A DNA stretch of 58,236 nt, taken from Promethearchaeia archaeon (GTDB lineage Archaea; Asgardarchaeota; Lokiarchaeia; Sigyniarchaeales; SOKP01). The stretch covers positions 1 through 58,236 of the forward strand of contig JAHQWH010000019.1 of assembly GCA_029856105.1 (NCBI GenBank), written 5' to 3'. The translations under genes and the position numbers were made by a program. The notes under the pieces were generated by a model. It ran no database searches. It saw nothing but the letters and a program-made list of their open reading frames with translations, and was not told where the DNA came from. Below are positions 1-58,236 of the stretch, piece after piece; the stretch's first letter is position 1; each line of letters opens with the position of its first letter.

Positions 1-720
1 CCCATTCGATAATCTTTTGTTCAATAGCTCTAGGTATTTGACCTGTACCACCCTTTGGGTAAATATAGTCAAGATAAACGTAAAAATAGCCCATAGCAAA
101 AGATGTAGGAGTATTTTTAAAAAAATGTTGGTCAATTATATCAGTAAGAGGTCTGTATGACGACATTTTTTCCAAAAATTCTTCAACGGGTTCATCTAGG
201 CGATTCATACGCCGGACCGTTAACAAGAATTTTCCCAAATATGGAAGTAGTTCTTTAAATAGAAACTTTTTATCTTTCTTGAGATCTTTAAAAAGGGGGT
301 TGTCTATCCCATATAAAATGGCCATATCTTTCATCATTTTTTTCATAAATGAGAAAATTCTTTGGATATCTTCTATCTTTTCAGGATACAATTTTTCTAG
401 TAAGTTCTTATAGTCATCCAAACTATCTTCCGAACGGACATTAATAACATCGCTTTCAATCCCAACAGAGATAGGACTGTTAATAATCTCTAGTTTAATT
501 CCTAGATCATTTAAAAAAGTTTTAACAATACCAGAATTTTCAATCGATCTTGCAGCTGTATCGAAGAAAAATCCATCTCGTTCAATTGTATTAACTAAAC
601 CTCCAATTTCCTTATTTTTTTCTATTAAAAGGACATCATACTTTGCCCTAGACAAATAGGCAGCAGCGGTTAAACCTGCCATTCCTCCCCCGACTATAAC
701 TATTTTTTTATCTGGTTCAT
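1..720 (-). CDS. Phytoene desaturase (CrtI)-family FAD-dependent oxidoreductase, runs off the window start (3' partial)
   Basis: Manual translation from ATG at 720 gives MNQIKKIVIVGGGMAGLTAAAYLSRAKYDVLLIEKNKEIGGLVNTIERDGFFFDTAA, with the GxGxxG dinucleotide motif and the GG...GFxFD signature. Abuts the SDR stop codon. Not in the ORF track. Confidence 0.8.
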
Positions 721-1677
721 TCATTCAAGACCACCTAATTTTATACTTAAATTCCAGAGCTCTTTTGCGACCTCCCTATCCAATGCAGGAGGTGCAGGTT
801 CTTCTTCTGAGGTAAGGCGGAAAAATTTACTGCTCACTCCACTAATATCCTTTGACACACCGAGATAGTATAAAGCTTTAGCAGATATCTCAGGTGATTT
901 TGCAGCTCGGTCAATAAAAAGATGTTTTAAATATCGATAAGTTCTTCCATTATTTTGTCCCATGTTTGATTTTACACTCCCAGGATGCATTGCATTTATT
1001 GATACTCCGCTATTTTTGAAGTAATCGTCAAATAAAATCATTGAAAGAAGTTGGGCTGTTTTCGCTTTCCCATAACTACGCAAACCGGAATAATGATGAT
1101 GCTCCCACTCAAGATCATCTAAACTCAATCCAAGAATAGCAAAACGGTGGCCTTCAGAATTTACAAATATAATTCTTGTATTACCTTGGGCTTTTAGTTT
1201 ATCTTTTAATATATAATTTAGTATAAATGACCCAAGATAATCTACTTGAAAAACAAGTTCGATATTATCTTCAGTAAATATCTTTTTAGTAGAATAAACA
1301 CCTGCATTATGGATAAGCACATCTATTTTTATATCCGAATCTAAAAGTTCATATCCTACTTTCTGTATGTCAGAAATGCGGGTAAAATCTGCAATTTTGT
1401 ATTCACATTCTATACCGAAATCTTGACGAAATTCGTCGCAAATGATAATTGATTTTTCTTCATTTCGATTTATTAGTAGAAGATTAGCACCATTCAAAGC
1501 ATATTTTCTTGCAGTATAATAACCAATTCCAGATGTTGCCCCCGTGATAACTACTAATCTCTTTTTAAAGACTTCATCACATTCTTTAATCTCAGCTTTT
1601 TTATTCCTCCGCATTGCCCACATTTGGGCGGGCATTATATATAAATATTCTTTCCAGTACTTATTCACGCGAATCAT
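721..1677 (-). CDS. Short-chain dehydrogenase/reductase (retinol dehydrogenase/WWOX-like)
   Basis: TGATSGIG, HNAG, YGKAK catalytic motif, HPGSV. Confidence 0.9.
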   Translation of the reverse strand: MIRVNKYWKEYLYIMPAQMWAMRRNKKAEIKECDEVFKKRLVVITGATSGIGYYTARKYALNGANLLLINRNEEKSIIICDEFRQDFGIECEYKIADFTRISDIQKVGYELLDSDIKIDVLIHNAGVYSTKKIFTEDNIELVFQVDYLGSFILNYILKDKLKAQGNTRIIFVNSEGHRFAILGLSLDDLEWEHHHYSGLRSYGKAKTAQLLSMILFDDYFKNSGVSINAMHPGSVKSNMGQNNGRTYRYLKHLFIDRAAKSPEISAKALYYLGVSKDISGVSSKFFRLTSEEEPAPPALDREVAKELWNLSIKLGGLE

Positions 1678-2144
1678 CCAAATCTTTTCTTTATAAATTT
1701 CCTATATCTATCTGCAAGGAAGGGAATGTTATCGATTATATCACCCCAAAGATCGTAATAATCCCTTTGTTCAATGATTTTACCATCTTCATTTAAAGTT
1801 AATCTGCTTGCTCCTAATAACTTCGAATTAGGATACTTCTTAAAACTTAATGACATTTCCCATTCAAAAAAAACAATATTTCCTTCAAACAGAATGTGGA
1901 CAATTTTCATTTTCAAATCTTGAGATCGCTCAGTTAATCGTTCGGTCATTGGTTTAAATTCTTTCATACCCTGGATTTCTTGAATCGTATCGCGAAAATA
2001 GATACTATCGTCATAGTATGGGAGGATGTGTGACCAATCAGGCTTCCCTTCGGTATTGTAAATATCAGTCCAAAGTTTTACAAATTGTTCTTTACTCTCA
2101 ATTCTAAAGCTCATGAAAATCTCACATAATTTAGTGTTTAACAT
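1674..2144 (-). CDS. SnoaL/NTF2-like protein (start possibly ATG at 2114)
   Basis: YDDSIYFRD ... GKIIEQRDYYD pattern; 4-bp overlap with the SDR gene. Confidence 0.8.
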   Translation of the reverse strand: MLNTKLCEIFMSFRIESKEQFVKLWTDIYNTEGKPDWSHILPYYDDSIYFRDTIQEIQGMKEFKPMTERLTERSQDLKMKIVHILFEGNIVFFEWEMSLSFKKYPNSKLLGASRLTLNEDGKIIEQRDYYDLWGDIIDNIPFLADRYRKFIKKRFG

Positions 2145-2225
2145 CTTAAATACAATTAAAGTAAATTTTACATCTTTAAATAGAATTTACTAATAAATCA
2201 TAATATCAATTTTTATAGATTCCAT

Positions 2226-2801
2226 TTAATTGTTTATTTGACAGCACCCACAGACATAAACCTTAAAGGATTAATATCTCTGATCTGTATATTGTATTTA
2301 TAAATGTTATAAATTGTCCCATGGGGAGATTAGAAACTCGATGGATGATGGACACATAACAATGCCAGGATTGGATTCAATAAACTCACTCCATTTTGTG
2401 GTATCTTCAATCCTTACCTACTCAGAGGGAATTGAGACTAATTCTGCACTTGCTAATTTCCCATTGTAGAATGTCCTGTCATATACTCCATTATACCAGT
2501 AAATCTAATCATTTGTTTTAATCCACTCTCTGATCGCAAAAGTAATAGCTTTTACCTCAGGAATGGGGGATTCTATTTTGATATAGGAATCATCATCGGA
2601 TTCTATAGAGATGGTTATGGTATTATTATTTAAAGAGTGCTCATGTTTGCTCTTTTTTGTTATAATACCAATTGGGTCCATAGAACTCTTATTAGACCTG
2701 GCTTCAACTATCATAATCCTTGTCTTCCCCTCCGGATCCCGGACATAGGTAGACAATTCAGTGCTATACATTTTTTTCGCGATAAGTCCATATTCAATCA
2801 C
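2226..2801 (-). pseudogene. Decayed gene of unknown function; the 98-aa ORF 2505-2801 continues in frame through several stops
   Basis: After the TAG the frame still reads as protein: IYWYNGVYDRTFYNGKLASAELVSIPSE*VRIEDTTKWSEFIESNPGIVMCPSSIEFLISPWDNL*. Several TAG/TAA interruptions follow. Confidence 0.4.
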
Positions 2802-2889
2802 ACTTAAACAAGTATATAAAAAAGATAATTAATTATAAACATGCCGATATTCCTTAATGGCTTCACATTGAGCCAAAGGCTCAAAGTAA

Positions 2890-3030
2890 GCGAACTCCTT
2901 TCTGCTTGAGTTAAGCCAAAAGGTAAGAGGATATTGTATTAAAACATTTTTCACGATTGAGTATGAAGACCACCACCTCCTTTTCAATCCAAATTACGGA
3001 TTCTTAGTCATCGAAGTTAAGGGTGGAATA
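2890..3030 (+). pseudogene. Remnant of a NERD-domain (PD-(D/E)xK) nuclease
   Basis: Plus frame reads EDHHLLFNPNYGFLVIEVKGGI, matching the NERD motif D-x-hhh-x-P-x-x-G-hhhIEVKGG. No in-frame start; ends where the radical SAM remnant ends. Confidence 0.55.
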
Positions 3031-3422
3031 ACTTCAAGTATCTCTTCTTTGGTTTGGTCAGCACTCCCACAAACTGCAGAAGATATGAAAACACCTTCTA
3101 CTACATTCATCGAATATAGTTTCATGAATGTACGGGCATATTCCTCGGGAGTGAAACTCATTTTATGCTTGCAATTATGCGAAAAACAGTATTTACAATT
3201 ATATATGCATTTATTCGAATAGAGTGTTTTAAATAAACTCATACACCGGCCATCAGGCGTGTAACTATGGCAAATTCCCGCGCTTATCGTGTTTCCAATC
3301 GACTTTTTTGGATCTCCAAAAAGATTTGGATATTTTTCAGTACGACTAGAGGCAGTACTAGCACATATATCGTATTTAGAATTTTCTCCTAAAACTCTAA
3401 TCTTTTCTAAAGTAGACGGCAC
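2994..3422 (-). pseudogene. Truncated putative DNA modification/repair radical SAM protein (TIGR03916-like), N-terminal third only
   Basis: KYDICAS, GICHSYTPDGRCMSLFKTL and CIYNCKYC motif. Homology stops at EEILEVI (~3027) and the last 10 residues are the antisense of the NERD remnant. Confidence 0.8.
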
Positions 3423-3608
3423 TTAAATCATCAGTTAAATATAATTGTATTTTTTAATAAGGTGTATAAATCTATTTCTTGATGTTTGCCTTATAAATCG
3501 AGGGGCATATTGAATTTTTAAAATAAATTGATATTTTTATAAAAATTTAAGTTCTAATTTCTTTTCTGTTAAATATTAGATATTTTTATTTTATACTTAA
3601 ACCATTGA

Positions 3609-5435
3609 TTGATAATAATGCCTAAATATACTGGAGGCGAAATAATCGCCAAATATCTGATTAAAGAAGGTGTAAAATATATTTTTGGGATACCCGGGCA
3701 TGGGTGCTTAGCGTTCGTGGACGCACTATATAAAAATAAAGATAAAATTACATTGATTCAACCAAAGCAGGAAATGAGCGGGGTTCACATGTCAATCGGG
3801 TACTATAGAATCACTAGTAAGCCGTTATGCGTGTTCACCTCAATTGGACCGGGTGCTATTAATACCGCAATCGGATTGGCGGATGCCTTCGTAGATAGTT
3901 TTCCCGTCCTCTGCATTACTGGAAACACTCACACGCACATGCGAGGTAAGGGAGTGCTTCAAGAGATTGAAAGAAATAGAGATTCTAATATGCCTCGAAT
4001 ATTAGAGCCTGTTGTTAAACGTTCTTGGCAAGTAAATGACGTAAAACAATTGCCTACGGTTATGCAAAGAGCTTTTAATCAAATGATGACAGGTAGAATG
4101 GGACCAACTGTCATTGATCTTCCTATGGATGTTCAGGCGGATGCTATTGATGTTGAAATATCCGAGCCTCTGGAAAGAAGGGCGAGTGGAAAAGTATTAG
4201 GTGCTCCAGAACAAATTAAAAAGGTAGTAGAATTATTAAAAAAAGCGAAAAGACCAGTCCTATTGTTAGGTGGTGGCGCAGTTACAGCTAACGCAAATGA
4301 CGAAGTTAAAGAATTAGCAGAGAAACTTGGTGCTGCTGTCGTCGTTACAATGATGGGTAAAGACGCATTTCCAAACGATCACGAGCTATTCGCTTGGAGC
4401 ACTGGTAGCAAAGGAACTACTGTCGGGTTGAAAATGACTTCAACTGCAGATATGCTTCTATCTATAGGTTGTCGATTTGCCGACGAAACTGCTAGCTCCT
4501 ACAGGGATGGTGTAAGCTTTTCGATTCCGCCAACAAAATTAATACAAATTGATATCGATCCACACGAAATTGGTAAAAACTATCCTGTTGCAGTTGGTGT
4601 AGTAGGAGACGCTAAAGCGTGTCTGCGTCAAATTATTGAAGAATTTGGCGATTACGAAAGAAATTACGAGAAAACTGATTATTTTAAAGAAATACAAAAA
4701 GAAAAGCAAAAGTGGTTCGAATTTCTTAACGAGCATCGAGACGATTCAAAAGTACCAGTAATGATTTCAACCGTTTTAAGTGAAATAAGAAAGTTTTTCG
4801 ATAGAGACGCAATAATTGTAACTAGCTCCGGTAATGTACAAGCTCAAATGATCCAAGAATTAGAATTTTACGAGCCTAAAACTTGTATTACCGCTGGAGG
4901 ATTCTCTACGATGGGATATAGTGTTCCAGCCGCAATTGGCGCAAAACTAGGTTTAATAGATATAGGAAAACCTAATTGTCAAGTCGTAGCACTCGTAGGC
5001 GATGGTGATTTGATGATGACGATTTCGGAGTTATCTGTAGCAGTTCAATTAGGATTAACTAACATCTTCTTTATAGTCTTAAATAATCATGGTTGGATTG
5101 CTATCAAGGATCTTCAGCAAGCAGCATTTGGCGAAAATCGAAGTTATGGCACTAGTTTTTACTATAAAAGTGGAAATACCTATTCTCCTGATTTTGCAAA
5201 AATAGCTGAGGGTTTCGGATGCTATTCTGAAAAGATTTCTAAAAAAGAAGAAATAATTCCCGCATTAGAGCGAGCGACCAAATCAAATAAGCCTGTGGTT
5301 ATAGAGATTCTTGTAAATAGAGATTATCCTCACACCGGAAGCCCAGCATGCGGCTGGTGGGATGTACCAATTCCAGATTATCTAACAGAACGTAGAATGA
5401 AGTACGAAGAAGAAATAAAAGGAGAAAAATTATAA
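3609..5435 (+). CDS. Thiamine pyrophosphate-dependent enzyme, acetolactate synthase large-subunit family (probable start ATG 3618)
   Basis: FGIPGHG, SIGPGAIN, GDGD...NN TPP-binding motif. Confidence 0.9.
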   Translation: MIIMPKYTGGEIIAKYLIKEGVKYIFGIPGHGCLAFVDALYKNKDKITLIQPKQEMSGVHMSIGYYRITSKPLCVFTSIGPGAINTAIGLADAFVDSFPVLCITGNTHTHMRGKGVLQEIERNRDSNMPRILEPVVKRSWQVNDVKQLPTVMQRAFNQMMTGRMGPTVIDLPMDVQADAIDVEISEPLERRASGKVLGAPEQIKKVVELLKKAKRPVLLLGGGAVTANANDEVKELAEKLGAAVVVTMMGKDAFPNDHELFAWSTGSKGTTVGLKMTSTADMLLSIGCRFADETASSYRDGVSFSIPPTKLIQIDIDPHEIGKNYPVAVGVVGDAKACLRQIIEEFGDYERNYEKTDYFKEIQKEKQKWFEFLNEHRDDSKVPVMISTVLSEIRKFFDRDAIIVTSSGNVQAQMIQELEFYEPKTCITAGGFSTMGYSVPAAIGAKLGLIDIGKPNCQVVALVGDGDLMMTISELSVAVQLGLTNIFFIVLNNHGWIAIKDLQQAAFGENRSYGTSFYYKSGNTYSPDFAKIAEGFGCYSEKISKKEEIIPALERATKSNKPVVIEILVNRDYPHTGSPACGWWDVPIPDYLTERRMKYEEEIKGEKL

Positions 5436-5466
5436 ATCTTTTTCAATATTACTTATTTTCTGTTGT

Positions 5467-5661
5467 TTATTGATCCTTGAATTTTTCAGAAGCAGGTTCT
5501 CCACCAATTCCCCAATGAGTCTTTGGGATTTCGTGAACAATTACTTCTACAGCGTGTTGAGGAACGCCTAAGTCAACAAAGACTTTGGTTATGTTTTGTA
5601 TTACGGTTTTAACTCTTTCATCTCCAAAGCCCTTCCAAACATTTACATGAATAATTGGCAT
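5467..5661 (-). CDS. 4-oxalocrotonate tautomerase family protein
   Basis: Catalytic Pro-1 (MPIIHV), WGIGG motif, 64 aa. Confidence 0.9.
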   Translation of the reverse strand: MPIIHVNVWKGFGDERVKTVIQNITKVFVDLGVPQHAVEVIVHEIPKTHWGIGGEPASEKFKDQ

Positions 5662-5768
5662 TTTTTCACATCTAATTTGTATTATTACGTGATATGATTC
5701 AACCTTTTAATTTTACTTTTATCATAAAAATAAAAAAAAAGAAATTTAATAACCAATTATTATATTGA

Positions 5769-7067
5769 GTGATAATTGTTATGAAAGATTTTTTGGAATT
5801 ATTTGAAGAAAAAAGTATTGATTACATACAATTTCAATTTACCACGATTTTGGGGGAATTTAAGTGTGTTGAATTTCCAGCAAAAATCTGGGAAGATATG
5901 AAAGAGGGGGCCGGTATTGACGGTTCTAGTCTTGGTTTTTTAAAAACAGAGCAAAGCGACATGAAAATCGTGCCAGATTTAAATACATTTGCGATACTTC
6001 CATGGGATCATAGGGTGGGGAGATTTATTTGCGATATAACCGACAATAAAGGAATTGCCTATCCTACCTGCCCAAGAGGGATATTAAAGAGAATTTTAAG
6101 CGAGGCAAATTCTAAGGGCTATGAATTTCTAACAAGACCAGAATTAGAATGGTATTTACTATCAAACGATCTAGAATTTACCGATAAGGGCGCTTACATG
6201 GATATGCCTCCTAAAGATTCATTTCACGAATTGCGACGCAAGATGACCGATGATATGATTGGTATGGGCATTAAGCTCAAAACAATTCACCACGAAGTTG
6301 GACCGAGTCAACACGAAGTAGAATTTATCGCTAATAATGCGTTATTTCAAGCTGATAACGTCCAAACAGCAAAAATGATAGTACACGTCGAATCAAATTG
6401 TAAAAATCTAATTTCTACATTCATGCCAAAACCATTTCCGTTAGTAGCAGGAAGTGGTTTACATATTCATCAATATTTAGTTAATAATGGGAAGAATATA
6501 TTTGCTGATGCTGAGGAAGGTGTCAGCGACCTCCTCCGCTACTATATCGGGGGGATTCAAAAGCGTGTAGATGCAATATCAGCCATTTTAAATCCTATTT
6601 CAAATTCCTATAAGCGACTTATTCCTAATCACGAAGCGCCAGTTTATGTGTCTTGGGGGGTAGGTAACAGAACCGCTTTAATTCGCGTGCCAGGATACGA
6701 AAAATCCGCTAGAGTAGAATATCGCGCTGGTGATGCGGCCATGAACATTTATCTTGGAACTGCCCTTTTACTTGCCTCTGGCTTAGATGGCGTAAAAAAT
6801 AAAATCGAACCCAACACTCCAACTACTGAAGATATAGACTCTTTAACTGAAGAGAAGCGAAAAAACTTAGGTATTAAAAAATTACCCCAGAGTTTGCAAA
6901 AGTCTTTAGAAGCGTTCGAGAACAGTAAATTTATCAAGAAAATTCTTGGAAAACAATTGGTAGATCTTTATATAGAAGTTAAACGAGAAGAAATTGAGCA
7001 ATACCAAACTGCTAAAAACGACGGAAAAGAAGGTAAATGGGAATTGGATAAGTATTTGTTGTTATAA
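5769..7067 (+). CDS. Glutamine synthetase family protein (GlnA or gamma-glutamyl-amine ligase; probable start ATG 5781)
   Basis: DGSS, PELEW, HHEVGPSQHE, TFMPKP, GSGLHIH, SYKRL, EAP, NRTALIRVP, RVEYR. Confidence 0.9.
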   Translation: MIIVMKDFLELFEEKSIDYIQFQFTTILGEFKCVEFPAKIWEDMKEGAGIDGSSLGFLKTEQSDMKIVPDLNTFAILPWDHRVGRFICDITDNKGIAYPTCPRGILKRILSEANSKGYEFLTRPELEWYLLSNDLEFTDKGAYMDMPPKDSFHELRRKMTDDMIGMGIKLKTIHHEVGPSQHEVEFIANNALFQADNVQTAKMIVHVESNCKNLISTFMPKPFPLVAGSGLHIHQYLVNNGKNIFADAEEGVSDLLRYYIGGIQKRVDAISAILNPISNSYKRLIPNHEAPVYVSWGVGNRTALIRVPGYEKSARVEYRAGDAAMNIYLGTALLLASGLDGVKNKIEPNTPTTEDIDSLTEEKRKNLGIKKLPQSLQKSLEAFENSKFIKKILGKQLVDLYIEVKREEIEQYQTAKNDGKEGKWELDKYLLL

Positions 7068-7095
7068 ATTATTCATAAATCGCGTAATTTTCTTC
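6912..7095 (+). repeat. 184-bp imperfect direct repeat, copy 1 (intact GS 3' end plus a remnant of the MTase 3' end)
   Basis: gcgttcgagaacagtaaa...aaatcgcgtaattttcttc aligns without gaps to 9079-9262, about 19 mismatches by manual count. Confidence 0.95.
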
Positions 7096-7322
7096 AATAA
7101 TATTGAGTGAGAATCATTATGTATGATTTTTTTAAAAGAACTAAGACTTAGTTTACCAGAATAATAAATAAACACAATAGAAAATCAGTTTCATATTACT
7201 TATAATTCCAGATATAAGTAAAAAATTGGTTTTGAAATATTAATGAAATCGTTATTGTTTTTTAGAGATTTGATCAATATTTTTTCTAATAACTTTATTA
7301 ATTAACTCTTTTAATATTATAT

Positions 7323-7823
7323 TTGATGTTTTCCAAAAATTTAGCTTTTAGGTTACTAATTTCCACAATCTCTGTTGTTATTGCTTTTATGGGAATTATC
7401 ATTTTACTAGCATTAAGATCGATTATTATTTTAGTTTTATTCATTTCATTATGGATAATAACAAATTTTTCTGGTGGAATTATTTGTTCACAATGTCCTT
7501 TTCAAAATAAAGTTTGTCCTGGAGTTTTTCAACTTTATTTTATGCCCTTTTTATCAAAAATTGTATATAAGAAAAAAGAATATAGTAAAAAAACAATAGA
7601 AATCAGTGCAATTTTTGTAGGTGTATTTGGCTTATCATATTATTGTATAGGATTTATTTCTCTAATAATTTTATATTGGAATGATTCTCTTCTTCTTATT
7701 GTACTAATTTTACTTGGTTTATTTATCACACATTTCCTAATATCTTTTTTGTCATTATGTCCTAATTGTAATAATAAGGAAAAATGTCCTATGTCAAGAA
7801 TAAGTAAAACTTTGGGAAAATAA
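7323..7823 (+). CDS. Four-TM membrane protein with two CxxC-x6-CP motifs
   Basis: Hydrophobic hairpins each followed by a Cys motif (CSQCPFQNKVCP and CPNCNNKEKCP). Confidence 0.7.
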   Translation: MMFSKNLAFRLLISTISVVIAFMGIIILLALRSIIILVLFISLWIITNFSGGIICSQCPFQNKVCPGVFQLYFMPFLSKIVYKKKEYSKKTIEISAIFVGVFGLSYYCIGFISLIILYWNDSLLLIVLILLGLFITHFLISFLSLCPNCNNKEKCPMSRISKTLGK

Positions 7824-7937
7824 TAGAGGAAAATAGATTTTAATACGAAAATTTTACCTTATATCTATTTAGAATTTAAAAAAATTAAAATTTAAAAAAT
7901 TTTATTAAATAAAATTCCTTTAATATATTAGAATTCA

Positions 7938-8837
7938 ATGAATTCAACAAAAAATAACCGCCGGATTGAAAATAAGTCGTCTAGAACGGCCGCTTTTACT
8001 TGTGTTTGCAGAGCATCGTCTTTTTATGAAAAATCACCCCATTACAAAAGTAATGATTATATAGCTCCTCGGTTATTGCCCCGGTTTTTGCATCCCTTAA
8101 TTAAATCTAAAAGAATAAGATCTTTTCTCTTAAAGAAAATCGGTCCAAAGGGTATTTATGAATATGTTATCGCTCGGACGAAAGTTATTGATGAAATTTT
8201 CTTAAATGCAATATTAAATAATTTTGATCAGATCCTTCTTTTTGGAGCGGGTTTTGATTCTAGAGGCATTCGTTTAATTGATACAAATGAAAAAACAGCT
8301 ATTTTTGAATTAGATGTAACCACCACAATATCAGACAAATTAAAACAATATAAAAAGCGAAAAATAGACTCTGGAAAGGTTTTATATGTTGAAATAGATT
8401 TTAATATCGAGAAGATCGAGGAAAAACTGAAAACAGCTGGTTTTCAATATAATAAAAAAACACTCTATATACTTGAAGGAATTACAATGTATTTGAACGA
8501 ATCTACTGTAAATCAAGACTTTAAATTCATCATCGAAAGTGCTGGTAAGGGAAGTGAAGTGGTTTTTGATTATATTTATCAATCAGTTCTTGAAGAGAAG
8601 AATCTATATTATGGAGAACGAGAAATTTATCAAAGGGTCAAAAAAGATGGTGAAGGGTGGACCTTTGGATTATTAAAAGGAGGTATCAGCAATTTTCTTC
8701 AGGATCGAGGATTAGAATTAATTAAGCATTTGGATTCCCATAAACTACAAGAAAAGTATTTTCAGGATAAAAACAGAAATATCGTTGGGAAGATTAATGG
8801 AACACATTGTATAGTTCATGCAAAAATTAAAGATTAA
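7938..8837 (+). CDS. SAM-dependent methyltransferase, leucine carboxyl methyltransferase (LCM/YktD) family
   Basis: SRTA...RA, ARTKVID, LFGAGFDSR, FELD, EGITMYL motifs. Confidence 0.88.
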   Translation: MNSTKNNRRIENKSSRTAAFTCVCRASSFYEKSPHYKSNDYIAPRLLPRFLHPLIKSKRIRSFLLKKIGPKGIYEYVIARTKVIDEIFLNAILNNFDQILLFGAGFDSRGIRLIDTNEKTAIFELDVTTTISDKLKQYKKRKIDSGKVLYVEIDFNIEKIEEKLKTAGFQYNKKTLYILEGITMYLNESTVNQDFKFIIESAGKGSEVVFDYIYQSVLEEKNLYYGEREIYQRVKKDGEGWTFGLLKGGISNFLQDRGLELIKHLDSHKLQEKYFQDKNRNIVGKINGTHCIVHAKIKD

Positions 8838-9078
8838 TATGGTTGAATAAAAAATCTTATGTCCGAAAAAAATTTATATTATTTTCACATTAGTATTAAT
8901 TTTATTTTCTTCAATTGCTCTCTAAGATGTTGTATTCGTTTTTCTGCTTCTTCTTCTCTATGTTCAGACCTAAAAGATACGAGAAATATAGCCGTCCTAT
9001 TTTTATGAAATGATGGTGGATTCGATTTCTTTTTTTCTATAATTTCAGATTCTATTCAGAATAGTTAAGTCATTAAAG

Positions 9079-9262
9079 GCGTTCGAGAACAGTAAAATTA
9101 TCAAGAAAATTCTTGGAAAACATTTGGTAGATATTTATGTAGAAATTAAAAGAGAAGAAATTGATCAATATCATATTGCTAAAAACGATGGATAAGATGT
9201 TAAATGGGAATTGGATGAGTATTTGCTATTATAAATTAATTATAAATCGCGTAATTTTCTTC
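9079..9262 (+). repeat. 184-bp imperfect direct repeat, copy 2 (decayed GS 3' end plus the true MTase 3' end)
   Basis: The GS frame here has AAA changed to TAA (stop); overlaps the MTase stop at 9236. Confidence 0.95.
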
Positions 9263-10774
9263 TAATTTTTTTTTTAGTTTTGATGAAAAATTAAATCTTA
9301 CAGCATAAAAATTAAAAATTATATCATCAATTGATTTCTGTTCAGGTGTATAATCATAACCTAAGTTTTTTTTCTTATTTTCAATTATTTGTTTAACCAA
9401 CACTTCAACTTCTTCTTGCGTTTCTTTGTTGGGCTTAATAAAAGGCAAAGAATGAATCCCAGATATTTGAATGCTGTTGGTATTGTTTATAATTCCTTTA
9501 GATAGATAATTATACAGAGAACTATTCAATAGTCCCAAGAAATATTCAATAGAAATCGATTTGTCCTTAGCGATAAAACCAATTGCCTTATTCGAGTCCC
9601 AATAGCAACCTTCTGGCATATAACGAGCGGCTAACCTCGAGCTAATACCGCTAATAACGATTCCTTCTTTTTCAAAAGGCACGCTACTTGGAATGTCGTA
9701 AATAGAGATCGCCTTGTCGTCCCAATCTAAAGCTTCCATAATAGGTCTATAGTATTGATCTCCCCCACCTCTTTTTAGATAAGGTTTCCATCTCTCTGTT
9801 TTCAAATCGCTTCTTAAAATAATTTTGAATTTCTCATTTTGTTTAATTCTTGTATAGTTTTTCTTTCTGAAAACATCTGCTAGTTCCGTACCATCAATCG
9901 CAGCAATGTATTTCTTATTGTTATGAGTGTGCATTCCAATGTACCCTTTAATAAAATTATATAGTTTAGGAGCGTTTTCAAACAAATCAATTATTTGGTC
10001 CTCTACTTCAAAAAAAAATATGTTAAAAGGTAAAGATTTATATCTTCTCTGCTTGATTTCGTTTACAACTTGTGGTTTCCAATATTCGTCTTCATTTTTT
10101 ATTCTCGAAACTATGCGCATTAAATTATTATCTCGAACTTGCTTATTGCTATCTCCGGAACGCTTAGTTAAAATGATTATTGCTGGATATGTGCTAACTT
10201 TCTGCTTATCAAATAAATTAGTTGGTGCGAGTAATATTTCGTTTATTATACAATTATTAAGAATGAATTCTCTTAATTTTTTATGAGTGCTTAAAGTTAA
10301 GAAAGTATCGCTCGTGATGAAGCCTAATTTCCCTCCCTCCTTCAAACGCCATATACTATTCACTATAAACATTGAATAAGTTTCGTGAGCGTTGGTTTTC
10401 CCATAAATCTTTTTTAATTTTACCCTATTTTCTCTCACGTAACTACTTGCTTTATTTAAGTAAGGAGGGTTTCCAACAATAAAATCGAACTCGTCATAGC
10501 AATCCGAATCAAACGATATTAAAGTATCTACTACTTTAAAGGATATACCTAATTCTTCAATATCTGTTTTATAAGCAAGATTCACGTCATAAGCAGAAAT
10601 CTGTGTTTTTTTAATTCCAGCTTTCAATAACGATTTAACAAAAGCTCCGGGACCTACGCACGGATCTAATACTTTTTGATTGTTTTTAAATTTACCTAAT
10701 TTAGATACGATATAATCTGCCGTTTTTGGAGGAGTTAAGACTACTCCTAAATCCTTTTTGCTCGAGTCTATTAT
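9236..10774 (-). CDS. Adenine-specific DNA methyltransferase (N-6/Eco57I/TaqI-like, gamma class); start extended beyond the ORF track
   Basis: NPPY motif IV. The in-frame region upstream of 10627 encodes motif X (GVVLTPP) and motif I (VLDPCVGPGAF) with no ATG/GTG/TTG, so an ATA start at 10774 is inferred. Confidence 0.85.
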   Translation of the reverse strand: MIDSSKKDLGVVLTPPKTADYIVSKLGKFKNNQKVLDPCVGPGAFVKSLLKAGIKKTQISAYDVNLAYKTDIEELGISFKVVDTLISFDSDCYDEFDFIVGNPPYLNKASSYVRENRVKLKKIYGKTNAHETYSMFIVNSIWRLKEGGKLGFITSDTFLTLSTHKKLREFILNNCIINEILLAPTNLFDKQKVSTYPAIIILTKRSGDSNKQVRDNNLMRIVSRIKNEDEYWKPQVVNEIKQRRYKSLPFNIFFFEVEDQIIDLFENAPKLYNFIKGYIGMHTHNNKKYIAAIDGTELADVFRKKNYTRIKQNEKFKIILRSDLKTERWKPYLKRGGGDQYYRPIMEALDWDDKAISIYDIPSSVPFEKEGIVISGISSRLAARYMPEGCYWDSNKAIGFIAKDKSISIEYFLGLLNSSLYNYLSKGIINNTNSIQISGIHSLPFIKPNKETQEEVEVLVKQIIENKKKNLGYDYTPEQKSIDDIIFNFYAVRFNFSSKLKKKLEENYAIYN

Positions 10775-10804
10775 TGTTAAACACTTTAAAATTTAATATC
10801 TAAA

Positions 10805-12001
10805 TTAAGTTTGGTTATCAAATACTATTAAGTTTTCGATGATCATCTCACATAAATTTTTTAACAATAAACTGTCTACTTTGTCTACTGTATCTCGAGT
10901 CGAATGAAGATATTTATACGATTCCAGGTCGCCAATTCCTATCCCCTCAAACTTAATCTTTTTTAAATAATACCCATCCGAATGAGAGCCAAAATATATT
11001 TTCTTAGGATTTCTTTTAATTTCCAAACCCTTACTATTATTTAAAAACGCATTGTAAATGGATTTAACGTTTCCTGACATTTTTTTACCGGGGAATAAAT
11101 ATATATTTTTGGCGATCGCATCAAAATTGAAAATTATGGATTTCTTTTTGTTAATATGTTCTAATTTATAGCAGAAATTCCGGATTCCCATAGTTCCACA
11201 TTCTTCCGCGCCTGTAAACACGAACCATAAATTGAAATGATTTAACCTAAATTCTGGATTTGAGTAATAATTTAACAATTCAAGTACGCACGCAATTCCA
11301 GAAGCGTTATCAATAGCTCCTTTAGATTTGTTATTTGTGTCGTTTAATAGGATAAAAATTGTAGATATTAGGTTAATTGCAATTGGAAATGCTCCGATGA
11401 TGTAAAACAATAATGAATATGAAATGAAAATATAATTCTTGCAAACTATTATAATAATTATTGTAAGGGATGAGAAAACCCAAGCTCTTATAACTCTTAT
11501 TCTTACAAGAATTGAAAACCTTTGCCCTTTTGAATCTAAATGGCAAAAAAATAGAACATCTTTTTCGTGTTTTCTATCATCGATTTTGTTAATTTCTGCC
11601 TCTTCATTCTTGGGCATTAAATCAAGTTTAACGTAAAGGTTTGATGAATTTAACTTCTTTCCTATTTTTATGCGTTCCGGTTTTCTTGTAATTGTAAATA
11701 AAAAGCCGAATAACAATAAAATAAGTATTGAAGAAATTGGAATAATAATTATTATAAAATTTAAAAACAACATTAGTAGAAGCGCAAATCCCGATAAAAG
11801 CGCAATTTTGGGGTATAGTCTGGCATAAAAAGTACTAAATTCGAACTCTTGACTTAACGGTTTAAATTTTAATTGTTCTAGTTTCTTAAATGCTAAATTA
11901 AAAGCTTTTCTTTCGTCGTCCGTACCTGATAATCTTGGAAAGGAAAATGATTTTAAGTTTTCCCTTATGCGATTTTCGTCGATCATTTTGATTTCTATCA
12001 A
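10805..12001 (-). CDS. Membrane M28-family metallopeptidase
   Basis: HLDS, GAIDNASG, GAEECG, SDG and HS..D zinc ligands; two TM hairpins. Confidence 0.85.
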   Translation of the reverse strand: MIEIKMIDENRIRENLKSFSFPRLSGTDDERKAFNLAFKKLEQLKFKPLSQEFEFSTFYARLYPKIALLSGFALLLMLFLNFIIIIIPISSILILLLFGFLFTITRKPERIKIGKKLNSSNLYVKLDLMPKNEEAEINKIDDRKHEKDVLFFCHLDSKGQRFSILVRIRVIRAWVFSSLTIIIIIVCKNYIFISYSLLFYIIGAFPIAINLISTIFILLNDTNNKSKGAIDNASGIACVLELLNYYSNPEFRLNHFNLWFVFTGAEECGTMGIRNFCYKLEHINKKKSIIFNFDAIAKNIYLFPGKKMSGNVKSIYNAFLNNSKGLEIKRNPKKIYFGSHSDGYYLKKIKFEGIGIGDLESYKYLHSTRDTVDKVDSLLLKNLCEMIIENLIVFDNQT

Positions 12002-12006
12002 TTTAT

Positions 12007-13674
12007 TTAATCTAAATAAGCCCCGTATTTTGCAGAACTTACAATTTTTCTGTATACATTTAAATAGCCTTTCTTTACTTTAGGTTCGGGTTTTTTCCAA
12101 TTTTTTAATCTATTTTTAATTTCTTCTTCTGAAACTAATAAGTTCAATAGACGTTTTTCTAAATCTATTTCAATAATGTCTCCATCTTGAACTATTGAGA
12201 TTGGACCCCCTTCAAATGCTTCGGGACAAACATGTCCTATGAAAGGTCCTCTTGTTGCGCCAGAGTACCTTCCATCAGTTATCATTGCTACAGAATCTCC
12301 TAACCCCATACCTATTAGAACGGCTGCGGGGATAGATAATTCCCTCATACCCGGCCCCCCTTTAGGACCTTCGTATCTAACGACTAAAACATCCCCTTCT
12401 TTAATTTTATCACTCATTAAAGCGTCTTTTAATTCTTCTTCCGCTTCAAACACTTTGGCAGGTCCTTTATGACGTCTCATTTTAAAATCAACTGCGCTCT
12501 GCTTTATGATTGCTCCATCTGGCGCTAAGTTTCCTTTTAATACCGCAATACCTCCTTCATTTGAAATCGGATCGTTTAGGTCGCGTATTAACTGATGTTC
12601 TAATATTTCAACTTTTTCAAGATATGTTTCTAACGACTCTCCTAAAATATTTACAGCCGATAAATCTAAAAGCTTAGATAATTTCTTGGTAAGAACTTTA
12701 ACGCTCCCCGCTTCGTGAAACTCTGTGAGGTTATATTCGGAAGCCGGTTTGAATTTAGCCAACAACGGAACAGATTTACTCAATCTATCGAAATCAAAAT
12801 GGTTTAAAGTGCCGCCAATTTCGTGAGATAAAGCACACATATGAAGAATCATGTTAGTGGACCCTCCAAAAGATAAAGCAACTTTGCACGCGTTTTCTAT
12901 CGATTTATTTGTGATCAAATCTAGAGCGGTAATATTCGCTTCTACCAAATTCATTATCGTTTTTCCCGTTTCCTTACTCAATTCTTCGCGTTCTTTTCCT
13001 ATTGCGCTTGTAGTAGCACAGTCAGGTAACGAAAGCCCCATTACTTCAACTATACAAGCCATTGTGTTTGCTGTGCCCATCATATTACACGCTCCTGGAG
13101 AACAACAAGTTTCAGATTCAATAAGAAAAAACTCTTCATTACTAATTTTTCCTGCTTTAAATCTACCAATTGCTTCTTTGATATCAGAAGTTACAAAAGT
13201 TTTTCCTTTTAACGGACCGTCGTTGAAATATTTTGGCTTCATAATACCTCCAGTTAAAAATATCGTAGGAATATCACATCTGGCGGCTGCTAAGAGCATA
13301 CCTGGAATAATTTTATCACATGAACTTACCATTACCATTCCATCAAAATTATAGGCTTTTATCGTACTTTCAATTGACGCTGCTATTATCTCGCGCGAAG
13401 GTAAGACAAATTTTGAATAATTGCCTGAATTGGCAATACCATCGCATGTAGCAATTGTATTGAATTCCATTGGAGTGCCTTCTGCTTCTTTTACGCCTTC
13501 TTTGACATATCTACTCAACTTCCGTAAATGGATGTGTCCGGGATTAATCTCATTCCATGAATTAACGATTGCTATACGCGGTTTAGCTAGATCTTTATAA
13601 GAATAGCCGCAACCACGAAATAAAGCTCTGGAATAAGCTTTCAAAGGATCTAAATCTTCTCTTTCTGCTGGCAT
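12007..13674 (-). CDS. ilvD: Dihydroxy-acid dehydratase (IlvD/Edd family)
   Basis: [48 protein letters not shown]. Confidence 0.9.
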
Positions 13675-13834
13675 TTTAAGTTCTATTACTACTTATTTAT
13701 ATATTTTAATTTAATGTTCCTTCTTGATATTATCCGAAAACCAATTATTTTTTAAAAATTTTTGTTTAATAGTAATTTAGAACATTTTCAGAAATAGAGT
13801 TATATATATTAAATTAAATCTTTTACTAATTGTC

Positions 13835-14941
13835 ATGCTGAAAGTAGGAATAATTGGTACTGGCGTTATTTTTGATCTTAATGTATTAGGATATTTAAAT
13901 AATAATGATGTTGAGATTACTTGCCTATGTAATAGAACTACAGAGAAAGCTAAAAGTAAAATCAAACAGTTCAATTTAGATAAAAACATTAGAATATATT
14001 CTGATTATAAAGAAATGTTGGATAAAGAGGAATTGGATATTGTTGAAATCCTCCTACCTCATCACCTACACGCCGAAGTAACGATTTACGCTGCCGGGAA
14101 AGGGGTAAAAGCAATTTCAGTTCAAAAACCCATGGCTTTAACGCTAGATGAAGCAGAAAAAATGATTAAAGCGTGTAAAGAATCCGAGTCACTTCTTTCT
14201 ATATACGAGAATTTCTTATTTACTCCCCACATATTAAAAGCCAAAGAATTAATCGATTTAGATTATATTGGCGATCCCTCATCAATTCGAATAAAAATTG
14301 CGATGGGCGGTAAAGGCGGTTGGAACGCGCCAAGTAGTGCAAATAAATGGAGAGAGGACCCAAAAATGATAGGAGGCGCTAAAACGGGCTCCCCAGTTTT
14401 ACTTGACAACGGGTGGCATGCGTTTGTGTTAGCAAGGTGGTTCTTTGATGAAGACATCGAAAAAGTATTTGCGTGGACGGATAATTTTAAAGGTTTAGAT
14501 GCTCCAGCGTATGTAATGTTCAAATATAAGCAAAGCAGAGAACACATTGTTCCACAATACGGCCATATGGAATTTTCTTTAATGCCTGAGATGATACTTC
14601 CTTCAAAATATTATTCCACTGATGAATTTATTGAAGTTATCGCAAGTAGAGGAATTATGAAAATAAATCAAGGGACTTCTATTGGAAACCCTATGTCAAA
14701 TTCAGCCATTTTTGCTCCTATTGTTATAATTCGCGATGGTAAAGTGGAAACTTATAACGAATTTGAAAATGACTGGAAACAAAGCTTTATTAATGCTACG
14801 AAACATTTTATAGAAGTTGTTAAAGGAAAAAAAAAACCAATATTATCTGGTGAACAAGCCAAATACAATTTAAGATTCAATTTAGCTGCTATAAGATCTT
14901 CTGAATTGGGCAAAGAAGTATCATTGAAAGAATTCCCTTAA
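13835..14941 (+). CDS. Gfo/Idh/MocA family oxidoreductase
   Basis: KVGIIGTG, PHHLH, QKPMA, DNGWH. Confidence 0.9.
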   Translation: MLKVGIIGTGVIFDLNVLGYLNNNDVEITCLCNRTTEKAKSKIKQFNLDKNIRIYSDYKEMLDKEELDIVEILLPHHLHAEVTIYAAGKGVKAISVQKPMALTLDEAEKMIKACKESESLLSIYENFLFTPHILKAKELIDLDYIGDPSSIRIKIAMGGKGGWNAPSSANKWREDPKMIGGAKTGSPVLLDNGWHAFVLARWFFDEDIEKVFAWTDNFKGLDAPAYVMFKYKQSREHIVPQYGHMEFSLMPEMILPSKYYSTDEFIEVIASRGIMKINQGTSIGNPMSNSAIFAPIVIIRDGKVETYNEFENDWKQSFINATKHFIEVVKGKKKPILSGEQAKYNLRFNLAAIRSSELGKEVSLKEFP

Positions 14942-14947
14942 AATAAA

Positions 14948-16204
14948 TTAAAGTTCGTATTGATACTTAAATTCTTTATGCTCTAATCCTTCTTGAATCC
15001 CCTTTTTTAAATCCATTCTAATATTTTTAAGATATTTTCTAAATGTACCTCCATCAACTTCCACAGGCTCCTTCACGGTACAAGAATCCTTTTGCTCATT
15101 TTCTGGAGTAATTTCCTCCCACCTTACAATCCTCTTCTGCTGAGTCGATATAAAAGGCATTTTAGCAAAAATGCTTAAATCCCTCCCTTGTTCGCCGGTA
15201 TAAATCGGCTCGCTCTTTTCTTGTATAGCACGAATAAAATGTTCAGTAGAATTAATAAAAGAATATCTCCAATCCCTTGGTAATTCTTCTCCATAAGTTT
15301 TGACTTCACCACCACTATACACAACAATAGGGGGATATTGAGGTGTTTTAGATACCAGATTTCCCCCACTAGTACACTGGTTTAACCATATCATACCTTT
15401 CGTTCCAGAGATTTCAATGAATTCGTCACAATCGTAATAATTACTTGGATAATAAACATTAGGAGCAAGAGTAAACTGCATTGAACCGTATTTAGGGGGA
15501 TCATCTAATTCTTTTTTAGGGTATTTCCAAAAAATGAGACTTGGTGAATCCATCACCGTCGAAAAATAATCGATCCAACTGTATAATTCATCGACTTTCT
15601 CTTGATCCATTAACCATAGCGCCATTGAGAATTTATGAATTCCATCATCATATATCCATGAACCCCCTCCGCATTTATCAATATTACGACGCCAAAGAAG
15701 AGCTTTCATATCTACTGGCATACTTGGACCTCCCATGGAAATGGTATTTATTCTGAAATTTAAACATTCTCCTATTATTCCTTGATCTAACAGCTCTTTT
15801 GCTCTTAAATAAACTGGATAAAACCTAAAGTTTTCATATAGTTTAAGTTTTACCTTTTCCTCTTTGCAAACTTGAATCATTTTCTCGCAATCAGTTATCG
15901 TATGAGCCATTGGCTTTTGTACCGAAATTCCTGGAACTCCCGCTTTAGCACAATATGCTGTCATTGGAGCGTGAAGATGATGTGGAGTTAAAATTTCTAC
16001 GATATCAAGATCTTCGCGATCAATCATTTTCTTATAATCTTCGTATATTGGGACTGTCCGTAAGCCCCATCTTTCTAACTTTTTACCGGCAGTTTTTAAA
16101 TCAGTATCGCTTACCCCCACAAGCTCAGTTTCTTGGGAATGAAGATATCCTAACACATTTAAATTTGCGATATCACCACAACCAATTATCCCTACTCTCA
16201 ACAT
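14948..16204 (-). CDS. Gfo/Idh/MocA family oxidoreductase, convergent paralog
   Basis: RVGIIGCG, PHHLH, QKPMA, DDGIH; shares YYxxDEFIE and SFINxTxHFI with the neighbour. Confidence 0.9.
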   Translation of the reverse strand: MLRVGIIGCGDIANLNVLGYLHSQETELVGVSDTDLKTAGKKLERWGLRTVPIYEDYKKMIDREDLDIVEILTPHHLHAPMTAYCAKAGVPGISVQKPMAHTITDCEKMIQVCKEEKVKLKLYENFRFYPVYLRAKELLDQGIIGECLNFRINTISMGGPSMPVDMKALLWRRNIDKCGGGSWIYDDGIHKFSMALWLMDQEKVDELYSWIDYFSTVMDSPSLIFWKYPKKELDDPPKYGSMQFTLAPNVYYPSNYYDCDEFIEISGTKGMIWLNQCTSGGNLVSKTPQYPPIVVYSGGEVKTYGEELPRDWRYSFINSTEHFIRAIQEKSEPIYTGEQGRDLSIFAKMPFISTQQKRIVRWEEITPENEQKDSCTVKEPVEVDGGTFRKYLKNIRMDLKKGIQEGLEHKEFKYQYEL

Positions 16205-16421
16205 AATAGAACAGAAGTCAAGTCAAGTATTTAACGTTATTTTATTAAGTTTGCATAAAATTAAAAAGTTTTAGATGGAATTGATATAAATTAATTTCTA
16301 AATTTAAAATTTTTAAAGATATATTTTCCTTCCGTACATCCTTAAAAAATAAAACTTTAAATAAACTTCGATCGTAATTTATAACTGTAACCTTAATAAA
16401 AAAAAAAAGGTAGAAATTAAA

Positions 16422-16850
16422 ATGGTTGACGAGAATTTAATAAAAGAATTAAAAGAAATGAGAGCAAAAGGTGCAAGCCAACCTTCTGACGCTCTAAAAA
16501 TGTATGAGTTTGTCAAGCAAATGGTCGAGGAAAGCGAAGATTTAAAAGAAGAATTAGAAGATATCGATCCTATGGCGGTTCAACTCGTAGTGTCTGATGT
16601 TAATTATAGGTATTGGGTTAAACTGGGAGACGGAAAGATCGATTATGGCGAAGGGGACGCTGATGACCCGAGCGTTACCATGTCCGCTTCAGGAGCAACT
16701 TGGGCAGGATTATCCTCTGGTGAATTAGATTCTACTAGCGCGTACATGTCTGGAGACCTAGTTATAGAAGGCAACCTTCAAGATGCTATTGCCTATGGGG
16801 AAATTGTTGGGCTAGCTACGGAAGAAGGAGCAGAATATTTTGAAGATTAA
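16422..16850 (+). CDS. SCP2 sterol/lipid-binding domain protein
   Basis: GELDSTSAYMSGDLVIEGN SCP2 signature. Confidence 0.85.
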   Translation: MVDENLIKELKEMRAKGASQPSDALKMYEFVKQMVEESEDLKEELEDIDPMAVQLVVSDVNYRYWVKLGDGKIDYGEGDADDPSVTMSASGATWAGLSSGELDSTSAYMSGDLVIEGNLQDAIAYGEIVGLATEEGAEYFED

Positions 16851-16975
16851 ATCTTCTCTTATTATTTAAACATAATTTCACATCTTTTTTTTTATTCTTT
16901 TTTAAAAAAAATAAAATTGTAATTATAGTCTACATTTGATTTTATAAATATTATATTGAAGATTTTTTTGCGATT

Positions 16976-18418
16976 ATGGTTGAGGATGCTAGGCCCCGGG
17001 AGTTATTGGGATTTCGATTAATTGGTTATTCAATTGGAGACTTTGGAATATCATTAGTAAATATATTATTTGGAACGTTTGTTTTCCAATTTTATGTGTA
17101 TACAATTAATCTTAACTCAATTCTTGTCTCAATTGGAATTTCAATGCAATTAATTATCGGTGCCTTTTTCTCAATAATATTTGGAGTTATTGTTGATAAT
17201 AAAACACCCGGAAAATTGGGAAAAAGACGACCTTTTTTACTTTTTGCACTGCCATTATGGGTTTTAACAAACATTTTAATATGGTTTCCTCCGTGGTATG
17301 CTCCTCAAGCGGATTCTTTTTTTTGGCCAACGGCAATTTATTTCTGGTCTATGACGATATTACAAGCTATATCGGGCACGTTAATTTTTAATGTTTACTT
17401 ATCAATGTTACCAGAACAATCTCAGACTCAAAAAAACAGGAAAGTTGTTGCTTCTAATAGAGCCTTATTTTCAATTATTGCTTCAATATTAGCATTAATG
17501 TTACCCTTAATAGTACAGAGTATACTTGACGACCCTGAAAATGTAAAATGGTGGCAACCTTCAGGAGAATTAATTCTTCTTTATATTCCAATGATAGGTA
17601 TAACATTCGCGATTTTTGGGTTAATAACAATAATTTTCACCTTCTTTTCAGTAGACGAAAAATTTCATAATAGCACCTCAATTAATGAAAAGAATAGAAT
17701 ATCGATTGTTTCGACTATTCAACAAATTGCTGTACCTATTAAAGATAAAAAATTTAGAAGTTTTTTGGGAGTTAGGTTCTTGCATAGTATATCTGGCATA
17801 ACTTTGGGAATTTTGGTAATCCCTTTTTTAGTGATTGTTCTTAAATTTAAAGAAAGCGAATTTTTTATATATATAATAGTCTCAATTTTTAGTAAGTTTA
17901 CCTGGTACTTTATATGGAGAAAAATCCTTACTAAAAGAAGCCTTACAACAAGATATTTTATATGTATCGGACTTGCGACAATTGCTTCATTATTAGAACT
18001 TCTCTTTTTGCTCGAGTTCCTTTCTTTTGAATTAAAAATTTTTATTTTTATACTATCAATTGGAACGATATTAGGATCTATGTATGCGTTTCCATTATTT
18101 GCCATCCCTATTGGTGCTACATTGGTTCATGAAGCCTCTCATAAAGATGAAAAATTAAATACCAGTATAGCAATCTCTAAATTATCAGGAGCTTATTATG
18201 GATCATTGACCTTTATTGCATCTATTGGTCAAGCGCTTTCTTCAATCATATTAGGCTTTCTTCTTTCTGGACCGAATGAAAACAATCCAATTATAATTAC
18301 ATTTTTAATATCATCCATGGGTATCTTCTACTTGATAAGCCTTCTATTTCTGAAAAAAATTAAGTTAAACGAAGATTTAAGTGAAAATCCCCCATCAAAT
18401 AACGAACTTTCCCAATAA
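16976..18418 (+). CDS. MFS transporter, GPH/MFS_2 (MelB-like) family
   Basis: About 12 TM segments; DN..GKLGKRRPF loop motif. Confidence 0.85.
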   Translation: MVEDARPRELLGFRLIGYSIGDFGISLVNILFGTFVFQFYVYTINLNSILVSIGISMQLIIGAFFSIIFGVIVDNKTPGKLGKRRPFLLFALPLWVLTNILIWFPPWYAPQADSFFWPTAIYFWSMTILQAISGTLIFNVYLSMLPEQSQTQKNRKVVASNRALFSIIASILALMLPLIVQSILDDPENVKWWQPSGELILLYIPMIGITFAIFGLITIIFTFFSVDEKFHNSTSINEKNRISIVSTIQQIAVPIKDKKFRSFLGVRFLHSISGITLGILVIPFLVIVLKFKESEFFIYIIVSIFSKFTWYFIWRKILTKRSLTTRYFICIGLATIASLLELLFLLEFLSFELKIFIFILSIGTILGSMYAFPLFAIPIGATLVHEASHKDEKLNTSIAISKLSGAYYGSLTFIASIGQALSSIILGFLLSGPNENNPIIITFLISSMGIFYLISLLFLKKIKLNEDLSENPPSNNELSQ

Positions 18419-18580
18419 ATGATAGGTTCAGATTTAGCAAAACGCGCGATAAATATTAGCCGTAAGAGAAGAAATATCTTCTATTTCCATAATTTAATCA
18501 TCTATTTTTTACACCCTAATTAATAATATATAATAGAGTGAATGCATAAGAATAGATTTTGTAAAAAAAAAATAAAATGA

Positions 18581-19963
18581 CTAAAGATTCATTTCTTCTA
18601 TTTTCAATTTGATATCTATAGCCTCTTCTTTTGATATTTTATACAGGAAGATAAAAGCAACCGTACCAATTAAAGTTATAATCATTGGAATTATTGACAT
18701 TTGAAAAAGTAAACCAAACTTTGCAGCATCAGTGTTCCCTGTTGTTAGAATTGGATCGTAACTCGTAAATATTGCGACAATCGCAAAAATTACTGTCTGT
18801 AAAAAGTATGAGAAAGCTGTGAAAATCTTGTAAATACCTGAATAACTTCCCTCTTCTCGTTTTCCGGAATTAACTGTTGCGTTGTCTATACCCTGCGCTC
18901 TCAGTAACCCAAAAACTACTCCCGCAGTTGCACTAAATCCAATACCTGCAAAGGCATATACTAAAGTTAAACTAATTATATCAGTAACAAACACTAACAT
19001 GAAATATGCAATAATATTGCAACACATGCCCGCTATATATGCTTTTCTAACACCTATTTTTCTAGAAATCCATGTCCAAAAAGGAGCAAGAAGAAATCCA
19101 ACACCATTCACCATCAAAAGAGGTAGAGCAGTATCCCCTATATCTAATCCTAAAGAATGTTCCACATAAAAATTAAGCCCATATAGAAAACACGCCCCAG
19201 CTACAGACCAAGAAAAACCTGCGATTGTAATTCCCATCCAACTACGATCCTTAAAAACCCGTTTAATAACTTCACCCACAGGGGATGATCCCCTTTGTGA
19301 ACTATCCAATTCTGCACGAAATACCTTCATTTCTTTAGGTTCTCGAATTCCAAAACTATATGGAATAACCAAAATGTAAGCAAAGATTGCAACAAGAATT
19401 ACCGTTCCTAAATATCCAATTGATGATATGAATCTAGGGATTAAGAAATTGATAAAAATTGTTGCTATACCCCCTATAATTGCTCCTATAACGATTACTT
19501 TTCTTCTATGGGGATCTTCCCTAAATAAATCGGGAAATAAAGCCATTTCATTAATCTCCCTTGACGTCATAAAAGTTTCATATACCACCATAATAAATAT
19601 TAGCCAAATTACAGATATCAGAATGTCAGGTGAAATTTGGATAAAACATATGATTAAAAAAATTGGACCTATAACTAAACCTCCAATAATCCACGGAAAC
19701 CTCTTTCCAAATCTTGAGGTCAATTTCTTAGAATTATCAGCTAGGTATCCAATTATTGGATCATTTATACCATCCATAATCGAATATATTAAATAGATCA
19801 ATGGAATTACTGCTGTTGGTATTAGTAGAATTGTAACCGCGAAATATTGAATTTGACCCCACATCGTAAACAATAAACCACTACTTATACCCCCAAGAGT
19901 ATAAAAAACCATTTTTTTTGTAGTGATTGAATCAGAAAATTTCATTTTCTGTTGTTCTGTCAT
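18581..19963 (-). CDS. MFS transporter, GPH/MFS_2 (MelB-like) family
   Basis: DGINDPIIG, RFGKRFPW, GKRREG-like (GKREEGSYSG) motifs. Confidence 0.88.
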   Translation of the reverse strand: MTEQQKMKFSDSITTKKMVFYTLGGISSGLLFTMWGQIQYFAVTILLIPTAVIPLIYLIYSIMDGINDPIIGYLADNSKKLTSRFGKRFPWIIGGLVIGPIFLIICFIQISPDILISVIWLIFIMVVYETFMTSREINEMALFPDLFREDPHRRKVIVIGAIIGGIATIFINFLIPRFISSIGYLGTVILVAIFAYILVIPYSFGIREPKEMKVFRAELDSSQRGSSPVGEVIKRVFKDRSWMGITIAGFSWSVAGACFLYGLNFYVEHSLGLDIGDTALPLLMVNGVGFLLAPFWTWISRKIGVRKAYIAGMCCNIIAYFMLVFVTDIISLTLVYAFAGIGFSATAGVVFGLLRAQGIDNATVNSGKREEGSYSGIYKIFTAFSYFLQTVIFAIVAIFTSYDPILTTGNTDAAKFGLLFQMSIIPMIITLIGTVAFIFLYKISKEEAIDIKLKIEEMNL

Positions 19964-20180
19964 GATAAATTCACTTGAAATATTGCATATCTAATTTAAA
20001 TAACGTAGTATTTATAGGTTTTTAAAAAACCTAATTTGGATAAAAAAACTATTATGACAAAAAGAATAGCATTCTTTTTAAGATTGTAACACTTAATATT
20101 CGAATGAGTGGGATTTTATTTTTAATAAATTAAGCTTTCTCTGGTTTATTAATAATAACTATTAAAAGGACCGAATTTTT

Positions 20181-20921
20181 ATGGATATTTTATTAGATTT
20201 ACTGATTTTACTATTAACATTTGTCTATGTTTTTGCAACTATTTTAATACCAGTTCAGTTGAAGAAGAGAGATAAAATCACTAAATTCCAAGCTCGTAAA
20301 GTGGTACATTTATTCGCTGGGTTAAGTATTTTAATAACTCCATATTTTTCTTCTCCATGGTGGGCTGTATTATTGGCTAGTTCAATGACAATTTTAACTT
20401 TTTTAAGTTCAAAAAAAAGTAAGGTAAAACAGCTAAGAGATTTATACGATTCAATAGGAGAAGAAGCTGAAGAAAAAGCAGGTTATTTACAGGGGCCATT
20501 TCATTATTGCTTATCGATTACAATATTGATAACACTTTTTGCTATTATAGCTCCATATCAAATGTATTTCCCAATTGCTGGAATTCTATTAATGATTATT
20601 TCAGATACACTTGCATCCTTAATTGGCAAAAAATTTGGAAAAATAAAAATAAAACTCCCGTGGACTAACACTACGAGGACTTTGGAAGGGTCGTTAGCAT
20701 TTTTTATAAGTGGATTTATGCTTTGTTTCATTGCTTTTACATTTTTAGGAGTCACAAATCCAATAACGCAAATTCATATTTCATTAGAAGCTGCGCTTCT
20801 ATATTCGTTAATTACTAGTATTTTAGCAACCATAATAGAGCTAATTTCTCCTAGTACTTGGGACGATCTAACTGTACCTATCTTAACAACGCTAATAATT
20901 TTTCTAATAACATTAATTTAA
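20181..20921 (+). CDS. CTP-dependent polyprenol/diacylglycerol kinase (dolichol/phytol kinase-like)
   Basis: RKVVH, SDTLASLIGKKFG, RTLEGS, E...DDLTVP motifs; multi-TM. Confidence 0.85.
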   Translation: MDILLDLLILLLTFVYVFATILIPVQLKKRDKITKFQARKVVHLFAGLSILITPYFSSPWWAVLLASSMTILTFLSSKKSKVKQLRDLYDSIGEEAEEKAGYLQGPFHYCLSITILITLFAIIAPYQMYFPIAGILLMIISDTLASLIGKKFGKIKIKLPWTNTTRTLEGSLAFFISGFMLCFIAFTFLGVTNPITQIHISLEAALLYSLITSILATIIELISPSTWDDLTVPILTTLIIFLITLI

Positions 20922-20994
20922 TCTTAAATCTAACTTTTTATTTTTTATTATCATTAGAGCTATTTTAATCATCTAAAAAATATAGAAAATCAAA

Positions 20995-22389
20995 ATGGAA
21001 AATCTAAAGAATAATTTTGATGTAATCGTAGTTGGAGCGGGAACAGGAGGCAGTACAGCTGCTAGGTTTGCCGCTGAAAAAGGTTTAAAAGTTTGCCTTA
21101 TCGACAGGAAGGAAAAAAATAAAATCGGTGATAAAATTTGCGGGGACGCTGTTGGAACAGATGTGTTTGATTTTTTAAGTATTAAACATCCAAAAGGAGA
21201 AGAGCTTTCGTGTCGTATCAAAGGCGCAAAATTGTATTCCCCCGACCTAAAAAAATGTATCGATTTAACTGATTCAAAACAAGCGGGTTATATTGTTAAT
21301 AGAATAGAATTTGGGCAAAGACTACTTAACGAAGCGTTAGATGCCGGTGTAGAGCAGTTTATGGATAAAACGATGGTCTTAGATTTATTATATAACAAAA
21401 ATTTTGTTGCTGGAGTAAAAGTAAAGCTAAAAAATGGCGAAAAAATAGATTTAAAATCTAAAATTCTAATTGATGCATCTGGATTTTATTCTCCAATAAG
21501 AAAGAATGTAAAAAGCGATTTAATCGAGAAAGAGATTTTAAAGGAAGATAGCATTCTTTGCTATAGGGAAATTGTAAAATTCTCTCCTCAAGACCTAAGC
21601 GTTAAAGATCCCGAATACATTTCAATATGCTTAAATAGTGAAAAAGCACCGGGAGGATATATTTGGTATTTCCCAAAAAATGAGTCATCAGTCAATATTG
21701 GTTTAGGGATTTTTATGGATTACAAAGGTAAAGTAAAAAACCTATACCAACAAAATGTTTTTAAAGAATATATTAAAACTTCAAAGTTTGAAATTATCTC
21801 TTCTGGAGGAGGCGTAGTGCCCGTTAGAAGGCCTATTTGGTCGTGCGCAGACGATGGTATAATGCTCATTGGAGACGCCGCTTGCCAAGTTAATCCCCTT
21901 CATGGAGGTGGGATTGATCCTTCAATGAGAGGAGGTTTTTTTGCTGCCAACACTGCTTTAGCCGCTATTGAAAAAGAAGATTACTCAATCAACGCATTAT
22001 GGGGCTATAATTATAGCGTAATGACTAGTTTCGGCGCGGAATTTGCCTCATTAGATTTGTTAAGAATGACTCTCCAAGTTCTATCCAACACCGACCTAAA
22101 TTTTGCTTTGCAACAAGATTTACTAAGTGGAGAAGAAATTCTTGAAATCTCTTCAACTGGACGAATTGATTTATCGTTACTTAACTTGGTAACAAAGGCG
22201 TTTAAAGGGCTATCTAAGCCAAATCTATTGTTAGATTTAAATTTCCTTAGAATAAAGATGAACGAAATTTCTAAATTATACAAGAACTTTCCAAATGATA
22301 TTGTAAAATTTGAAGAATGGAAAAGTAAAGTTACACAAGTATATGATAAAATTAAGAAAACGTTAATAAAGACTAAAATAGTAAATTAA
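20995..22389 (+). CDS. Digeranylgeranylglycerophospholipid reductase (geranylgeranyl reductase)
   Basis: GAGTGG, KICGDA, PGGYIWYFP, GDAA..VNPLHGGGI. Confidence 0.9.
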   Translation: MENLKNNFDVIVVGAGTGGSTAARFAAEKGLKVCLIDRKEKNKIGDKICGDAVGTDVFDFLSIKHPKGEELSCRIKGAKLYSPDLKKCIDLTDSKQAGYIVNRIEFGQRLLNEALDAGVEQFMDKTMVLDLLYNKNFVAGVKVKLKNGEKIDLKSKILIDASGFYSPIRKNVKSDLIEKEILKEDSILCYREIVKFSPQDLSVKDPEYISICLNSEKAPGGYIWYFPKNESSVNIGLGIFMDYKGKVKNLYQQNVFKEYIKTSKFEIISSGGGVVPVRRPIWSCADDGIMLIGDAACQVNPLHGGGIDPSMRGGFFAANTALAAIEKEDYSINALWGYNYSVMTSFGAEFASLDLLRMTLQVLSNTDLNFALQQDLLSGEEILEISSTGRIDLSLLNLVTKAFKGLSKPNLLLDLNFLRIKMNEISKLYKNFPNDIVKFEEWKSKVTQVYDKIKKTLIKTKIVN

Positions 22390-22398
22390 TTATAATTA

Positions 22399-23223
22399 GT
22401 GAATTTTATGGTTGATAAATTGACTAAAAATACCCTGAAGACGAGCACTTACGAATATTTAATTAATAAAATAAATAGCGATGGTACCCTTCATTTTTCT
22501 TTAATAGATCCAGATCCCACTAAGCAAAATCCCACCAAAGCAGGAAGAATGGCTCTTTTCGCAGAACAAGCTGGTTCAGATGCCATTCTGATTGGCGGAA
22601 GTACAGTTTTTGACCAGAGGTTTGTTGACGAGACAATATTGGCAATAAAAGAAAAAGTAAGTTTACCAATTATAATTTTTCCAGGAGGTATCGCAAATGT
22701 TTCAAAAGAAGCAGATGCTATTTTATTTATGTCTCTATTAAATTCTGAAGATCCATATTTTATTGTTGGACAACAAGCGCTTGCTTCATATACAGTGAAA
22801 ATGGCTAACCTTGAAATAATCTCCACAGGATATTTAATTGTCGAACCTGGTGGTACAGCAGGATGGATCGGGAAAGCCAAATTACTTCCAAGAGAGAAAC
22901 CTAAATTAACTGCTGCATATTCATTAGCAGCTGAATTTTTTGGCTTTAAACTTATTTATTTAGAAGCAGGGTCCGGTAGTGAAAGACTTCCCACCGAAAT
23001 TATTCGACTTTGTTCAAATATGTTAAGTATTCCAATAATTGTGGGTGGAGGTGTTAGTAGTATAGAAGACGCTAGAAATTTTGTTGAAGCGGGGGCAGAC
23101 ATCATCGTAATGGGAACATTTTTGGAAAACCAAGTATTAAAAGACGATGGGAACTCTTTAAAAGCTATTATTGACGAAATAAAAAAATCTGGTAAAAGCC
23201 GTAAAAATAACTATTTAAAATAA
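22399..23223 (+). CDS. Geranylgeranylglyceryl phosphate synthase (GGGPS, group II type)
   Basis: LIDPD, GGST, LFMSLLNS, YLEAGSG, VGGG. Confidence 0.92.
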   Translation: MNFMVDKLTKNTLKTSTYEYLINKINSDGTLHFSLIDPDPTKQNPTKAGRMALFAEQAGSDAILIGGSTVFDQRFVDETILAIKEKVSLPIIIFPGGIANVSKEADAILFMSLLNSEDPYFIVGQQALASYTVKMANLEIISTGYLIVEPGGTAGWIGKAKLLPREKPKLTAAYSLAAEFFGFKLIYLEAGSGSERLPTEIIRLCSNMLSIPIIVGGGVSSIEDARNFVEAGADIIVMGTFLENQVLKDDGNSLKAIIDEIKKSGKSRKNNYLK

Positions 23224-23245
23224 AAATTTTTAAATTGCTTTTAAT

Positions 23246-24118
23246 ATGAGATTTAAAGACGCTTTCGAAATTATACGGCCTATAAACTGTTTAATGGGGG
23301 CTTTAACAGTAATTATTGGCTTATTAAATACCAGATTAGGAATTCCATTAGATAAGTTATTAATTAATATAATTTTAGGCGTTTTTACATATATTTTTAT
23401 TGCAGGGAGTGGTATGATAATAAATGATATTTACGATATTGAAATAGATAAAATCAATAGACCAGAACGCCCTATTCCAAGAGGTTCAATAAATTTAAAG
23501 CAAGCAAAATTACTCTATTCAATTTTTCTTATTATTGGATTAGCTCTTAGCATTTTCCATAGTATTTTTTTTAATCTAGGTTTATTAAATATCGTGTTAG
23601 CGTCTTTTTTTGGGTTCATTGGATGGGTATACGCAAAATGGGGTAAGAAAAGCGGTTTTTTTGGAAATATGGCAGTTGGTATTTCTTTTTCAATTGGTAT
23701 GATTTATGGAGCGGTATTAAACAGTTCATCTATACCTCCTTACATTTATTTCTTCTTTATAACGGCTTTCTCTCTTTTAATTTCTCGAGAAATTATTAAA
23801 GGTTGTGAAGATATTGAAGGAGATAAAAATCATGGGGTTAAAACATTCGCTATTAAGATTGGAATTAGAAAATCTACCTATATTTCTTTAGTTTTTTCAA
23901 TTACAGCAATATTATTTTTTATATTACCTATTTTTACAAGCATTCTAAATCCAATTCTTTTTATGGTTTTAATGGTTTTTGGTCTAGTTGACGTAATTTA
24001 CGCAATTATTCTAATGCTTACTACGAAATTGGAAATAAAAGATTTTAAAAGGATTAGTTTACTGTTAAAAATTGGAGCATTTCTAGGGTTAATTGCTTTT
24101 CTTTTTGCTAGCATTTAA
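23246..24118 (+). CDS. Digeranylgeranylglyceryl phosphate synthase (UbiA family)
   Basis: IRPIN, NDIYDIEIDKINRPERPIPRG, REIIKGCEDIEGD. Confidence 0.9.
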   Translation: MRFKDAFEIIRPINCLMGALTVIIGLLNTRLGIPLDKLLINIILGVFTYIFIAGSGMIINDIYDIEIDKINRPERPIPRGSINLKQAKLLYSIFLIIGLALSIFHSIFFNLGLLNIVLASFFGFIGWVYAKWGKKSGFFGNMAVGISFSIGMIYGAVLNSSSIPPYIYFFFITAFSLLISREIIKGCEDIEGDKNHGVKTFAIKIGIRKSTYISLVFSITAILFFILPIFTSILNPILFMVLMVFGLVDVIYAIILMLTTKLEIKDFKRISLLLKIGAFLGLIAFLFASI

Positions 24119-24132
24119 TACGCTTATATAAA

Positions 24133-25557
24133 CTATATGCTTTTTAAAAAATCTAATATTCCCTCAAAATCTTTACTAGTAATTAAGGATTTCAACTCTT
24201 GCTTTTTCGCTGAAGTGAGCTTTCCATAGGGGAATGTTTCAATCAATTTTCTCGTTTGATTTAAACCTAAATATTTCCGCGTGTATTCTGCTTTAGAGTA
24301 TTTGTATGTTGTTAAGAATTCGCTGTCTAATTTAAGTCTAAATTGCTCTAAAATAAAATTAAAATAATCTCTTAAGAGAAACTGCTCTTCTATGGAAATA
24401 ATTGGCTCTAAGAAGATTTGGATCGGATGAGTTCTATAGGTTTTATGGGACACGTAAATCGCACGAACATCAAAATCTTCGTTTATTTGCCCTAATCCTA
24501 CTCGTCCATTATAAGAACCAGTATCTACAGTTCTAACATACAAAATATTTGATTCAATTGTTCGCTTTAACTTTTCATTTACTTTAATGTTTAATTTTAC
24601 GTATTGATTGTTCTTGTACTGGTTAGCGTCAATTACTTCGATCTCAAAAGCGCCTTTATTTTGCGAAACTTCTTCTTTCAATAAATAATACTTGACTATT
24701 AATGGATTGGTCGCTTTATAACTCTCTAAAAATTCGTCAAATTTGGAACCTGCTCTGTATTTATATTTTGGGTTTAAATTGTAAACCAACTTCAAAATAT
24801 CATTTTGTTTTTTGGCCTTTAACCCCGTAAATGTCTGAGGTTCATCTTGGGGAACATTTTTCTTCTTAAAAAAGCCAATACAAATATTTGAACCTGTATG
24901 TTCAAAGATTTTTGTTTCAAGAATTATCATTTTAAGAATATTATAATATTTTAAAAAGTCTAAACGAAATTTATTAGAAACAGATGCGCCATATAAAAAG
25001 TTAGTAGGAATTACGTAAATCAAATTCTCAACATTGTTACGTAAGTCATTAATCATAGCGATTTGATATAAATCTTGATACCCCTTATTTTCTTCTTTAA
25101 AATATTGAAGAAACTTTTGGGTTTCGTAGTGCTTCCTAATATAACCTAAATATAGGTATGGTGGATTGGTAATGTGAAAAATAGGAAACTTTTTTCTTTT
25201 TAAAATTTGAGGAAAGCTTTCAAGATTATCACGTTTTTTTATATTATTTTCTGCGATTTGCTTAGGAATTCCATATTCCTCAGCGTTATAAATGCACTTT
25301 TGAACCATATCTTTCTGAGTATCAAACAAAAAAATATGACCTCGGAAAAAACTTTCTCGCTTATCATAGGGGATTTCGTTTAAAATTGGTAAAATTAAAT
25401 TACCCTCACCTGCGTATAGATCAACCCATAAGTAATTTTCTAATAGATCTTTAATTTCAGGAAAAATGTATTTATTGAATATTTCAACTGAAGTTAAATG
25501 AATACCGAATTTTCGCCTTTTTGTTTTTTCCTTGGAATTTCTTGAATTATTATACAT
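24133..25557 (-). CDS. Orphan N-6 adenine DNA methyltransferase
   Basis: FGIHLT (motif X), DLYAGEG (motif I), TNPPY (motif IV). Confidence 0.82.
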   Translation of the reverse strand: MYNNSRNSKEKTKRRKFGIHLTSVEIFNKYIFPEIKDLLENYLWVDLYAGEGNLILPILNEIPYDKRESFFRGHIFLFDTQKDMVQKCIYNAEEYGIPKQIAENNIKKRDNLESFPQILKRKKFPIFHITNPPYLYLGYIRKHYETQKFLQYFKEENKGYQDLYQIAMINDLRNNVENLIYVIPTNFLYGASVSNKFRLDFLKYYNILKMIILETKIFEHTGSNICIGFFKKKNVPQDEPQTFTGLKAKKQNDILKLVYNLNPKYKYRAGSKFDEFLESYKATNPLIVKYYLLKEEVSQNKGAFEIEVIDANQYKNNQYVKLNIKVNEKLKRTIESNILYVRTVDTGSYNGRVGLGQINEDFDVRAIYVSHKTYRTHPIQIFLEPIISIEEQFLLRDYFNFILEQFRLKLDSEFLTTYKYSKAEYTRKYLGLNQTRKLIETFPYGKLTSAKKQELKSLITSKDFEGILDFLKSI

Positions 25558-25754
25558 TTTCTGTTATTCTAATCTTGTTCTTATGTAGTCATAGACCTAA
25601 TTTTTAACATTCAATGTGTTCTTACATCTTGATACGAAGTGATATTTAAAATTGGTCTCCGTTTTTTTTAATAGAATATTATTATTATTAGTTATTATTA
25701 GAATATTGAAATTTTATCTAATAAAAATGTGATTAAATAATAAAGTGGATAATA

Positions 25755-26966
25755 ATGAGTGATTCTGAGAATAAACTTGTAAAAAATTACATTGCTCAAG
25801 TTAAACAGAAACTTCCAGAATGGTTGAAATGGAAAGAAGAAGAATTAAAAAACATATTAAACGATTTAGAACAGCAACTTTATAACGAGGCAAGAGCAAT
25901 TTCTGGAGGAGAATCATTAACTGACGCAGATATACAAGAAGCGATCATCCGAATGGGGACTCCTGAAAGCATAGCAAAATTATATAAACGTCGGGGTACA
26001 CCAAGGTTCTACATTACACAAGAACTCATCGAGTTTTATTTAAGAACTTTGTTTTTTTTCTTTGGTGTTGTGTTTTTTGTCAATGTTTTAGGCGCAGTTT
26101 TTCAGTTCTTTTTTAAGAATTGGTGGGAAATATTGGGAGGGATGCTAAATGGAATCTGGATTGGATGCTTAATCTCCGCAATTGTAATTACAATAGTATT
26201 CGTTTATTTTTCTATGGAAGGTTTCTTACCCGAAGATTTTGGAATAATTCCCAAGCGTTTGGCTATACTTTTCCCTTTCAATTTTAACGAAGAACAATTG
26301 GAAGAATCGAAAATATATACCAAACAAAAAATACAAGAAGCTAAAGTACTTCGAGAAGAAAAAATGGTAGCAGCTAAACATCGTGTAAAAGAGAAGATAA
26401 TTGAAATGAAAGCCATAGAAAAAGAGAAGTTAGCAACGGCTAAAGTACTTCGAAAACAAAAAGTGGAAGAAGCTAAGCTAAAAAGAGAAATCGGTAAAAC
26501 ACAACCGGTCACTATAGGAGAACTAATATTTGGAACCTTAGCTGGAATAATTTTTGGTTTAATTCTAATAATCCAACCGTTTGCGGTTGCGGGATTAATG
26601 CAACAAGCTTTTCTAGATTGGCTTAAGATGATGGGATTTTTAATTTTTGTAAGTGGTTTATTTAGTCTAGTTCGCCTTGTAATTGGCGTTAGTAATTACA
26701 CGGGACAACAAGTCTTTTTGGTATTTGGAGCCATCTATAATTTAGCTTATATTCCTTTATTCGTGCTACTTATAAACCAACCAGAGATATTCCCGATTTC
26801 TCTGTTTTCAGGAGGTAATATTACAGCTATACCAACCGATCCAACAAACATCATCTTCATCGTTTACTTCTGGGTTATTATTGCAATAATTTTAGGAACT
26901 ATAGGCGGAATGATTGGAAATTTCTTTAAAGTAGGAAAATATTCAAAATTAAAAAGGGCCTATTAA
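25755..26966 (+). CDS. HAAS-domain membrane protein (PadR-associated), paralog of 27862-28908
   Basis: YIAQVKQKLP...ILNDLEQQL...AIIRMGTPESIA N-terminal domain followed by TM segments. Confidence 0.75.
   Translation: MSDSENKLVKNYIAQVKQKLPEWLKWKEEELKNILNDLEQQLYNEARAISGGESLTDADIQEAIIRMGTPESIAKLYKRRGTPRFYITQELIEFYLRTLFFFFGVVFFVNVLGAVFQFFFKNWWEILGGMLNGIWIGCLISAIVITIVFVYFSMEGFLPEDFGIIPKRLAILFPFNFNEEQLEESKIYTKQKIQEAKVLREEKMVAAKHRVKEKIIEMKAIEKEKLATAKVLRKQKVEEAKLKREIGKTQPVTIGELIFGTLAGIIFGLILIIQPFAVAGLMQQAFLDWLKMMGFLIFVSGLFSLVRLVIGVSNYTGQQVFLVFGAIYNLAYIPLFVLLINQPEIFPISLFSGGNITAIPTDPTNIIFIVYFWVIIAIILGTIGGMIGNFFKVGKYSKLKRAY
26292..26489 (+). repeat. Six tandem 11-residue (33-bp) protein repeats inside the HAAS membrane protein
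   Basis: EQLEESKIYTK/QKIQEAKVLRE/EKMVAAKHRVK/EKIIEMKAIEK/EKLATAKVLRK/QKVEEAKLKRE. Confidence 0.75.
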
Positions 26967-27041
26967 AGCCTTACTTATATTTCTTTTTTTTTAATTTTAT
27001 TTTTAGGTAATATTAAACACAAATACAAATTATAAAAGTAA

Positions 27042-27788
27042 ATGAGTAAGTTTAATTTATTATTTTTGAAGATTAAGCGTCTTTTTAACCGATTTTTAAA
27101 TCAAAAATTAATTAAAATATGTATTTATATAAGTTTATTAACTTTTTTACCTGGACTTCTTATTGGGGCGCTAATCGCGTTTTTTTTTGGTCCAGAAAGT
27201 TATAACATAATTGACAATTACATTAGTGATTTAGGGTCAATTCGTTACACTCCCGCTCCTTTCATTTTAGACGCTATCGCAATGACAACTGCTTGCTTTC
27301 TCGTACCAGTCTTTTTCTACATAACAAAAATAATAGTTTCAGATACAAAAAATATTATTTTAGATTCAAATAAGTCTATTTTTAAAAGAATTTTTTGTAT
27401 ATACATCGATTTACACGCGTTTTTTGGTTTACTTTCGCTTCTCTTTGGAGCAGTCGGATTGTTTGGGATAGGATTATTTAGCGAGGACCGAACTACTGAG
27501 TTAGGATTACATTTTACTTTTTCAATTATAATATTCGCAGGATTAGCTTTTGGAGCGTTATTTAATGGCATAGTTATCCTATTAAAGTTAAAAAAAACAA
27601 TGTTTCCGAGACTTTTAGGGCTCTATATGATGGTAGGCCCATTCATAGCAAGTGTTTTGTTTTTATTTCCACCGAATTCAGTGACAAGACCCTTTCTTGA
27701 ATGGATGATGCTTCTTACAGCTTTTCTTTGGTTAATCCCTGAATCGTTTCTTATATTAAAAAATTTTAAGTTAGCAAAAACACTCTAA
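27042..27788 (+). CDS. DUF998-like membrane protein
   Basis: YNIIDNYISDLG, GIGLFSED..H and EW motifs; multi-TM. Confidence 0.7.
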   Translation: MSKFNLLFLKIKRLFNRFLNQKLIKICIYISLLTFLPGLLIGALIAFFFGPESYNIIDNYISDLGSIRYTPAPFILDAIAMTTACFLVPVFFYITKIIVSDTKNIILDSNKSIFKRIFCIYIDLHAFFGLLSLLFGAVGLFGIGLFSEDRTTELGLHFTFSIIIFAGLAFGALFNGIVILLKLKKTMFPRLLGLYMMVGPFIASVLFLFPPNSVTRPFLEWMMLLTAFLWLIPESFLILKNFKLAKTL

Positions 27789-27861
27789 ATTATCTAAAAT
27801 TCTCAAAAAAAAATAGAATTTAGGGTAAATATAATTAAAAATTAAAAAAAAAGAAGTTGAT

Positions 27862-28908
27862 TTATACTTTATATTTTTGTATTTTGAATATTTTGTACAT
27901 ATCTTCTGCTAGTAATAGTACGGAACCAACAATTATGAGAACTAAAATATTCCTGTAAATGCCATAGAATTCGGGGGCAATTCCTATATTGACAAATGTT
28001 TCAGTGACATCATCCCAATTAAAGAATGGGAAGATTTCAGGTTGATTCATCAAGATTAACATTAATGGTATTGGTGCCAACTTAACGACGATCGTGATGA
28101 TGTGAATAAGTTGGTGGGTACTAGGTTGTCGATTACCAATAATTCCTCTCGAAAGGTCTAACGCACCCTCAGCAGCTATTAAAGCTCCAAAAATGCGAAG
28201 CAATATAAGAAATTGTACATCCATTAAATCTGTAAGAAATGGCTGAAATAGGAACATGCATCCAATTAGTATTAAAAAACCACCACCAATAATTTCACCG
28301 ATTGGTTTTATGAATGGTTTTAACGGTTTACCCGTTTTCTGGGAAATTGGCCAACCTTTCTCCTCAGCAGTTTCAGCTAAAAGTTTCTCCTTCGTTAAGT
28401 CTTTTTTAGATTTAAAATCCTCAGGAAAATAGCCTTCCATCGACAGTAATACGAAAACAATGGATATAATAATAAAAGATACTACTAACCCCCCTTGAAT
28501 AGCCATAATTAGTGAACCAAGAACCTCTAAGAAAGGTTCGCCTCCAAGGATTAAGTCTAAAACTATCTGAGTAACTATATTTATAGCGACTATGACTGAG
28601 AACACTATCAACAAAACTTTCGTGTATAATGGCCACATTTCTTCGGTTATATATACTTTTGGCGTTCCACGGCGCTTATATTCTTTAGCAATACTCTCTG
28701 GAGTTCCCATGTGGGTAATTGCTAACTCCACTGAGCTTTCTATAGGGTGTCCAGTTTCTGACAATTCTTCTGCTTTACTCCAAATGTGTTCTTCAAGTTC
28801 AGCTAGTATATCTTTATGTTCCTTCTTGTCTTTTATCCATTCGGGTAGTTTTGCCTTCACTTCTTTTAAATAATCCTTAATTGTTTTTTCCATAATTTTT
28901 TCACTCAT
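27862..28908 (-). CDS. HAAS-domain membrane protein, co-transcribed with PadR
   Basis: YLKEVKAKLP...ILAELEEHI...AITHMGTPESIAKEY; SMEGYFPEDF and QPEIFP motifs shared with the paralog. Confidence 0.78.
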   Translation of the reverse strand: MSEKIMEKTIKDYLKEVKAKLPEWIKDKKEHKDILAELEEHIWSKAEELSETGHPIESSVELAITHMGTPESIAKEYKRRGTPKVYITEEMWPLYTKVLLIVFSVIVAINIVTQIVLDLILGGEPFLEVLGSLIMAIQGGLVVSFIIISIVFVLLSMEGYFPEDFKSKKDLTKEKLLAETAEEKGWPISQKTGKPLKPFIKPIGEIIGGGFLILIGCMFLFQPFLTDLMDVQFLILLRIFGALIAAEGALDLSRGIIGNRQPSTHQLIHIITIVVKLAPIPLMLILMNQPEIFPFFNWDDVTETFVNIGIAPEFYGIYRNILVLIIVGSVLLLAEDMYKIFKIQKYKV

Positions 28909-28912
28909 ATTT

Positions 28913-29437
28913 TTAACCTCTTGTATTTAATTCTTTTTCTATATTGTGACCGCATACATCACAAAATCGGAGTTCTTCATTATTAAGATCTATTTTATTA
29001 GCACACATTGGACAATAAAGGTACTTATCTTGTTTTAAATTTACTTTTACATCGAATAAAGGCGCTATTGCTTCAGTAAGTTTGGAAAAAAATCCTGATA
29101 GATAATAATATATTTTTTCACCGTATTCGGTTATATAATAAAATTTTCTTTTTCTACCAGTTTCTTCTTTTTTAGATTCGATTATCCCATCAGATTCTAA
29201 CTTTCTAAGAATTGGATATAAAGTACCTTCTACAATGACTAACATGTCATTCGTTTGGTCAGATAAATCTTTTAAGATTTGATAACCATGTGAACCTTCC
29301 TCACCAGCTTGTATAATTATGGATAGTACACAAAGTGAATTTATTCCTCGATTAATCTCAGATTCAATTTTGGATGTATAATCCTGAAATTTTGAATCCA
29401 TACCTTTAACGCTTTTTATCATGTTTTTCAACTCCAT
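28913..29437 (-). CDS. PadR family transcriptional regulator with C-terminal zinc ribbon
   Basis: HGYQI, EGTLYPILRKLE, RKFYYITEYG; CPMC...CDVC. Confidence 0.9.
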   Translation of the reverse strand: MELKNMIKSVKGMDSKFQDYTSKIESEINRGINSLCVLSIIIQAGEEGSHGYQILKDLSDQTNDMLVIVEGTLYPILRKLESDGIIESKKEETGRKRKFYYITEYGEKIYYYLSGFFSKLTEAIAPLFDVKVNLKQDKYLYCPMCANKIDLNNEELRFCDVCGHNIEKELNTRG

Positions 29438-29583
29438 TTATTTTATTTTGTATTGATTTTTTAAAATAGTATTTTATCAATACTGTTTTATATATATTAT
29501 GGGATGAATGATATATAAATCTTTGGACCATCCTTAAATTTCATCAAAAATTGTTGAACAAGTAGTATTAAGCCATGATTTGC

Positions 29584-30444
29584 TTAATTTCTTCTTTTAA
29601 AATATATATCATGAAAAACTACAGCTCCGAACAAACCAAAAAGATCAAAAGTGAACCAGAATATACTAAAGAGAACTAAAATAAAAACGAATTCTTTATA
29701 AATAAGGATTGATTGTATCACTTTTACAATAACATTACTTATTGCTAAGAACCATATTATTTGCTTTCCTTTTAATTTCAACTTAAAAAAATACCAATTT
29801 TTATTAGAGCTATCCAGTAGAAGAAATATATTCACTCCAAGTAACCCTCCTGAAGCTAAACCAATAGGAAAATAATAAATTGTCATGAAACCATAATATA
29901 AAAAAATCCAGCTTAAGATTAGGTTGAATAAACCACCTAAAACAGAACAAGATACAAATAAAAATAATAAAAATTTTGGACCATATTTATTCTCAATAGT
30001 TCTGATATAATAGTAAGAACAAACTAATAATATGATAAAATAAGCTAATTCGATTGGGTTAGAAAAGTAAATAACGAAAATTGAAGTGAATAAAGTCCAT
30101 ATAAATGAATAGGTCTGCATATAGGGATATAAAACTAAAGCAAAGTAGTTAATACACATATAAGATGGATAAAAATAAGCGATTATCGAGGAAATAAGTA
30201 ATATTGTGTATAAAACGAGCGTTCCACTAATAGATCTTTCTCCTCGGACACCTATATCTTTGATTATTCTATATTGTGCCCTAATTCTTTGTTTCTTCTT
30301 AACTTGCTTTTCAAGATATTCAACATCTAACTTACATTCATGATTTTCTGGTAATCGGTGTTTACCACAAAAATGGCCCCCACAATAATTACAATTAAAG
30401 GGCATTATTCCAGCTTCTTCACCACAAAATTCGCAATAAGGCAA
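29584..30444 (-). CDS. AN1-type zinc finger fused to a rhomboid-like domain, probably catalytically inactive
   Basis: CEFC...PFNCNYCGGHFCGKHRLPENHEC; rhomboid scaffold WTLFTSIF, IENKYG, GLASGG; FDLFG where AHLGG is expected. Confidence 0.78.
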   Translation of the reverse strand: MPYCEFCGEEAGIMPFNCNYCGGHFCGKHRLPENHECKLDVEYLEKQVKKKQRIRAQYRIIKDIGVRGERSISGTLVLYTILLISSIIAYFYPSYMCINYFALVLYPYMQTYSFIWTLFTSIFVIYFSNPIELAYFIILLVCSYYYIRTIENKYGPKFLLFLFVSCSVLGGLFNLILSWIFLYYGFMTIYYFPIGLASGGLLGVNIFLLLDSSNKNWYFFKLKLKGKQIIWFLAISNVIVKVIQSILIYKEFVFILVLFSIFWFTFDLFGLFGAVVFHDIYFKRRN

Positions 30445-30638
30445 TAAATTTCTCCAAGGTTAATTTTTGAATAAAATTCAATTTATGTCTTCAATTATAT
30501 TTCGATTTAAATCTATTTAAATCTTAGTGATGTTTTAAATTTTGAAGAAAATCTTATTTAGAGATTAAACTCTAAATCTGAATGCTTTCCTCCACCACCA
30601 AAAGATTAATTTAGGTATATTTTCTTATTTAAAATGAT

Positions 30639-31472
30639 ATGAATTTATCAAACGATCTTAACCAAAAACTTGGAAAACTAATTCAATTTTTAAAAAACAA
30701 AAAAATTGTTGTTGCTTTCTCTGGTGGAGTTGACAGTAGCTTATTAGCGTTTATTTCAACTAAATATGCTAAAAAAGCATTACTTGTAACAGAAAAATCA
30801 ATACTTTATCCTGATGATGAAATTAAATTAACGAGCGAATTTGCAAAAAAATACGGCATAATGCACTTGATAATCGAGCGCGATCCTTTAAAAGATGAAA
30901 AATTTAGGGTTAATCCTAAAAATCGTTGTTATATTTGTAAAACAGGTTTATATAAGGATATAATAAAAATCAAGGAAGAAAGGGATTTCGATTTAATAGT
31001 AGATGGATCAAACATCGACGATCTTTCAGATTATAGGCCAGGAATGCAAGCTTTGAAAGAATTAAATATTACTACTCCTTATATAGATTTCAAGATTAAC
31101 AAACAAGAGATTAGAGAGATATGTAAATACTTCAACTTAGATGTACAATCGAAGCCTTCAATGGCGTGTTTTTCGTCGCGTATACCTTACGACCAAGATA
31201 TCAACGAGGAAAAATTAGATATGATTAGAGAGGCTGAATCTTTCTTGAGAAACACATACAATTTAAACCAATTACGAGTTAGACTACACGAAGGAAAACT
31301 AGCACGAATTGAGCTGATGCCCGAAGACATTATGAAAGTTATGACTAATGAAAACTTTAAAAAAATAAAAACTAAATTCAAACAACTAGGATTTTGCTAC
31401 ATTGCGATTGATTTAGAAGGATTTAGGTCTGGATCACTAAACGAAGTTCTTGCTTTTAACGAAGAAGACTAA
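30639..31472 (+). CDS. larE: ATP-dependent sulfur transferase LarE family (PP-loop)
   Basis: AFSGGVDS, NRCYICK, DYRPG, ACFSSRIPY, DLEGFRSGS. Confidence 0.88.
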   Translation: MNLSNDLNQKLGKLIQFLKNKKIVVAFSGGVDSSLLAFISTKYAKKALLVTEKSILYPDDEIKLTSEFAKKYGIMHLIIERDPLKDEKFRVNPKNRCYICKTGLYKDIIKIKEERDFDLIVDGSNIDDLSDYRPGMQALKELNITTPYIDFKINKQEIREICKYFNLDVQSKPSMACFSSRIPYDQDINEEKLDMIREAESFLRNTYNLNQLRVRLHEGKLARIELMPEDIMKVMTNENFKKIKTKFKQLGFCYIAIDLEGFRSGSLNEVLAFNEED

Positions 31473-31493
31473 ATTTTAGGGTATAAAGAAACT

Positions 31494-32879
31494 TTAAACA
31501 CTTTGTTTTTTAACGTAATCAATAATTTTTTGTCTTTTTTTCAAAGCCATTGTAGCTGCTTTTTCAATTTTCTTTTCCATTTCTAACTTCAATTCAGGAG
31601 TTTCTTTCCCTATTTCTTGTTTGATTTTAGTGTAAGCAGATTCTCGAAATTGAGGGAGAATTGATCTTTTTTCTTCTCCTTCGTAAATCATAGTTACTTG
31701 CTTAGAATTGTCAACATAACCGATTTCAGCACATCTGATATTTATTGCAGCCAAATCACTAATTATTTGTTCCGATATTCTGTCTGAGCAGTAAATTAAA
31801 AGCGCATCTAGCGATACACCTAAGTAATCAACTCCCACTTTTTCTAATAACTCCAACACTACGGGATTAACAAGTCCTCGTACGCGATCTTCATAAATTG
31901 TTACGCCTGATTTCGCTTCGTAGTTTATTTCGTATAAATCTCCTCTAAGGCCCCCGTTTGTAACATCACACATCGCCCTTATCTCCTTACGATATTCTTT
32001 ATTTAGCAAGACATTGCAAGCTTCTAAGAATTTGATATTCATCGTTTCGTTTACAACATTATGGTTTCCCGAGTATATTGCTGTTGTCGTTATAGTTCCA
32101 CCTCCCGCACCCTCTGTCATTAATATTCTATCTCCAACTTGGATGTTACGTCTCGCTAATAAGTTCTTTCGAACGAGTCCGATCGCACTTATTCCCCCTA
32201 CTAAACGATCTCCAATAACCATATCACCCCCTATTCTTAATGTAGAACCGGCTGTAATTGGTACATGTGAAAGTTCTGCTACTGCCGAAACTCCGGCCAT
32301 AAAATCAAAAAGTTTTCCTACATCGGCGTCGTCTCCTAAATGGACATCAATCATTATGGAAATTGGTTCTGCTCCTTTGACATATAGATCACGTAAGCAC
32401 GCCCGAGCAACGTGAAACCCGCATATAAATGGAAAATCGCTGAGCCGGCTATGGATTCCCTCCATTTTAGAAACAATTATTAAATCCTCCGTTCCTTCAA
32501 AACCTTTAATATCCGATAGTTTAACCGCTCCAGCATCGTCTAAGGAACTAGGAGATAAATATGGTTGTCGATTCGTTTCCGATAGTTCGGCTATCAATTT
32601 ATGAACAAAAAAATCCCCAGCACCTCTACACCCTACTCCTTGCTTTCCCACCGTCACGTTGGCTTTATTAATATCTAATAAATCTTTAATGAAAGGTTCT
32701 GAAATTTTTGATATATCGCTCTTCTTACATTCTATTAGAACAGCATTCGCAAGCGTATAAGCAGACTCTTTATCAATATCCTTAAAATCAACATATTCCT
32801 GAACTAACCTCTTAAGAATTTCTTCGTCAGTTTTTTTTTGTCTTATTAATCTTCTTGTTAACCCTTCTAAGTCGCTCAA
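31494..32879 (-). CDS. Archaeal AIR synthase-related protein (PurM/HypE/SelD fold)
   Basis: GVGCRGAGDFFVH, DDAG, HSRLSDFPF, CDVTNGGLRGD. Confidence 0.82.
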   Translation of the reverse strand: MSDLEGLTRRLIRQKKTDEEILKRLVQEYVDFKDIDKESAYTLANAVLIECKKSDISKISEPFIKDLLDINKANVTVGKQGVGCRGAGDFFVHKLIAELSETNRQPYLSPSSLDDAGAVKLSDIKGFEGTEDLIIVSKMEGIHSRLSDFPFICGFHVARACLRDLYVKGAEPISIMIDVHLGDDADVGKLFDFMAGVSAVAELSHVPITAGSTLRIGGDMVIGDRLVGGISAIGLVRKNLLARRNIQVGDRILMTEGAGGGTITTTAIYSGNHNVVNETMNIKFLEACNVLLNKEYRKEIRAMCDVTNGGLRGDLYEINYEAKSGVTIYEDRVRGLVNPVVLELLEKVGVDYLGVSLDALLIYCSDRISEQIISDLAAINIRCAEIGYVDNSKQVTMIYEGEEKRSILPQFRESAYTKIKQEIGKETPELKLEMEKKIEKAATMALKKRQKIIDYVKKQSV

Positions 32880-33037
32880 AACTCTACACCTAATAGATAC
32901 TTTTAAAATTAGATTGATATTAGATTTGAAATTATATTTTTAAGAATGATAGCAATAATTAGCAAAAAAATCTTTGCTCTTAAAACCGTCTACTTAGAAA
33001 AAAAAACATTTGCTAAAATTATTTTACCTCTAAAATA

Positions 33038-33442
33038 CTATCCGTGAATTTCAATTTTTTCTATAGAAGCGGCTTTTTCAATGTTATTAAATAACCTTTC
33101 GAGCGAAAAAGGTTTGTTTTTAAAACTAGTAACCCCTATCGAAAGTGCTGTCTCTTTAATTGAGCGATCAGCGCTTACAAAAATAATTTTTGGCTTTATA
33201 TCGATAGAATTTTGGAAAATTTCTTTTGCTGCTTCTATTCCATTTTTAATAGGCATCCTATGATCCATTAAAATAACATCTGGTTTACTCGAAAAACGGT
33301 TGTACATATTTACGGCCTCTTCACCATCTTTAGCGGAGCCAACGACATTATAACCATTTAGTTGTAAAGCTTTTTCATAAAGTAACCTTAGGGAATGATC
33401 ATCCTCAACGATAAATATGTTTATTATAGGAGTACACCTCAA
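33038..33442 (-). CDS. Stand-alone response regulator receiver (CheY-like)
   Basis: IVEDD, ILMDHRMP (phospho-Asp), SA, KPF. Confidence 0.9.
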   Translation of the reverse strand: MRCTPIINIFIVEDDHSLRLLYEKALQLNGYNVVGSAKDGEEAVNMYNRFSSKPDVILMDHRMPIKNGIEAAKEIFQNSIDIKPKIIFVSADRSIKETALSIGVTSFKNKPFSLERLFNNIEKAASIEKIEIHG

Positions 33443-33893
33443 ACGCTAATTTAATTTAATTAATTTCAATTTCTCTCAATAATTTCTTCTAATTAAAACT
33501 AAATGATTAAGTAAACCCTATAAAAAATATATAAAATATCTTTATAAAAACTTGCTCAATATTTTTACATCATTGTCTAAGAAATACAAAACCACGATTA
33601 CAAATAACAATATAAGATAACTTTTTTTATAATTGTTTGTTTGTAATAATAATACAGTTTTTGATCTGCTATTTTTTGCCTTTTAAGAAATTAAGTTAAA
33701 AATATTAACGAAATTTAAATAATGATAAATTAAATTATTAAAATTTAAGATTTTGGTTACATATTTCCTTAAATCAAAAACAACTATCGTTCTTTTGAGA
33801 GAAATTTTTTGATTAATTAACTAAAACTAAAAGGTTTAAATAAGTAGAATCTTTATTTTTAATTGGTAATAAAAACTTTAATAAAAAAAAATA

Positions 33894-34223
33894 ATGCCAT
33901 TCCAACCACATCACCCTAGACACCCTAGACACCCTAGACACCCTAGACATCGTAGAATAAGTCAAAAAATAGGAACTCGACTCACAACTTATCTAACCGA
34001 GTGCGAAAGCGGAGAGGAAGTTATCGTATTAAGTGTAAATGCTGGATATAGGGCAAAGACACGCCTTGCTAATTTAGGGATTGTACCCGGAGTAAAAGTG
34101 AAAAAAATGAAAAATGCCCCTTTTCGAGGACCAATAGAAATAAAAGTTAAAGGCTCATCCTTAGTCCTTGGTAGAGGTTTAGCATCTAGAATAATAGTAA
34201 GTCGTAACAATTCTTGTACTTAA
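33894..34223 (+). CDS. feoA: Ferrous iron transport protein A with N-terminal (HPR)n tract
   Basis: RLANLGIVPG...APFRGPIEI...LGRGLA; directly upstream of feoB. Confidence 0.9.
   Translation: MPFQPHHPRHPRHPRHPRHRRISQKIGTRLTTYLTECESGEEVIVLSVNAGYRAKTRLANLGIVPGVKVKKMKNAPFRGPIEIKVKGSSLVLGRGLASRIIVSRNNSCT
33912..33956 (+). repeat. 9-bp tandem repeat (CACCCTAGA)x4 plus a degenerate CATCGTAGA copy
   Basis: Seen directly; encodes HPRHPRHPRHPRHRR. Confidence 0.95.
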
Positions 34224-34309
34224 TAATAGCGTTATAAGATTAAATTGGATTGTTTTTATAAAAATTTCTTTAGAGGATTTCATTAAAAAAAGATGGGAAG
34301 TTTTAAAAA

Positions 34310-36448
34310 ATGAGCGGTCACACTCCAAATAATAAACTAAAAAATACAGGAATGTATAAGGATATAATTAATATTGCCTTAGCAGGAAATCCAAACGTAG
34401 GAAAATCAGTTATTTTTAACCAACTTACTGGGTTAAGCCAAACCATAGGAAATTGGCCCGGCAAAACAGTTGAAAGAATGGAAGGCCATCTTGATTTTTT
34501 AGGATATCGTTTTAATATCGTTGATTTACCTGGTATTTATTCTCTTTCTACCTACTCCTTAGAGGAAATAGTAAGTAGAGAATATATTGTTTCTGATGAT
34601 GTTGATGTTATTATCAATGTTGTTGATGCCACGAATTTAGAACGAAATTTATTTTTTACGTTTCAGTTACTTGAATTAAAAGTTCCATTAATTATTGCAA
34701 TTAACCAAATGGATATTTTAAGAAGAAGGAATATGGAAATTGATTTTAAAGCGTTGGAAAACATTTTCAAATTGCCCGTACTCCCTGTAGTTGCCGTACA
34801 TGGTACGGGTGTCCATCAACTATTAGAAGAAGCTATTGAAATGGTTGTTTTTCAGCATCCCCATGCTCATTACAATGAAAAAACCCGGGATGAGCACGAC
34901 CATCATTCTCACGACTATTATCGAACAGAACATATTCACGATAAAGTAAAAGTAAATAGTAAAGTGAAAAATAATTTTAAATTTCCTGAGTTATCTAAAG
35001 TGCTCTCCTTTGGGAAAGAAGTTGAGTCGTGTATTGGCAAATTAGTTTTGGAGATTAATAATAATCAACTCACTTCTGCCCTAATTAAATACCCACCAAG
35101 GTTCTTAGCAATTAAATTATTGGAAAATGATGAAGAAATTAAAAGTAGTTTTAAAAATAATGAAATTATAAAAAATGCCGATGAGTTTCGAAATCAATTA
35201 GAAGATATTCACGGAGAAGATGTTCATACGATAATATCGTCAGAAATTTACAATAAAATTCATGTCATAAGCGATAAAGTTTTATTAATAAAACCACATA
35301 AAGGAAAAAAGAAAGTCAGACTCGCTGATGTATTCGATCATCTTACTACTCATTCAATCTTAGGTTATCTTATTTTAGTTGCTGTATTATTTGGTATTTA
35401 TTCCTTTACTTTTTCTTTTGGAAATTTTTTTAGTGGATTAATAGATGAGCTATATACGACATGGAGTGAATTTATTTACAATTCTTTTGGAGAGGAGAAT
35501 TTAATAGTTAAGATATTTTGGGATGGCGGGCTGGGAGGATTTCTAGGCGGTATAGGCGGTGTCTTAGTATATGTCATACCTTTCTTTTTAATAATTGAAA
35601 TTTTACAAGATTCTGGTTACTTACCTCGAGCAGCATTTTTAATGGATAAAGCTATGCATACGATCGGGGTCCACGGAAAAACTATTATTCCAATGATTTT
35701 AGGATTTGGTTGTAATGTCCCTGCATGTGCAGGGTGCAGAATTATGGAAACAGAACGAGAAAAAAAATTATCTGTCGTATTATCTTCTCTTGTACCATGC
35801 GCAGCAGTAATGACTGTTGTGTTAGGATTGGTAGGGAGATATGTAGGATTTTACTGGGTAACCATTTTGTTTTTAATAAACTTTGGTGTTATTTTTTTAA
35901 TAGGTCGAATTCTAAATAAAGTAATGCCTGGTCAATGCACGGAACTCATAATGGAAATGCACGAATACAGGATGCCAAATTCTAAAGTTATTCTTAAACA
36001 AACATGGGTTAGAACAAGAGAGTTTGTATATAAGGCTTTGCCAGTTATAATTGTTCTTGGGATTCTTTTAGAAATTTTATTAATCTTTAATGCTTTAGAG
36101 CCAATAAATGTCATTTTGGCCCCTGTAAACGTGTTCTGGCTAGGACTTCCGGCAATAACGGGAGTATTTCTAATATACGGAATTTTAAGGAAGGAATTAA
36201 CTTTAGTCCTCTTAGTTGTTTTAGCTAATTCAATTGGTGTTCCTTTAATAGAATTATTAACGCCCTTCCAAATGATTAATTTTAGTTTAGTTACAATGCT
36301 ATATATCCCCTGTTTTGCGACCATTATTATTATTGCTAAACAAACTAGCTGGAAATACGCGATCCAAATTTCATTATTAGAGATAGGTGTAGCCTTATTG
36401 ATTGGTGGTATTTTAAATTTTGGATATGTAATATTTTCAAGTTTCTAA
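34310..36448 (+). CDS. feoB: Ferrous iron transport protein B with His-rich insert
   Basis: GNPNVGKS, GNWPGKTVE, DLPG, GFGCNVPA, LYIPCFAT. Confidence 0.95.
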   Translation: MSGHTPNNKLKNTGMYKDIINIALAGNPNVGKSVIFNQLTGLSQTIGNWPGKTVERMEGHLDFLGYRFNIVDLPGIYSLSTYSLEEIVSREYIVSDDVDVIINVVDATNLERNLFFTFQLLELKVPLIIAINQMDILRRRNMEIDFKALENIFKLPVLPVVAVHGTGVHQLLEEAIEMVVFQHPHAHYNEKTRDEHDHHSHDYYRTEHIHDKVKVNSKVKNNFKFPELSKVLSFGKEVESCIGKLVLEINNNQLTSALIKYPPRFLAIKLLENDEEIKSSFKNNEIIKNADEFRNQLEDIHGEDVHTIISSEIYNKIHVISDKVLLIKPHKGKKKVRLADVFDHLTTHSILGYLILVAVLFGIYSFTFSFGNFFSGLIDELYTTWSEFIYNSFGEENLIVKIFWDGGLGGFLGGIGGVLVYVIPFFLIIEILQDSGYLPRAAFLMDKAMHTIGVHGKTIIPMILGFGCNVPACAGCRIMETEREKKLSVVLSSLVPCAAVMTVVLGLVGRYVGFYWVTILFLINFGVIFLIGRILNKVMPGQCTELIMEMHEYRMPNSKVILKQTWVRTREFVYKALPVIIVLGILLEILLIFNALEPINVILAPVNVFWLGLPAITGVFLIYGILRKELTLVLLVVLANSIGVPLIELLTPFQMINFSLVTMLYIPCFATIIIIAKQTSWKYAIQISLLEIGVALLIGGILNFGYVIFSSF

Positions 36449-36541
36449 ATCATAATTAACCTAATTTTTATTTATATTATATTTATATTATTTTGAAAAT
36501 TCATAATCTTAGTTTTGAATTTTTTTAAAGCTTAACTAAAA

Positions 36542-37555
36542 ATGGTAAAAATAAGAATTACTACCCCATGTCGAATCCACCTTTCCTTAATTGACGAAAA
36601 TGGATACACGGGTAGAGTCGATGGTGGAATTGGTCTCATGTTAGACCGTCCTAATGTAGTTTTTGAAGCGACAAATCACGCAGAAGAATTTAAAATTGAA
36701 GCTCACAAGTATTATCGAGAATCAATAGAAGTAATCAACGAACAAGCATCGAAAATTTTCAAGGCATATAATATAAATAATAAAAACTTTCATTTTAATC
36801 TTAAAAGGTATTATCCAAGCCATGTAGGGTTGGGTTCTAAAACTCAATTATCATTAGCAATCGCAATTGCTATTACTAAGCTGAAAAATAAGAGCGTGTC
36901 TATACAAGAATTAACTAAATTGGTTCAAAGAGGTGGAACATCAGGAATTGGATGGAGAGGCTTTGAAAAAGGTGGCTTTATAATTGATGCAGGACATAAT
37001 TTTGGTAAAGGAAAAGAGAAAGAATCTTTCTTACCTTCTTCAGCTTCAATAACAGCGGATCCAGCTCTTACAATTATGAGATATCCAATACCCGAACATT
37101 GGAGATTTGTGTTAGTTATACCTAATGTTAAAAAAGGAGCTTATGGAGACGAAGAAGTAACCATTTTTCAAAGTCATGCTCCAATCCCAAAAGAAGAAGT
37201 TAATGAAGTTTCACACCAAATTTTAATGAAAGTTATTCCCGGAATTATTAACGAAGATTTGGAATGTTTTGGTGAAGGTTTAAAAAGAATACAAGATATA
37301 GGGTTCAAGAAAATAGAGATCTCTTTACAACATGAAATTGTCAAAAATGTTCTCTCTCTTTTTGAAGAACATGGTGTTAAAGCATTTGGAATGTCTTCTT
37401 TCGGACCAAGCATAGTCGGAGTTGTTGAATCTGATGAAGATGCGAATAGTCTTTTAAAAACTGTTCAAATGCGCCTTAAAAATATTATTGGTCATATTTA
37501 CATATGCAAACCTAATAATTGTGGAGCAAAAATTGAATTTTTAGATGATAATTAA
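36542..37555 (+). CDS. mptG: Beta-ribofuranosylaminobenzene 5'-phosphate synthase (RFA-P synthase, GHMP fold)
   Basis: PCRIHLSLID..GRVDGG, HVGLGSKTQL, RGGTSGIG, GMSSFGP. Confidence 0.88.
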   Translation: MVKIRITTPCRIHLSLIDENGYTGRVDGGIGLMLDRPNVVFEATNHAEEFKIEAHKYYRESIEVINEQASKIFKAYNINNKNFHFNLKRYYPSHVGLGSKTQLSLAIAIAITKLKNKSVSIQELTKLVQRGGTSGIGWRGFEKGGFIIDAGHNFGKGKEKESFLPSSASITADPALTIMRYPIPEHWRFVLVIPNVKKGAYGDEEVTIFQSHAPIPKEEVNEVSHQILMKVIPGIINEDLECFGEGLKRIQDIGFKKIEISLQHEIVKNVLSLFEEHGVKAFGMSSFGPSIVGVVESDEDANSLLKTVQMRLKNIIGHIYICKPNNCGAKIEFLDDN

Positions 37556-37950
37556 TGCCAAATAATAATGAAAAGCTCTATTTTTCTTCTAATATAAGTT
37601 TAAGAGAAAGAGCTAGTTTCGAAATAGGTATAAAATTAGGAGCTCTTTATCATATTTTATGTGGGATACCTATATCTTCAGATACTAAGGTTATTGATTC
37701 TATCGAAAATGGTATAGAAGCAGCAATCTCTTGTCAACCATATGTAAAATCTGTTAAAATTAACATTGACCGCGAAAAAATAGAAGGGGATAAATCAACC
37801 GAATTTGAGTACGATGAGATTACTGGAAAAGTTATAAACGCTACAGTCGTGCTTGAGTATAAATCCGTTGAAATCACGGCAAAAGTAGAGTGGGTAGAGG
37901 ATCTCAAATATCCATTGATGTTTATTGAAAAAATAAGGACTAAAAACTAA
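37555..37950 (+). CDS. mptD: Archaeal dihydroneopterin aldolase
   Basis: RERASFEIGIKLGALYH, QPYV, YPLM motifs. Confidence 0.85.
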   Translation: MPNNNEKLYFSSNISLRERASFEIGIKLGALYHILCGIPISSDTKVIDSIENGIEAAISCQPYVKSVKINIDREKIEGDKSTEFEYDEITGKVINATVVLEYKSVEITAKVEWVEDLKYPLMFIEKIRTKN

Positions 37951-38696
37951 TCCTTTAAATTTTTAATATAGTCCTTAACATGTTCTACTGTTTTTAAAGC
38001 ACTTAAATTTTTTCCAAATCTTCGTATTTCGGCAAAATTTTCTTCAATTTTTAGCTCTATTTTTTGGACTAAAGCTTTGTCTTTTTTTTCTTCAGCAACT
38101 TTTAATTTAGTTGCTAATATAATCGTTTCCAAGGCTAAATTTTCTGCTCTATTAAATATTTTAAATGATTCTTTAAATTTATCGCAGGAAATTATAGATA
38201 GAGTAAATTCAATAACCTTTAATTCTCCCAAATCATCATCTTTAACGATCTGCTCTTCACCCATAGCTACACAAGCGATCATTGCCCATGCTTGTTTTAT
38301 ATAAGGTAATGAAACCATTTCTGAATTTGAGTATTTTTTAAAAACCTCTTTTATTTTTTCTTTATTCTTTATTTTATAATAATCGTAAAATTCTTCTGGA
38401 AAGATTTTGATTTTCTTAGATCGATTAAAATCTTTTAATGAAGCTAAGGCATAAAGATATATGTCATCAACAAAATTTAGCGTAATAAGTTTATTACTTC
38501 TCAAATTATTGTATGTAGATGTGTTTGGATAAGGACGCAATTTTATCGAGCAATTATCTATTAATCTTATACCCATACAAGCCGTATTTGGCACGATATT
38601 GTTGTTACTTATTGAGAAGGTTGTAGCTAAAACTTCATACAAGTAATCTTCTTTTAAGCCTATAGATTTGGGATTTGTTTGAAATGAGGGTGACAT
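37947..38696 (-). CDS. DUF447 family protein
   Basis: YEVLATT...PNTACMGI...PYPNTSTYNNL, FNRA..LALE. Confidence 0.75.
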   Translation of the reverse strand: MSPSFQTNPKSIGLKEDYLYEVLATTFSISNNNIVPNTACMGIRLIDNCSIKLRPYPNTSTYNNLRSNKLITLNFVDDIYLYALASLKDFNRSKKIKIFPEEFYDYYKIKNKEKIKEVFKKYSNSEMVSLPYIKQAWAMIACVAMGEEQIVKDDDLGELKVIEFTLSIISCDKFKESFKIFNRAENLALETIILATKLKVAEEKKDKALVQKIELKIEENFAEIRRFGKNLSALKTVEHVKDYIKNLKD

Positions 38697-38847
38697 ACTT
38701 TAGATAATTAATTTATTAAGTTGTATAAATTAGAATACTTTCGATATATTTTAATTATAACTTTTTAATTTTGAAGAAGAACCATTAAAAATTAATAAAA
38801 ATAAAAAGAATTATTGAACTTTTATAATTAGTAAATTAAAAGATTTA

Positions 38848-39948
38848 TTGATTATTGTGTATAAGGTAATCGGAATTGACCCTGGTTCTCTTTCTTGGGA
38901 TTTCTTTGGTTTGGAAAACAATGAAATTATCCTAGATACTTCTATTCCTACAAAAGAATTAATGGAAGAGCCACATAAAGCTATTTCAATCATAAAATCA
39001 ATTGGAAATGTTGATTTAATAGTAGCACCTAGCGGTTTTGGATTACCGTTGAAAAATATTAAAGATATAACTGAAAAAGATATTTTTTTTACATTATTAA
39101 AATTTGATAAAAAAGAGAAGGATAAATTAATCGGTCTAGGAGAAGTCCTTCGTTTGATAAAAGCGGAAAATATACCTGGAGTTATTGTTCCAGGTGTTAA
39201 ACATTTACCAACCGTACCCAGATATCGCAAAATCAATAAAATTGACCTTGGGACCGCAGATAAGCTGTGTACTGCTGTTACAGGCATACGAGATCAAATG
39301 GAAAGGTTGAATATTGGTCCAGAAAAATCTAACTTTATTATGGTAGAAATTGGTTACGGATTTACAGCCGTTTTAGCTATTGAAAACGGACAGATTATTG
39401 ATGGAATTGGGGGTTCTAACATTATGGGTTTTAGAGCCTGTGGAAGTCTTGATGGAGAATTAGCTTATTTAATTAAACACATTAAAAAAGAAAATATATA
39501 CAAGGGAGGAGTGTCTTTTATTGCTGGATACGAAGATTTAAGTTTAAAAGAAATAATTTTACTAGCTCAAAAAGACGAACAAACAAAGATGGCTCTTAAC
39601 GCATACATCTCAGATGTAACTAAAGCGATTTACGGAATTTCTTCATCTTTTTCAAGCAAAGATAAAATATATGAAATATTATTGGCAGGAAGAGGATCAG
39701 AATTACAATATATAAAAGATAAAATTATAAATAGTATAAACATCGGTGCCCCCGTTAAATTGATGAATTCTTATAGTAGCTTATCCAAACGTGCCGCTCA
39801 AGGTGCTGCATTCATAGCAAATGGTTTGTTGGGGGGCAAATTTGAACCTATAATAAGTAATTTAAAGATTAAAGAAGCCAAGGGCTCAATTTTAGACGAT
39901 ATTTTTATTCCATTTGATAAAGAAAAACTATTAAGTGATTTAAATTAA
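38848..39948 (+). CDS. DUF1464 family protein (ASKHA/kinase-like fold)
   Basis: GIDPGS, APSGFG, IDLGTADK, DGIGG, AAQGAA. Confidence 0.8.
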   Translation: MIIVYKVIGIDPGSLSWDFFGLENNEIILDTSIPTKELMEEPHKAISIIKSIGNVDLIVAPSGFGLPLKNIKDITEKDIFFTLLKFDKKEKDKLIGLGEVLRLIKAENIPGVIVPGVKHLPTVPRYRKINKIDLGTADKLCTAVTGIRDQMERLNIGPEKSNFIMVEIGYGFTAVLAIENGQIIDGIGGSNIMGFRACGSLDGELAYLIKHIKKENIYKGGVSFIAGYEDLSLKEIILLAQKDEQTKMALNAYISDVTKAIYGISSSFSSKDKIYEILLAGRGSELQYIKDKIINSINIGAPVKLMNSYSSLSKRAAQGAAFIANGLLGGKFEPIISNLKIKEAKGSILDDIFIPFDKEKLLSDLN

Positions 39949-41521
39949 GAAAATTTTAATTATTACTGGTCTAAGTAGTTATCCAATCATAAAGAAAGTT
40001 ATAGAGCCTATTAAAAAATACAAGATTGAAGTATATAAAGCTCCTATAACTATTTCTGCTTTTTTATCGGAAGATCTCGTTGAAGATATTATAAAAGATG
40101 TTTCTCTAAGTGAATACGCTTTAATCCTCCTTCCAGGATTCGTTCAGTGGGATACTACAAAAATAGAGGACAAATATTTAATAGATATAAAGAAAGGTCC
40201 TGAATTCGCTTCCGATCTTCCTATGATTTTAAAACATTTGGAAACTATCAAATTATCGAATAAAGTTGCAGCAAATAAGTTATTGGAGATTTCTTGCGAA
40301 GATATATATGAAGAAATTGTTAAGGAACAGATGAAAATAGCTAAGAATGATCTTGGATTCCACACTTTTTTTATCAACAAACAAATCTCAGATATTATGA
40401 TTGGGCGTAATCTTCCTCCTCCGATTATTGCCGAAATTGTTAATTGTCCAGAAAAAAGTAATCAAGAGATAATTAAAAAAGTAAAACATTATATCGAATC
40501 TGGTGCCGATATTATTGATGTTGGATGTGTAGCAAACAAACCATATCCAGACAGGGTAAAAGAGGTCGTTAATCTTATACGAAATAAGTTTAATGTTTTA
40601 ATTAGTATCGATTCAATGGAAAAAAGTGAAGTATTGGCTGCTGTTGATGAAGGCGTTGATATGATCCTAAGTTTAGATCTTGGAAATTATAAGGATTTCT
40701 TAAGTATTCCTAGAGATATACCTATTGTAATATTACCAACAAACATCAAGTCCGCTTATTTCCCTAAAGAACCAGAAATAAGAGTTAAAAATTTGTTTAA
40801 ATTAACGCAAGAATTGAGACAGGAAGGGTTTAAAAAGTTAATTGCCGATCCACTATTAGAAACCCCCATCGTTCCAGGGATTTGCAATTCTTTGGAAGCA
40901 TATTTCTTATATAAAAAGCAAGTTTTAAAAGAAGAAAATAAGAAATTGGAATTACCTCTATTCTTTGGCATTTCTAACGTAGTAGAACTTATGGATATCG
41001 ATTCGGTGGGAATAAATGGGTTGTTAGCAAGCATCGCAATTGAGTTGGATATGGGAATATTGTTTACAGTCGAGCATAGCACTAAATTAATGGGTGGGGT
41101 AGCCGAGCTTAAAGAGAGCGTTAAACTAAATTACGTCTCAAAATTCAAAAAAACACCTCCTATAAATCATGGTATTAAAATTTTTAAAGCAAAAGGAAAA
41201 ACTAGTCAAAAAATTCCAGATATTGATAAAACAAAAGCTATTTTTGTGAAGAAATACGATTTTGGCTATAATCCCGATAAAAAAGGATATTTTAAATTCT
41301 ATGTAAATCATTACGCTAAAGAAATCTACGCTATATTTTTTTCTAACGATAATATTATTCTTAAGACTTTAATAGGAAGTAGTGCGGAGGCACTTGGTAA
41401 AAAAATTATTGAATTAAACTTAACTAACAGTTTGGCTCATATCAATTATATCGGACGAGAGTTAAGTAGAGCAGAATTTTGCTTGACTTTTGGTAAACCT
41501 TTTATCCAAGACAACGAATAA
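39944..41521 (+). CDS. Archaeal dihydropteroate synthase-like protein (MJ0107 family); start extended to ATT 39944
   Basis: IIAEIV, GADIIDVG, ISIDS, GISNVVELMDIDS, YIGREL..A. The 93 in-frame codons upstream of 40223 encode the family N-terminus (IKKILIITG...ISAFL...LLPG...KGP..ASDLP). Confidence 0.85.
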   Translation: MKKILIITGLSSYPIIKKVIEPIKKYKIEVYKAPITISAFLSEDLVEDIIKDVSLSEYALILLPGFVQWDTTKIEDKYLIDIKKGPEFASDLPMILKHLETIKLSNKVAANKLLEISCEDIYEEIVKEQMKIAKNDLGFHTFFINKQISDIMIGRNLPPPIIAEIVNCPEKSNQEIIKKVKHYIESGADIIDVGCVANKPYPDRVKEVVNLIRNKFNVLISIDSMEKSEVLAAVDEGVDMILSLDLGNYKDFLSIPRDIPIVILPTNIKSAYFPKEPEIRVKNLFKLTQELRQEGFKKLIADPLLETPIVPGICNSLEAYFLYKKQVLKEENKKLELPLFFGISNVVELMDIDSVGINGLLASIAIELDMGILFTVEHSTKLMGGVAELKESVKLNYVSKFKKTPPINHGIKIFKAKGKTSQKIPDIDKTKAIFVKKYDFGYNPDKKGYFKFYVNHYAKEIYAIFFSNDNIILKTLIGSSAEALGKKIIELNLTNSLAHINYIGRELSRAEFCLTFGKPFIQDNE

Positions 41522-41550
41522 GTAGAATAAAAAAAATAAAAATTTTTTTT

Positions 41551-41847
41551 TTAAACAATTTCAAAACATGTTTTTAAATCCATCCCGGGTTCTAATAACG
41601 GAGCTAATTTCACAGTTGCTTTAGCTAAGTTAGCCATGTGTGTTTTCATCGCTTCTTCGCTTTCATATTTCTCGTAAAAAATAATAGTATTTTTAAACTT
41701 ACGACCTGCGACTGTGTGAGGAATGTATTCTAAAGTTCCTGGTTCCGAAGCTTTTATTTGGGGGACAATCTCCTTCAAAACTTCAATTGCCTCATCGAGT
41801 TTACCTTCTTTTACATTAATTGTGGCTATTATTGTTACCATTTTCAT
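41551..41847 (-). CDS. Antibiotic biosynthesis monooxygenase (ABM) family protein
   Basis: EPGTLEY, FYEKY..EEA..H. Confidence 0.85.
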   Translation of the reverse strand: MKMVTIIATINVKEGKLDEAIEVLKEIVPQIKASEPGTLEYIPHTVAGRKFKNTIIFYEKYESEEAMKTHMANLAKATVKLAPLLEPGMDLKTCFEIV

Positions 41848-42002
41848 TTAACCTCGTACATCTAATTTTGAATTAAGTAATTAAGTGAAAAATCCATATA
41901 AGTAAAAGTATCCTAAATTAATTATACCTTAAAACCTATCTTAAATTATTATCAATTGAAGTAATACTTAAATAAAGATAAGAAAATATTAGGAAAGAAA
42001 TC

Positions 42003-43865
42003 ATGATTCCAAAAAAAATGGATGATTATCTTCACGAGAACCTTCCGGAAGCTACTCTAAAAAATAGACTTAAAAAAGATAACGGGAAGTGTTATCTAGA
42101 ATTTACCAATGTTGACGAGCATCTTTTATCAAGGTTGGGAATTGTAAGCGATAGACTTGGACCCCAACTTGTAGTCTGTATGTGGGATGAAAGCTCACAA
42201 TTAGAAATTGGTGGGTATTTAGTAGTCGATAACCTTTCTATGGGAAGACCATCTATGGGTGGTATTCGAATGTTACCAGACATAACTCCCGCTGACATAC
42301 ATAATTTAGCTCGAGGTATGACTCTAAAAAACGCAGCTGCTAACCTTCCTTATGGGGGTGGAAAATCAGGTATTGTGGCTGAGCGAACTATCTCTCCTGA
42401 AGAACACGATAAAGTAATTAGCGGTTTTGCCCGTTTGATACGACAATATAAAGATGTTTATGTTCCAGGTCCAGATGTTGGAACTAAAGATGCTGATATG
42501 AAATTAGTTGCTATAGAAAATGGATTGGATAGCGCTGTATCTAAACCAGCTGATATGGGAGGTAATCGAATAGATGAATTAGGGGGTGCAGCGGGAGGGG
42601 TTGTGATTGCGTTGCAAACTTTGTTGAAAATTCTGCCGCGATTGAGAGTTCTCCCTCAATTTGTTAATTTAGAAATACCCGAAGAGAGAGATCTCACGGT
42701 AATTATTCAAGGATTTGGAGCTGTTGGAGCACATGCTTCACGTATACTAAAAGAACGAATCTCTGATGCTAAAGTAATAGGTATAAGTGATTTGGAAGGT
42801 TATTTATATAATGAAAATGGGCTTCCAATTGAAGAACTTTTCGGTTTATGGAAAAACTTTGGCTTAGTTACTAATACATATTTTAAAGATAAGGTTGCAC
42901 CCGAGGGATATAAACATCCAACCAAATATTCTACAAACGCTAATAACTTACTTCTTGAGAATGCTTTCTGTATGGTACCTGCTGCTCCAATATTTAATTA
43001 TTTAGGCGTACGCTCTTCTGATGAAGCATCGATGTTGGTCGATCGAATGGGAAAATGGTCTGTAATTATTGAAGGTGCAAATACATACTCTCCAGATCCC
43101 AATAGAAGGGCAGCTAGAACCCGCATGGAGCAAATAGTGTATGGAGAAAAAGGAGTGATGATAGCTAACGATTATTTAGTTAATTCAGGGGGTGTAATTT
43201 TTGCCGCTCAAGAACATATTATCAAGACACCTGAAAACCTTCAAATACCGGATGAAATGCTAGGAAATCATGTAGAAGTAGAAAAATGGCTGAAGGATCA
43301 CGAAGTTGACTTTGCTAAACTATCAAAACAACGCCTAATAGCGGGAGAGGAATATAGAGAAAATGTTATTCACCATAACATGATTGAACTAGTTGATTTA
43401 TTAGCAGCTAACCCAGACATGCTACCTTGTACAGCTGCGCAGCGTGTAAGCATCCAACGACTTTCTGCAAAAGAAAGCCAACGAACTGCTAAGGATATAA
43501 TGGTTCCGACTCCAACAATAGATATGAACAGTAGCATGCAAGATGCTGCCAAGCTAATGATCGACAAAAACAGCGGTATAATAGCCGTTCTTTCCGAAGG
43601 TAAACTTATAGGAGTTGCAACCGATTGGGATATAACCCAAGCTACTGCTGATGGGGTGTGTGATGTTATCGTTGAAAAAATTATGACTAAAGATGTCATA
43701 ACAGCCTCTCCGGATTATACTATGCTAGACATTGTACGTGAATTAGAACAATATCAAATTTCTGCTATGCCAGTTGTTAAGGACGGAAAGGTTTTAGGAA
43801 AAGTAAGTTCAGATTTAATTACACAACGTTATGTCTTAAGTCTTTTACAAGATCACAGAATTTAG
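42003..43865 (+). CDS. Glu/Leu/Phe/Val dehydrogenase fused to a C-terminal CBS pair
   Basis: GGIRM, LARGMTLKNA, GGGKSG, GPDVGT, QGFGAVG, EGAN, NSGGV; C-terminal AKDIM...IMTKDVIT...MPVV CBS pair. Confidence 0.88.
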   Translation: MIPKKMDDYLHENLPEATLKNRLKKDNGKCYLEFTNVDEHLLSRLGIVSDRLGPQLVVCMWDESSQLEIGGYLVVDNLSMGRPSMGGIRMLPDITPADIHNLARGMTLKNAAANLPYGGGKSGIVAERTISPEEHDKVISGFARLIRQYKDVYVPGPDVGTKDADMKLVAIENGLDSAVSKPADMGGNRIDELGGAAGGVVIALQTLLKILPRLRVLPQFVNLEIPEERDLTVIIQGFGAVGAHASRILKERISDAKVIGISDLEGYLYNENGLPIEELFGLWKNFGLVTNTYFKDKVAPEGYKHPTKYSTNANNLLLENAFCMVPAAPIFNYLGVRSSDEASMLVDRMGKWSVIIEGANTYSPDPNRRAARTRMEQIVYGEKGVMIANDYLVNSGGVIFAAQEHIIKTPENLQIPDEMLGNHVEVEKWLKDHEVDFAKLSKQRLIAGEEYRENVIHHNMIELVDLLAANPDMLPCTAAQRVSIQRLSAKESQRTAKDIMVPTPTIDMNSSMQDAAKLMIDKNSGIIAVLSEGKLIGVATDWDITQATADGVCDVIVEKIMTKDVITASPDYTMLDIVRELEQYQISAMPVVKDGKVLGKVSSDLITQRYVLSLLQDHRI

Positions 43866-44986
43866 TGAAATTTTAAGATTTTATATAATGTGTCTCTCTG
43901 TGCTGGGCGTTTCCCTGCCGCTTTAATAATTTTCATTATTTCCTCTGGAGATAAATACTCTCCAAATTCCGCACCTGCACTTTTTGATATATTTTCTTCC
44001 ATTAATGTCCCAGAAAAATCGTTTACTCCGTAATTAAGAGATACTTGAGCAAATTTTGGACCCAATTTAACCCAAGAACATTGAATATTATCAATGTAAT
44101 TATTGAAAAATATTCTTGCTACACAGAAGAGTTTCAAATCGGCCATTCCAAAACTTGGTTTTAAAGGAAAACCTGTTAGGGTCGATAGCATTGGTTTTTC
44201 CTTAACAAAGGGTAATGGAACAAATTCAGTAAAACCTGAAGTCTCTTTTTGAATCTTCCTTAAAACCTCAAGATGTTTGATTCTGTCTCGTAAATCCTCG
44301 ATATGTCCATACATCATAGTTGACGTAGTAGGGATACTTAATTTATGAGCTGTACTTATCACATTAATCCATTGAGATGTTGATAATTTATTGGGGCATA
44401 TGATTTTTCTAACATCATCAACTAAAATTTCAGCGGCAGTGCCGGGCATTGAATCTAATCCCGCTTTCTTTAATTCTTTTAATGTATTTTCAATAGAATT
44501 CCCATATAATTTTGACATATAAAATACTTCTTGAGGTGAAAAAGCATGTGTATGCATGTTAGCATCGACATCTTTTACATTTTTCAAAATTTTTAGGTAA
44601 TAGTCAAAACTAAGTTCGGGATTTATTCCACCTTGGATACAAACCTCTGTACAACCAGCAGTTTTAGCGTCCAAAACTTTTTTTCTAATTTCTTCATGAG
44701 TTTGTAAAAAACTTCCTTTATCCTTATTTGAAACGCTAAAAGAGCAAAATTTACAATCCTGATAGCAGATATTTGTAAAATTTATATTTTGATTTATAAT
44801 AAATGTTACAAGGTTATTTTTCTTCTCAAAACAAATCTGATCAGCTATTTGTTGCAAGGCAATAAATTCTTTCCCTGTAACTTTTAGAAGTTTTAATGCT
44901 TCTTCTGAGGATATTTCCTCTAAATCCTCTGCTTTTTTAAGAATTCTTTTTATTTCTGGCTCGATGTGATTATATATCTGAGGCAT
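43862..44986 (-). CDS. cofH: FO synthase subunit 2 (F420 biosynthesis)
   Basis: NFTNICYQDCKFC, QGG, MPGTAAEIL, TMMYGH, FTEFVPL, SWVKLG, GTLMEENIS. Confidence 0.9.
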   Translation of the reverse strand: MPQIYNHIEPEIKRILKKAEDLEEISSEEALKLLKVTGKEFIALQQIADQICFEKKNNLVTFIINQNINFTNICYQDCKFCSFSVSNKDKGSFLQTHEEIRKKVLDAKTAGCTEVCIQGGINPELSFDYYLKILKNVKDVDANMHTHAFSPQEVFYMSKLYGNSIENTLKELKKAGLDSMPGTAAEILVDDVRKIICPNKLSTSQWINVISTAHKLSIPTTSTMMYGHIEDLRDRIKHLEVLRKIQKETSGFTEFVPLPFVKEKPMLSTLTGFPLKPSFGMADLKLFCVARIFFNNYIDNIQCSWVKLGPKFAQVSLNYGVNDFSGTLMEENISKSAGAEFGEYLSPEEIMKIIKAAGKRPAQRDTLYKILKFH

Positions 44987-46091
44987 TTTGATTAATATTA
45001 TCTATCGTTTTTTTAATATTTTCTGAACAGAAACCTGTTTTATTAATATATTTTTTATATATTGGGAGTCTTTCTTCCAGTTTATACCCTTTTTTTTCAC
45101 AAATCTTTTTTAAATAATCTATTTTAGGCCAAGTATGCTCCGGGTTGATATAATCTAAGGTAAAAGGGGAGATTCCACCAAAATCATCAATACCCATTTC
45201 TATGGCTTCTTTCTCGTAATTTTGAATTAAATTGGGAGGGACTTGAATAACAATCTCATTCTCAAATATTAATTTTGCGATTCCAGCAGTTTTAAGGGTT
45301 TCTTCAATAGTTATGGGGTTTTTTGGGTGATATCGTATACCCTTTTTCTCTATAAAGTTTTGTATAATCACTTCTTGTATTTGACCATATTGAAGATTGA
45401 TTTCCTTAATTAAAAACAGATCTTTTATCCTATCTTCAAAATTCTCTCCAATTCCTAATAATAAACCAGTAGTGAAAGGTATTTTTAACTTTCCCGCATT
45501 TTTAATGTGTTCGATTCGATTTTCAGGTATTTTACCAGGCGAGTTTTCGTGAACTCCACCGCTTTTAAAAAGATTTTTGCAAGTACTCTCTAACATTAAA
45601 CCCATACTAGCGTTATATTCCTTTAAACATTTTAATTGCTCAAATGTAAGCAAGCCAATGTTGGTATGGGGTAAAAAATTCATGTTTAATAGATTTGTGC
45701 TTAGATTCTTAACAAATTGTAGGAAATCTCCAAAATTTCTTTTTTTTAACTCTTTCTGAACTATTTGAAAGCTATCTGGAAGTTCACCCGAAATTAATAG
45801 AGCTTCCTTACATCCATATTTTGCCGCATTTTGAATTATCAAATCGACTTTTTCATCTTCAATTAACACAACATTTTTTTCCCCCTTTTCTTTAGCGATC
45901 ATATGATTATAAAAACAATAACCGCATTGATTTTGACAATAATTAGAAAGAGAAAGGGTGAAATTCTTTGAATAGGTTATAATTTTTTGCTCTTCTTTAT
46001 CTAAATGATTTTTTATTTCATTAACTTTTTCTTTTAACTTTCTAATTGATAAAGCTTTTAATTCTTTTATTTTTTTTGTATCTTCCGTCAT
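44970..46091 (-). CDS. cofG: FO synthase subunit 1 (F420 biosynthesis)
   Basis: TYSKN, CQNQCGYC, PHTNIG, NASMGLMLE, FTTGLLLGIGE, QVPPNL, GGISP. Confidence 0.9.
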   Translation of the reverse strand: MTEDTKKIKELKALSIRKLKEKVNEIKNHLDKEEQKIITYSKNFTLSLSNYCQNQCGYCFYNHMIAKEKGEKNVVLIEDEKVDLIIQNAAKYGCKEALLISGELPDSFQIVQKELKKRNFGDFLQFVKNLSTNLLNMNFLPHTNIGLLTFEQLKCLKEYNASMGLMLESTCKNLFKSGGVHENSPGKIPENRIEHIKNAGKLKIPFTTGLLLGIGENFEDRIKDLFLIKEINLQYGQIQEVIIQNFIEKKGIRYHPKNPITIEETLKTAGIAKLIFENEIVIQVPPNLIQNYEKEAIEMGIDDFGGISPFTLDYINPEHTWPKIDYLKKICEKKGYKLEERLPIYKKYINKTGFCSENIKKTIDNINQNASDI

Positions 46092-46756
46092 TTTCTTCTT
46101 ATATATTTTAGAATTACGTAATTATTTCTATGGTCCACATCAGATAAGATAAATCTAGGGCTTTCAATCATTTTTGAAAAACCCTCTCCTTCTACTAAGC
46201 TAATAGCATCTACACCGCCAACGATCCAAGGGGCAATCGTTAACCTTATTTCGTCTACTAAATTATCTTTAATAAAACTCCAATTCAAATTGCCGCCTCC
46301 CTCTAGTAGAATCTTTTTTATACCATTTTGATATAAAATTGGCATGAGTTTAACAACATCAACTCTGCTCCCTTTGCCTGATTTTATAATCTTGATGTTT
46401 TTTAATTCGAAATCTTTTATTTTCTCCATAGACCCATTTTCAGTTATACATATGATCGTGGGGTAAATTTCTGGTTTATATTTTATCACATTTGAATTAA
46501 TTGGTATTGAAAGAGTACTATCTAACACAATTCGATAATATCCGCTATGATCGAAATATTTTATATGAAGCTTTGGATTATCTTTTAAAATCGTCCCTAT
46601 ACCGACCATAATTGCATCTACCTCTGTTCTTAGTTTATGTACGGCTTTCCAGTCTTCTTCGTCAGAAATGTCTGGATCTCCTATTTTAGAAGCAATTTTA
46701 CCGTCAATTGTCATGGCAGCGCTTAAAATTACGTAAGGATGCTTATTTCCTTTCAA
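46088..46756 (-). CDS. arfC: 2,5-diamino-6-(ribosylamino)-4(3H)-pyrimidinone 5'-phosphate reductase (RibD_C/Rib7)
   Basis: AMTIDGKIA, VHKLR..DAIMVG..T.L.DNP, LLEGGG; no deaminase domain. Confidence 0.85.
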   Translation of the reverse strand: MKGNKHPYVILSAAMTIDGKIASKIGDPDISDEEDWKAVHKLRTEVDAIMVGIGTILKDNPKLHIKYFDHSGYYRIVLDSTLSIPINSNVIKYKPEIYPTIICITENGSMEKIKDFELKNIKIIKSGKGSRVDVVKLMPILYQNGIKKILLEGGGNLNWSFIKDNLVDEIRLTIAPWIVGGVDAISLVEGEGFSKMIESPRFILSDVDHRNNYVILKYIRRK

Positions 46757-47915
46757 ATACTACCTCACCTTTAATATATGTTTTTCTGATATTTTCAGAC
46801 TTTGATCTTTGGACAATAATCGGATAAATGTTTTTGTGATCAATCTTATATGAATAATAGTTTGGGTCAGATAAATTTAGTAAAAAAAAATCAGCGTATT
46901 TTCCCTTTGAAATTGACCCAAATTTATTTTCTAATCCAAAGTTTTTAGCAGCATTAATGCTTACCATTTTCAATAAATCTTTTGAAGAAAAATTATTATT
47001 ATTTTTATTAGTTGATAAAACACGAGAAATTCTATATAAATAGCGCATTTCTTCGAACAAATCAATCGTGTTTGCCATTACATTATCAGTCCCTAAACTT
47101 ACAGGAATCTTTAAACTATTAATTTCGGTTATTGGTGGAAATCCAACTCCAAAATAACCATTACATCGAGGACATAAAACTATAGAAATATTTTTACTCT
47201 TTATACTCTCTAAATCTTCTCTTGTATAATGAGTACCATGTATAATTACATCGATTAAATCATCGTTTATTATTTCGTTAAAAAGTAGCTCGTTTCTCGA
47301 GAGTTCAGCGTCGTGGCAGGCTATTATTTTTTTTAAATATTCTTTTTTTAAACTACTTAATTTTTCCTTGCTTTTAGTTGAAATATTCTTATAACTAGCA
47401 AATCCTAAGCCATCTGCATTTTTAAACACAATTTCAACATCAACTGAATTATTATCCCTTCCTAAAATGAGCTTATTAATAGGAGAATCTTTTAAAGTTT
47501 CTTTTAAAAGATCAACACCTTTTAACCCGTTTTCTCGAAAGTCTACAAAGAATGTTATGCCATTTGCTAACATTTCTAAAACTGCTTTTTTTATTCCTTC
47601 TATTTTAATTTCGTTTGAGATTATATTTAACAATTTATGCTTTAATCCGTTTGGAGGGGCAACTACATCAATTAAATCTTTGTTAAATCCCTCCTCTTTC
47701 GCAAAACTATCGCCAATATGAATATGGGAATTAATTAGTCCTGGAACTAATAAAGTACTTCGTTCTTTCCTCGAGATCTCAATATTATTTGTAATATTTT
47801 CGAAAGAAAGAGTAATAATCTTTCCGTCTTTATCTACTTCTATTGAAATATTTTTTTTTAGCTCTAAATCGTCTCCAATTAGCCCATATTTACTATATAT
47901 CGCAGTTTTAGGCAT
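46743..47915 (-). CDS. Metal-dependent amidohydrolase/deaminase family protein
   Basis: PGLINSHIHIGD, DFRE, HDAE, IHGT, CPRCN, LGTDN, GKYADF. Confidence 0.85.
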   Translation of the reverse strand: MPKTAIYSKYGLIGDDLELKKNISIEVDKDGKIITLSFENITNNIEISRKERSTLLVPGLINSHIHIGDSFAKEEGFNKDLIDVVAPPNGLKHKLLNIISNEIKIEGIKKAVLEMLANGITFFVDFRENGLKGVDLLKETLKDSPINKLILGRDNNSVDVEIVFKNADGLGFASYKNISTKSKEKLSSLKKEYLKKIIACHDAELSRNELLFNEIINDDLIDVIIHGTHYTREDLESIKSKNISIVLCPRCNGYFGVGFPPITEINSLKIPVSLGTDNVMANTIDLFEEMRYLYRISRVLSTNKNNNNFSSKDLLKMVSINAAKNFGLENKFGSISKGKYADFFLLNLSDPNYYSYKIDHKNIYPIIVQRSKSENIRKTYIKGEVVFERK

Positions 47916-48034
47916 ATTAAATTCAAATTTTATTTATTCCTATTTCAAGAAATAATATAATAGAAAATATATTATAAAAATTATTAAAATTGGTACCTCA
48001 TATAAATAACGAGTAAAAAAATTGGTGTTAATTT

Positions 48035-48991
48035 ATTCATCAGTTTAAGAAAGATTTACAAGGTTCTGGTTCGATAGTTGATATTCCAATCGATAAAGTT
48101 GGTATTGTGGGAGTAGAAAAAAAAGTCGAGATTATTCAAGAAAATAAACGGTTTTCTTTTTACCCCAAAATATCTGCCTTAATCTCTTTGCCAGCTCAAC
48201 AGCGTGGCATACATATGTCGCGAACCTCAGAAACTATTGAAGAAATAATAAATGAAGTAATTTTTAAACCCACTCCATCGGTTGAATTAGTCGGAGACAG
48301 GATTGCTAGAAAATTGTTAGAACGGCATCCGTATACCGAAAAGGTTCATGTAAAATTAGAAGGAAAAATAATTGTTCAATGTAAAGACGAACGACAGAGA
48401 ACAATTCAAAAAGCATATGAGATTAGCTCATTTGTAAAGGCAAAGAAGAGAGAACAAGAAGAAGTCGATTTTAGTTATTACATTGGAGCCAGTGCTGTTG
48501 GTATGACGGTTTGCCCCTGTGCTAAGGAAATGAGCCAAGAATACGCTGCAGAAGTTATTAAAAATAGGCAAGATGTTAACCTTTCTGATGATGTAGTTAA
48601 AACTCTTCTTAATATCCTACCATTTAGCTCTCATAATCAACGTTCAATTGGAACCATAATTGTTCAAATAAAAGATTTAAATAGCAATAAGATAGATGTG
48701 TTAGATATCATTGATATTATTGAAGAATCAATGAGTGGAAAAATACAGTCTGTTCTGAAAAGACCTGAAGAAGCCAAACTTGTCAGAATTGCTCATTTAA
48801 AACCGCTATTTTCTGAAGACGTAGTAAGAGAAATGGCTAAAAACTTCATCTTAAGAGATTTTCCAAACATAGAAGATGATTTCAAAATTACTTTTAAGAT
48901 TGAAAGTTTTGAATCTATTCATCCTCATAATGTTTATTCTGAGTTAAAAACTAGAGTGGGTGAGTTGAGAAAAATTATAAAAATGTCGTAA
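48035..48991 (+). CDS. mptA: GTP cyclohydrolase MptA/FolE2 family; start extended to ATT 48035
   Basis: RGIHMSR, TVCPC, HNQRS, LKRPEE, FSEDVVR, ESIHPH. The upstream in-frame DLQ...IPIDKVGIVG is the conserved N-terminus, and GGTG lies 7 nt before the ATT. Confidence 0.88.
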   Translation: MHQFKKDLQGSGSIVDIPIDKVGIVGVEKKVEIIQENKRFSFYPKISALISLPAQQRGIHMSRTSETIEEIINEVIFKPTPSVELVGDRIARKLLERHPYTEKVHVKLEGKIIVQCKDERQRTIQKAYEISSFVKAKKREQEEVDFSYYIGASAVGMTVCPCAKEMSQEYAAEVIKNRQDVNLSDDVVKTLLNILPFSSHNQRSIGTIIVQIKDLNSNKIDVLDIIDIIEESMSGKIQSVLKRPEEAKLVRIAHLKPLFSEDVVREMAKNFILRDFPNIEDDFKITFKIESFESIHPHNVYSELKTRVGELRKIIKMS

Positions 48992-49005
48992 TAATTTTTA
49001 TTTAC

Positions 49006-50121
49006 CTATCTTTTCTTCTTTAAAAAATGTCTATAGACAATTAAATAATTTTTTACAGATATCATTCTAGGATTACGCCTAAAACCTGATGGTATAACAG
49101 CACTACAACGTGAGCAGAGGTTTGAAGTTCGCATCCAATCTTTAAATTCATCAGCATGTGCGGGATATCTGCAATTTGGACATACAACAATTCCTCTGCC
49201 TCTATCTCCGGGAAGTTTTGGTAAATTAAAACAAAAGATACATTTGAAATCATCTACTGTAAGATATGATGCTTTTGGTTTATATTTATTTAGATCACGA
49301 ACTTTTGAAGTTGGTTTAACACGAGTAGTACGTGAAGTATTTGTTGTTCTAGTCCTTGCCGTTTGTTTATGTGATGTAGGGGTTGTTCTTGACGATTGGG
49401 TTCTAGATCTTGTTGTATGTGTAGTTGTCCTAGTTGATGGAGATGTATTAGTTGTGCGTGTTGTGCGTACTCTTTGTCTCTGGGTTGAAGGTGTGGTCAA
49501 ATTATTGATCCTTCTAGTACGGTCAGCAATGTAATCCCGAGTTAACGTTGGTATTGATGAACCAGTACTAGTAAATCCAAAAACAATTAATATTAAAACT
49601 ATAGCTATGAAAAGTAATAGGAGATTTAAGTCTAGTAGAGTAAAATTATAAAAAGTTATCCAATAAGCAATAATAAAAATAAGAACTGAGAACGATAGAA
49701 TATATCCCAATGTCCTTGCTTTTACTGATTTTTTTCCAAAATAGATTATATTATATTTCTTAAAACAACGATATAAAGAATATAAACCATACATTACGAA
49801 TGGAAAAGCAAAAATTAGACTCCAAAAACTAAAATACACGCCACTGATAAGACTCTCTCCCAATAGACCAGTAAAAGAGCCCCATATGGAGTAAAAAATC
49901 CCGATAAATAATGGAAGAACCACAAAAAATGCAGTATTATGTGGTGAATTAAACTCGCGGTGGTGCTTGATATTTTCAAAAATCCTTAAAATAAATATTA
50001 TCCATAATCCGATTAATAACCATGTAAAAAAAAAAGCTAAAGAATATGAGATTAAACCATGAATTAAGCCAATTATTAGAAAAATAATAGCTATTATCCT
50101 TAACACTTTTTTTTTAACCAT
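49006..50121 (-). CDS. Six-TM membrane protein with Thr/Arg-rich linker and C-terminal RING-like zinc finger (candidate E3 ligase)
   Basis: About six hydrophobic segments; CIFC...VVCPNCRYPAHADEFKDW...CSRC; last gene of the Ubl-E1-E2-JAB operon. Confidence 0.75.
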   Translation of the reverse strand: MVKKKVLRIIAIIFLIIGLIHGLISYSLAFFFTWLLIGLWIIFILRIFENIKHHREFNSPHNTAFFVVLPLFIGIFYSIWGSFTGLLGESLISGVYFSFWSLIFAFPFVMYGLYSLYRCFKKYNIIYFGKKSVKARTLGYILSFSVLIFIIAYWITFYNFTLLDLNLLLLFIAIVLILIVFGFTSTGSSIPTLTRDYIADRTRRINNLTTPSTQRQRVRTTRTTNTSPSTRTTTHTTRSRTQSSRTTPTSHKQTARTRTTNTSRTTRVKPTSKVRDLNKYKPKASYLTVDDFKCIFCFNLPKLPGDRGRGIVVCPNCRYPAHADEFKDWMRTSNLCSRCSAVIPSGFRRNPRMISVKNYLIVYRHFLKKKR

Positions 50122-50150
50122 GGTTTAATTTTCACCTCAAAAACTATTCA

Positions 50151-50969
50151 TTATTCTTCATCATATTCTAAATAAACTGGTTTTCCTTCAATAATAGGAT
50201 TCATAAAATCTAAAATTTCTGGTAACATTCTCACATCTAAATGCCCCTTAATATCAAAGGGAATTGAAAACCATTTTTTTGTTTTAAAATTAGCACGATA
50301 AATTTCAAAACCTAAAGATTTCCCGTTAATCTGATATGGATCAATAACAAGCGCAATAGCCTTATCCCATAATTTTTGATATCTTGCTTGAGTTCCTAAG
50401 TCTTCTCGTGACATAAAACATCCATAGGAAGGATGAGAATGATACCATCCACAAATAAACTGATTATTTTTTTTAATATCCTTGAATGCTCTAACGTAAT
50501 TTCTATAATCTTTAATTTCAGCATATACTGCTGTACCATGCCCCATCGGATACGCATCTTCAACATGGAGAATTCCTTTTTTATTATCGTATTTTCCTGC
50601 AAGCAACCCTATTACTTCAACCCAATTCTCTCTTCGGATTTTAGAATGTGCATATTTTAATGAATGGCTAGAGATCTTAAGGATAGATTTTACAGTCAAA
50701 GATATTTCAACTTTATCATTTCTAGCTACAGTTTTTATTGTGTCCATAGGAATTGGTTCAAGTTTGGCTTTAATTTCTTCTGAATGCTTTAAAGGCTTTG
50801 CGTTAATAAGCTCAGTTGTTAATTCTTCTTGCAATTCTTCTAGTTGTAATTCGGTATATACTTCTTCAAGCAATTCCTTTTTAATTTTTTCCTTAATTTT
50901 CTGTTTTATTGAATCTCTGAGCGCTTTATCATCACTATTCATAATACATTCACCATTTATCTTTTGCAT
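50151..50969 (-). CDS. JAB1/MPN+ (JAMM) metalloprotease with N-terminal coiled coil (likely start ATG 50942)
   Basis: EVIGLL...GWYHSHPSYGCFMSREDLGTQ, ALVIDP; GGTGA RBS before 50942. Confidence 0.92.
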   Translation of the reverse strand: MQKINGECIMNSDDKALRDSIKQKIKEKIKKELLEEVYTELQLEELQEELTTELINAKPLKHSEEIKAKLEPIPMDTIKTVARNDKVEISLTVKSILKISSHSLKYAHSKIRRENWVEVIGLLAGKYDNKKGILHVEDAYPMGHGTAVYAEIKDYRNYVRAFKDIKKNNQFICGWYHSHPSYGCFMSREDLGTQARYQKLWDKAIALVIDPYQINGKSLGFEIYRANFKTKKWFSIPFDIKGHLDVRMLPEILDFMNPIIEGKPVYLEYDEE

Positions 50970-51477
50970 ATTTCTTTACAAGACTTTTTACTTTTTTATC
51001 AAAAAGCTTCGGATTTTTCATCATTTCTATTGCAGCTTTCTTATTAAAAACATCAGTGGGATTAACATACTTACCATGGGTGTTTAACATGGCAATTATT
51101 GCTTGAACAACAGTATTTGCTGTTTTTGAAGGACTCCATCCTCCTTTTTTACCCGTTAAAGAAGGATCTACTAAAGCTAAACAAATATTTCTCTGCCCTT
51201 TGTATTCACTTGGTTTTGCCCAAAAATTTGGATGCCAAATTGGAGTATGCAATCTTACGAAAGGAGGGCGCTTAGGATACTGAGCAGGGAATTTCATTTC
51301 CAACTTAAACAATCCACCTGCATAAGCTGTACCTTTAGGACCTTTAATTGTGATTGCTAAATGATCAATACTCTTTTTTTTCGAATTAAATGGTTTTAAT
51401 TGGATAATAGTACCTTCTTTAAGCAATCTTTTTAACCCCGCAAAATCTCTAGAAACACGACTGGTTCTTATACTCAT
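50950..51477 (-). CDS. Ubiquitin-conjugating enzyme E2
   Basis: GPKGTAYAGG, FPAQYPKRPP, HPN, catalytic ICL, WSP, NKKAA. Confidence 0.95.
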   Translation of the reverse strand: MSIRTSRVSRDFAGLKRLLKEGTIIQLKPFNSKKKSIDHLAITIKGPKGTAYAGGLFKLEMKFPAQYPKRPPFVRLHTPIWHPNFWAKPSEYKGQRNICLALVDPSLTGKKGGWSPSKTANTVVQAIIAMLNTHGKYVNPTDVFNKKAAIEMMKNPKLFDKKVKSLVKKYAKDKW

Positions 51478-51558
51478 TTTCTCAACCCTTTTTTTTATAT
51501 TTTTTTTTATACTTTTTATTTAATAGATTTTTCTCAAAAATCATTTTTGATTTATATT

Positions 51559-52791
51559 TTATTTTAATTTTAAGGTAACGTAAATATCTCCACCCTTAAA
51601 CCCCACAACGGTCAGAAATTCGTAATTTCTTAATCCATTTTCGATTACACTTTGCTCTAAATCTAAAACCATGATGTCATTGAAATCCTGTAAGGTAATA
51701 ACTGGTTCAAATTCAGGTTCCAATTCAAATCCATTTTTTTGCAATGTTCTAATTATGTTCATGCAGGGTGATTGAGGTTTCATTTTTATAGCAATACGTC
51801 TTACGTTTTTACCACATTGAGAACATTCCGGATTTCTCTTCTTTTCAATATGATACAGTTTCATTGTCATTCCATTAAATATAACATAACTTGAAATGGG
51901 CCGTCCTAAACTCTTATGACCTCTTTTCCAATGCAAAATTTTCACAGCTTCATGTGATTCTAAAGCAGAAATAATAGCATTAATAGTAATGATCCCAGGA
52001 TCATGACGATCAATGATTTTAACTATATCATCAGAAGTATATTCAGGTAGGAAATTATGCTTATTCACTAATTCATTTGCGACTTTTTGGATAAATTCAA
52101 TATCTTTTATATTTTTTGGGTTCAGATCTCTATCAAATTTTTCTTTAAACGCCATATCTCCTTTAAAAACACAATGAATCCGTTTTCGGGGGATACCTAC
52201 CACTGTACAGGCTGCCATTTCATCACTTTCTCCTACTGGTAGTGGATTACATTCATAGCAAGCATTCCGATACGGAAAGATTGAATACATATGTCCGTGA
52301 TAACCAGATGTACCTCCATCCACTAATGGTTTTCTAAATCTTATACATTGCGCATTTAGGTTCAAACGAGCATTCATTGAATCAAGACCTCCAATAACAA
52401 CATCAGCCGCATGATATAAAGCAGGATCTAACCTTTCTAAGGAGGTATGATAACCTTTTACAGTAACATTGGGATTAATCTTGATTAGCTTATTAGCTGC
52501 CACAATAGCTTTTGGTTCTCCTAACTTTGCATCAACAAAAAGAAGTTGGCGATTCAAATTGGAATGCTCAATAATATCTAAATCAACAAGATCTAAATGG
52601 CCGACCCCTAACATGGCCAGGTTTTTACTAATTTCGCAACCTAACCCACCAATGCCTACAATTAACACTCTTGAGTTTTTTACCAAATTCTGAGACCATC
52701 CTTCCAAACGAAATTGGCGGTCATATAAATCTCTCTCTTCCGCTGTCATTCTTTTGGCAAAAAAATCTGATTCCTTATCCATTATTATCAC
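51559..52791 (-). CDS. Ubiquitin-like activating enzyme E1 (Uba2/Uba3-like; probable start ATG 52782)
   Basis: YDRQ, GIGGLG, DLDIIEHSNLNRQ, CYEC, catalytic ACTVVGIPRKRIHC, CSQC, plus a C-terminal extension. Confidence 0.92.
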   Translation of the reverse strand: MIIMDKESDFFAKRMTAEERDLYDRQFRLEGWSQNLVKNSRVLIVGIGGLGCEISKNLAMLGVGHLDLVDLDIIEHSNLNRQLLFVDAKLGEPKAIVAANKLIKINPNVTVKGYHTSLERLDPALYHAADVVIGGLDSMNARLNLNAQCIRFRKPLVDGGTSGYHGHMYSIFPYRNACYECNPLPVGESDEMAACTVVGIPRKRIHCVFKGDMAFKEKFDRDLNPKNIKDIEFIQKVANELVNKHNFLPEYTSDDIVKIIDRHDPGIITINAIISALESHEAVKILHWKRGHKSLGRPISSYVIFNGMTMKLYHIEKKRNPECSQCGKNVRRIAIKMKPQSPCMNIIRTLQKNGFELEPEFEPVITLQDFNDIMVLDLEQSVIENGLRNYEFLTVVGFKGGDIYVTLKLK

Positions 52792-52806
52792 TTTTAATAT
52801 TATTCG

Positions 52807-52840
52807 AAAAAATAAAAAAATTGAAGGGCTTAATGCCCTT
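52807..52840 (-). terminator. Hairpin plus U-tract between the Ubl and E1 genes
   Basis: AAGGGC-N5-GCCCTT (52824-52840), followed on the minus strand by CAATTTTTTTATTTTTT. Confidence 0.45.
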
Positions 52841-52866
52841 ATATTAAACTTTATGAAAAGAAATAT

Positions 52867-53199
52867 TTAAAAGTATCCCGCAGTACTTGCTGGGATCAAG
52901 AGAATGTCGTCGCCATCATTAACACCATAATCTTTTAATTGATTACCCTCATCCATAGTAACTCCTCCGGATGAGAGGTGAAATTCTTCAGGATCAAGTC
53001 CGTATAAATTTCCTAATGTTTGTTTGATGTCACTTACATTATTAGCGTCATTCACCGTTAATTTCTCCTTCTTTTCACCAGGACCAATAGTTGACATGAA
53101 GTATAGAGTCAACTTTCTGCCTGTTGAGGGTGTTTTACTTGATGGAGTCTTAGATTTAACTGGTTCTAATTCTTCATCAAAATCGTCTTCAAAACTCAT
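52867..53199 (-). CDS. Ubiquitin-like modifier 1 with acidic N-terminal tail, C-terminus ...PASTAG-YF
   Basis: Beta-grasp pattern (VSDIK...FHLSSGG.TMDE..QLKDYGVNDGDDILL); first gene of the E1-E2-JAB-RING operon. Confidence 0.88.
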   Translation of the reverse strand: MSFEDDFDEELEPVKSKTPSSKTPSTGRKLTLYFMSTIGPGEKKEKLTVNDANNVSDIKQTLGNLYGLDPEEFHLSSGGVTMDEGNQLKDYGVNDGDDILLIPASTAGYF

Positions 53200-53465
53200 T
53201 CAAATCACTTTATCTATTTTTTTAATTTTTTTTTTTAAGAATTTAATAATATGATGTAAAAATGATATTAAAAAACTAATTGGAATGATTTTGAAGTTTT
53301 ATTAATTTTAAAAAGTAAAAGAAATTATATATTAAATAGAGTTCCTAAGAAAATATATTTATAAATTGAATGACAATTTATTAATATTTATTGGTGAGAA
53401 TACTGTTTAGAAAGAAGATTTGATTAATAAATTCAGACTTTTTAACATAGTAAAAATTTAAGCTT

Positions 53466-54137
53466 ATGAGCTCTCCGGATAACCTTCAATCTATTGTGTG
53501 TGATTTAATAGGGGAATATTTGAAAAAGAAACCTTTCTTTTCAATAGAAGATATTGTTGTATTTATCAATAATAGATCAAAATCTAACCCTTATCTAAAT
53601 AAAAATAGTATTGAACTTATAATTAAAAATCTAATTAAAAAAAGAATTTTAATTCCTGGAACAAAATTAATGAAAAACAATATTATTGAACATCCTATAA
53701 GAAATGAAATTTATAATTTTATAAAGAAGAATCCATCAAATATTAATGAAATAATGAAAGCCATTAATATTGGAAGCAATCAAACATTATGGCATTTATC
53801 TTGCTTAGAAAAATTTAGATTTACTAGATCAAAAAAAATTGGTAATCAAAAAATAATCTTTGAATACGATTCAAATCCAGAATATGACATGTTATTTTTT
53901 TATTTAAAACGAAATATCGTTCAAGAAATAATTGATTTTATGATTAAAGAAAATAAAACATTAAAGGGTACTGAAATCTCAACTGGATTAAAAAAGAATT
54001 ATAATACGATAAAAAAGTATCTTGAAATATTAAAAAATCTGGATTTAGTAACAATCGAAAAAGAAAATAAAAAGGTTTCTTTTAAAATCAATACAGAGAA
54101 ATACTATAAAATAAGAGAATCACTTTTAGGTGAGTGA
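53466..54137 (+). CDS. Tandem winged-helix DNA-binding protein
   Basis: RNEIYNFIKKNP.NINEI...WHLSCLEKF, and a second HTH (TEIS..LKKNYNTIKKYL). Confidence 0.75.
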   Translation: MSSPDNLQSIVCDLIGEYLKKKPFFSIEDIVVFINNRSKSNPYLNKNSIELIIKNLIKKRILIPGTKLMKNNIIEHPIRNEIYNFIKKNPSNINEIMKAINIGSNQTLWHLSCLEKFRFTRSKKIGNQKIIFEYDSNPEYDMLFFYLKRNIVQEIIDFMIKENKTLKGTEISTGLKKNYNTIKKYLEILKNLDLVTIEKENKKVSFKINTEKYYKIRESLLGE

Positions 54138-54221
54138 GCATCAAAATTTCAAACTTATTCCAATGGGATTTATATTTTGAATTATACATTAGAAATTTGA
54201 ATAAAATTTATCATAAAAATC

Positions 54222-55010
54222 ATGAGGAAGAATTTTAGAGTCTTAAGTCTCATAACTCTTTACGTAGGGATAGCATTTGTCTATTTGATTCTTATCTTTT
54301 TACAAGTAGAAAATGTTCCAGTATATCTCTTTTTAACAATTGGCAGTGTTGCTGTGCTATCCACAAGCACTATCTACACAGTTGTTCAATCTAAAAGTAC
54401 CCCCATTGTGAAGATGAAAGATATTAAATCATTTCCCAAACAAAAACTGAGTAAGAAAAAAACTAGTGCTCTACTTGAGGATTACTTTGATGCAATGCCT
54501 TTAATAGATAAATATGCGAATGCGATGGAATCATTTGAAGAAATAGAATCGATGGATGATTATATTTTTACTATTTTTAGTAAAGAAGAAATAGCTAAAA
54601 TTGATCTCTTAGGATTATCAAAAATGGACAAAATATTTTTTATTAGGGAAATGTTGTATTTTAACGTTTACGAGAGAAAACAGTTAATTGAAGACATGTT
54701 AGAAAACAAGAGCCTAACTGAGGAACAAGTGATATACAACCCACCATTGCAAACTATTGGGATGGATGAGAAAGTACGTGTTTATATAAGGTCATTAATC
54801 GAACCAGGTGAGAAAACTAAGATTCTCATAATTGAAACATTTGAATTAGTAAGTGTCATTAAAGAAAAAGTTGGGATACTATTTGATTATAATCTAGAAG
54901 ATTTTCTATTATCATCTGGGGGGATTTTATTAGATGAAACTCTTCTAATAAAAGATTACGTTATTGACGATGATGACGAAATTGCGCTAATTCCATCAAG
55001 AAAAAAATAG
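54222..55010 (+). CDS. Two-TM membrane protein with C-terminal ubiquitin-like domain lacking the terminal Gly
   Basis: N-terminal TM hairpin. The last ~80 aa align with both Ubls (PGEK, F.LSSGG..DE, DY...D.D.I.LIP) but end in SRKK. Confidence 0.82.
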   Translation: MRKNFRVLSLITLYVGIAFVYLILIFLQVENVPVYLFLTIGSVAVLSTSTIYTVVQSKSTPIVKMKDIKSFPKQKLSKKKTSALLEDYFDAMPLIDKYANAMESFEEIESMDDYIFTIFSKEEIAKIDLLGLSKMDKIFFIREMLYFNVYERKQLIEDMLENKSLTEEQVIYNPPLQTIGMDEKVRVYIRSLIEPGEKTKILIIETFELVSVIKEKVGILFDYNLEDFLLSSGGILLDETLLIKDYVIDDDDEIALIPSRKK

Positions 55011-55062
55011 TAGTGAAAAAAGAAAATAATATTATTTAATTGTCTATATCTTTCCAATCTAT

Positions 55063-55461
55063 TCAACCAGCAACGCTAGCTGGAATTAATAATATATCAT
55101 CTCCATCAGACAAGTTATAATCACTTAACATCGAAATTTCATCCATAGTGACTCCCCCCGAAGATAAATGAAAGTCAGCAGGATCTAAAGCAAACAAATT
55201 TGCTACAGTATCTTTAATATCTCCTACTTTATTTCCAGTATATACCAGTAATTTTTGTTTTTTCTCACCAGGTCCTATGGTTGATAGAAAATACACAGAA
55301 ATCTTTTTTCCTTCATGTGAGATTTTTTCATCTGGAGTTTTAACTGTAAATTCTTCCGTGGGGGCCTTTTTAGAAGGCTCATCTAATTCTTCATCTAGAT
55401 CTTCGTCAAATTCCTCATCAAATTCCTCGTTAAAATCTTCCTCAAAATCCATTAGATACAC
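55063..55461 (-). CDS. Ubiquitin-like modifier 2 with very acidic N-terminal tail, mature C-terminus ...PASVAG
   Basis: Close paralog of 52867-53199 (STIGPGEKK, FHLSSGGVTMDE, DGDDILLIPAS). Confidence 0.88.
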   Translation of the reverse strand: MYLMDFEEDFNEEFDEEFDEDLDEELDEPSKKAPTEEFTVKTPDEKISHEGKKISVYFLSTIGPGEKKQKLLVYTGNKVGDIKDTVANLFALDPADFHLSSGGVTMDEISMLSDYNLSDGDDILLIPASVAG

Positions 55462-55625
55462 ACCATTAATTTAGAATTATAAATTTAATATTTCTTTTAT
55501 AGAAATAATGGAAATGATAATATATAAATCGACAACAAAAATTGTCTTAAAAGTAAATTGCAAACACTTTAGAGTGAAAAATTATATAATATACTTAAAA
55601 ATTTATATGAGTTTTTACAAGTACC

Positions 55626-56708
55626 ATGAATGATAAACACATTCCTAAATACCAAATTCGAGAAAAAACACCTGAAGAGCAATTAGATGTTATTTCGGAT
55701 GCGAAATTACTCAAAAAAATTAAGGAAGAAACAGCTAAATTGAACAAAGAGAAAAATGAATGGGAACAGGTTATTAAAAAATTTGAAGGATACCACGAAA
55801 ATATTGAAGATTTAGAAAAGAAAAGAAAAGAAAAAGAAGTTCAAGTGAGAGATTTACAAAATAAACATGAAAAATTAAGAAATGAATTAGAAGCTATGAG
55901 AAACGAAATAAAGCAAAGTAGAGAGAATCTAGATCAAAAAAATGCTAACTTAGAACGATATCAAGAGAAACTGCAAGGATTAAAAGATGAGATAGAGAGT
56001 GAGAAAAAATATTTAGAAAAAGATAAAGAAAGAATAAAAGATAGAATTAAAGAAATTAAAACTAAAATACCTGGTATGGAACGGAGAGAAAATGCGTTAG
56101 AGAGAACTGTTGAAAAGTTGGAAAACGCATTAATGGATTTAAGAAATGAAATCAAGAATTTATCGAGAGAAAGAGATAATCTAACCAAAGAAATCAATAG
56201 TTTGAGAAGAGAAATAATAGATGAAAAAAATCGATTTGAAGATGAGAAAAGAAAATTAAAAGATGAAAAAGAAAAAGTTCGCTATAAAAAAAAAGAGTTA
56301 AACCTTCAATCTCGTGAAGTTGATAAAAAAAAAGAAGGATTAGGCAAGTATAAAGAGAATGCAGATCGCGACGTAAGAGAATTAGAAAGAAAGAAAAAAG
56401 GGCAAGAAGCAAGATTAAAGGAATTAGATAGAAAAGTTCCTAAAGCAGAAGATACTTATTATTCTTTAGAACATAAAGTTCGTAATTTAGAGAATAAACT
56501 TAAAAACTTAAAAAATGAGTCTAGACAATTGGAAAAAGAAAAATCGATGATACAGAATGAAAAACAAGCAATTAGAAGAGAGAGAGAAAAATTAGAAAGT
56601 GACAAAAAGAGATTTCTTAGAGAAAAGCGAGATTTTGAAAGAGAGTTAAGAAAAATTAAAGAGATTCCAAAATATAAAATCAAATCAAAAACCCCTTCAA
56701 AATATTAA
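55626..56708 (+). CDS. Long coiled-coil protein with matching terminal motifs
   Basis: Continuous E/K/R/L heptads; N-terminal IPKYQIREKTP and C-terminal IPKYKIKSKTP. Confidence 0.8.
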   Translation: MNDKHIPKYQIREKTPEEQLDVISDAKLLKKIKEETAKLNKEKNEWEQVIKKFEGYHENIEDLEKKRKEKEVQVRDLQNKHEKLRNELEAMRNEIKQSRENLDQKNANLERYQEKLQGLKDEIESEKKYLEKDKERIKDRIKEIKTKIPGMERRENALERTVEKLENALMDLRNEIKNLSRERDNLTKEINSLRREIIDEKNRFEDEKRKLKDEKEKVRYKKKELNLQSREVDKKKEGLGKYKENADRDVRELERKKKGQEARLKELDRKVPKAEDTYYSLEHKVRNLENKLKNLKNESRQLEKEKSMIQNEKQAIRREREKLESDKKRFLREKRDFERELRKIKEIPKYKIKSKTPSKY

Positions 56709-56728
56709 ATATTAAGTTTGGGATATCT

Positions 56729-57769
56729 ATGAAAATTCCAAAAGGAATTGAGGGAGATTACCTTGAAACAAAACAAGACCATCTATTTTTTGATATAAAA
56801 GGTATTTATCACCCCCATAATCGTAAGATTTGTTTTTTAAGATTTTATCCCGATCAAAATGGAGATAGAATAAAGGATGACATTAAATTTAAAAAAATCT
56901 ATTCGCTCGAAGAGAGGTACTCAAAATTAAGAGAGCAGTATCCTCAATATCTATTCTTTTCTAAAAATTTTGATTTAGAACTTCAAGGAGTAAAATATGA
57001 AGATATAAAACAAATTTACACTCCTAGAGCCTATTTTAAAAAGCTTAAAGATAAACATGAACTAACAGAAACAGAAATTCAGTCTAAAAATCTATGTGAA
57101 CTTTTAATACATAAGGGTGATATTCCGGAAAATTCTATTGGGATATCGGGGTCTCCTATGATTGGATTAAACAAAAAAGGCTCAGATATTGATATAGTTA
57201 TATATGGTACTCAAGTTAGTTTAGAATTTCAGAATAAATTAAAAAATTTACATCAAACTTCAAACAATAGTAGAATGTATAATTTAGAGGAATTTAAAAC
57301 TCATTATGAATGGAGAGTTGGAGGGTCTGATATTTGCTTCGAGGATTTTCTAAAAAGCGAAAAAAGAAAGTTACATCAAGGAAAATTCCATGGAATCGAG
57401 TTTTTTATAAGGTATATTAAAAGTCCCGAAGATTGGAATGGAACTTATTACGATTATAACTTCAAGAATTTAGGGAGAATAAAAATTAAAGCAAAAATTA
57501 CTAATTCAACCAATTCTATTTTTACTCCTTGCTCTTATAAAATAGAGAGTTTAAAAGTTTTAGAGAGTAAAATTATTTCAGAGAATATTAATTTAAAGAA
57601 TCTTAATGAAATTAATTCGTTTAGAGGAAGATTTTGCGAGCAAGCAATCAAAGGTGATAGAGTGTTAGTTGAAGGCAAATTAGAAGAAGTGAATTTCAGG
57701 AACGATAAAAGTTACCTGAGAATTTTATTAACTGATCAAGTTCAAGATAAAATGATAATTATTGACTAG
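56729..57769 (+). CDS. Archaeal predicted nucleotidyltransferase (Pol-beta fold, COG1665-like)
   Basis: KGIYHP..R...LRF.P...G, GISGS...SDIDIVIYG, SFRGRFCEQA..G..V.VEGKLE. Confidence 0.78.
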   Translation: MKIPKGIEGDYLETKQDHLFFDIKGIYHPHNRKICFLRFYPDQNGDRIKDDIKFKKIYSLEERYSKLREQYPQYLFFSKNFDLELQGVKYEDIKQIYTPRAYFKKLKDKHELTETEIQSKNLCELLIHKGDIPENSIGISGSPMIGLNKKGSDIDIVIYGTQVSLEFQNKLKNLHQTSNNSRMYNLEEFKTHYEWRVGGSDICFEDFLKSEKRKLHQGKFHGIEFFIRYIKSPEDWNGTYYDYNFKNLGRIKIKAKITNSTNSIFTPCSYKIESLKVLESKIISENINLKNLNEINSFRGRFCEQAIKGDRVLVEGKLEEVNFRNDKSYLRILLTDQVQDKMIIID

Positions 57770-57809
57770 TAATTAATGAACTTTTTAAATTTCCAAAAAA
57801 ATAATAGGA

Positions 57810-58236
57810 ATGAAAAATTATTTTTCTAAGAAATATCTGAGTTATAAAATGATTGAGAGATATAAGAAGTCAACCGAAATAGATCCTAACGACGCTGATG
57901 CGTGGATTAATTTAGGAGATGCTTATTACGATGAAAACAAATACGATTATGCAATAGAGTCATATCAAAAAGCCATTGAAATTAACCCTTATTTTTCCGA
58001 AGTTTGGAATAATCTTGGGCTCGCATTTAGTATAATGCGCCAATATAAAGAAGCTATAAAGTGCTACCAAAAAGCAATCGAAATAGAACCCGATGATGCA
58101 ATAGCTTATTATAACTTAGGATTTGCGCACGAAGACTTAGAAGAATACGACGAAGCGTTAAGATTTTATAAAATAGCTTTAGAATATGATCCCGGATATA
58201 CTGATGTTTGGAATAATATCGCTTTAATTTATAAAG
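57810..58236 (+). CDS. Tetratricopeptide repeat protein, runs off the window end (3' partial)
   Basis: Manual translation gives DADAWINLGDAYYDENKYDYAIESYQKAIEINP / SEVWNNLGLAF...EAIKCYQKAIEIEP / AIAYYNLGFAH. In-frame ATGs at 57810 and 57849. Confidence 0.9.
   Translation, partial: MKNYFSKKYLSYKMIERYKKSTEIDPNDADAWINLGDAYYDENKYDYAIESYQKAIEINPYFSEVWNNLGLAFSIMRQYKEAIKCYQKAIEIEPDDAIAYYNLGFAHEDLEEYDEALRFYKIALEYDPGYTDVWNNIALIYK

Follow-up and report, generated by a model that had tools for sequence, protein, structure and literature searches.

Paralogous ubiquitin-like proteins of Asgard archaea with a conserved Ala-Gly end and an unstable C-terminal extension

We found two paralogous ubiquitin-like proteins, Ubl1 and Ubl2, whose conserved end is Ala-Gly, in the genome of a Promethearchaeia archaeon of the class Lokiarchaeia (assembly GCA_029856105.1). 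Both are encoded in the window, the whole stretch of 58,236 nucleotides of contig JAHQWH010000019.1 that was analyzed. They are probably modifiers belonging to an archaeal ubiquitin branch of Loki-type Asgard archaea, with Ala-Gly as the reactive end and with the residues that follow it in Ubl1 arising by stop-codon read-through and being trimmed off by the JAMM protease of the same operon. To our knowledge, all eukaryotic modifiers of canonical Uba1/2/3-type E1s have Gly-Gly ends, as do the archaeal ubiquitins examined to date, and in the literature searched, mostly outside subscription journals, we found no account of an Ala-Gly or single-Gly Asgard ubiquitin.

Ubl1 (52867..53199, minus strand; 110 aa), the ubiquitin-family candidate modifier, is the first gene of an operon with the order Ubl-E1-E2-JAMM-RING, and Ubl2 (55063..55452, minus strand; 129 aa) is its paralogue in a transcription unit of its own. 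The start of Ubl2 was set at the ATG at position 55452 rather than at the GTG at 55461, because its homologues begin MDFEE.... Direct translation gives ...ILLIPASTAG-YF-stop for Ubl1, with Gly108 encoded by GGA (52878-52876) and followed by TAC-TTT and the stop codon TAA (52869-52867), and ...ILLIPASVAG for Ubl2, followed at once by TGA (55065-55063); both ends are as described in a previous sequence-only reading of this DNA. Ubl1 consists of an acidic tail (residues 1-12), a KSKTP/SKTP linker, a beta-grasp core (29-103), the IPASTAG segment (102-108), and YF (109-110; 52875-52870), which is a dispensable extension. The acidic runs FEDDFDEE and DFEEDFNEEFDEEFDEDLDEELDE quoted in that reading are present, and the N-terminal tails of Ubl1 and Ubl2, also pointed out there, are conserved and predicted to be disordered in both proteins (residues 1-23 of the Ubl1 AF2 model, as well as 108-110, fall below pLDDT 50). 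The tail of Ubl2 has a net charge of about -16 across the first 55 residues; this much longer acidic tail and the separate transcription unit of Ubl2 are the conserved differences between the paralogues. The label 'SUMO-like' that had been given to the tails is an analogy, not a homology.

The Ala-Gly end is retained in every sample taken of the family. The motif IP[AS]S[TVIS]AG is present in all 240 clusters of close homologues (120 of 120 Ubl1-type and 120 of 120 Ubl2-type), the conjugatable units of distant representatives chosen at 50% identity have 25 AG and 0 GG ends, and AG ends 34 Ubl genes from 20 loci of related genomes in six family-level groups. The pattern is far beyond chance, and it agrees with the proposal of a conserved Gly followed by a variable propeptide. 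The family occurs in 98 of the 251 genomes sampled across the phylum. The invariant Gly of IPAS[T/V]AG would provide the reactive carboxyl group, which the neighbouring Uba3-like E1 would adenylate and convert to a thioester, after which the modifier would be handed to the UBC-type E2 and ligated with the help of the membrane RING protein.

The residues encoded after the Gly are a labile remnant of stop-codon drift and do not form a conserved on/off switch. Extensions occur in 85 of 120 Ubl1-type clusters (71%), with 26 different sequences, and in 13 of 120 Ubl2-type clusters (11%), where they comprise 1-9 residues, the other 107 stopping at AG; the clusters are phylogenetically non-independent, and this frequency bias between the paralogues is unexplained by pure neutrality. 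On a tree of the 240 homologues, the extension state changes at least 20 times (at least 11 of the changes fall in the clade of Ubl1 and 9 in that of Ubl2), compared with a single change of the paralogue label. The first extension residue is one step from a stop codon in 90 of 98 cases. Codons following GGx are stops or their one-step neighbours, orthologues have alignable UTR sequence downstream, and the stop-to-sense changes seen (TAA or TGA to TAC, TTA, AGA, AAA, or TGT) lead into a conserved AT-rich 3' UTR. We therefore infer that the extension is evolutionary noise: once a stop codon mutates, translation would carry on into the AT-rich 3' UTR until it meets another stop, adding a short propeptide whose sequence is free of constraint.

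The sequence-only reading had gone further and proposed YF as a regulatory lock, such that Ubl1 is released only when JAMM is active and Ubl2 is constitutively conjugatable. This describes the genome at hand as encoded, and it would fit the bias of extensions toward Ubl1, the retention of YF in clusters whose pairwise identity falls as low as 81%, and the cotranscription of JAMM with Ubl1 and not with Ubl2. As a conserved division of roles between the paralogues, however, it is not supported: in ten genomes from the two closest genera, Ubl1 alone is extended in two, both copies are extended in two, and both are born mature in six, and the repeated switching in both clades and the unconstrained, UTR-derived extension sequences likewise argue against a lock. 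JAMM is also cotranscribed with the E1 and E2 and so lacks obvious independent control. We consider the lock unlikely, and a gated and a constitutive paralogue would be of lesser value in any case because the extension appears to be noise. Under the read-through explanation, Ubl1 would need trimming in this genome and Ubl2 would not, as a passing state of the genes with no conserved division of labour.

The core of extended copies is strongly conserved, so these genes are functional and some trimming activity is implied. The candidate for both maturation and deconjugation is the JAMM/MPN+ metalloprotease of the operon, an Rpn11-like protein (50151..50969, minus strand; JAB 1.6e-14) whose residues E118, H177, H179, S187, and D190 are invariant among 18 orthologues. 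Extensions would be tolerated because this protease would cut precisely after AG, and the same activity would remove conjugates and split rare tandem precursors. In the modeled complex of JAMM(88-272) with Ubl1(25-110), Ubl residues 100-110 lie against E118, H177, H179, and S187-D190; all contacts (100%) agree between the runs, with a pLDDT of at least 88 for the partner. The ipSAE of this model is 0.84 against 0.16 for the best control, a mark that was attained by 58 of the 80 solved complexes and by 2 of the 110 mismatched pairs, although the score may reflect likeness only, since the similar complex CsRpn11-CsUb has already been solved. In Candidatus Caldiarchaeum subterraneum, the operon-encoded Rpn11 cleaves pro-ubiquitin after GG, and the mutant Gly77Ala of the penultimate residue, which creates an AG end, is processed much more slowly by CsRpn11 (PMC6043591). 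The operon JAMM described here would therefore have to differ from CsRpn11.

Tandem poly-Ubl genes come solely from metagenome contigs that are short and of low coverage: P0241 encodes three units that are just 58-63% identical in DNA, and P0242 encodes two, with junctions of the form ...STAG|acidic tail. A further representative, P0380, has an internal ...IPASTAG|APDQ. Together with the modeled complex and the invariant active site, the tandem genes support the operon JAMM as the natural maturase, as had been suggested, and trimming of Ubl1 by it seems likely on these grounds. Alternatively, another protease may trim the extension, or extended copies may be temporarily inactive alleles (decoys) that will later revert or decay. 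The genome does encode four further JAB-domain proteins, and the poor handling of an AG end by CsRpn11 would be in keeping with such a scenario. Against it, extended cores are just as conserved as bare ones, JAMM is syntenic with Ubl in 20 of 20 loci with an invariant active site, and the model, for which a similar complex has been solved, places the AG-YF tail in that site; we regard this alternative as very unlikely.

Several apparent multi-unit genes were set aside. P0263 had looked like a third junction, and its ORF begins inside a Ubl unit and has an aberrant tail on a 1.2-kb contig. Long open frames in family f23 had suggested di-Ubl fusions, and direct translation of five loci gave two separate Ubl genes in 5 of 5 genomes. 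Fusion representatives such as P0243, a truncated F420 oxidoreductase joined to a Ubl, may be gene-calling chimeras.

The genes accompanying Ubl1 are those of a ubiquitin pathway. The operon Ubl-E1-E2-JAMM-TM-RING is found in 20 of 20 loci from six family-level groups, and Pfam assignments place modifier, E1, E2, RING-type protein, and JAMM together, as in the archaeal ubiquitin operon of the Caldiarchaeum type. The E1 (51559..52791, minus strand; ThiF 4.2e-56) is a canonical, Uba3/Uba2-like enzyme: its adenylation domain bears two CxxC pairs, a Cys segment is inserted, and residues 332-409 make up a beta-grasp-like domain at the C terminus. These are the three parts expected of the Uba1/Uba2/Uba3 type; C195 and C207, between the CxxC pairs, are invariant. 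Its best sequence matches in the PDB are SAE2, Uba1, and Uba3, with UBA5 reaching just 2.4e-13 and ATG7 2.5e-9. The alignment to Uba3 spans residues 34-358, and in the AF2 model (pLDDT 82.5), where 332-409 is rich in beta structure, the top fold match is UBA3 over 411 columns. The E2 (50950..51477, minus strand; UQ_con 1.3e-26) shows the UBC fold and contains both the HPN motif and the catalytic Cys (HPN...NICLAL). The last gene of the operon (49006..50121, minus strand) encodes a candidate E3 whose position is conserved in 19 of 20 loci; this polytopic membrane protein has a basic linker rich in Thr and Arg and carries a RING-like zinc domain at its C terminus. Between Ubl1 and the E1 lies a terminator-like GC hairpin followed by a T-run (52824..52840, minus strand), the sole such site within 52700-55700, and it is kept in the centroid fold.

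Membership of the E1 in the ThiF/MoeB superfamily, along with one database record that labels a homologue 'molybdopterin converting factor small subunit', might suggest that the Ubls carry sulfur or act as non-covalent adaptors in the manner of MoaD/ThiS/Urm1. This is highly improbable given the fixed operon partners (a UBC E2 with its catalytic Cys, a RING-like protein, and JAMM), the eukaryote-type Cys segment and Uba3-like C-terminal domain of the E1, and the absence of Moa or Thi genes next to the locus.

The modifiers themselves resemble ubiquitin in fold. Ubl1 matches Pfam PF00240 at 28.1 bits, above the curated cut-off of 25.4; Ubl2 alone scores 14.6 bits, under that cut-off, yet is 61-63% identical to Ubl1. 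The AF2 model of Ubl1 has the order beta-beta-alpha-beta-beta-(helix)-beta with a core pLDDT of about 88, a beta-grasp with a flexible C-terminal tail. Foldseek returned at least 500 matches to ubiquitin-like chains, the best being Caldiarchaeum ubiquitin (6FNO/6FNN/6FJ7), and the fold neighbours include ISG15, ubiquitin, and NEDD8. Ala-Gly stands in place of the Gly-Gly of the ubiquitin family in every conjugatable member sampled. Assignment to SUMO is contradicted by the score against the Rad60-SLD/SUMO model PF11976 (20.8 bits, cut-off 23.8) and by the AG end, which leaves the disordered N-tail as the sole shared SUMO feature. The PDB entries 8HM1, 8HM2, 8HM3, and 8YPT ('putative ubiquitin'), which match Ubl1 in sequence, are Bacteroides fragilis ubiquitin homologues and not Asgard proteins.

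A UFM1-like or ATG8-like pathway, with a single-Gly modifier and a non-canonical E1, is hardly credible: one terminal Gly, a two-residue propeptide, and an IP-x4-G spacing that we take to be that of UFM1 would speak for it, but the Ufm1 Pfam model PF03671 has no match anywhere in the genome at E<=1, the E1 is closest to Uba2, Uba1, and Uba3 rather than UBA5 or ATG7, the E2 is UQ_con rather than UFC1 or ATG3, and the fold neighbours are those listed above; we therefore rejected membership. Of the likeness to UFM1 and ATG8 noted in the sequence-only reading, only the single Gly thus stands, since both fold and enzymes are those of the ubiquitin/NEDD8/SUMO group; no Ufm1 modifier, UBA5-type E1, or UFC1-type E2 accounts for this system. 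Because the fold is like that of Caldiarchaeum ubiquitin, the E1 like Uba3/Uba2, and the E2 a canonical UBC, we read the family as a ubiquitin variant.

Comparison with known systems places the operon closest to that of Caldiarchaeum, which likewise groups modifier, E1, E2, RING-type protein, and JAMM in one cluster (PMC5654768, PMC6043591), supplies the top structural match to the Ubl1 model (CsUb), and also makes its modifier with a C-terminal extension that the operon JAMM removes, a step that is putative here. It differs in its Gly-Gly end, in its fixed nonapeptide extension (0-9 residues and unstable in the Asgard family), and in its small RING protein, in contrast to the polytopic membrane RING protein found here; the Asgard Ubls add the acidic disordered N-tail with its KSKTP motif and number three, two of them free and the third anchored in the membrane and lacking the Gly. 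The ESCRT-linked systems of Asgard archaea (Hel/Heimdall/Loki) belong to the same phylum and use the same enzyme classes (PMC9192718; bioRxiv 10.1101/2023.07.25.550441), and Helarchaeial pro-ubiquitin likewise has a short extension, GG-SPKN, but behind a GG end, not AG (bioRxiv 10.1101/2023.07.25.550441). With the NEDD8 and SUMO pathways, whose E1 catalytic subunits Uba3 and Uba2 are closest to the E1 here in both sequence and predicted fold, the family shares a precursor form and, with SUMO, a disordered N-terminal tail containing lysines; those pathways have GG ends, cysteine-protease maturation, and heterodimeric E1s, whereas the Asgard operon has no gene for an E1 partner subunit and its candidate maturase is a metalloprotease. 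UFM1 (VG-SC), ATG8, and ATG12 also end in a single Gly, with a short propeptide in UFM1 and ATG8, but use other E1 and E2 classes and have no sequence-family match to Ubl1 or Ubl2.

Two further ubiquitin-like proteins in the genome had gone unmentioned in the sequence-only reading. A third paralogue (54222..55010, plus strand), although it lies in the same segment as Ubl1 and Ubl2, is a two-TM protein whose C-terminal Ubl domain is ~41% identical to Ubl1 and ends LIPSRKK, without a terminal Gly, and is therefore not conjugatable; related representatives are P0327, P0350, and P0383. In 10 loci it adjoins a syntenic gene that lies here between Ubl1 and the TM-Ubl gene (53466..54137, plus strand) and encodes a double winged-helix protein (Pfam HrcA_DNA-bdg, HTH_5, TrmB), probably a regulator. 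On another contig, the genome encodes an 84-aa GG-type ubiquitin (...TQAGG-S) that is 93-99% conserved across the family, so the AG family constitutes a second, parallel system; another E1 is encoded on a further contig. A large natural family with a fixed Ala-Gly end and its own co-evolved E1, E2, and JAMM, existing beside a GG-type ubiquitin, is a ready-made experiment that bears on why Gly-Gly is so conserved and on how cross-talk between parallel tagging systems is avoided in the prokaryotes most closely related to eukaryotes.

It is conceivable, though doubtful, that Ala-Gly is an insulation code against the GG-type ubiquitin and, jointly, that the conserved [IV]KSKTP motif of the disordered N-tails is an acceptor-lysine consensus. 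Were the insulation true, a membrane-linked tagging system with its own E1, E2, JAMM, and RING protein would be orthogonal to the coexisting GG-type ubiquitin. If the motif were the acceptor, the tags would form chains on their own tails, like SUMO-2/3, and modify a coiled-coil rod as a built-in client, and under the joint reading the rare tandem poly-Ubl genes would be to these prokaryotes what polyubiquitin genes are to eukaryotes. The coiled-coil protein is encoded divergently from Ubl2 (55626..56708, plus strand) and carries the motif [IK]x[SE]KTP at both ends, as in the Ubl N-tails; 15 orthologues, which belong to several families, retain both copies of the motif.

Reading the ends of both genes in the DNA confirmed the C-termini proposed by the sequence-only reading: Ubl1 (52867-53199, minus strand) ends in ...ILLIPASTAG-YF-TAA and Ubl2 (55063-55452, minus strand) in ...ILLIPASVAG-TGA. 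The two proteins are 61-63% identical; comparison with homologues puts the start of Ubl2 at the ATG at 55452 rather than the GTG at 55461. In the window, which is contig C18 of a 3.66 Mb, 92%-complete genome, Ubl1 lies in a minus-strand operon with a ThiF-family E1 (51559-52791), a UQ_con E2 (50950-51477), a JAB/MPN+ protease (JAMM; 50151-50969) and a polytopic membrane protein with a C-terminal RING-like zinc domain (49006-50121). A terminator-like GC hairpin and T-run between Ubl1 and E1 (52824-52840, minus strand), the sole such site within 3 kb, may leave the Ubl1 transcript in excess over the enzyme transcripts. Upstream of and divergent from the operon, the plus strand encodes a double winged-helix protein (53466-54137) and, with a third Ubl copy as its C-terminal domain, a two-TM protein (54222-55010). 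This copy, about 41% identical to Ubl1 and conserved in 10 related loci, ends in LIPSRKK with no Gly, and the protein is a membrane-anchored, non-conjugatable Ubl paralogue.

The Ala-Gly (AG) end is a fixed character of the family. Among the best 120 90%-identity clusters for each paralogue, we found IP[AS]S[TVIS]AG kept in 240/240, bearing out the proposed conservation of the Gly. An exhaustive HMMER search gave 24 family members among 50%-identity representatives, in which 25 units with a free or cleavable end have AG and none has GG; the only representatives lacking AG are of the membrane-anchored type ending in IPSRK.... The family is present in 98 of the 251 genomes of the phylum searched, its matches clustering in six family-level groups, while two large groups gave none (0/59 and 0/19 genomes). 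The Ubl-E1-E2-JAMM arrangement recurs in 20/20 loci fetched from the six groups, 19 of which also have the TM-RING gene in the corresponding place, and all 34 Ubl genes of these loci have the AG end followed by 0-6 residues, in agreement with the view that a propeptide follows a constant Gly. We found no description of an Asgard ubiquitin with an Ala-Gly end in the searchable literature.

Other arrangements of the domain were also seen. In deeper-branching families f23 and f15, three loci (L039, L040 and L041) have two tandem Ubl genes directly upstream of E1, one of the IPHSTAG and one of the IPVSTAG type, a duplication independent of the Ubl1/Ubl2 pair in the window. An AG-ended Ubl domain is C-terminal in larger proteins, including a HerA-like ATPase, a CDC48_N+VWA protein and a Roadblock-like protein, and internal in one 1395-aa protein, where it is followed by ...AG|APDQ (metagenome representatives P0262, P0278, P0246 and P0380; related loci L037:8072-9814, minus strand, and L032:11770-12660, plus strand). 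The sequences suggest that such proteins are conjugatable whole or cleaved after AG.

We infer that the JAMM of the operon is probably the maturase of Ubl1, as proposed earlier, and four lines of evidence favour this. The protease is syntenic in 20/20 loci, and 18 orthologues share its E...HxH...S..D residues without exception. The Rpn11 of the Caldiarchaeum operon (CsRpn11) cleaves pro-ubiquitin precisely behind the GG (PMC6043591). When JAMM(88-272) was modelled in complex with Ubl1(25-110), the ipSAE reached 0.84, against 0.16 for the best control, the ipSAE mark being attained by 58/80 solved complexes and 2/110 mismatched pairs. Three runs agree in 100% of contacts, with partner pLDDT of at least 88, and place the Ubl C-terminus (residues 100-110) and a STIGPG loop specific to the family (36-41) on JAMM residues including E118, H177, H179 and S187-D190. 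Since the complex of CsRpn11 with Caldiarchaeum ubiquitin is already solved, the model may reflect likeness only. Maturation by a protease cutting after AG is also needed by head-to-tail poly-Ubl genes, found on short, low-coverage contigs with three units (P0241) or two (P0242); in five genomes of the relevant family the two Ubl units are separate genes. The P0241 junctions read ...IPHSTAG|SEYMINE... and ...IPFSTAG|ADDDFEDF..., and the gene is identical in JGI and Logan assemblies; a repeat-collapse artefact is rejected because DNA identity among its units is just 58-63%. If the Caldiarchaeum enzyme is a guide, the JAMM of this operon must have adapted to the penultimate Ala, since CsRpn11 is far slower on the AG-like Gly77Ala mutant and does not process Gly77Val (PMC6043591).

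The sequence-only reading had further concluded from the YF difference that Ubl1 is protease-gated and Ubl2 constitutive, but the distribution of extensions contradicts such a purpose-built gate. Among Ubl1-type clusters, 85/120 have an extension of 1-3 residues, of which there are 26 variants (YF 38, RLI 10, YI 7 and others), and 35/120 end at AG, while 13/120 Ubl2-type clusters are extended. On a FastTree phylogeny built from Ubl cores with the extension removed, extension presence changes at least 20 times (11 within Ubl1, 9 within Ubl2), compared with a single change of paralogue label. Across ten genomes from the nearest two genera, the Ubl1/Ubl2 tail pairs are YF/none (the window), LN/none, RLI/KINRNI and TFK/CYIERI in one genome each, and both tails are bare in the other six. 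The tails are labile because a stop codon is lost or gained in one step, with translation then running into the UTR: the codon after GGx in orthologues is TAA, TAG or TGA, or else TAC, TTA, AGA, AAA or TGT, all one-step neighbours of stop codons; for 90/98 first extension residues, a single step from a stop codon can yield the amino acid; and the extension frame continues to the next stop in UTR alignable between orthologues. Members of a subclade retain YF even at pairwise identities as low as 81%, so the state does not vanish at once, yet it is no conserved attribute of Ubl1.

Family and fold point to a system of the ubiquitin branch with an unusual terminus. Ubl1 scores above the Pfam ubiquitin cut-off, and its AlphaFold model (51-sequence alignment) is a beta-grasp with core pLDDT of about 88, falling below 50 at residues 1-23 and 108-110. 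Its best Foldseek matches are Caldiarchaeum subterraneum ubiquitin (6FNO, 6FNN, 6FJ7), followed by ISG15, ubiquitin, NEDD8 and SUMO. The E1 sequence is nearest SAE2/Uba2, Uba1 and Uba3, with UBA5 and ATG7 far weaker, and its model (pLDDT 82.5) matches UBA3 from end to end, the beta-rich C-terminal domain included. A relative of UFM1 or ATG8 is ruled out by these matches, the E1 type and the lack of any Ufm1 Pfam match at E<=1 in the 92%-complete genome.

The acidic N-terminal runs reported earlier are present in both Ubl1 and Ubl2, and the tails are conserved features rather than low-complexity noise. Ahead of the core, the median tail length is 27 residues for the Ubl1 type and 47 for the Ubl2 type, with acidic fractions of 0.23 and 0.42; the acidic run recurrently has Phe or Leu at every fourth residue, and a K[TV]P motif occurs in 119/119 Ubl1-type and 116/120 Ubl2-type tails. 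Their comparison to SUMO stands as an analogy, both being disordered and lysine-bearing, but not as kinship: the SUMO Pfam score is below cut-off and the tails share no sequence with those of SUMO. A coiled-coil protein encoded divergently from Ubl2 (55626-56708, plus strand) has [IK]x[SE]KTP at its N- and C-terminus, and the motif is kept at both ends in 15 orthologues of several families (loci L022-L037). Because KSKTP is common to these ends and the Ubl N-tails, the motif may serve as a consensus for docking or for an acceptor lysine. In the membrane RING protein, the segment joining the TM region to the RING-like domain is basic and extremely rich in Thr and Arg; it bears the opposite charge to the acidic tails of the Ubls.

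A GG-type ubiquitin of 84 aa, ending in ...TQAGG-S, is encoded on another contig of this genome (C12; L004:1453-1707, plus strand), with no E1 or E2 adjacent. It recurs, at 93-99% identity, in 44/54 genomes of the family to which this genome belongs, so the AG and GG systems coexist. Beyond the proteins of the operon, the genome encodes another two E2s, along with five ThiF-type and four JAB proteins. Contig C48 carries an E1-like gene and a separate UBC E2, and contig C85 a compact JAB/E1-like/E2-like cluster (loci L009, L010, L013, L014 and L019), giving at least three E1/E2 sets.

Follow-up and report, generated by a model that had tools for sequence, protein, structure and literature searches.

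The gene studied here, TM-Ubl of a Lokiarchaeial (Asgard) archaeon, encodes a membrane hairpin, an acidic helical tail and a ubiquitin-like (Ubl) domain without a terminal Gly, and lies beside the genes of a Ubl modifier system. We propose, with about an even chance of being right, that TM-Ubl forms one half, the membrane tether or sensor, of a tail/winged-helix (wHTH) pair dedicated to the Ubl cluster, its dead-end Ubl domain acting as the cytoplasmic input. This grading applies to the proposal as a whole; its feedback mechanism is much less certain than the architecture and the link to the wHTH gene. The evidence favors a role as regulatory tether or sensor, since the constant companion of the tail is a wHTH protein and a promoter element is held in common with the Ubl1 operon. 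New here are the tail module, its pairing and fusion with wHTH proteins, the co-divergence of the two, and the shared 19-nt element. Research treats the ubiquitin-like systems of Asgard archaea as forerunners of the eukaryotic system, and TM-Ubl offers a handle on their regulation and possible membrane action. Positions refer to the window, that is, the whole 58,236-nucleotide stretch of DNA that was analyzed (Table 1).

Table 1. Features of the TM-Ubl locus in the window
Feature	Position	Strand	Basis
Polytopic membrane RING-like protein	49006-50121	-	Conserved synteny (block 49006..52791)
JAMM	50151-50969	-	Pfam JAB
E2	50950-51477	-	Pfam UQ_con
E1	51559-52791	-	Pfam ThiF
Ubl1, soluble modifier precursor, ends ASTAG-YF	52867..53199	-	ORF, Pfam, alignment
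Second copy of the 19-nt element, toward the Ubl1-E1-E2-JAMM-RING operon	53277..53295	-	Motif comparison
Triple wHTH protein, 223 aa, pI 9.6	53466..54137	+	Pfam HrcA_DNA-bdg, HTH_5
19-nt element TTCAAACTTATTCCAATGG, promoter-proximal to TM-Ubl	54148..54166	+	Conserved at 16 loci
TM-Ubl gene: membrane hairpin, tail domain and predicted non-conjugatable Ubl	54222..55010	+	262-aa ORF
Two TM helices, residues 3-26 and 32-54, outer loop of 5 residues	54228..54383	+	AF2 and hydropathy
Lys-rich juxtamembrane linker, residues 55-82, 9 K/R, pI 10.5	54384..54467	+	Composition
Acidic helical tail domain, residues 83-170	54468..54731	+	AF2 and composition
Beta-grasp Ubl domain, residues 184-258, paralog of Ubl1/Ubl2	54771..54995	+	Alignment, AF2, Foldseek
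C-terminal SRKK and stop, no Gly	54996..55010	+	Alignment with soluble Ubls
Ubl2, soluble modifier, ends ASVAG, convergent with TM-Ubl	55063..55461	-	ORF, alignment

Protein layout, Gly-less end and gene neighborhood

A preliminary description of the gene had recognized two N-terminal transmembrane (TM) helices followed by an acidic helical middle region, and both features stood up to modeling. Hydrophobic helices span residues 3-26 and 32-47 in the AF2 model (the second reaching residue 54 by hydropathy), with GRAVY values of 1.8 for TM1 and 1.6 for TM2, and the hairpin region is kept across the alignment. The N terminus is basic (MRKNFR) and the linker past TM2 is rich in K/R, so that under the positive-inside rule both ends of the protein are predicted to be cytoplasmic. 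This linker has low pLDDT and is predicted to be disordered, and the region that follows is helical in the model, with 21 D/E versus 9 K/R and a pI of 4.2.

The C-terminal domain had been described as clearly alignable with Ubl1 and Ubl2, and residues 184-258 are indeed 37-40% identical to them, with 34 invariant columns; in tblastn searches of its own genome, TM-Ubl matched Ubl1/Ubl2 at E = 4e-13 and 7e-14. The beta-grasp fold on which that identification hinged (beta-beta-alpha-beta-beta) is predicted by AF2 with pLDDT of ~80 over the domain and agrees with the Foldseek matches, which include ubiquitin, ISG15, NEDD8 and the Caldiarchaeum ubiquitin 6fno_D. The ten best of these have target-normalized TM-scores of 0.62-0.89 (0.76 for 6fno_D), rmsd values of mostly 1.3-2.0 A and E values of ~1e-6. 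Pfam PF00240 scores 14.9 bits on TM-Ubl, below its cut-off of 25.4, and 28.1 bits on Ubl1. This domain of TM-Ubl is acidic, with a pI of 4.3. About 22 conserved positions are common to TM-Ubl and the soluble Ubls, among them those of the PGEK loop, SSGG, DY and the (D/E)I.LIP strand, and about 19 others separate the membrane from the soluble group.

TM-Ubl ends in LIPSRKK and stops one residue earlier than the site of the terminal Gly in the soluble Ubls. Membrane copies have an IPS(R/K)... end without Gly in all 16 genomes compared, and the soluble copies of the same genomes end in IPAS(T/V/I)AG plus 0-7 residues (28 of 28); among 120 database homologs of TM-Ubl, a single one has a Gly within its last 8 residues. 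The C-terminal Gly of conjugatable modifiers (ubiquitin, SUMO, SAMP and the AG-ending Asgard Ubls) is thus absent from TM-Ubl, and since this absence is conserved, the protein is predicted to be incapable of conjugation, a trait first proposed from its Gly-less, basic end and now extended to relatives.

TM-Ubl sits between the two soluble Ubl genes, as originally noted, and shares this interval with the wHTH gene. The adjoining E1-E2-JAMM-RING block, whose E2 is soluble and strongly basic (pI 10.4), keeps its synteny in relatives, and no retrotranslocon or Cdc48 gene was found in the conserved block around TM-Ubl. The linkage of TM-Ubl to the operon, on which the first interpretation also depended, persists in relatives down to 33% identity. 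Homologs fall into 430 clusters, every named one from Promethearchaeota or Lokiarchaeota, and full-length TM-Ubl occurs in ~46 of 301 Asgard genomes, from four genera of one Lokiarchaeial family. One genome (G019) has the operon, including the membrane RING and E2 genes, and lacks the wHTH gene, TM-Ubl and Ubl2 altogether. No description of a membrane-anchored Ubl in Asgard operons was found in the (mostly openly accessible) literature.

The tail module and its winged-helix partner

Profile searches identify the middle region of TM-Ubl as a discrete, predicted cytoplasmic tail module rather than a spacer. This acidic helical domain of ~90 aa (...DY.F....EEL.KIDLL.LS..EKK.FI.E.L.L...ERK.LI.EML) follows a TM helix and a basic linker and is found at the extreme C terminus of many Lokiarchaeial surface proteins of type I, of up to 2081 aa. 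Besides TM-Ubl there are 54 representative carriers; the tail lies within 10 aa of the C terminus in 53 of them, and a TM segment precedes it in all 31 carriers of at least 300 aa. Ectodomains on these carriers are of FG-GAP, beta-helix/NosD, LamG, WD40/PQQ and Ig types, two tail-domain proteins have a RING-like zinc finger, and the tail family as a whole is acidic (median pI 4.7). TM-Ubl shares the layout of these cassettes (profile matches with E of 1e-8 to 1e-40), and its closest paralog, a 624-aa propeller protein (L029), aligns with it over TM2, linker and tail. It departs from the other tail proteins in placing a Ubl domain after the tail and in having no ectodomain. TM-Ubl is, then, a derived member of the tail-domain family.

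Pfam has no family for the tail domain; hints of FliG_N in three paralogs (E = 0.0007-0.007) stayed below the cut-off. The tail profile did not match PDB sequences (best E 0.45), Foldseek found no match in the PDB (best E 1.8), VIA-align against 48,161 chains reached a best Z of 4.8 with unrelated helical proteins, and the ESM Atlas returned no usable match. Given a model of moderate quality (mean pLDDT 65, core ~80), we do not claim a new fold. No account of tail/wHTH pairs was found in the mostly openly accessible literature, nor a published name, and we refer to them as the Lokiarchaeial tail-domain/triple-wHTH cassette, a name defined here.

The genome that encodes TM-Ubl (92% complete) contains no other clear tail-domain protein. 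The module therefore does without sister receptors here, and its tail must have a partner of another kind, for which the wHTH protein is the simplest candidate. An ortholog of the 624-aa propeller protein of the sister genomes is present with a different C terminus. The one weak tail match (E = 0.0014), at C19:60775-60996, falls in a small ORF that follows a histidine-kinase gene; it is unlikely to be a true member.

The wHTH protein matches Pfam HrcA_DNA-bdg and HTH_5 above their cut-offs, and its best sequence matches are DNA-binding regulators of the ArsR/SmtB/SdpR/HlyU/Lrs14 type, not Vps22 or Vps25; its family is basic (pI 9.3-10.1). Its gene ends 84 nt upstream of TM-Ubl, and an orthologous wHTH gene lies 80-100 nt upstream in every genome in which both are assembled, including one (L033) whose TM-Ubl is only 33% identical. 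The association extends to the tail family: by hand comparison of match tables, at least 60 of the ~90 listed tail matches are accompanied, within ~150 nt and on the same strand, by a wHTH paralog, and the pairing was verified on the DNA for 11 cassettes. Four of these 11, all in one genome (G273), are single ORFs of the form SP-ectodomain-TM-tail-wHTH, one of them incomplete in the stretch examined. Distances among tails and among wHTH proteins are strongly correlated (Mantel r = 0.905 over 18 cassettes; 0.909 over 11 paralogous ones; 0 of 5000 permutations as high), and the two duplicate and diverge as a unit.

Shared duplication history alone can yield such co-divergence. The TM-Ubl tail (pI 4.2) and the wHTH protein (pI 9.6) are complementary in charge. 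The wHTH protein might alternatively be a mere local transcription factor without contact to the tail, and the fused forms speak against this.

A shared upstream element and the proposed role

The 19-nt element upstream of TM-Ubl has, in most relatives, a palindromic core, ATTCCA-A-TGGAAT; in the window, a TATA-like box comes next, at 54168-54178. Sixteen loci keep the element upstream of TM-Ubl, and in the 3.66-Mb genome intergenic copies number only two, both at this locus and each facing its gene. A third copy, at C132:442-460, is within a coding region and was taken as chance. The element was found neither upstream of Ubl2 nor in front of the Ubl gene of G019, the genome devoid of wHTH and TM-Ubl.

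Given a tail module that has a constant partner of DNA-binding type, the likeliest role of TM-Ubl is to couple regulation of the cluster to the membrane, not to work as an ERAD-style adaptor. The acidic tail would provide a membrane docking site for the basic wHTH regulator, and the regulator, by presumed binding to the shared element, would control both the Ubl operon and TM-Ubl. The variable input of the sister cassettes would be the ectodomain; TM-Ubl would have lost it, its signal peptide and TM segment collapsing into a hairpin, and the sole added domain, a permanent and non-transferable copy of Ubl, could serve as input instead. This domain may bind Ubl binders such as E1, E2, JAMM, the membrane RING protein, or receptors such as Cdc48/proteasome, or alternatively be modified or turned over by those same factors. 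Either way, the amount of regulator held would shift, and the state of the Ubl system would be fed back to its own expression.

Should this hold, non-conjugatable ubiquitin-domain regulatory proteins would have arisen in archaea by local duplication of a modifier, and Lokiarchaeia would have a family of surface-receptor tails coupled to partners of DNA-binding type, one member having been co-opted to monitor the Ubl system. The parts are few and can be expressed, namely, the tail domain, the wHTH protein, the 19-nt DNA element and E1/E2/JAMM/RING.

A more elaborate and rather improbable version is a homeostatic sensor, in which the permanent Ubl of the tether would be handled as a conjugate by RING/JAMM/Cdc48-proteasome and the fate of the tether would determine the amount of regulator free to act on the shared element of the Ubl operon. 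Nrf1 (NFE2L1) and Spt23/Mga2 are membrane-tethered regulators released via ubiquitin/Cdc48/proteasome, through which proteolytic capacity feeds back on expression. That TM-Ubl and its wHTH partner might give prokaryotes an equivalent of Nrf1- or Spt23-type control is an unlikely extension; the analogy is functional only, and Nrf1 and Spt23/Mga2 are proteins of the eukaryotic ER that have different folds. It is similarly doubtful, although conceivable, that such a sensor was built from kinase-free receptor-tail/wHTH signaling pairs, on which we found no publication.

Related systems and alternative explanations

The proposed membrane control of a regulator encoded next door has a bacterial parallel. 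In Bacillus subtilis, the membrane protein SdpI controls the ArsR-type autorepressor of the adjacent gene, SdpR, by holding it at the membrane (PMC2910880). Like tail/wHTH cassettes, SdpI/SdpR and anti-sigma/ECF sigma pairs are co-encoded and multiplied as units; sequestration would be the shared principle in TM-Ubl. SdpI is, however, a polytopic immunity protein without tail domain or Ubl, no SdpI family match was found in TM-Ubl, and the wHTH protein scores 38.7 bits against SdpR subfamily NF033789, whose cut-off is 100, so that the likeness is one of function only. Transmembrane transcription regulators combine a TM region and a DNA-binding domain in one protein (PMC10269533). The fused paralogs of G273 fall under this definition, whereas TM-Ubl represents a split form, with no DNA-binding domain of its own and a Ubl where the fused forms have the wHTH.

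The preliminary description had cast TM-Ubl as a membrane adaptor or decoy. Its core, a membrane-anchored Ubl without Gly, was retained; an ERAD adaptor of the Herp/Usa1/TMUB kind, recruiting E1, JAMM, the proteasome or Cdc48, found no direct support. The domain order is reversed relative to Herp/Usa1, and the Ubl is a local paralog and no homolog of Herp or UBX. The adaptor explanation holds that the Ubl brings Cdc48, the proteasome or JAMM to the membrane RING protein for extraction and degradation of membrane proteins; the roles of Usa1 and Ubx2 are described in PMC13328587. HERP (HERPUD1)/Usa1 and Ubx2/UBXD8 do resemble TM-Ubl in combining a membrane hairpin, a cytosolic non-conjugatable beta-grasp and association with a polytopic RING ligase, here mirrored by gene linkage to the polytopic RING protein. 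But in Herp/Usa1, which binds Hrd1, an N-terminal Ubl precedes a C-terminal hairpin; Ubx2 has a UBA domain and a UBX domain with an FPR loop, whereas the corresponding position in TM-Ubl reads SSGG, as in the modifiers, and no UBX family was found at E <= 1. Pfam indicated no homology to Herp/Usa1/Ubx2 beyond the common fold, the conserved block is without a retrotranslocon or Cdc48 gene, and none of these eukaryotic proteins is paired with a DNA-binding protein, so that the tail/wHTH linkage would go unexplained. We consider this adaptor very unlikely. Hardly more can be said for a decoy or competitive inhibitor, in which a dead-end Ubl would occupy E1, JAMM or Ubl receptors and damp conjugation or deconjugation close to the membrane, without taking part in gene regulation. 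Activation should be impossible without the terminal Gly, and common binding surfaces may be kept, given the positions shared by TM-Ubl and the soluble Ubls; however, those that differ between the two groups indicate a specialized surface, and a decoy would need neither membrane anchor nor receptor-tail module nor co-inherited wHTH gene.

A further reading, which also seems quite improbable, is that the wHTH protein is a structural adaptor or scaffold that links the tails of surface proteins and TM-Ubl to a cytoplasmic machine, with no part in signaling. Tandem winged-helix proteins are non-DNA-binding scaffolds in Asgard ESCRT-II (PMC9192718), and the fused forms hold the wHTH at the membrane. 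Against this stand the DNA-binding character of its best matches, the basic protein family and the conserved palindromic element in both promoters.

Somewhat less remote, though still unlikely, is a cofactor of the MUB/UBL3 type, whose Ubl would bind the basic E2 (or E2~Ubl) non-covalently, keep it at the membrane beside the polytopic RING protein and promote the modification of membrane or surface proteins. MUB/UBL3 proteins bind the E2 backside non-covalently. As a eukaryotic precedent, UBL3/MUB anchors E2s at membranes, and ubiquitination by the membrane E3 MARCH1 requires it (PMC9001657). Both MUB/UBL3 and TM-Ubl hold a ubiquitin fold on the cytoplasmic membrane face, lack conjugation through a terminal Gly and occur with a membrane RING-type ligase system; TM-Ubl is moreover a paralog of the cognate modifier, its acidic Ubl domain is encoded alongside a basic soluble E2 and a membrane RING-like protein, and a RING-like zinc finger recurs in two tail-domain proteins. 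However, MUB is anchored by C-terminal prenylation (CaaX) and TM-Ubl by an N-terminal hairpin, its SRKK end having no nearby Cys and no CaaX box; there is no MUB-type Pfam match, and its Ubl is a recent paralog of the local modifiers rather than a MUB homolog. MUB has neither tail domain nor wHTH partner, which leaves the tail and its strict wHTH pairing unexplained, and since G019 retains the membrane RING and E2 without TM-Ubl, the ligase has no need of it. If true, this explanation would mean that archaea offer a precedent for tethering E2 activity to membranes. It also fits the reading of TM-Ubl as a tether or sensor if E2 binding is the sensed input.

Architecture, conservation and setting of TM-Ubl

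TM-Ubl belongs to the ubiquitin fold and is a real, conserved gene, and the layout given for it in the preliminary description was found in full: two N-terminal TM helices (hydrophobic residues 3-26 and 32-47/54), an acidic helical middle region (pI 4.2), and a C-terminal domain, a predicted beta-grasp, that aligns with Ubl1 and Ubl2 at 37-40% identity and has structural matches to ubiquitin, ISG15, NEDD8 and Caldiarchaeum ubiquitin. The basic N-terminus and the Lys-rich segment past TM2 place both termini in the cytoplasm. The truncation without Gly is also there: the SRKK end falls at the Gly75 position of an alignment with ubiquitin (which serves for numbering only), where the soluble paralogs read AS(T/V)AG. 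Among relatives this split is absolute: Gly is absent from 16 of 16 membrane copies, whereas all 28 soluble copies carry the AG end, with or without a short extension. Because E1 chemistry requires a terminal Gly carboxylate, TM-Ubl most likely cannot be conjugated.

Contig C18, which makes up the window, belongs to a metagenome-assembled genome of a Lokiarchaeial archaeon (Promethearchaeota) that measures 3.66 Mb, is 92% complete and has about 30% G+C. Homologs of TM-Ubl form 430 clusters at E <= 0.001, with 60-98% identity among the 120 homologs listed and invariant residues in all three parts, the middle being best conserved. Full-length matches, counted by hand from the tabulated ones, occur in about 46 of 301 Asgard genomes and in one family only: 23/28 genomes of its own genus, 20/22 of a second, and 2/5 and 1/2 of two more. 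Within the first two genera, the gene is missing where contigs break or completeness is low; outside that family, matches in the 301 genomes are confined to the Ubl domain. Linkage to the Ubl operon extends to relatives, the block RING-JAMM-E2-E1-Ubl1/wHTH-TM-Ubl/Ubl2 being intact at TM-Ubl identities of 61%, 67% and even 33% (loci L004, L005 and L033); in genome G210 the wHTH-TM-Ubl pair adjoins Ubl1 and a RING protein only. In genome G019, whose genus lacks TM-Ubl, RING-JAMM-E2-E1 is accompanied by just one Ubl gene and lies right next to the coiled-coil gene; wHTH, TM-Ubl and Ubl2 are all missing from the locus. These three genes therefore came in as an insert.

Features of the Ubl locus and of the compared loci
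Feature	Position	Strand	Remark
Polytopic RING-like protein	49006-50121	-	
JAMM	50151-50969	-	
E2	50950-51477	-	
E1	51559-52791	-	
Ubl1	52867-53199	-	
Triple winged-helix protein (wHTH)	53466-54137	+	Divergent from RING-JAMM-E2-E1-Ubl1
TM-Ubl	54222-55010	+	Divergent from RING-JAMM-E2-E1-Ubl1
Ubl2	55063-55461	-	Next after TM-Ubl
Coiled-coil protein (360 aa), then nucleotidyltransferase-like protein (346 aa)	55626-57769	+	Beyond Ubl2
Ubl locus of G019 (L031)	G019:C7:5000-23000		
Fused ORFs of G273	L035:191-3307, L036:1698-4697, L037:1281-5939, L034:3750-5999	-	
Shorter wHTH-related ORF (144 aa)	L039:1659-2090	+	
Shorter wHTH-related ORF (194 aa)	L041:5757-6338	-	
Class-I lysyl-tRNA synthetase	L005:8812-10470	-	GCA_030599585
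Small ORF of the same genome as the window	C19:60775-60996	+	After a histidine-kinase gene

A receptor tail and its winged-helix partner

A profile search of 1.84 billion representative proteins revealed that positions 73-164 of TM-Ubl occur independently of the rest. This tail domain is present, twice in some cases, in 54 representative proteins besides TM-Ubl, one of which bears a Lokiarchaeota name, and in 53 of them no more than 10 residues separate its end from the C-terminus. A TM helix precedes it in all 31 proteins of at least 300 aa, many of which begin with a signal-like segment, and the outer parts comprise FG-GAP and other propellers, beta-helix/NosD, LamG and Ig-like domains. The carriers are type-I surface proteins that share one cytoplasmic tail. 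Acidity is a family-wide trait of the tail domain (median pI 4.7), which has no match in Pfam or among PDB sequences and no convincing fold match.

Its neighbor is the wHTH protein. In 91 genomes searched with both, tail and wHTH genes are repeatedly adjacent on the same strand, with wHTH just upstream or just downstream; by hand count, at least 60 of about 90 listed tail matches outside TM-Ubl have such a neighbor among the wHTH matches listed, and 11 cassettes were confirmed on fetched DNA. Genome G273, with 18 tail-domain and 20 wHTH matches, carries four ORFs in which signal peptide, beta-helix or other ectodomain, one TM helix, tail and full triple-wHTH share a single frame (three complete, of 1039, 1000 and 1553 aa; the fourth runs off the fetched stretch). 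Judged from sequence, these are candidate one-component membrane-tethered regulators, and they fit transmembrane transcription regulators (PMC10269533) as a broad class. Distances among tails correlate strongly with those among partner wHTHs (Mantel r = 0.905 in 18 cassettes, and 0.909 when only the 11 paralogous ones are taken; 0 of 5000 permutations were as high), which shows that each pair is duplicated, and diverges, as one unit. Such co-divergence is compatible with specific tail-wHTH pairing and is no proof of contact.

TM-Ubl is a derived member of the tail/wHTH cassette family, on which a literature search found no publication. Non-conjugatable membrane proteins with Ubl domains are already known; what is new is the receptor-tail/wHTH module on which this one is built. 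The cassette at L029, which encodes a 624-aa propeller protein, ranks first among the paralogs of the TM-Ubl tail and fourth among those of its wHTH. The origin of TM-Ubl would have involved duplication of a receptor cassette, loss of the ectodomain with conversion of signal segment and TM helix into the hairpin, and copying of the neighboring Ubl onto the C-terminus, where fused forms carry the wHTH.

A shared cis element and the proposed role of TM-Ubl

The sequence TTCAAAnTnATTCCAATnG is present both in the Ubl1/wHTH intergenic region and in the short spacer before TM-Ubl, each copy pointing toward its own downstream gene. In most relatives its core is the palindrome ATTCCA-A-TGGAAT, and it is kept in 15-16 loci, including distant genus g7. 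Genome-wide, only three copies exist at <=1 mismatch, two at the Ubl locus and one within a coding region, and in the single case of G019, which has no wHTH gene, the Ubl gene is not preceded by the element. A TATA-like box directly follows the copy before TM-Ubl. TM-Ubl is therefore under a promoter of its own, and a dimeric DNA-binding protein, which may be the adjacent wHTH, probably controls it together with the Ubl1 operon.

We propose that the acidic tail would act as a membrane dock for the wHTH regulator, comparable to SdpI/SdpR (PMC2910880) or anti-sigma factors, that the regulator would act on the shared element, and that the dead-end Ubl would replace the ectodomain as input, reporting on the Ubl machinery. 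We give this reading as a whole even chances; taken alone, the wHTH partnership is highly probable, and a feedback role specifically for the Ubl domain is tentative. The wHTH exceeds Pfam thresholds for HrcA_DNA-bdg and HTH_5, its profile matches structures of ArsR-family proteins, HlyU, CzrA, Sso10a and Lrs14, and it resembles the SdpR and ArsR/SmtB subfamilies below their cut-offs. It is accordingly of a predicted DNA-binding type, and its basicity (pI 9.6 here, 9.3-10.1 across the family) complements the acidic tail; a structural function of wHTH proteins (cf. PMC9192718) seems quite improbable.

The adaptor or decoy interpretation of the preliminary description is partly supported, and the tail/wHTH regulatory reading is preferred to it. 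TM-Ubl lacks the defining C-terminal Gly of conjugatable modifiers, the CaaX feature of MUB and the FPR loop of UBX adaptors, and its domain order is not that of Herp/Usa1. A MUB/UBL3-like tether of E2 for the membrane RING ligase (cf. PMC9001657) is rather unlikely, even with both enzymes encoded in the block; recruitment of Cdc48 or the proteasome in the manner of Herp/Usa1/Ubx2 (cf. PMC13328587) is very doubtful, and a decoy, which the missing Gly would suit, has equally slim prospects. All three could nevertheless be ways in which the Ubl input of the preferred regulatory reading works.

Additional observations

Synteny of the coiled-coil and nucleotidyltransferase-like genes with the Ubl cluster is kept in L004, L005 and L033, that of the coiled-coil gene in G019 as well; both proteins may be parts of the Ubl system. 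GCA_030599585 has a lysyl-tRNA synthetase gene inserted between TM-Ubl and Ubl2, and in the two sister cassettes at L039 and L041 a second, shorter wHTH-related ORF separates the receptor gene from the full-length wHTH gene. The small ORF on contig C19 has weak similarity to the tail's second half (E = 0.0014) and is probably not a true member. Three single metagenomic sequences, possibly chimeras, join the tail to other domains: a RING-like cross-brace zinc finger (C-x2-H ... CPxC ... CxxC ... CWxC) at the C-terminus of P0176 and the N-terminus of P0216, and a DnaJ J-domain in P0166. The profile search of representative proteins also retrieved P0135 (372 aa), in which three Ubl units follow one another head to tail; every unit has an acidic extension at its N-terminus and ends in IP(H/F)STAG. 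By its sequence P0135 is a predicted poly-Ubl precursor belonging to the Asgard Ubl family with AG ends, and its layout is comparable to that of eukaryotic polyubiquitin genes.
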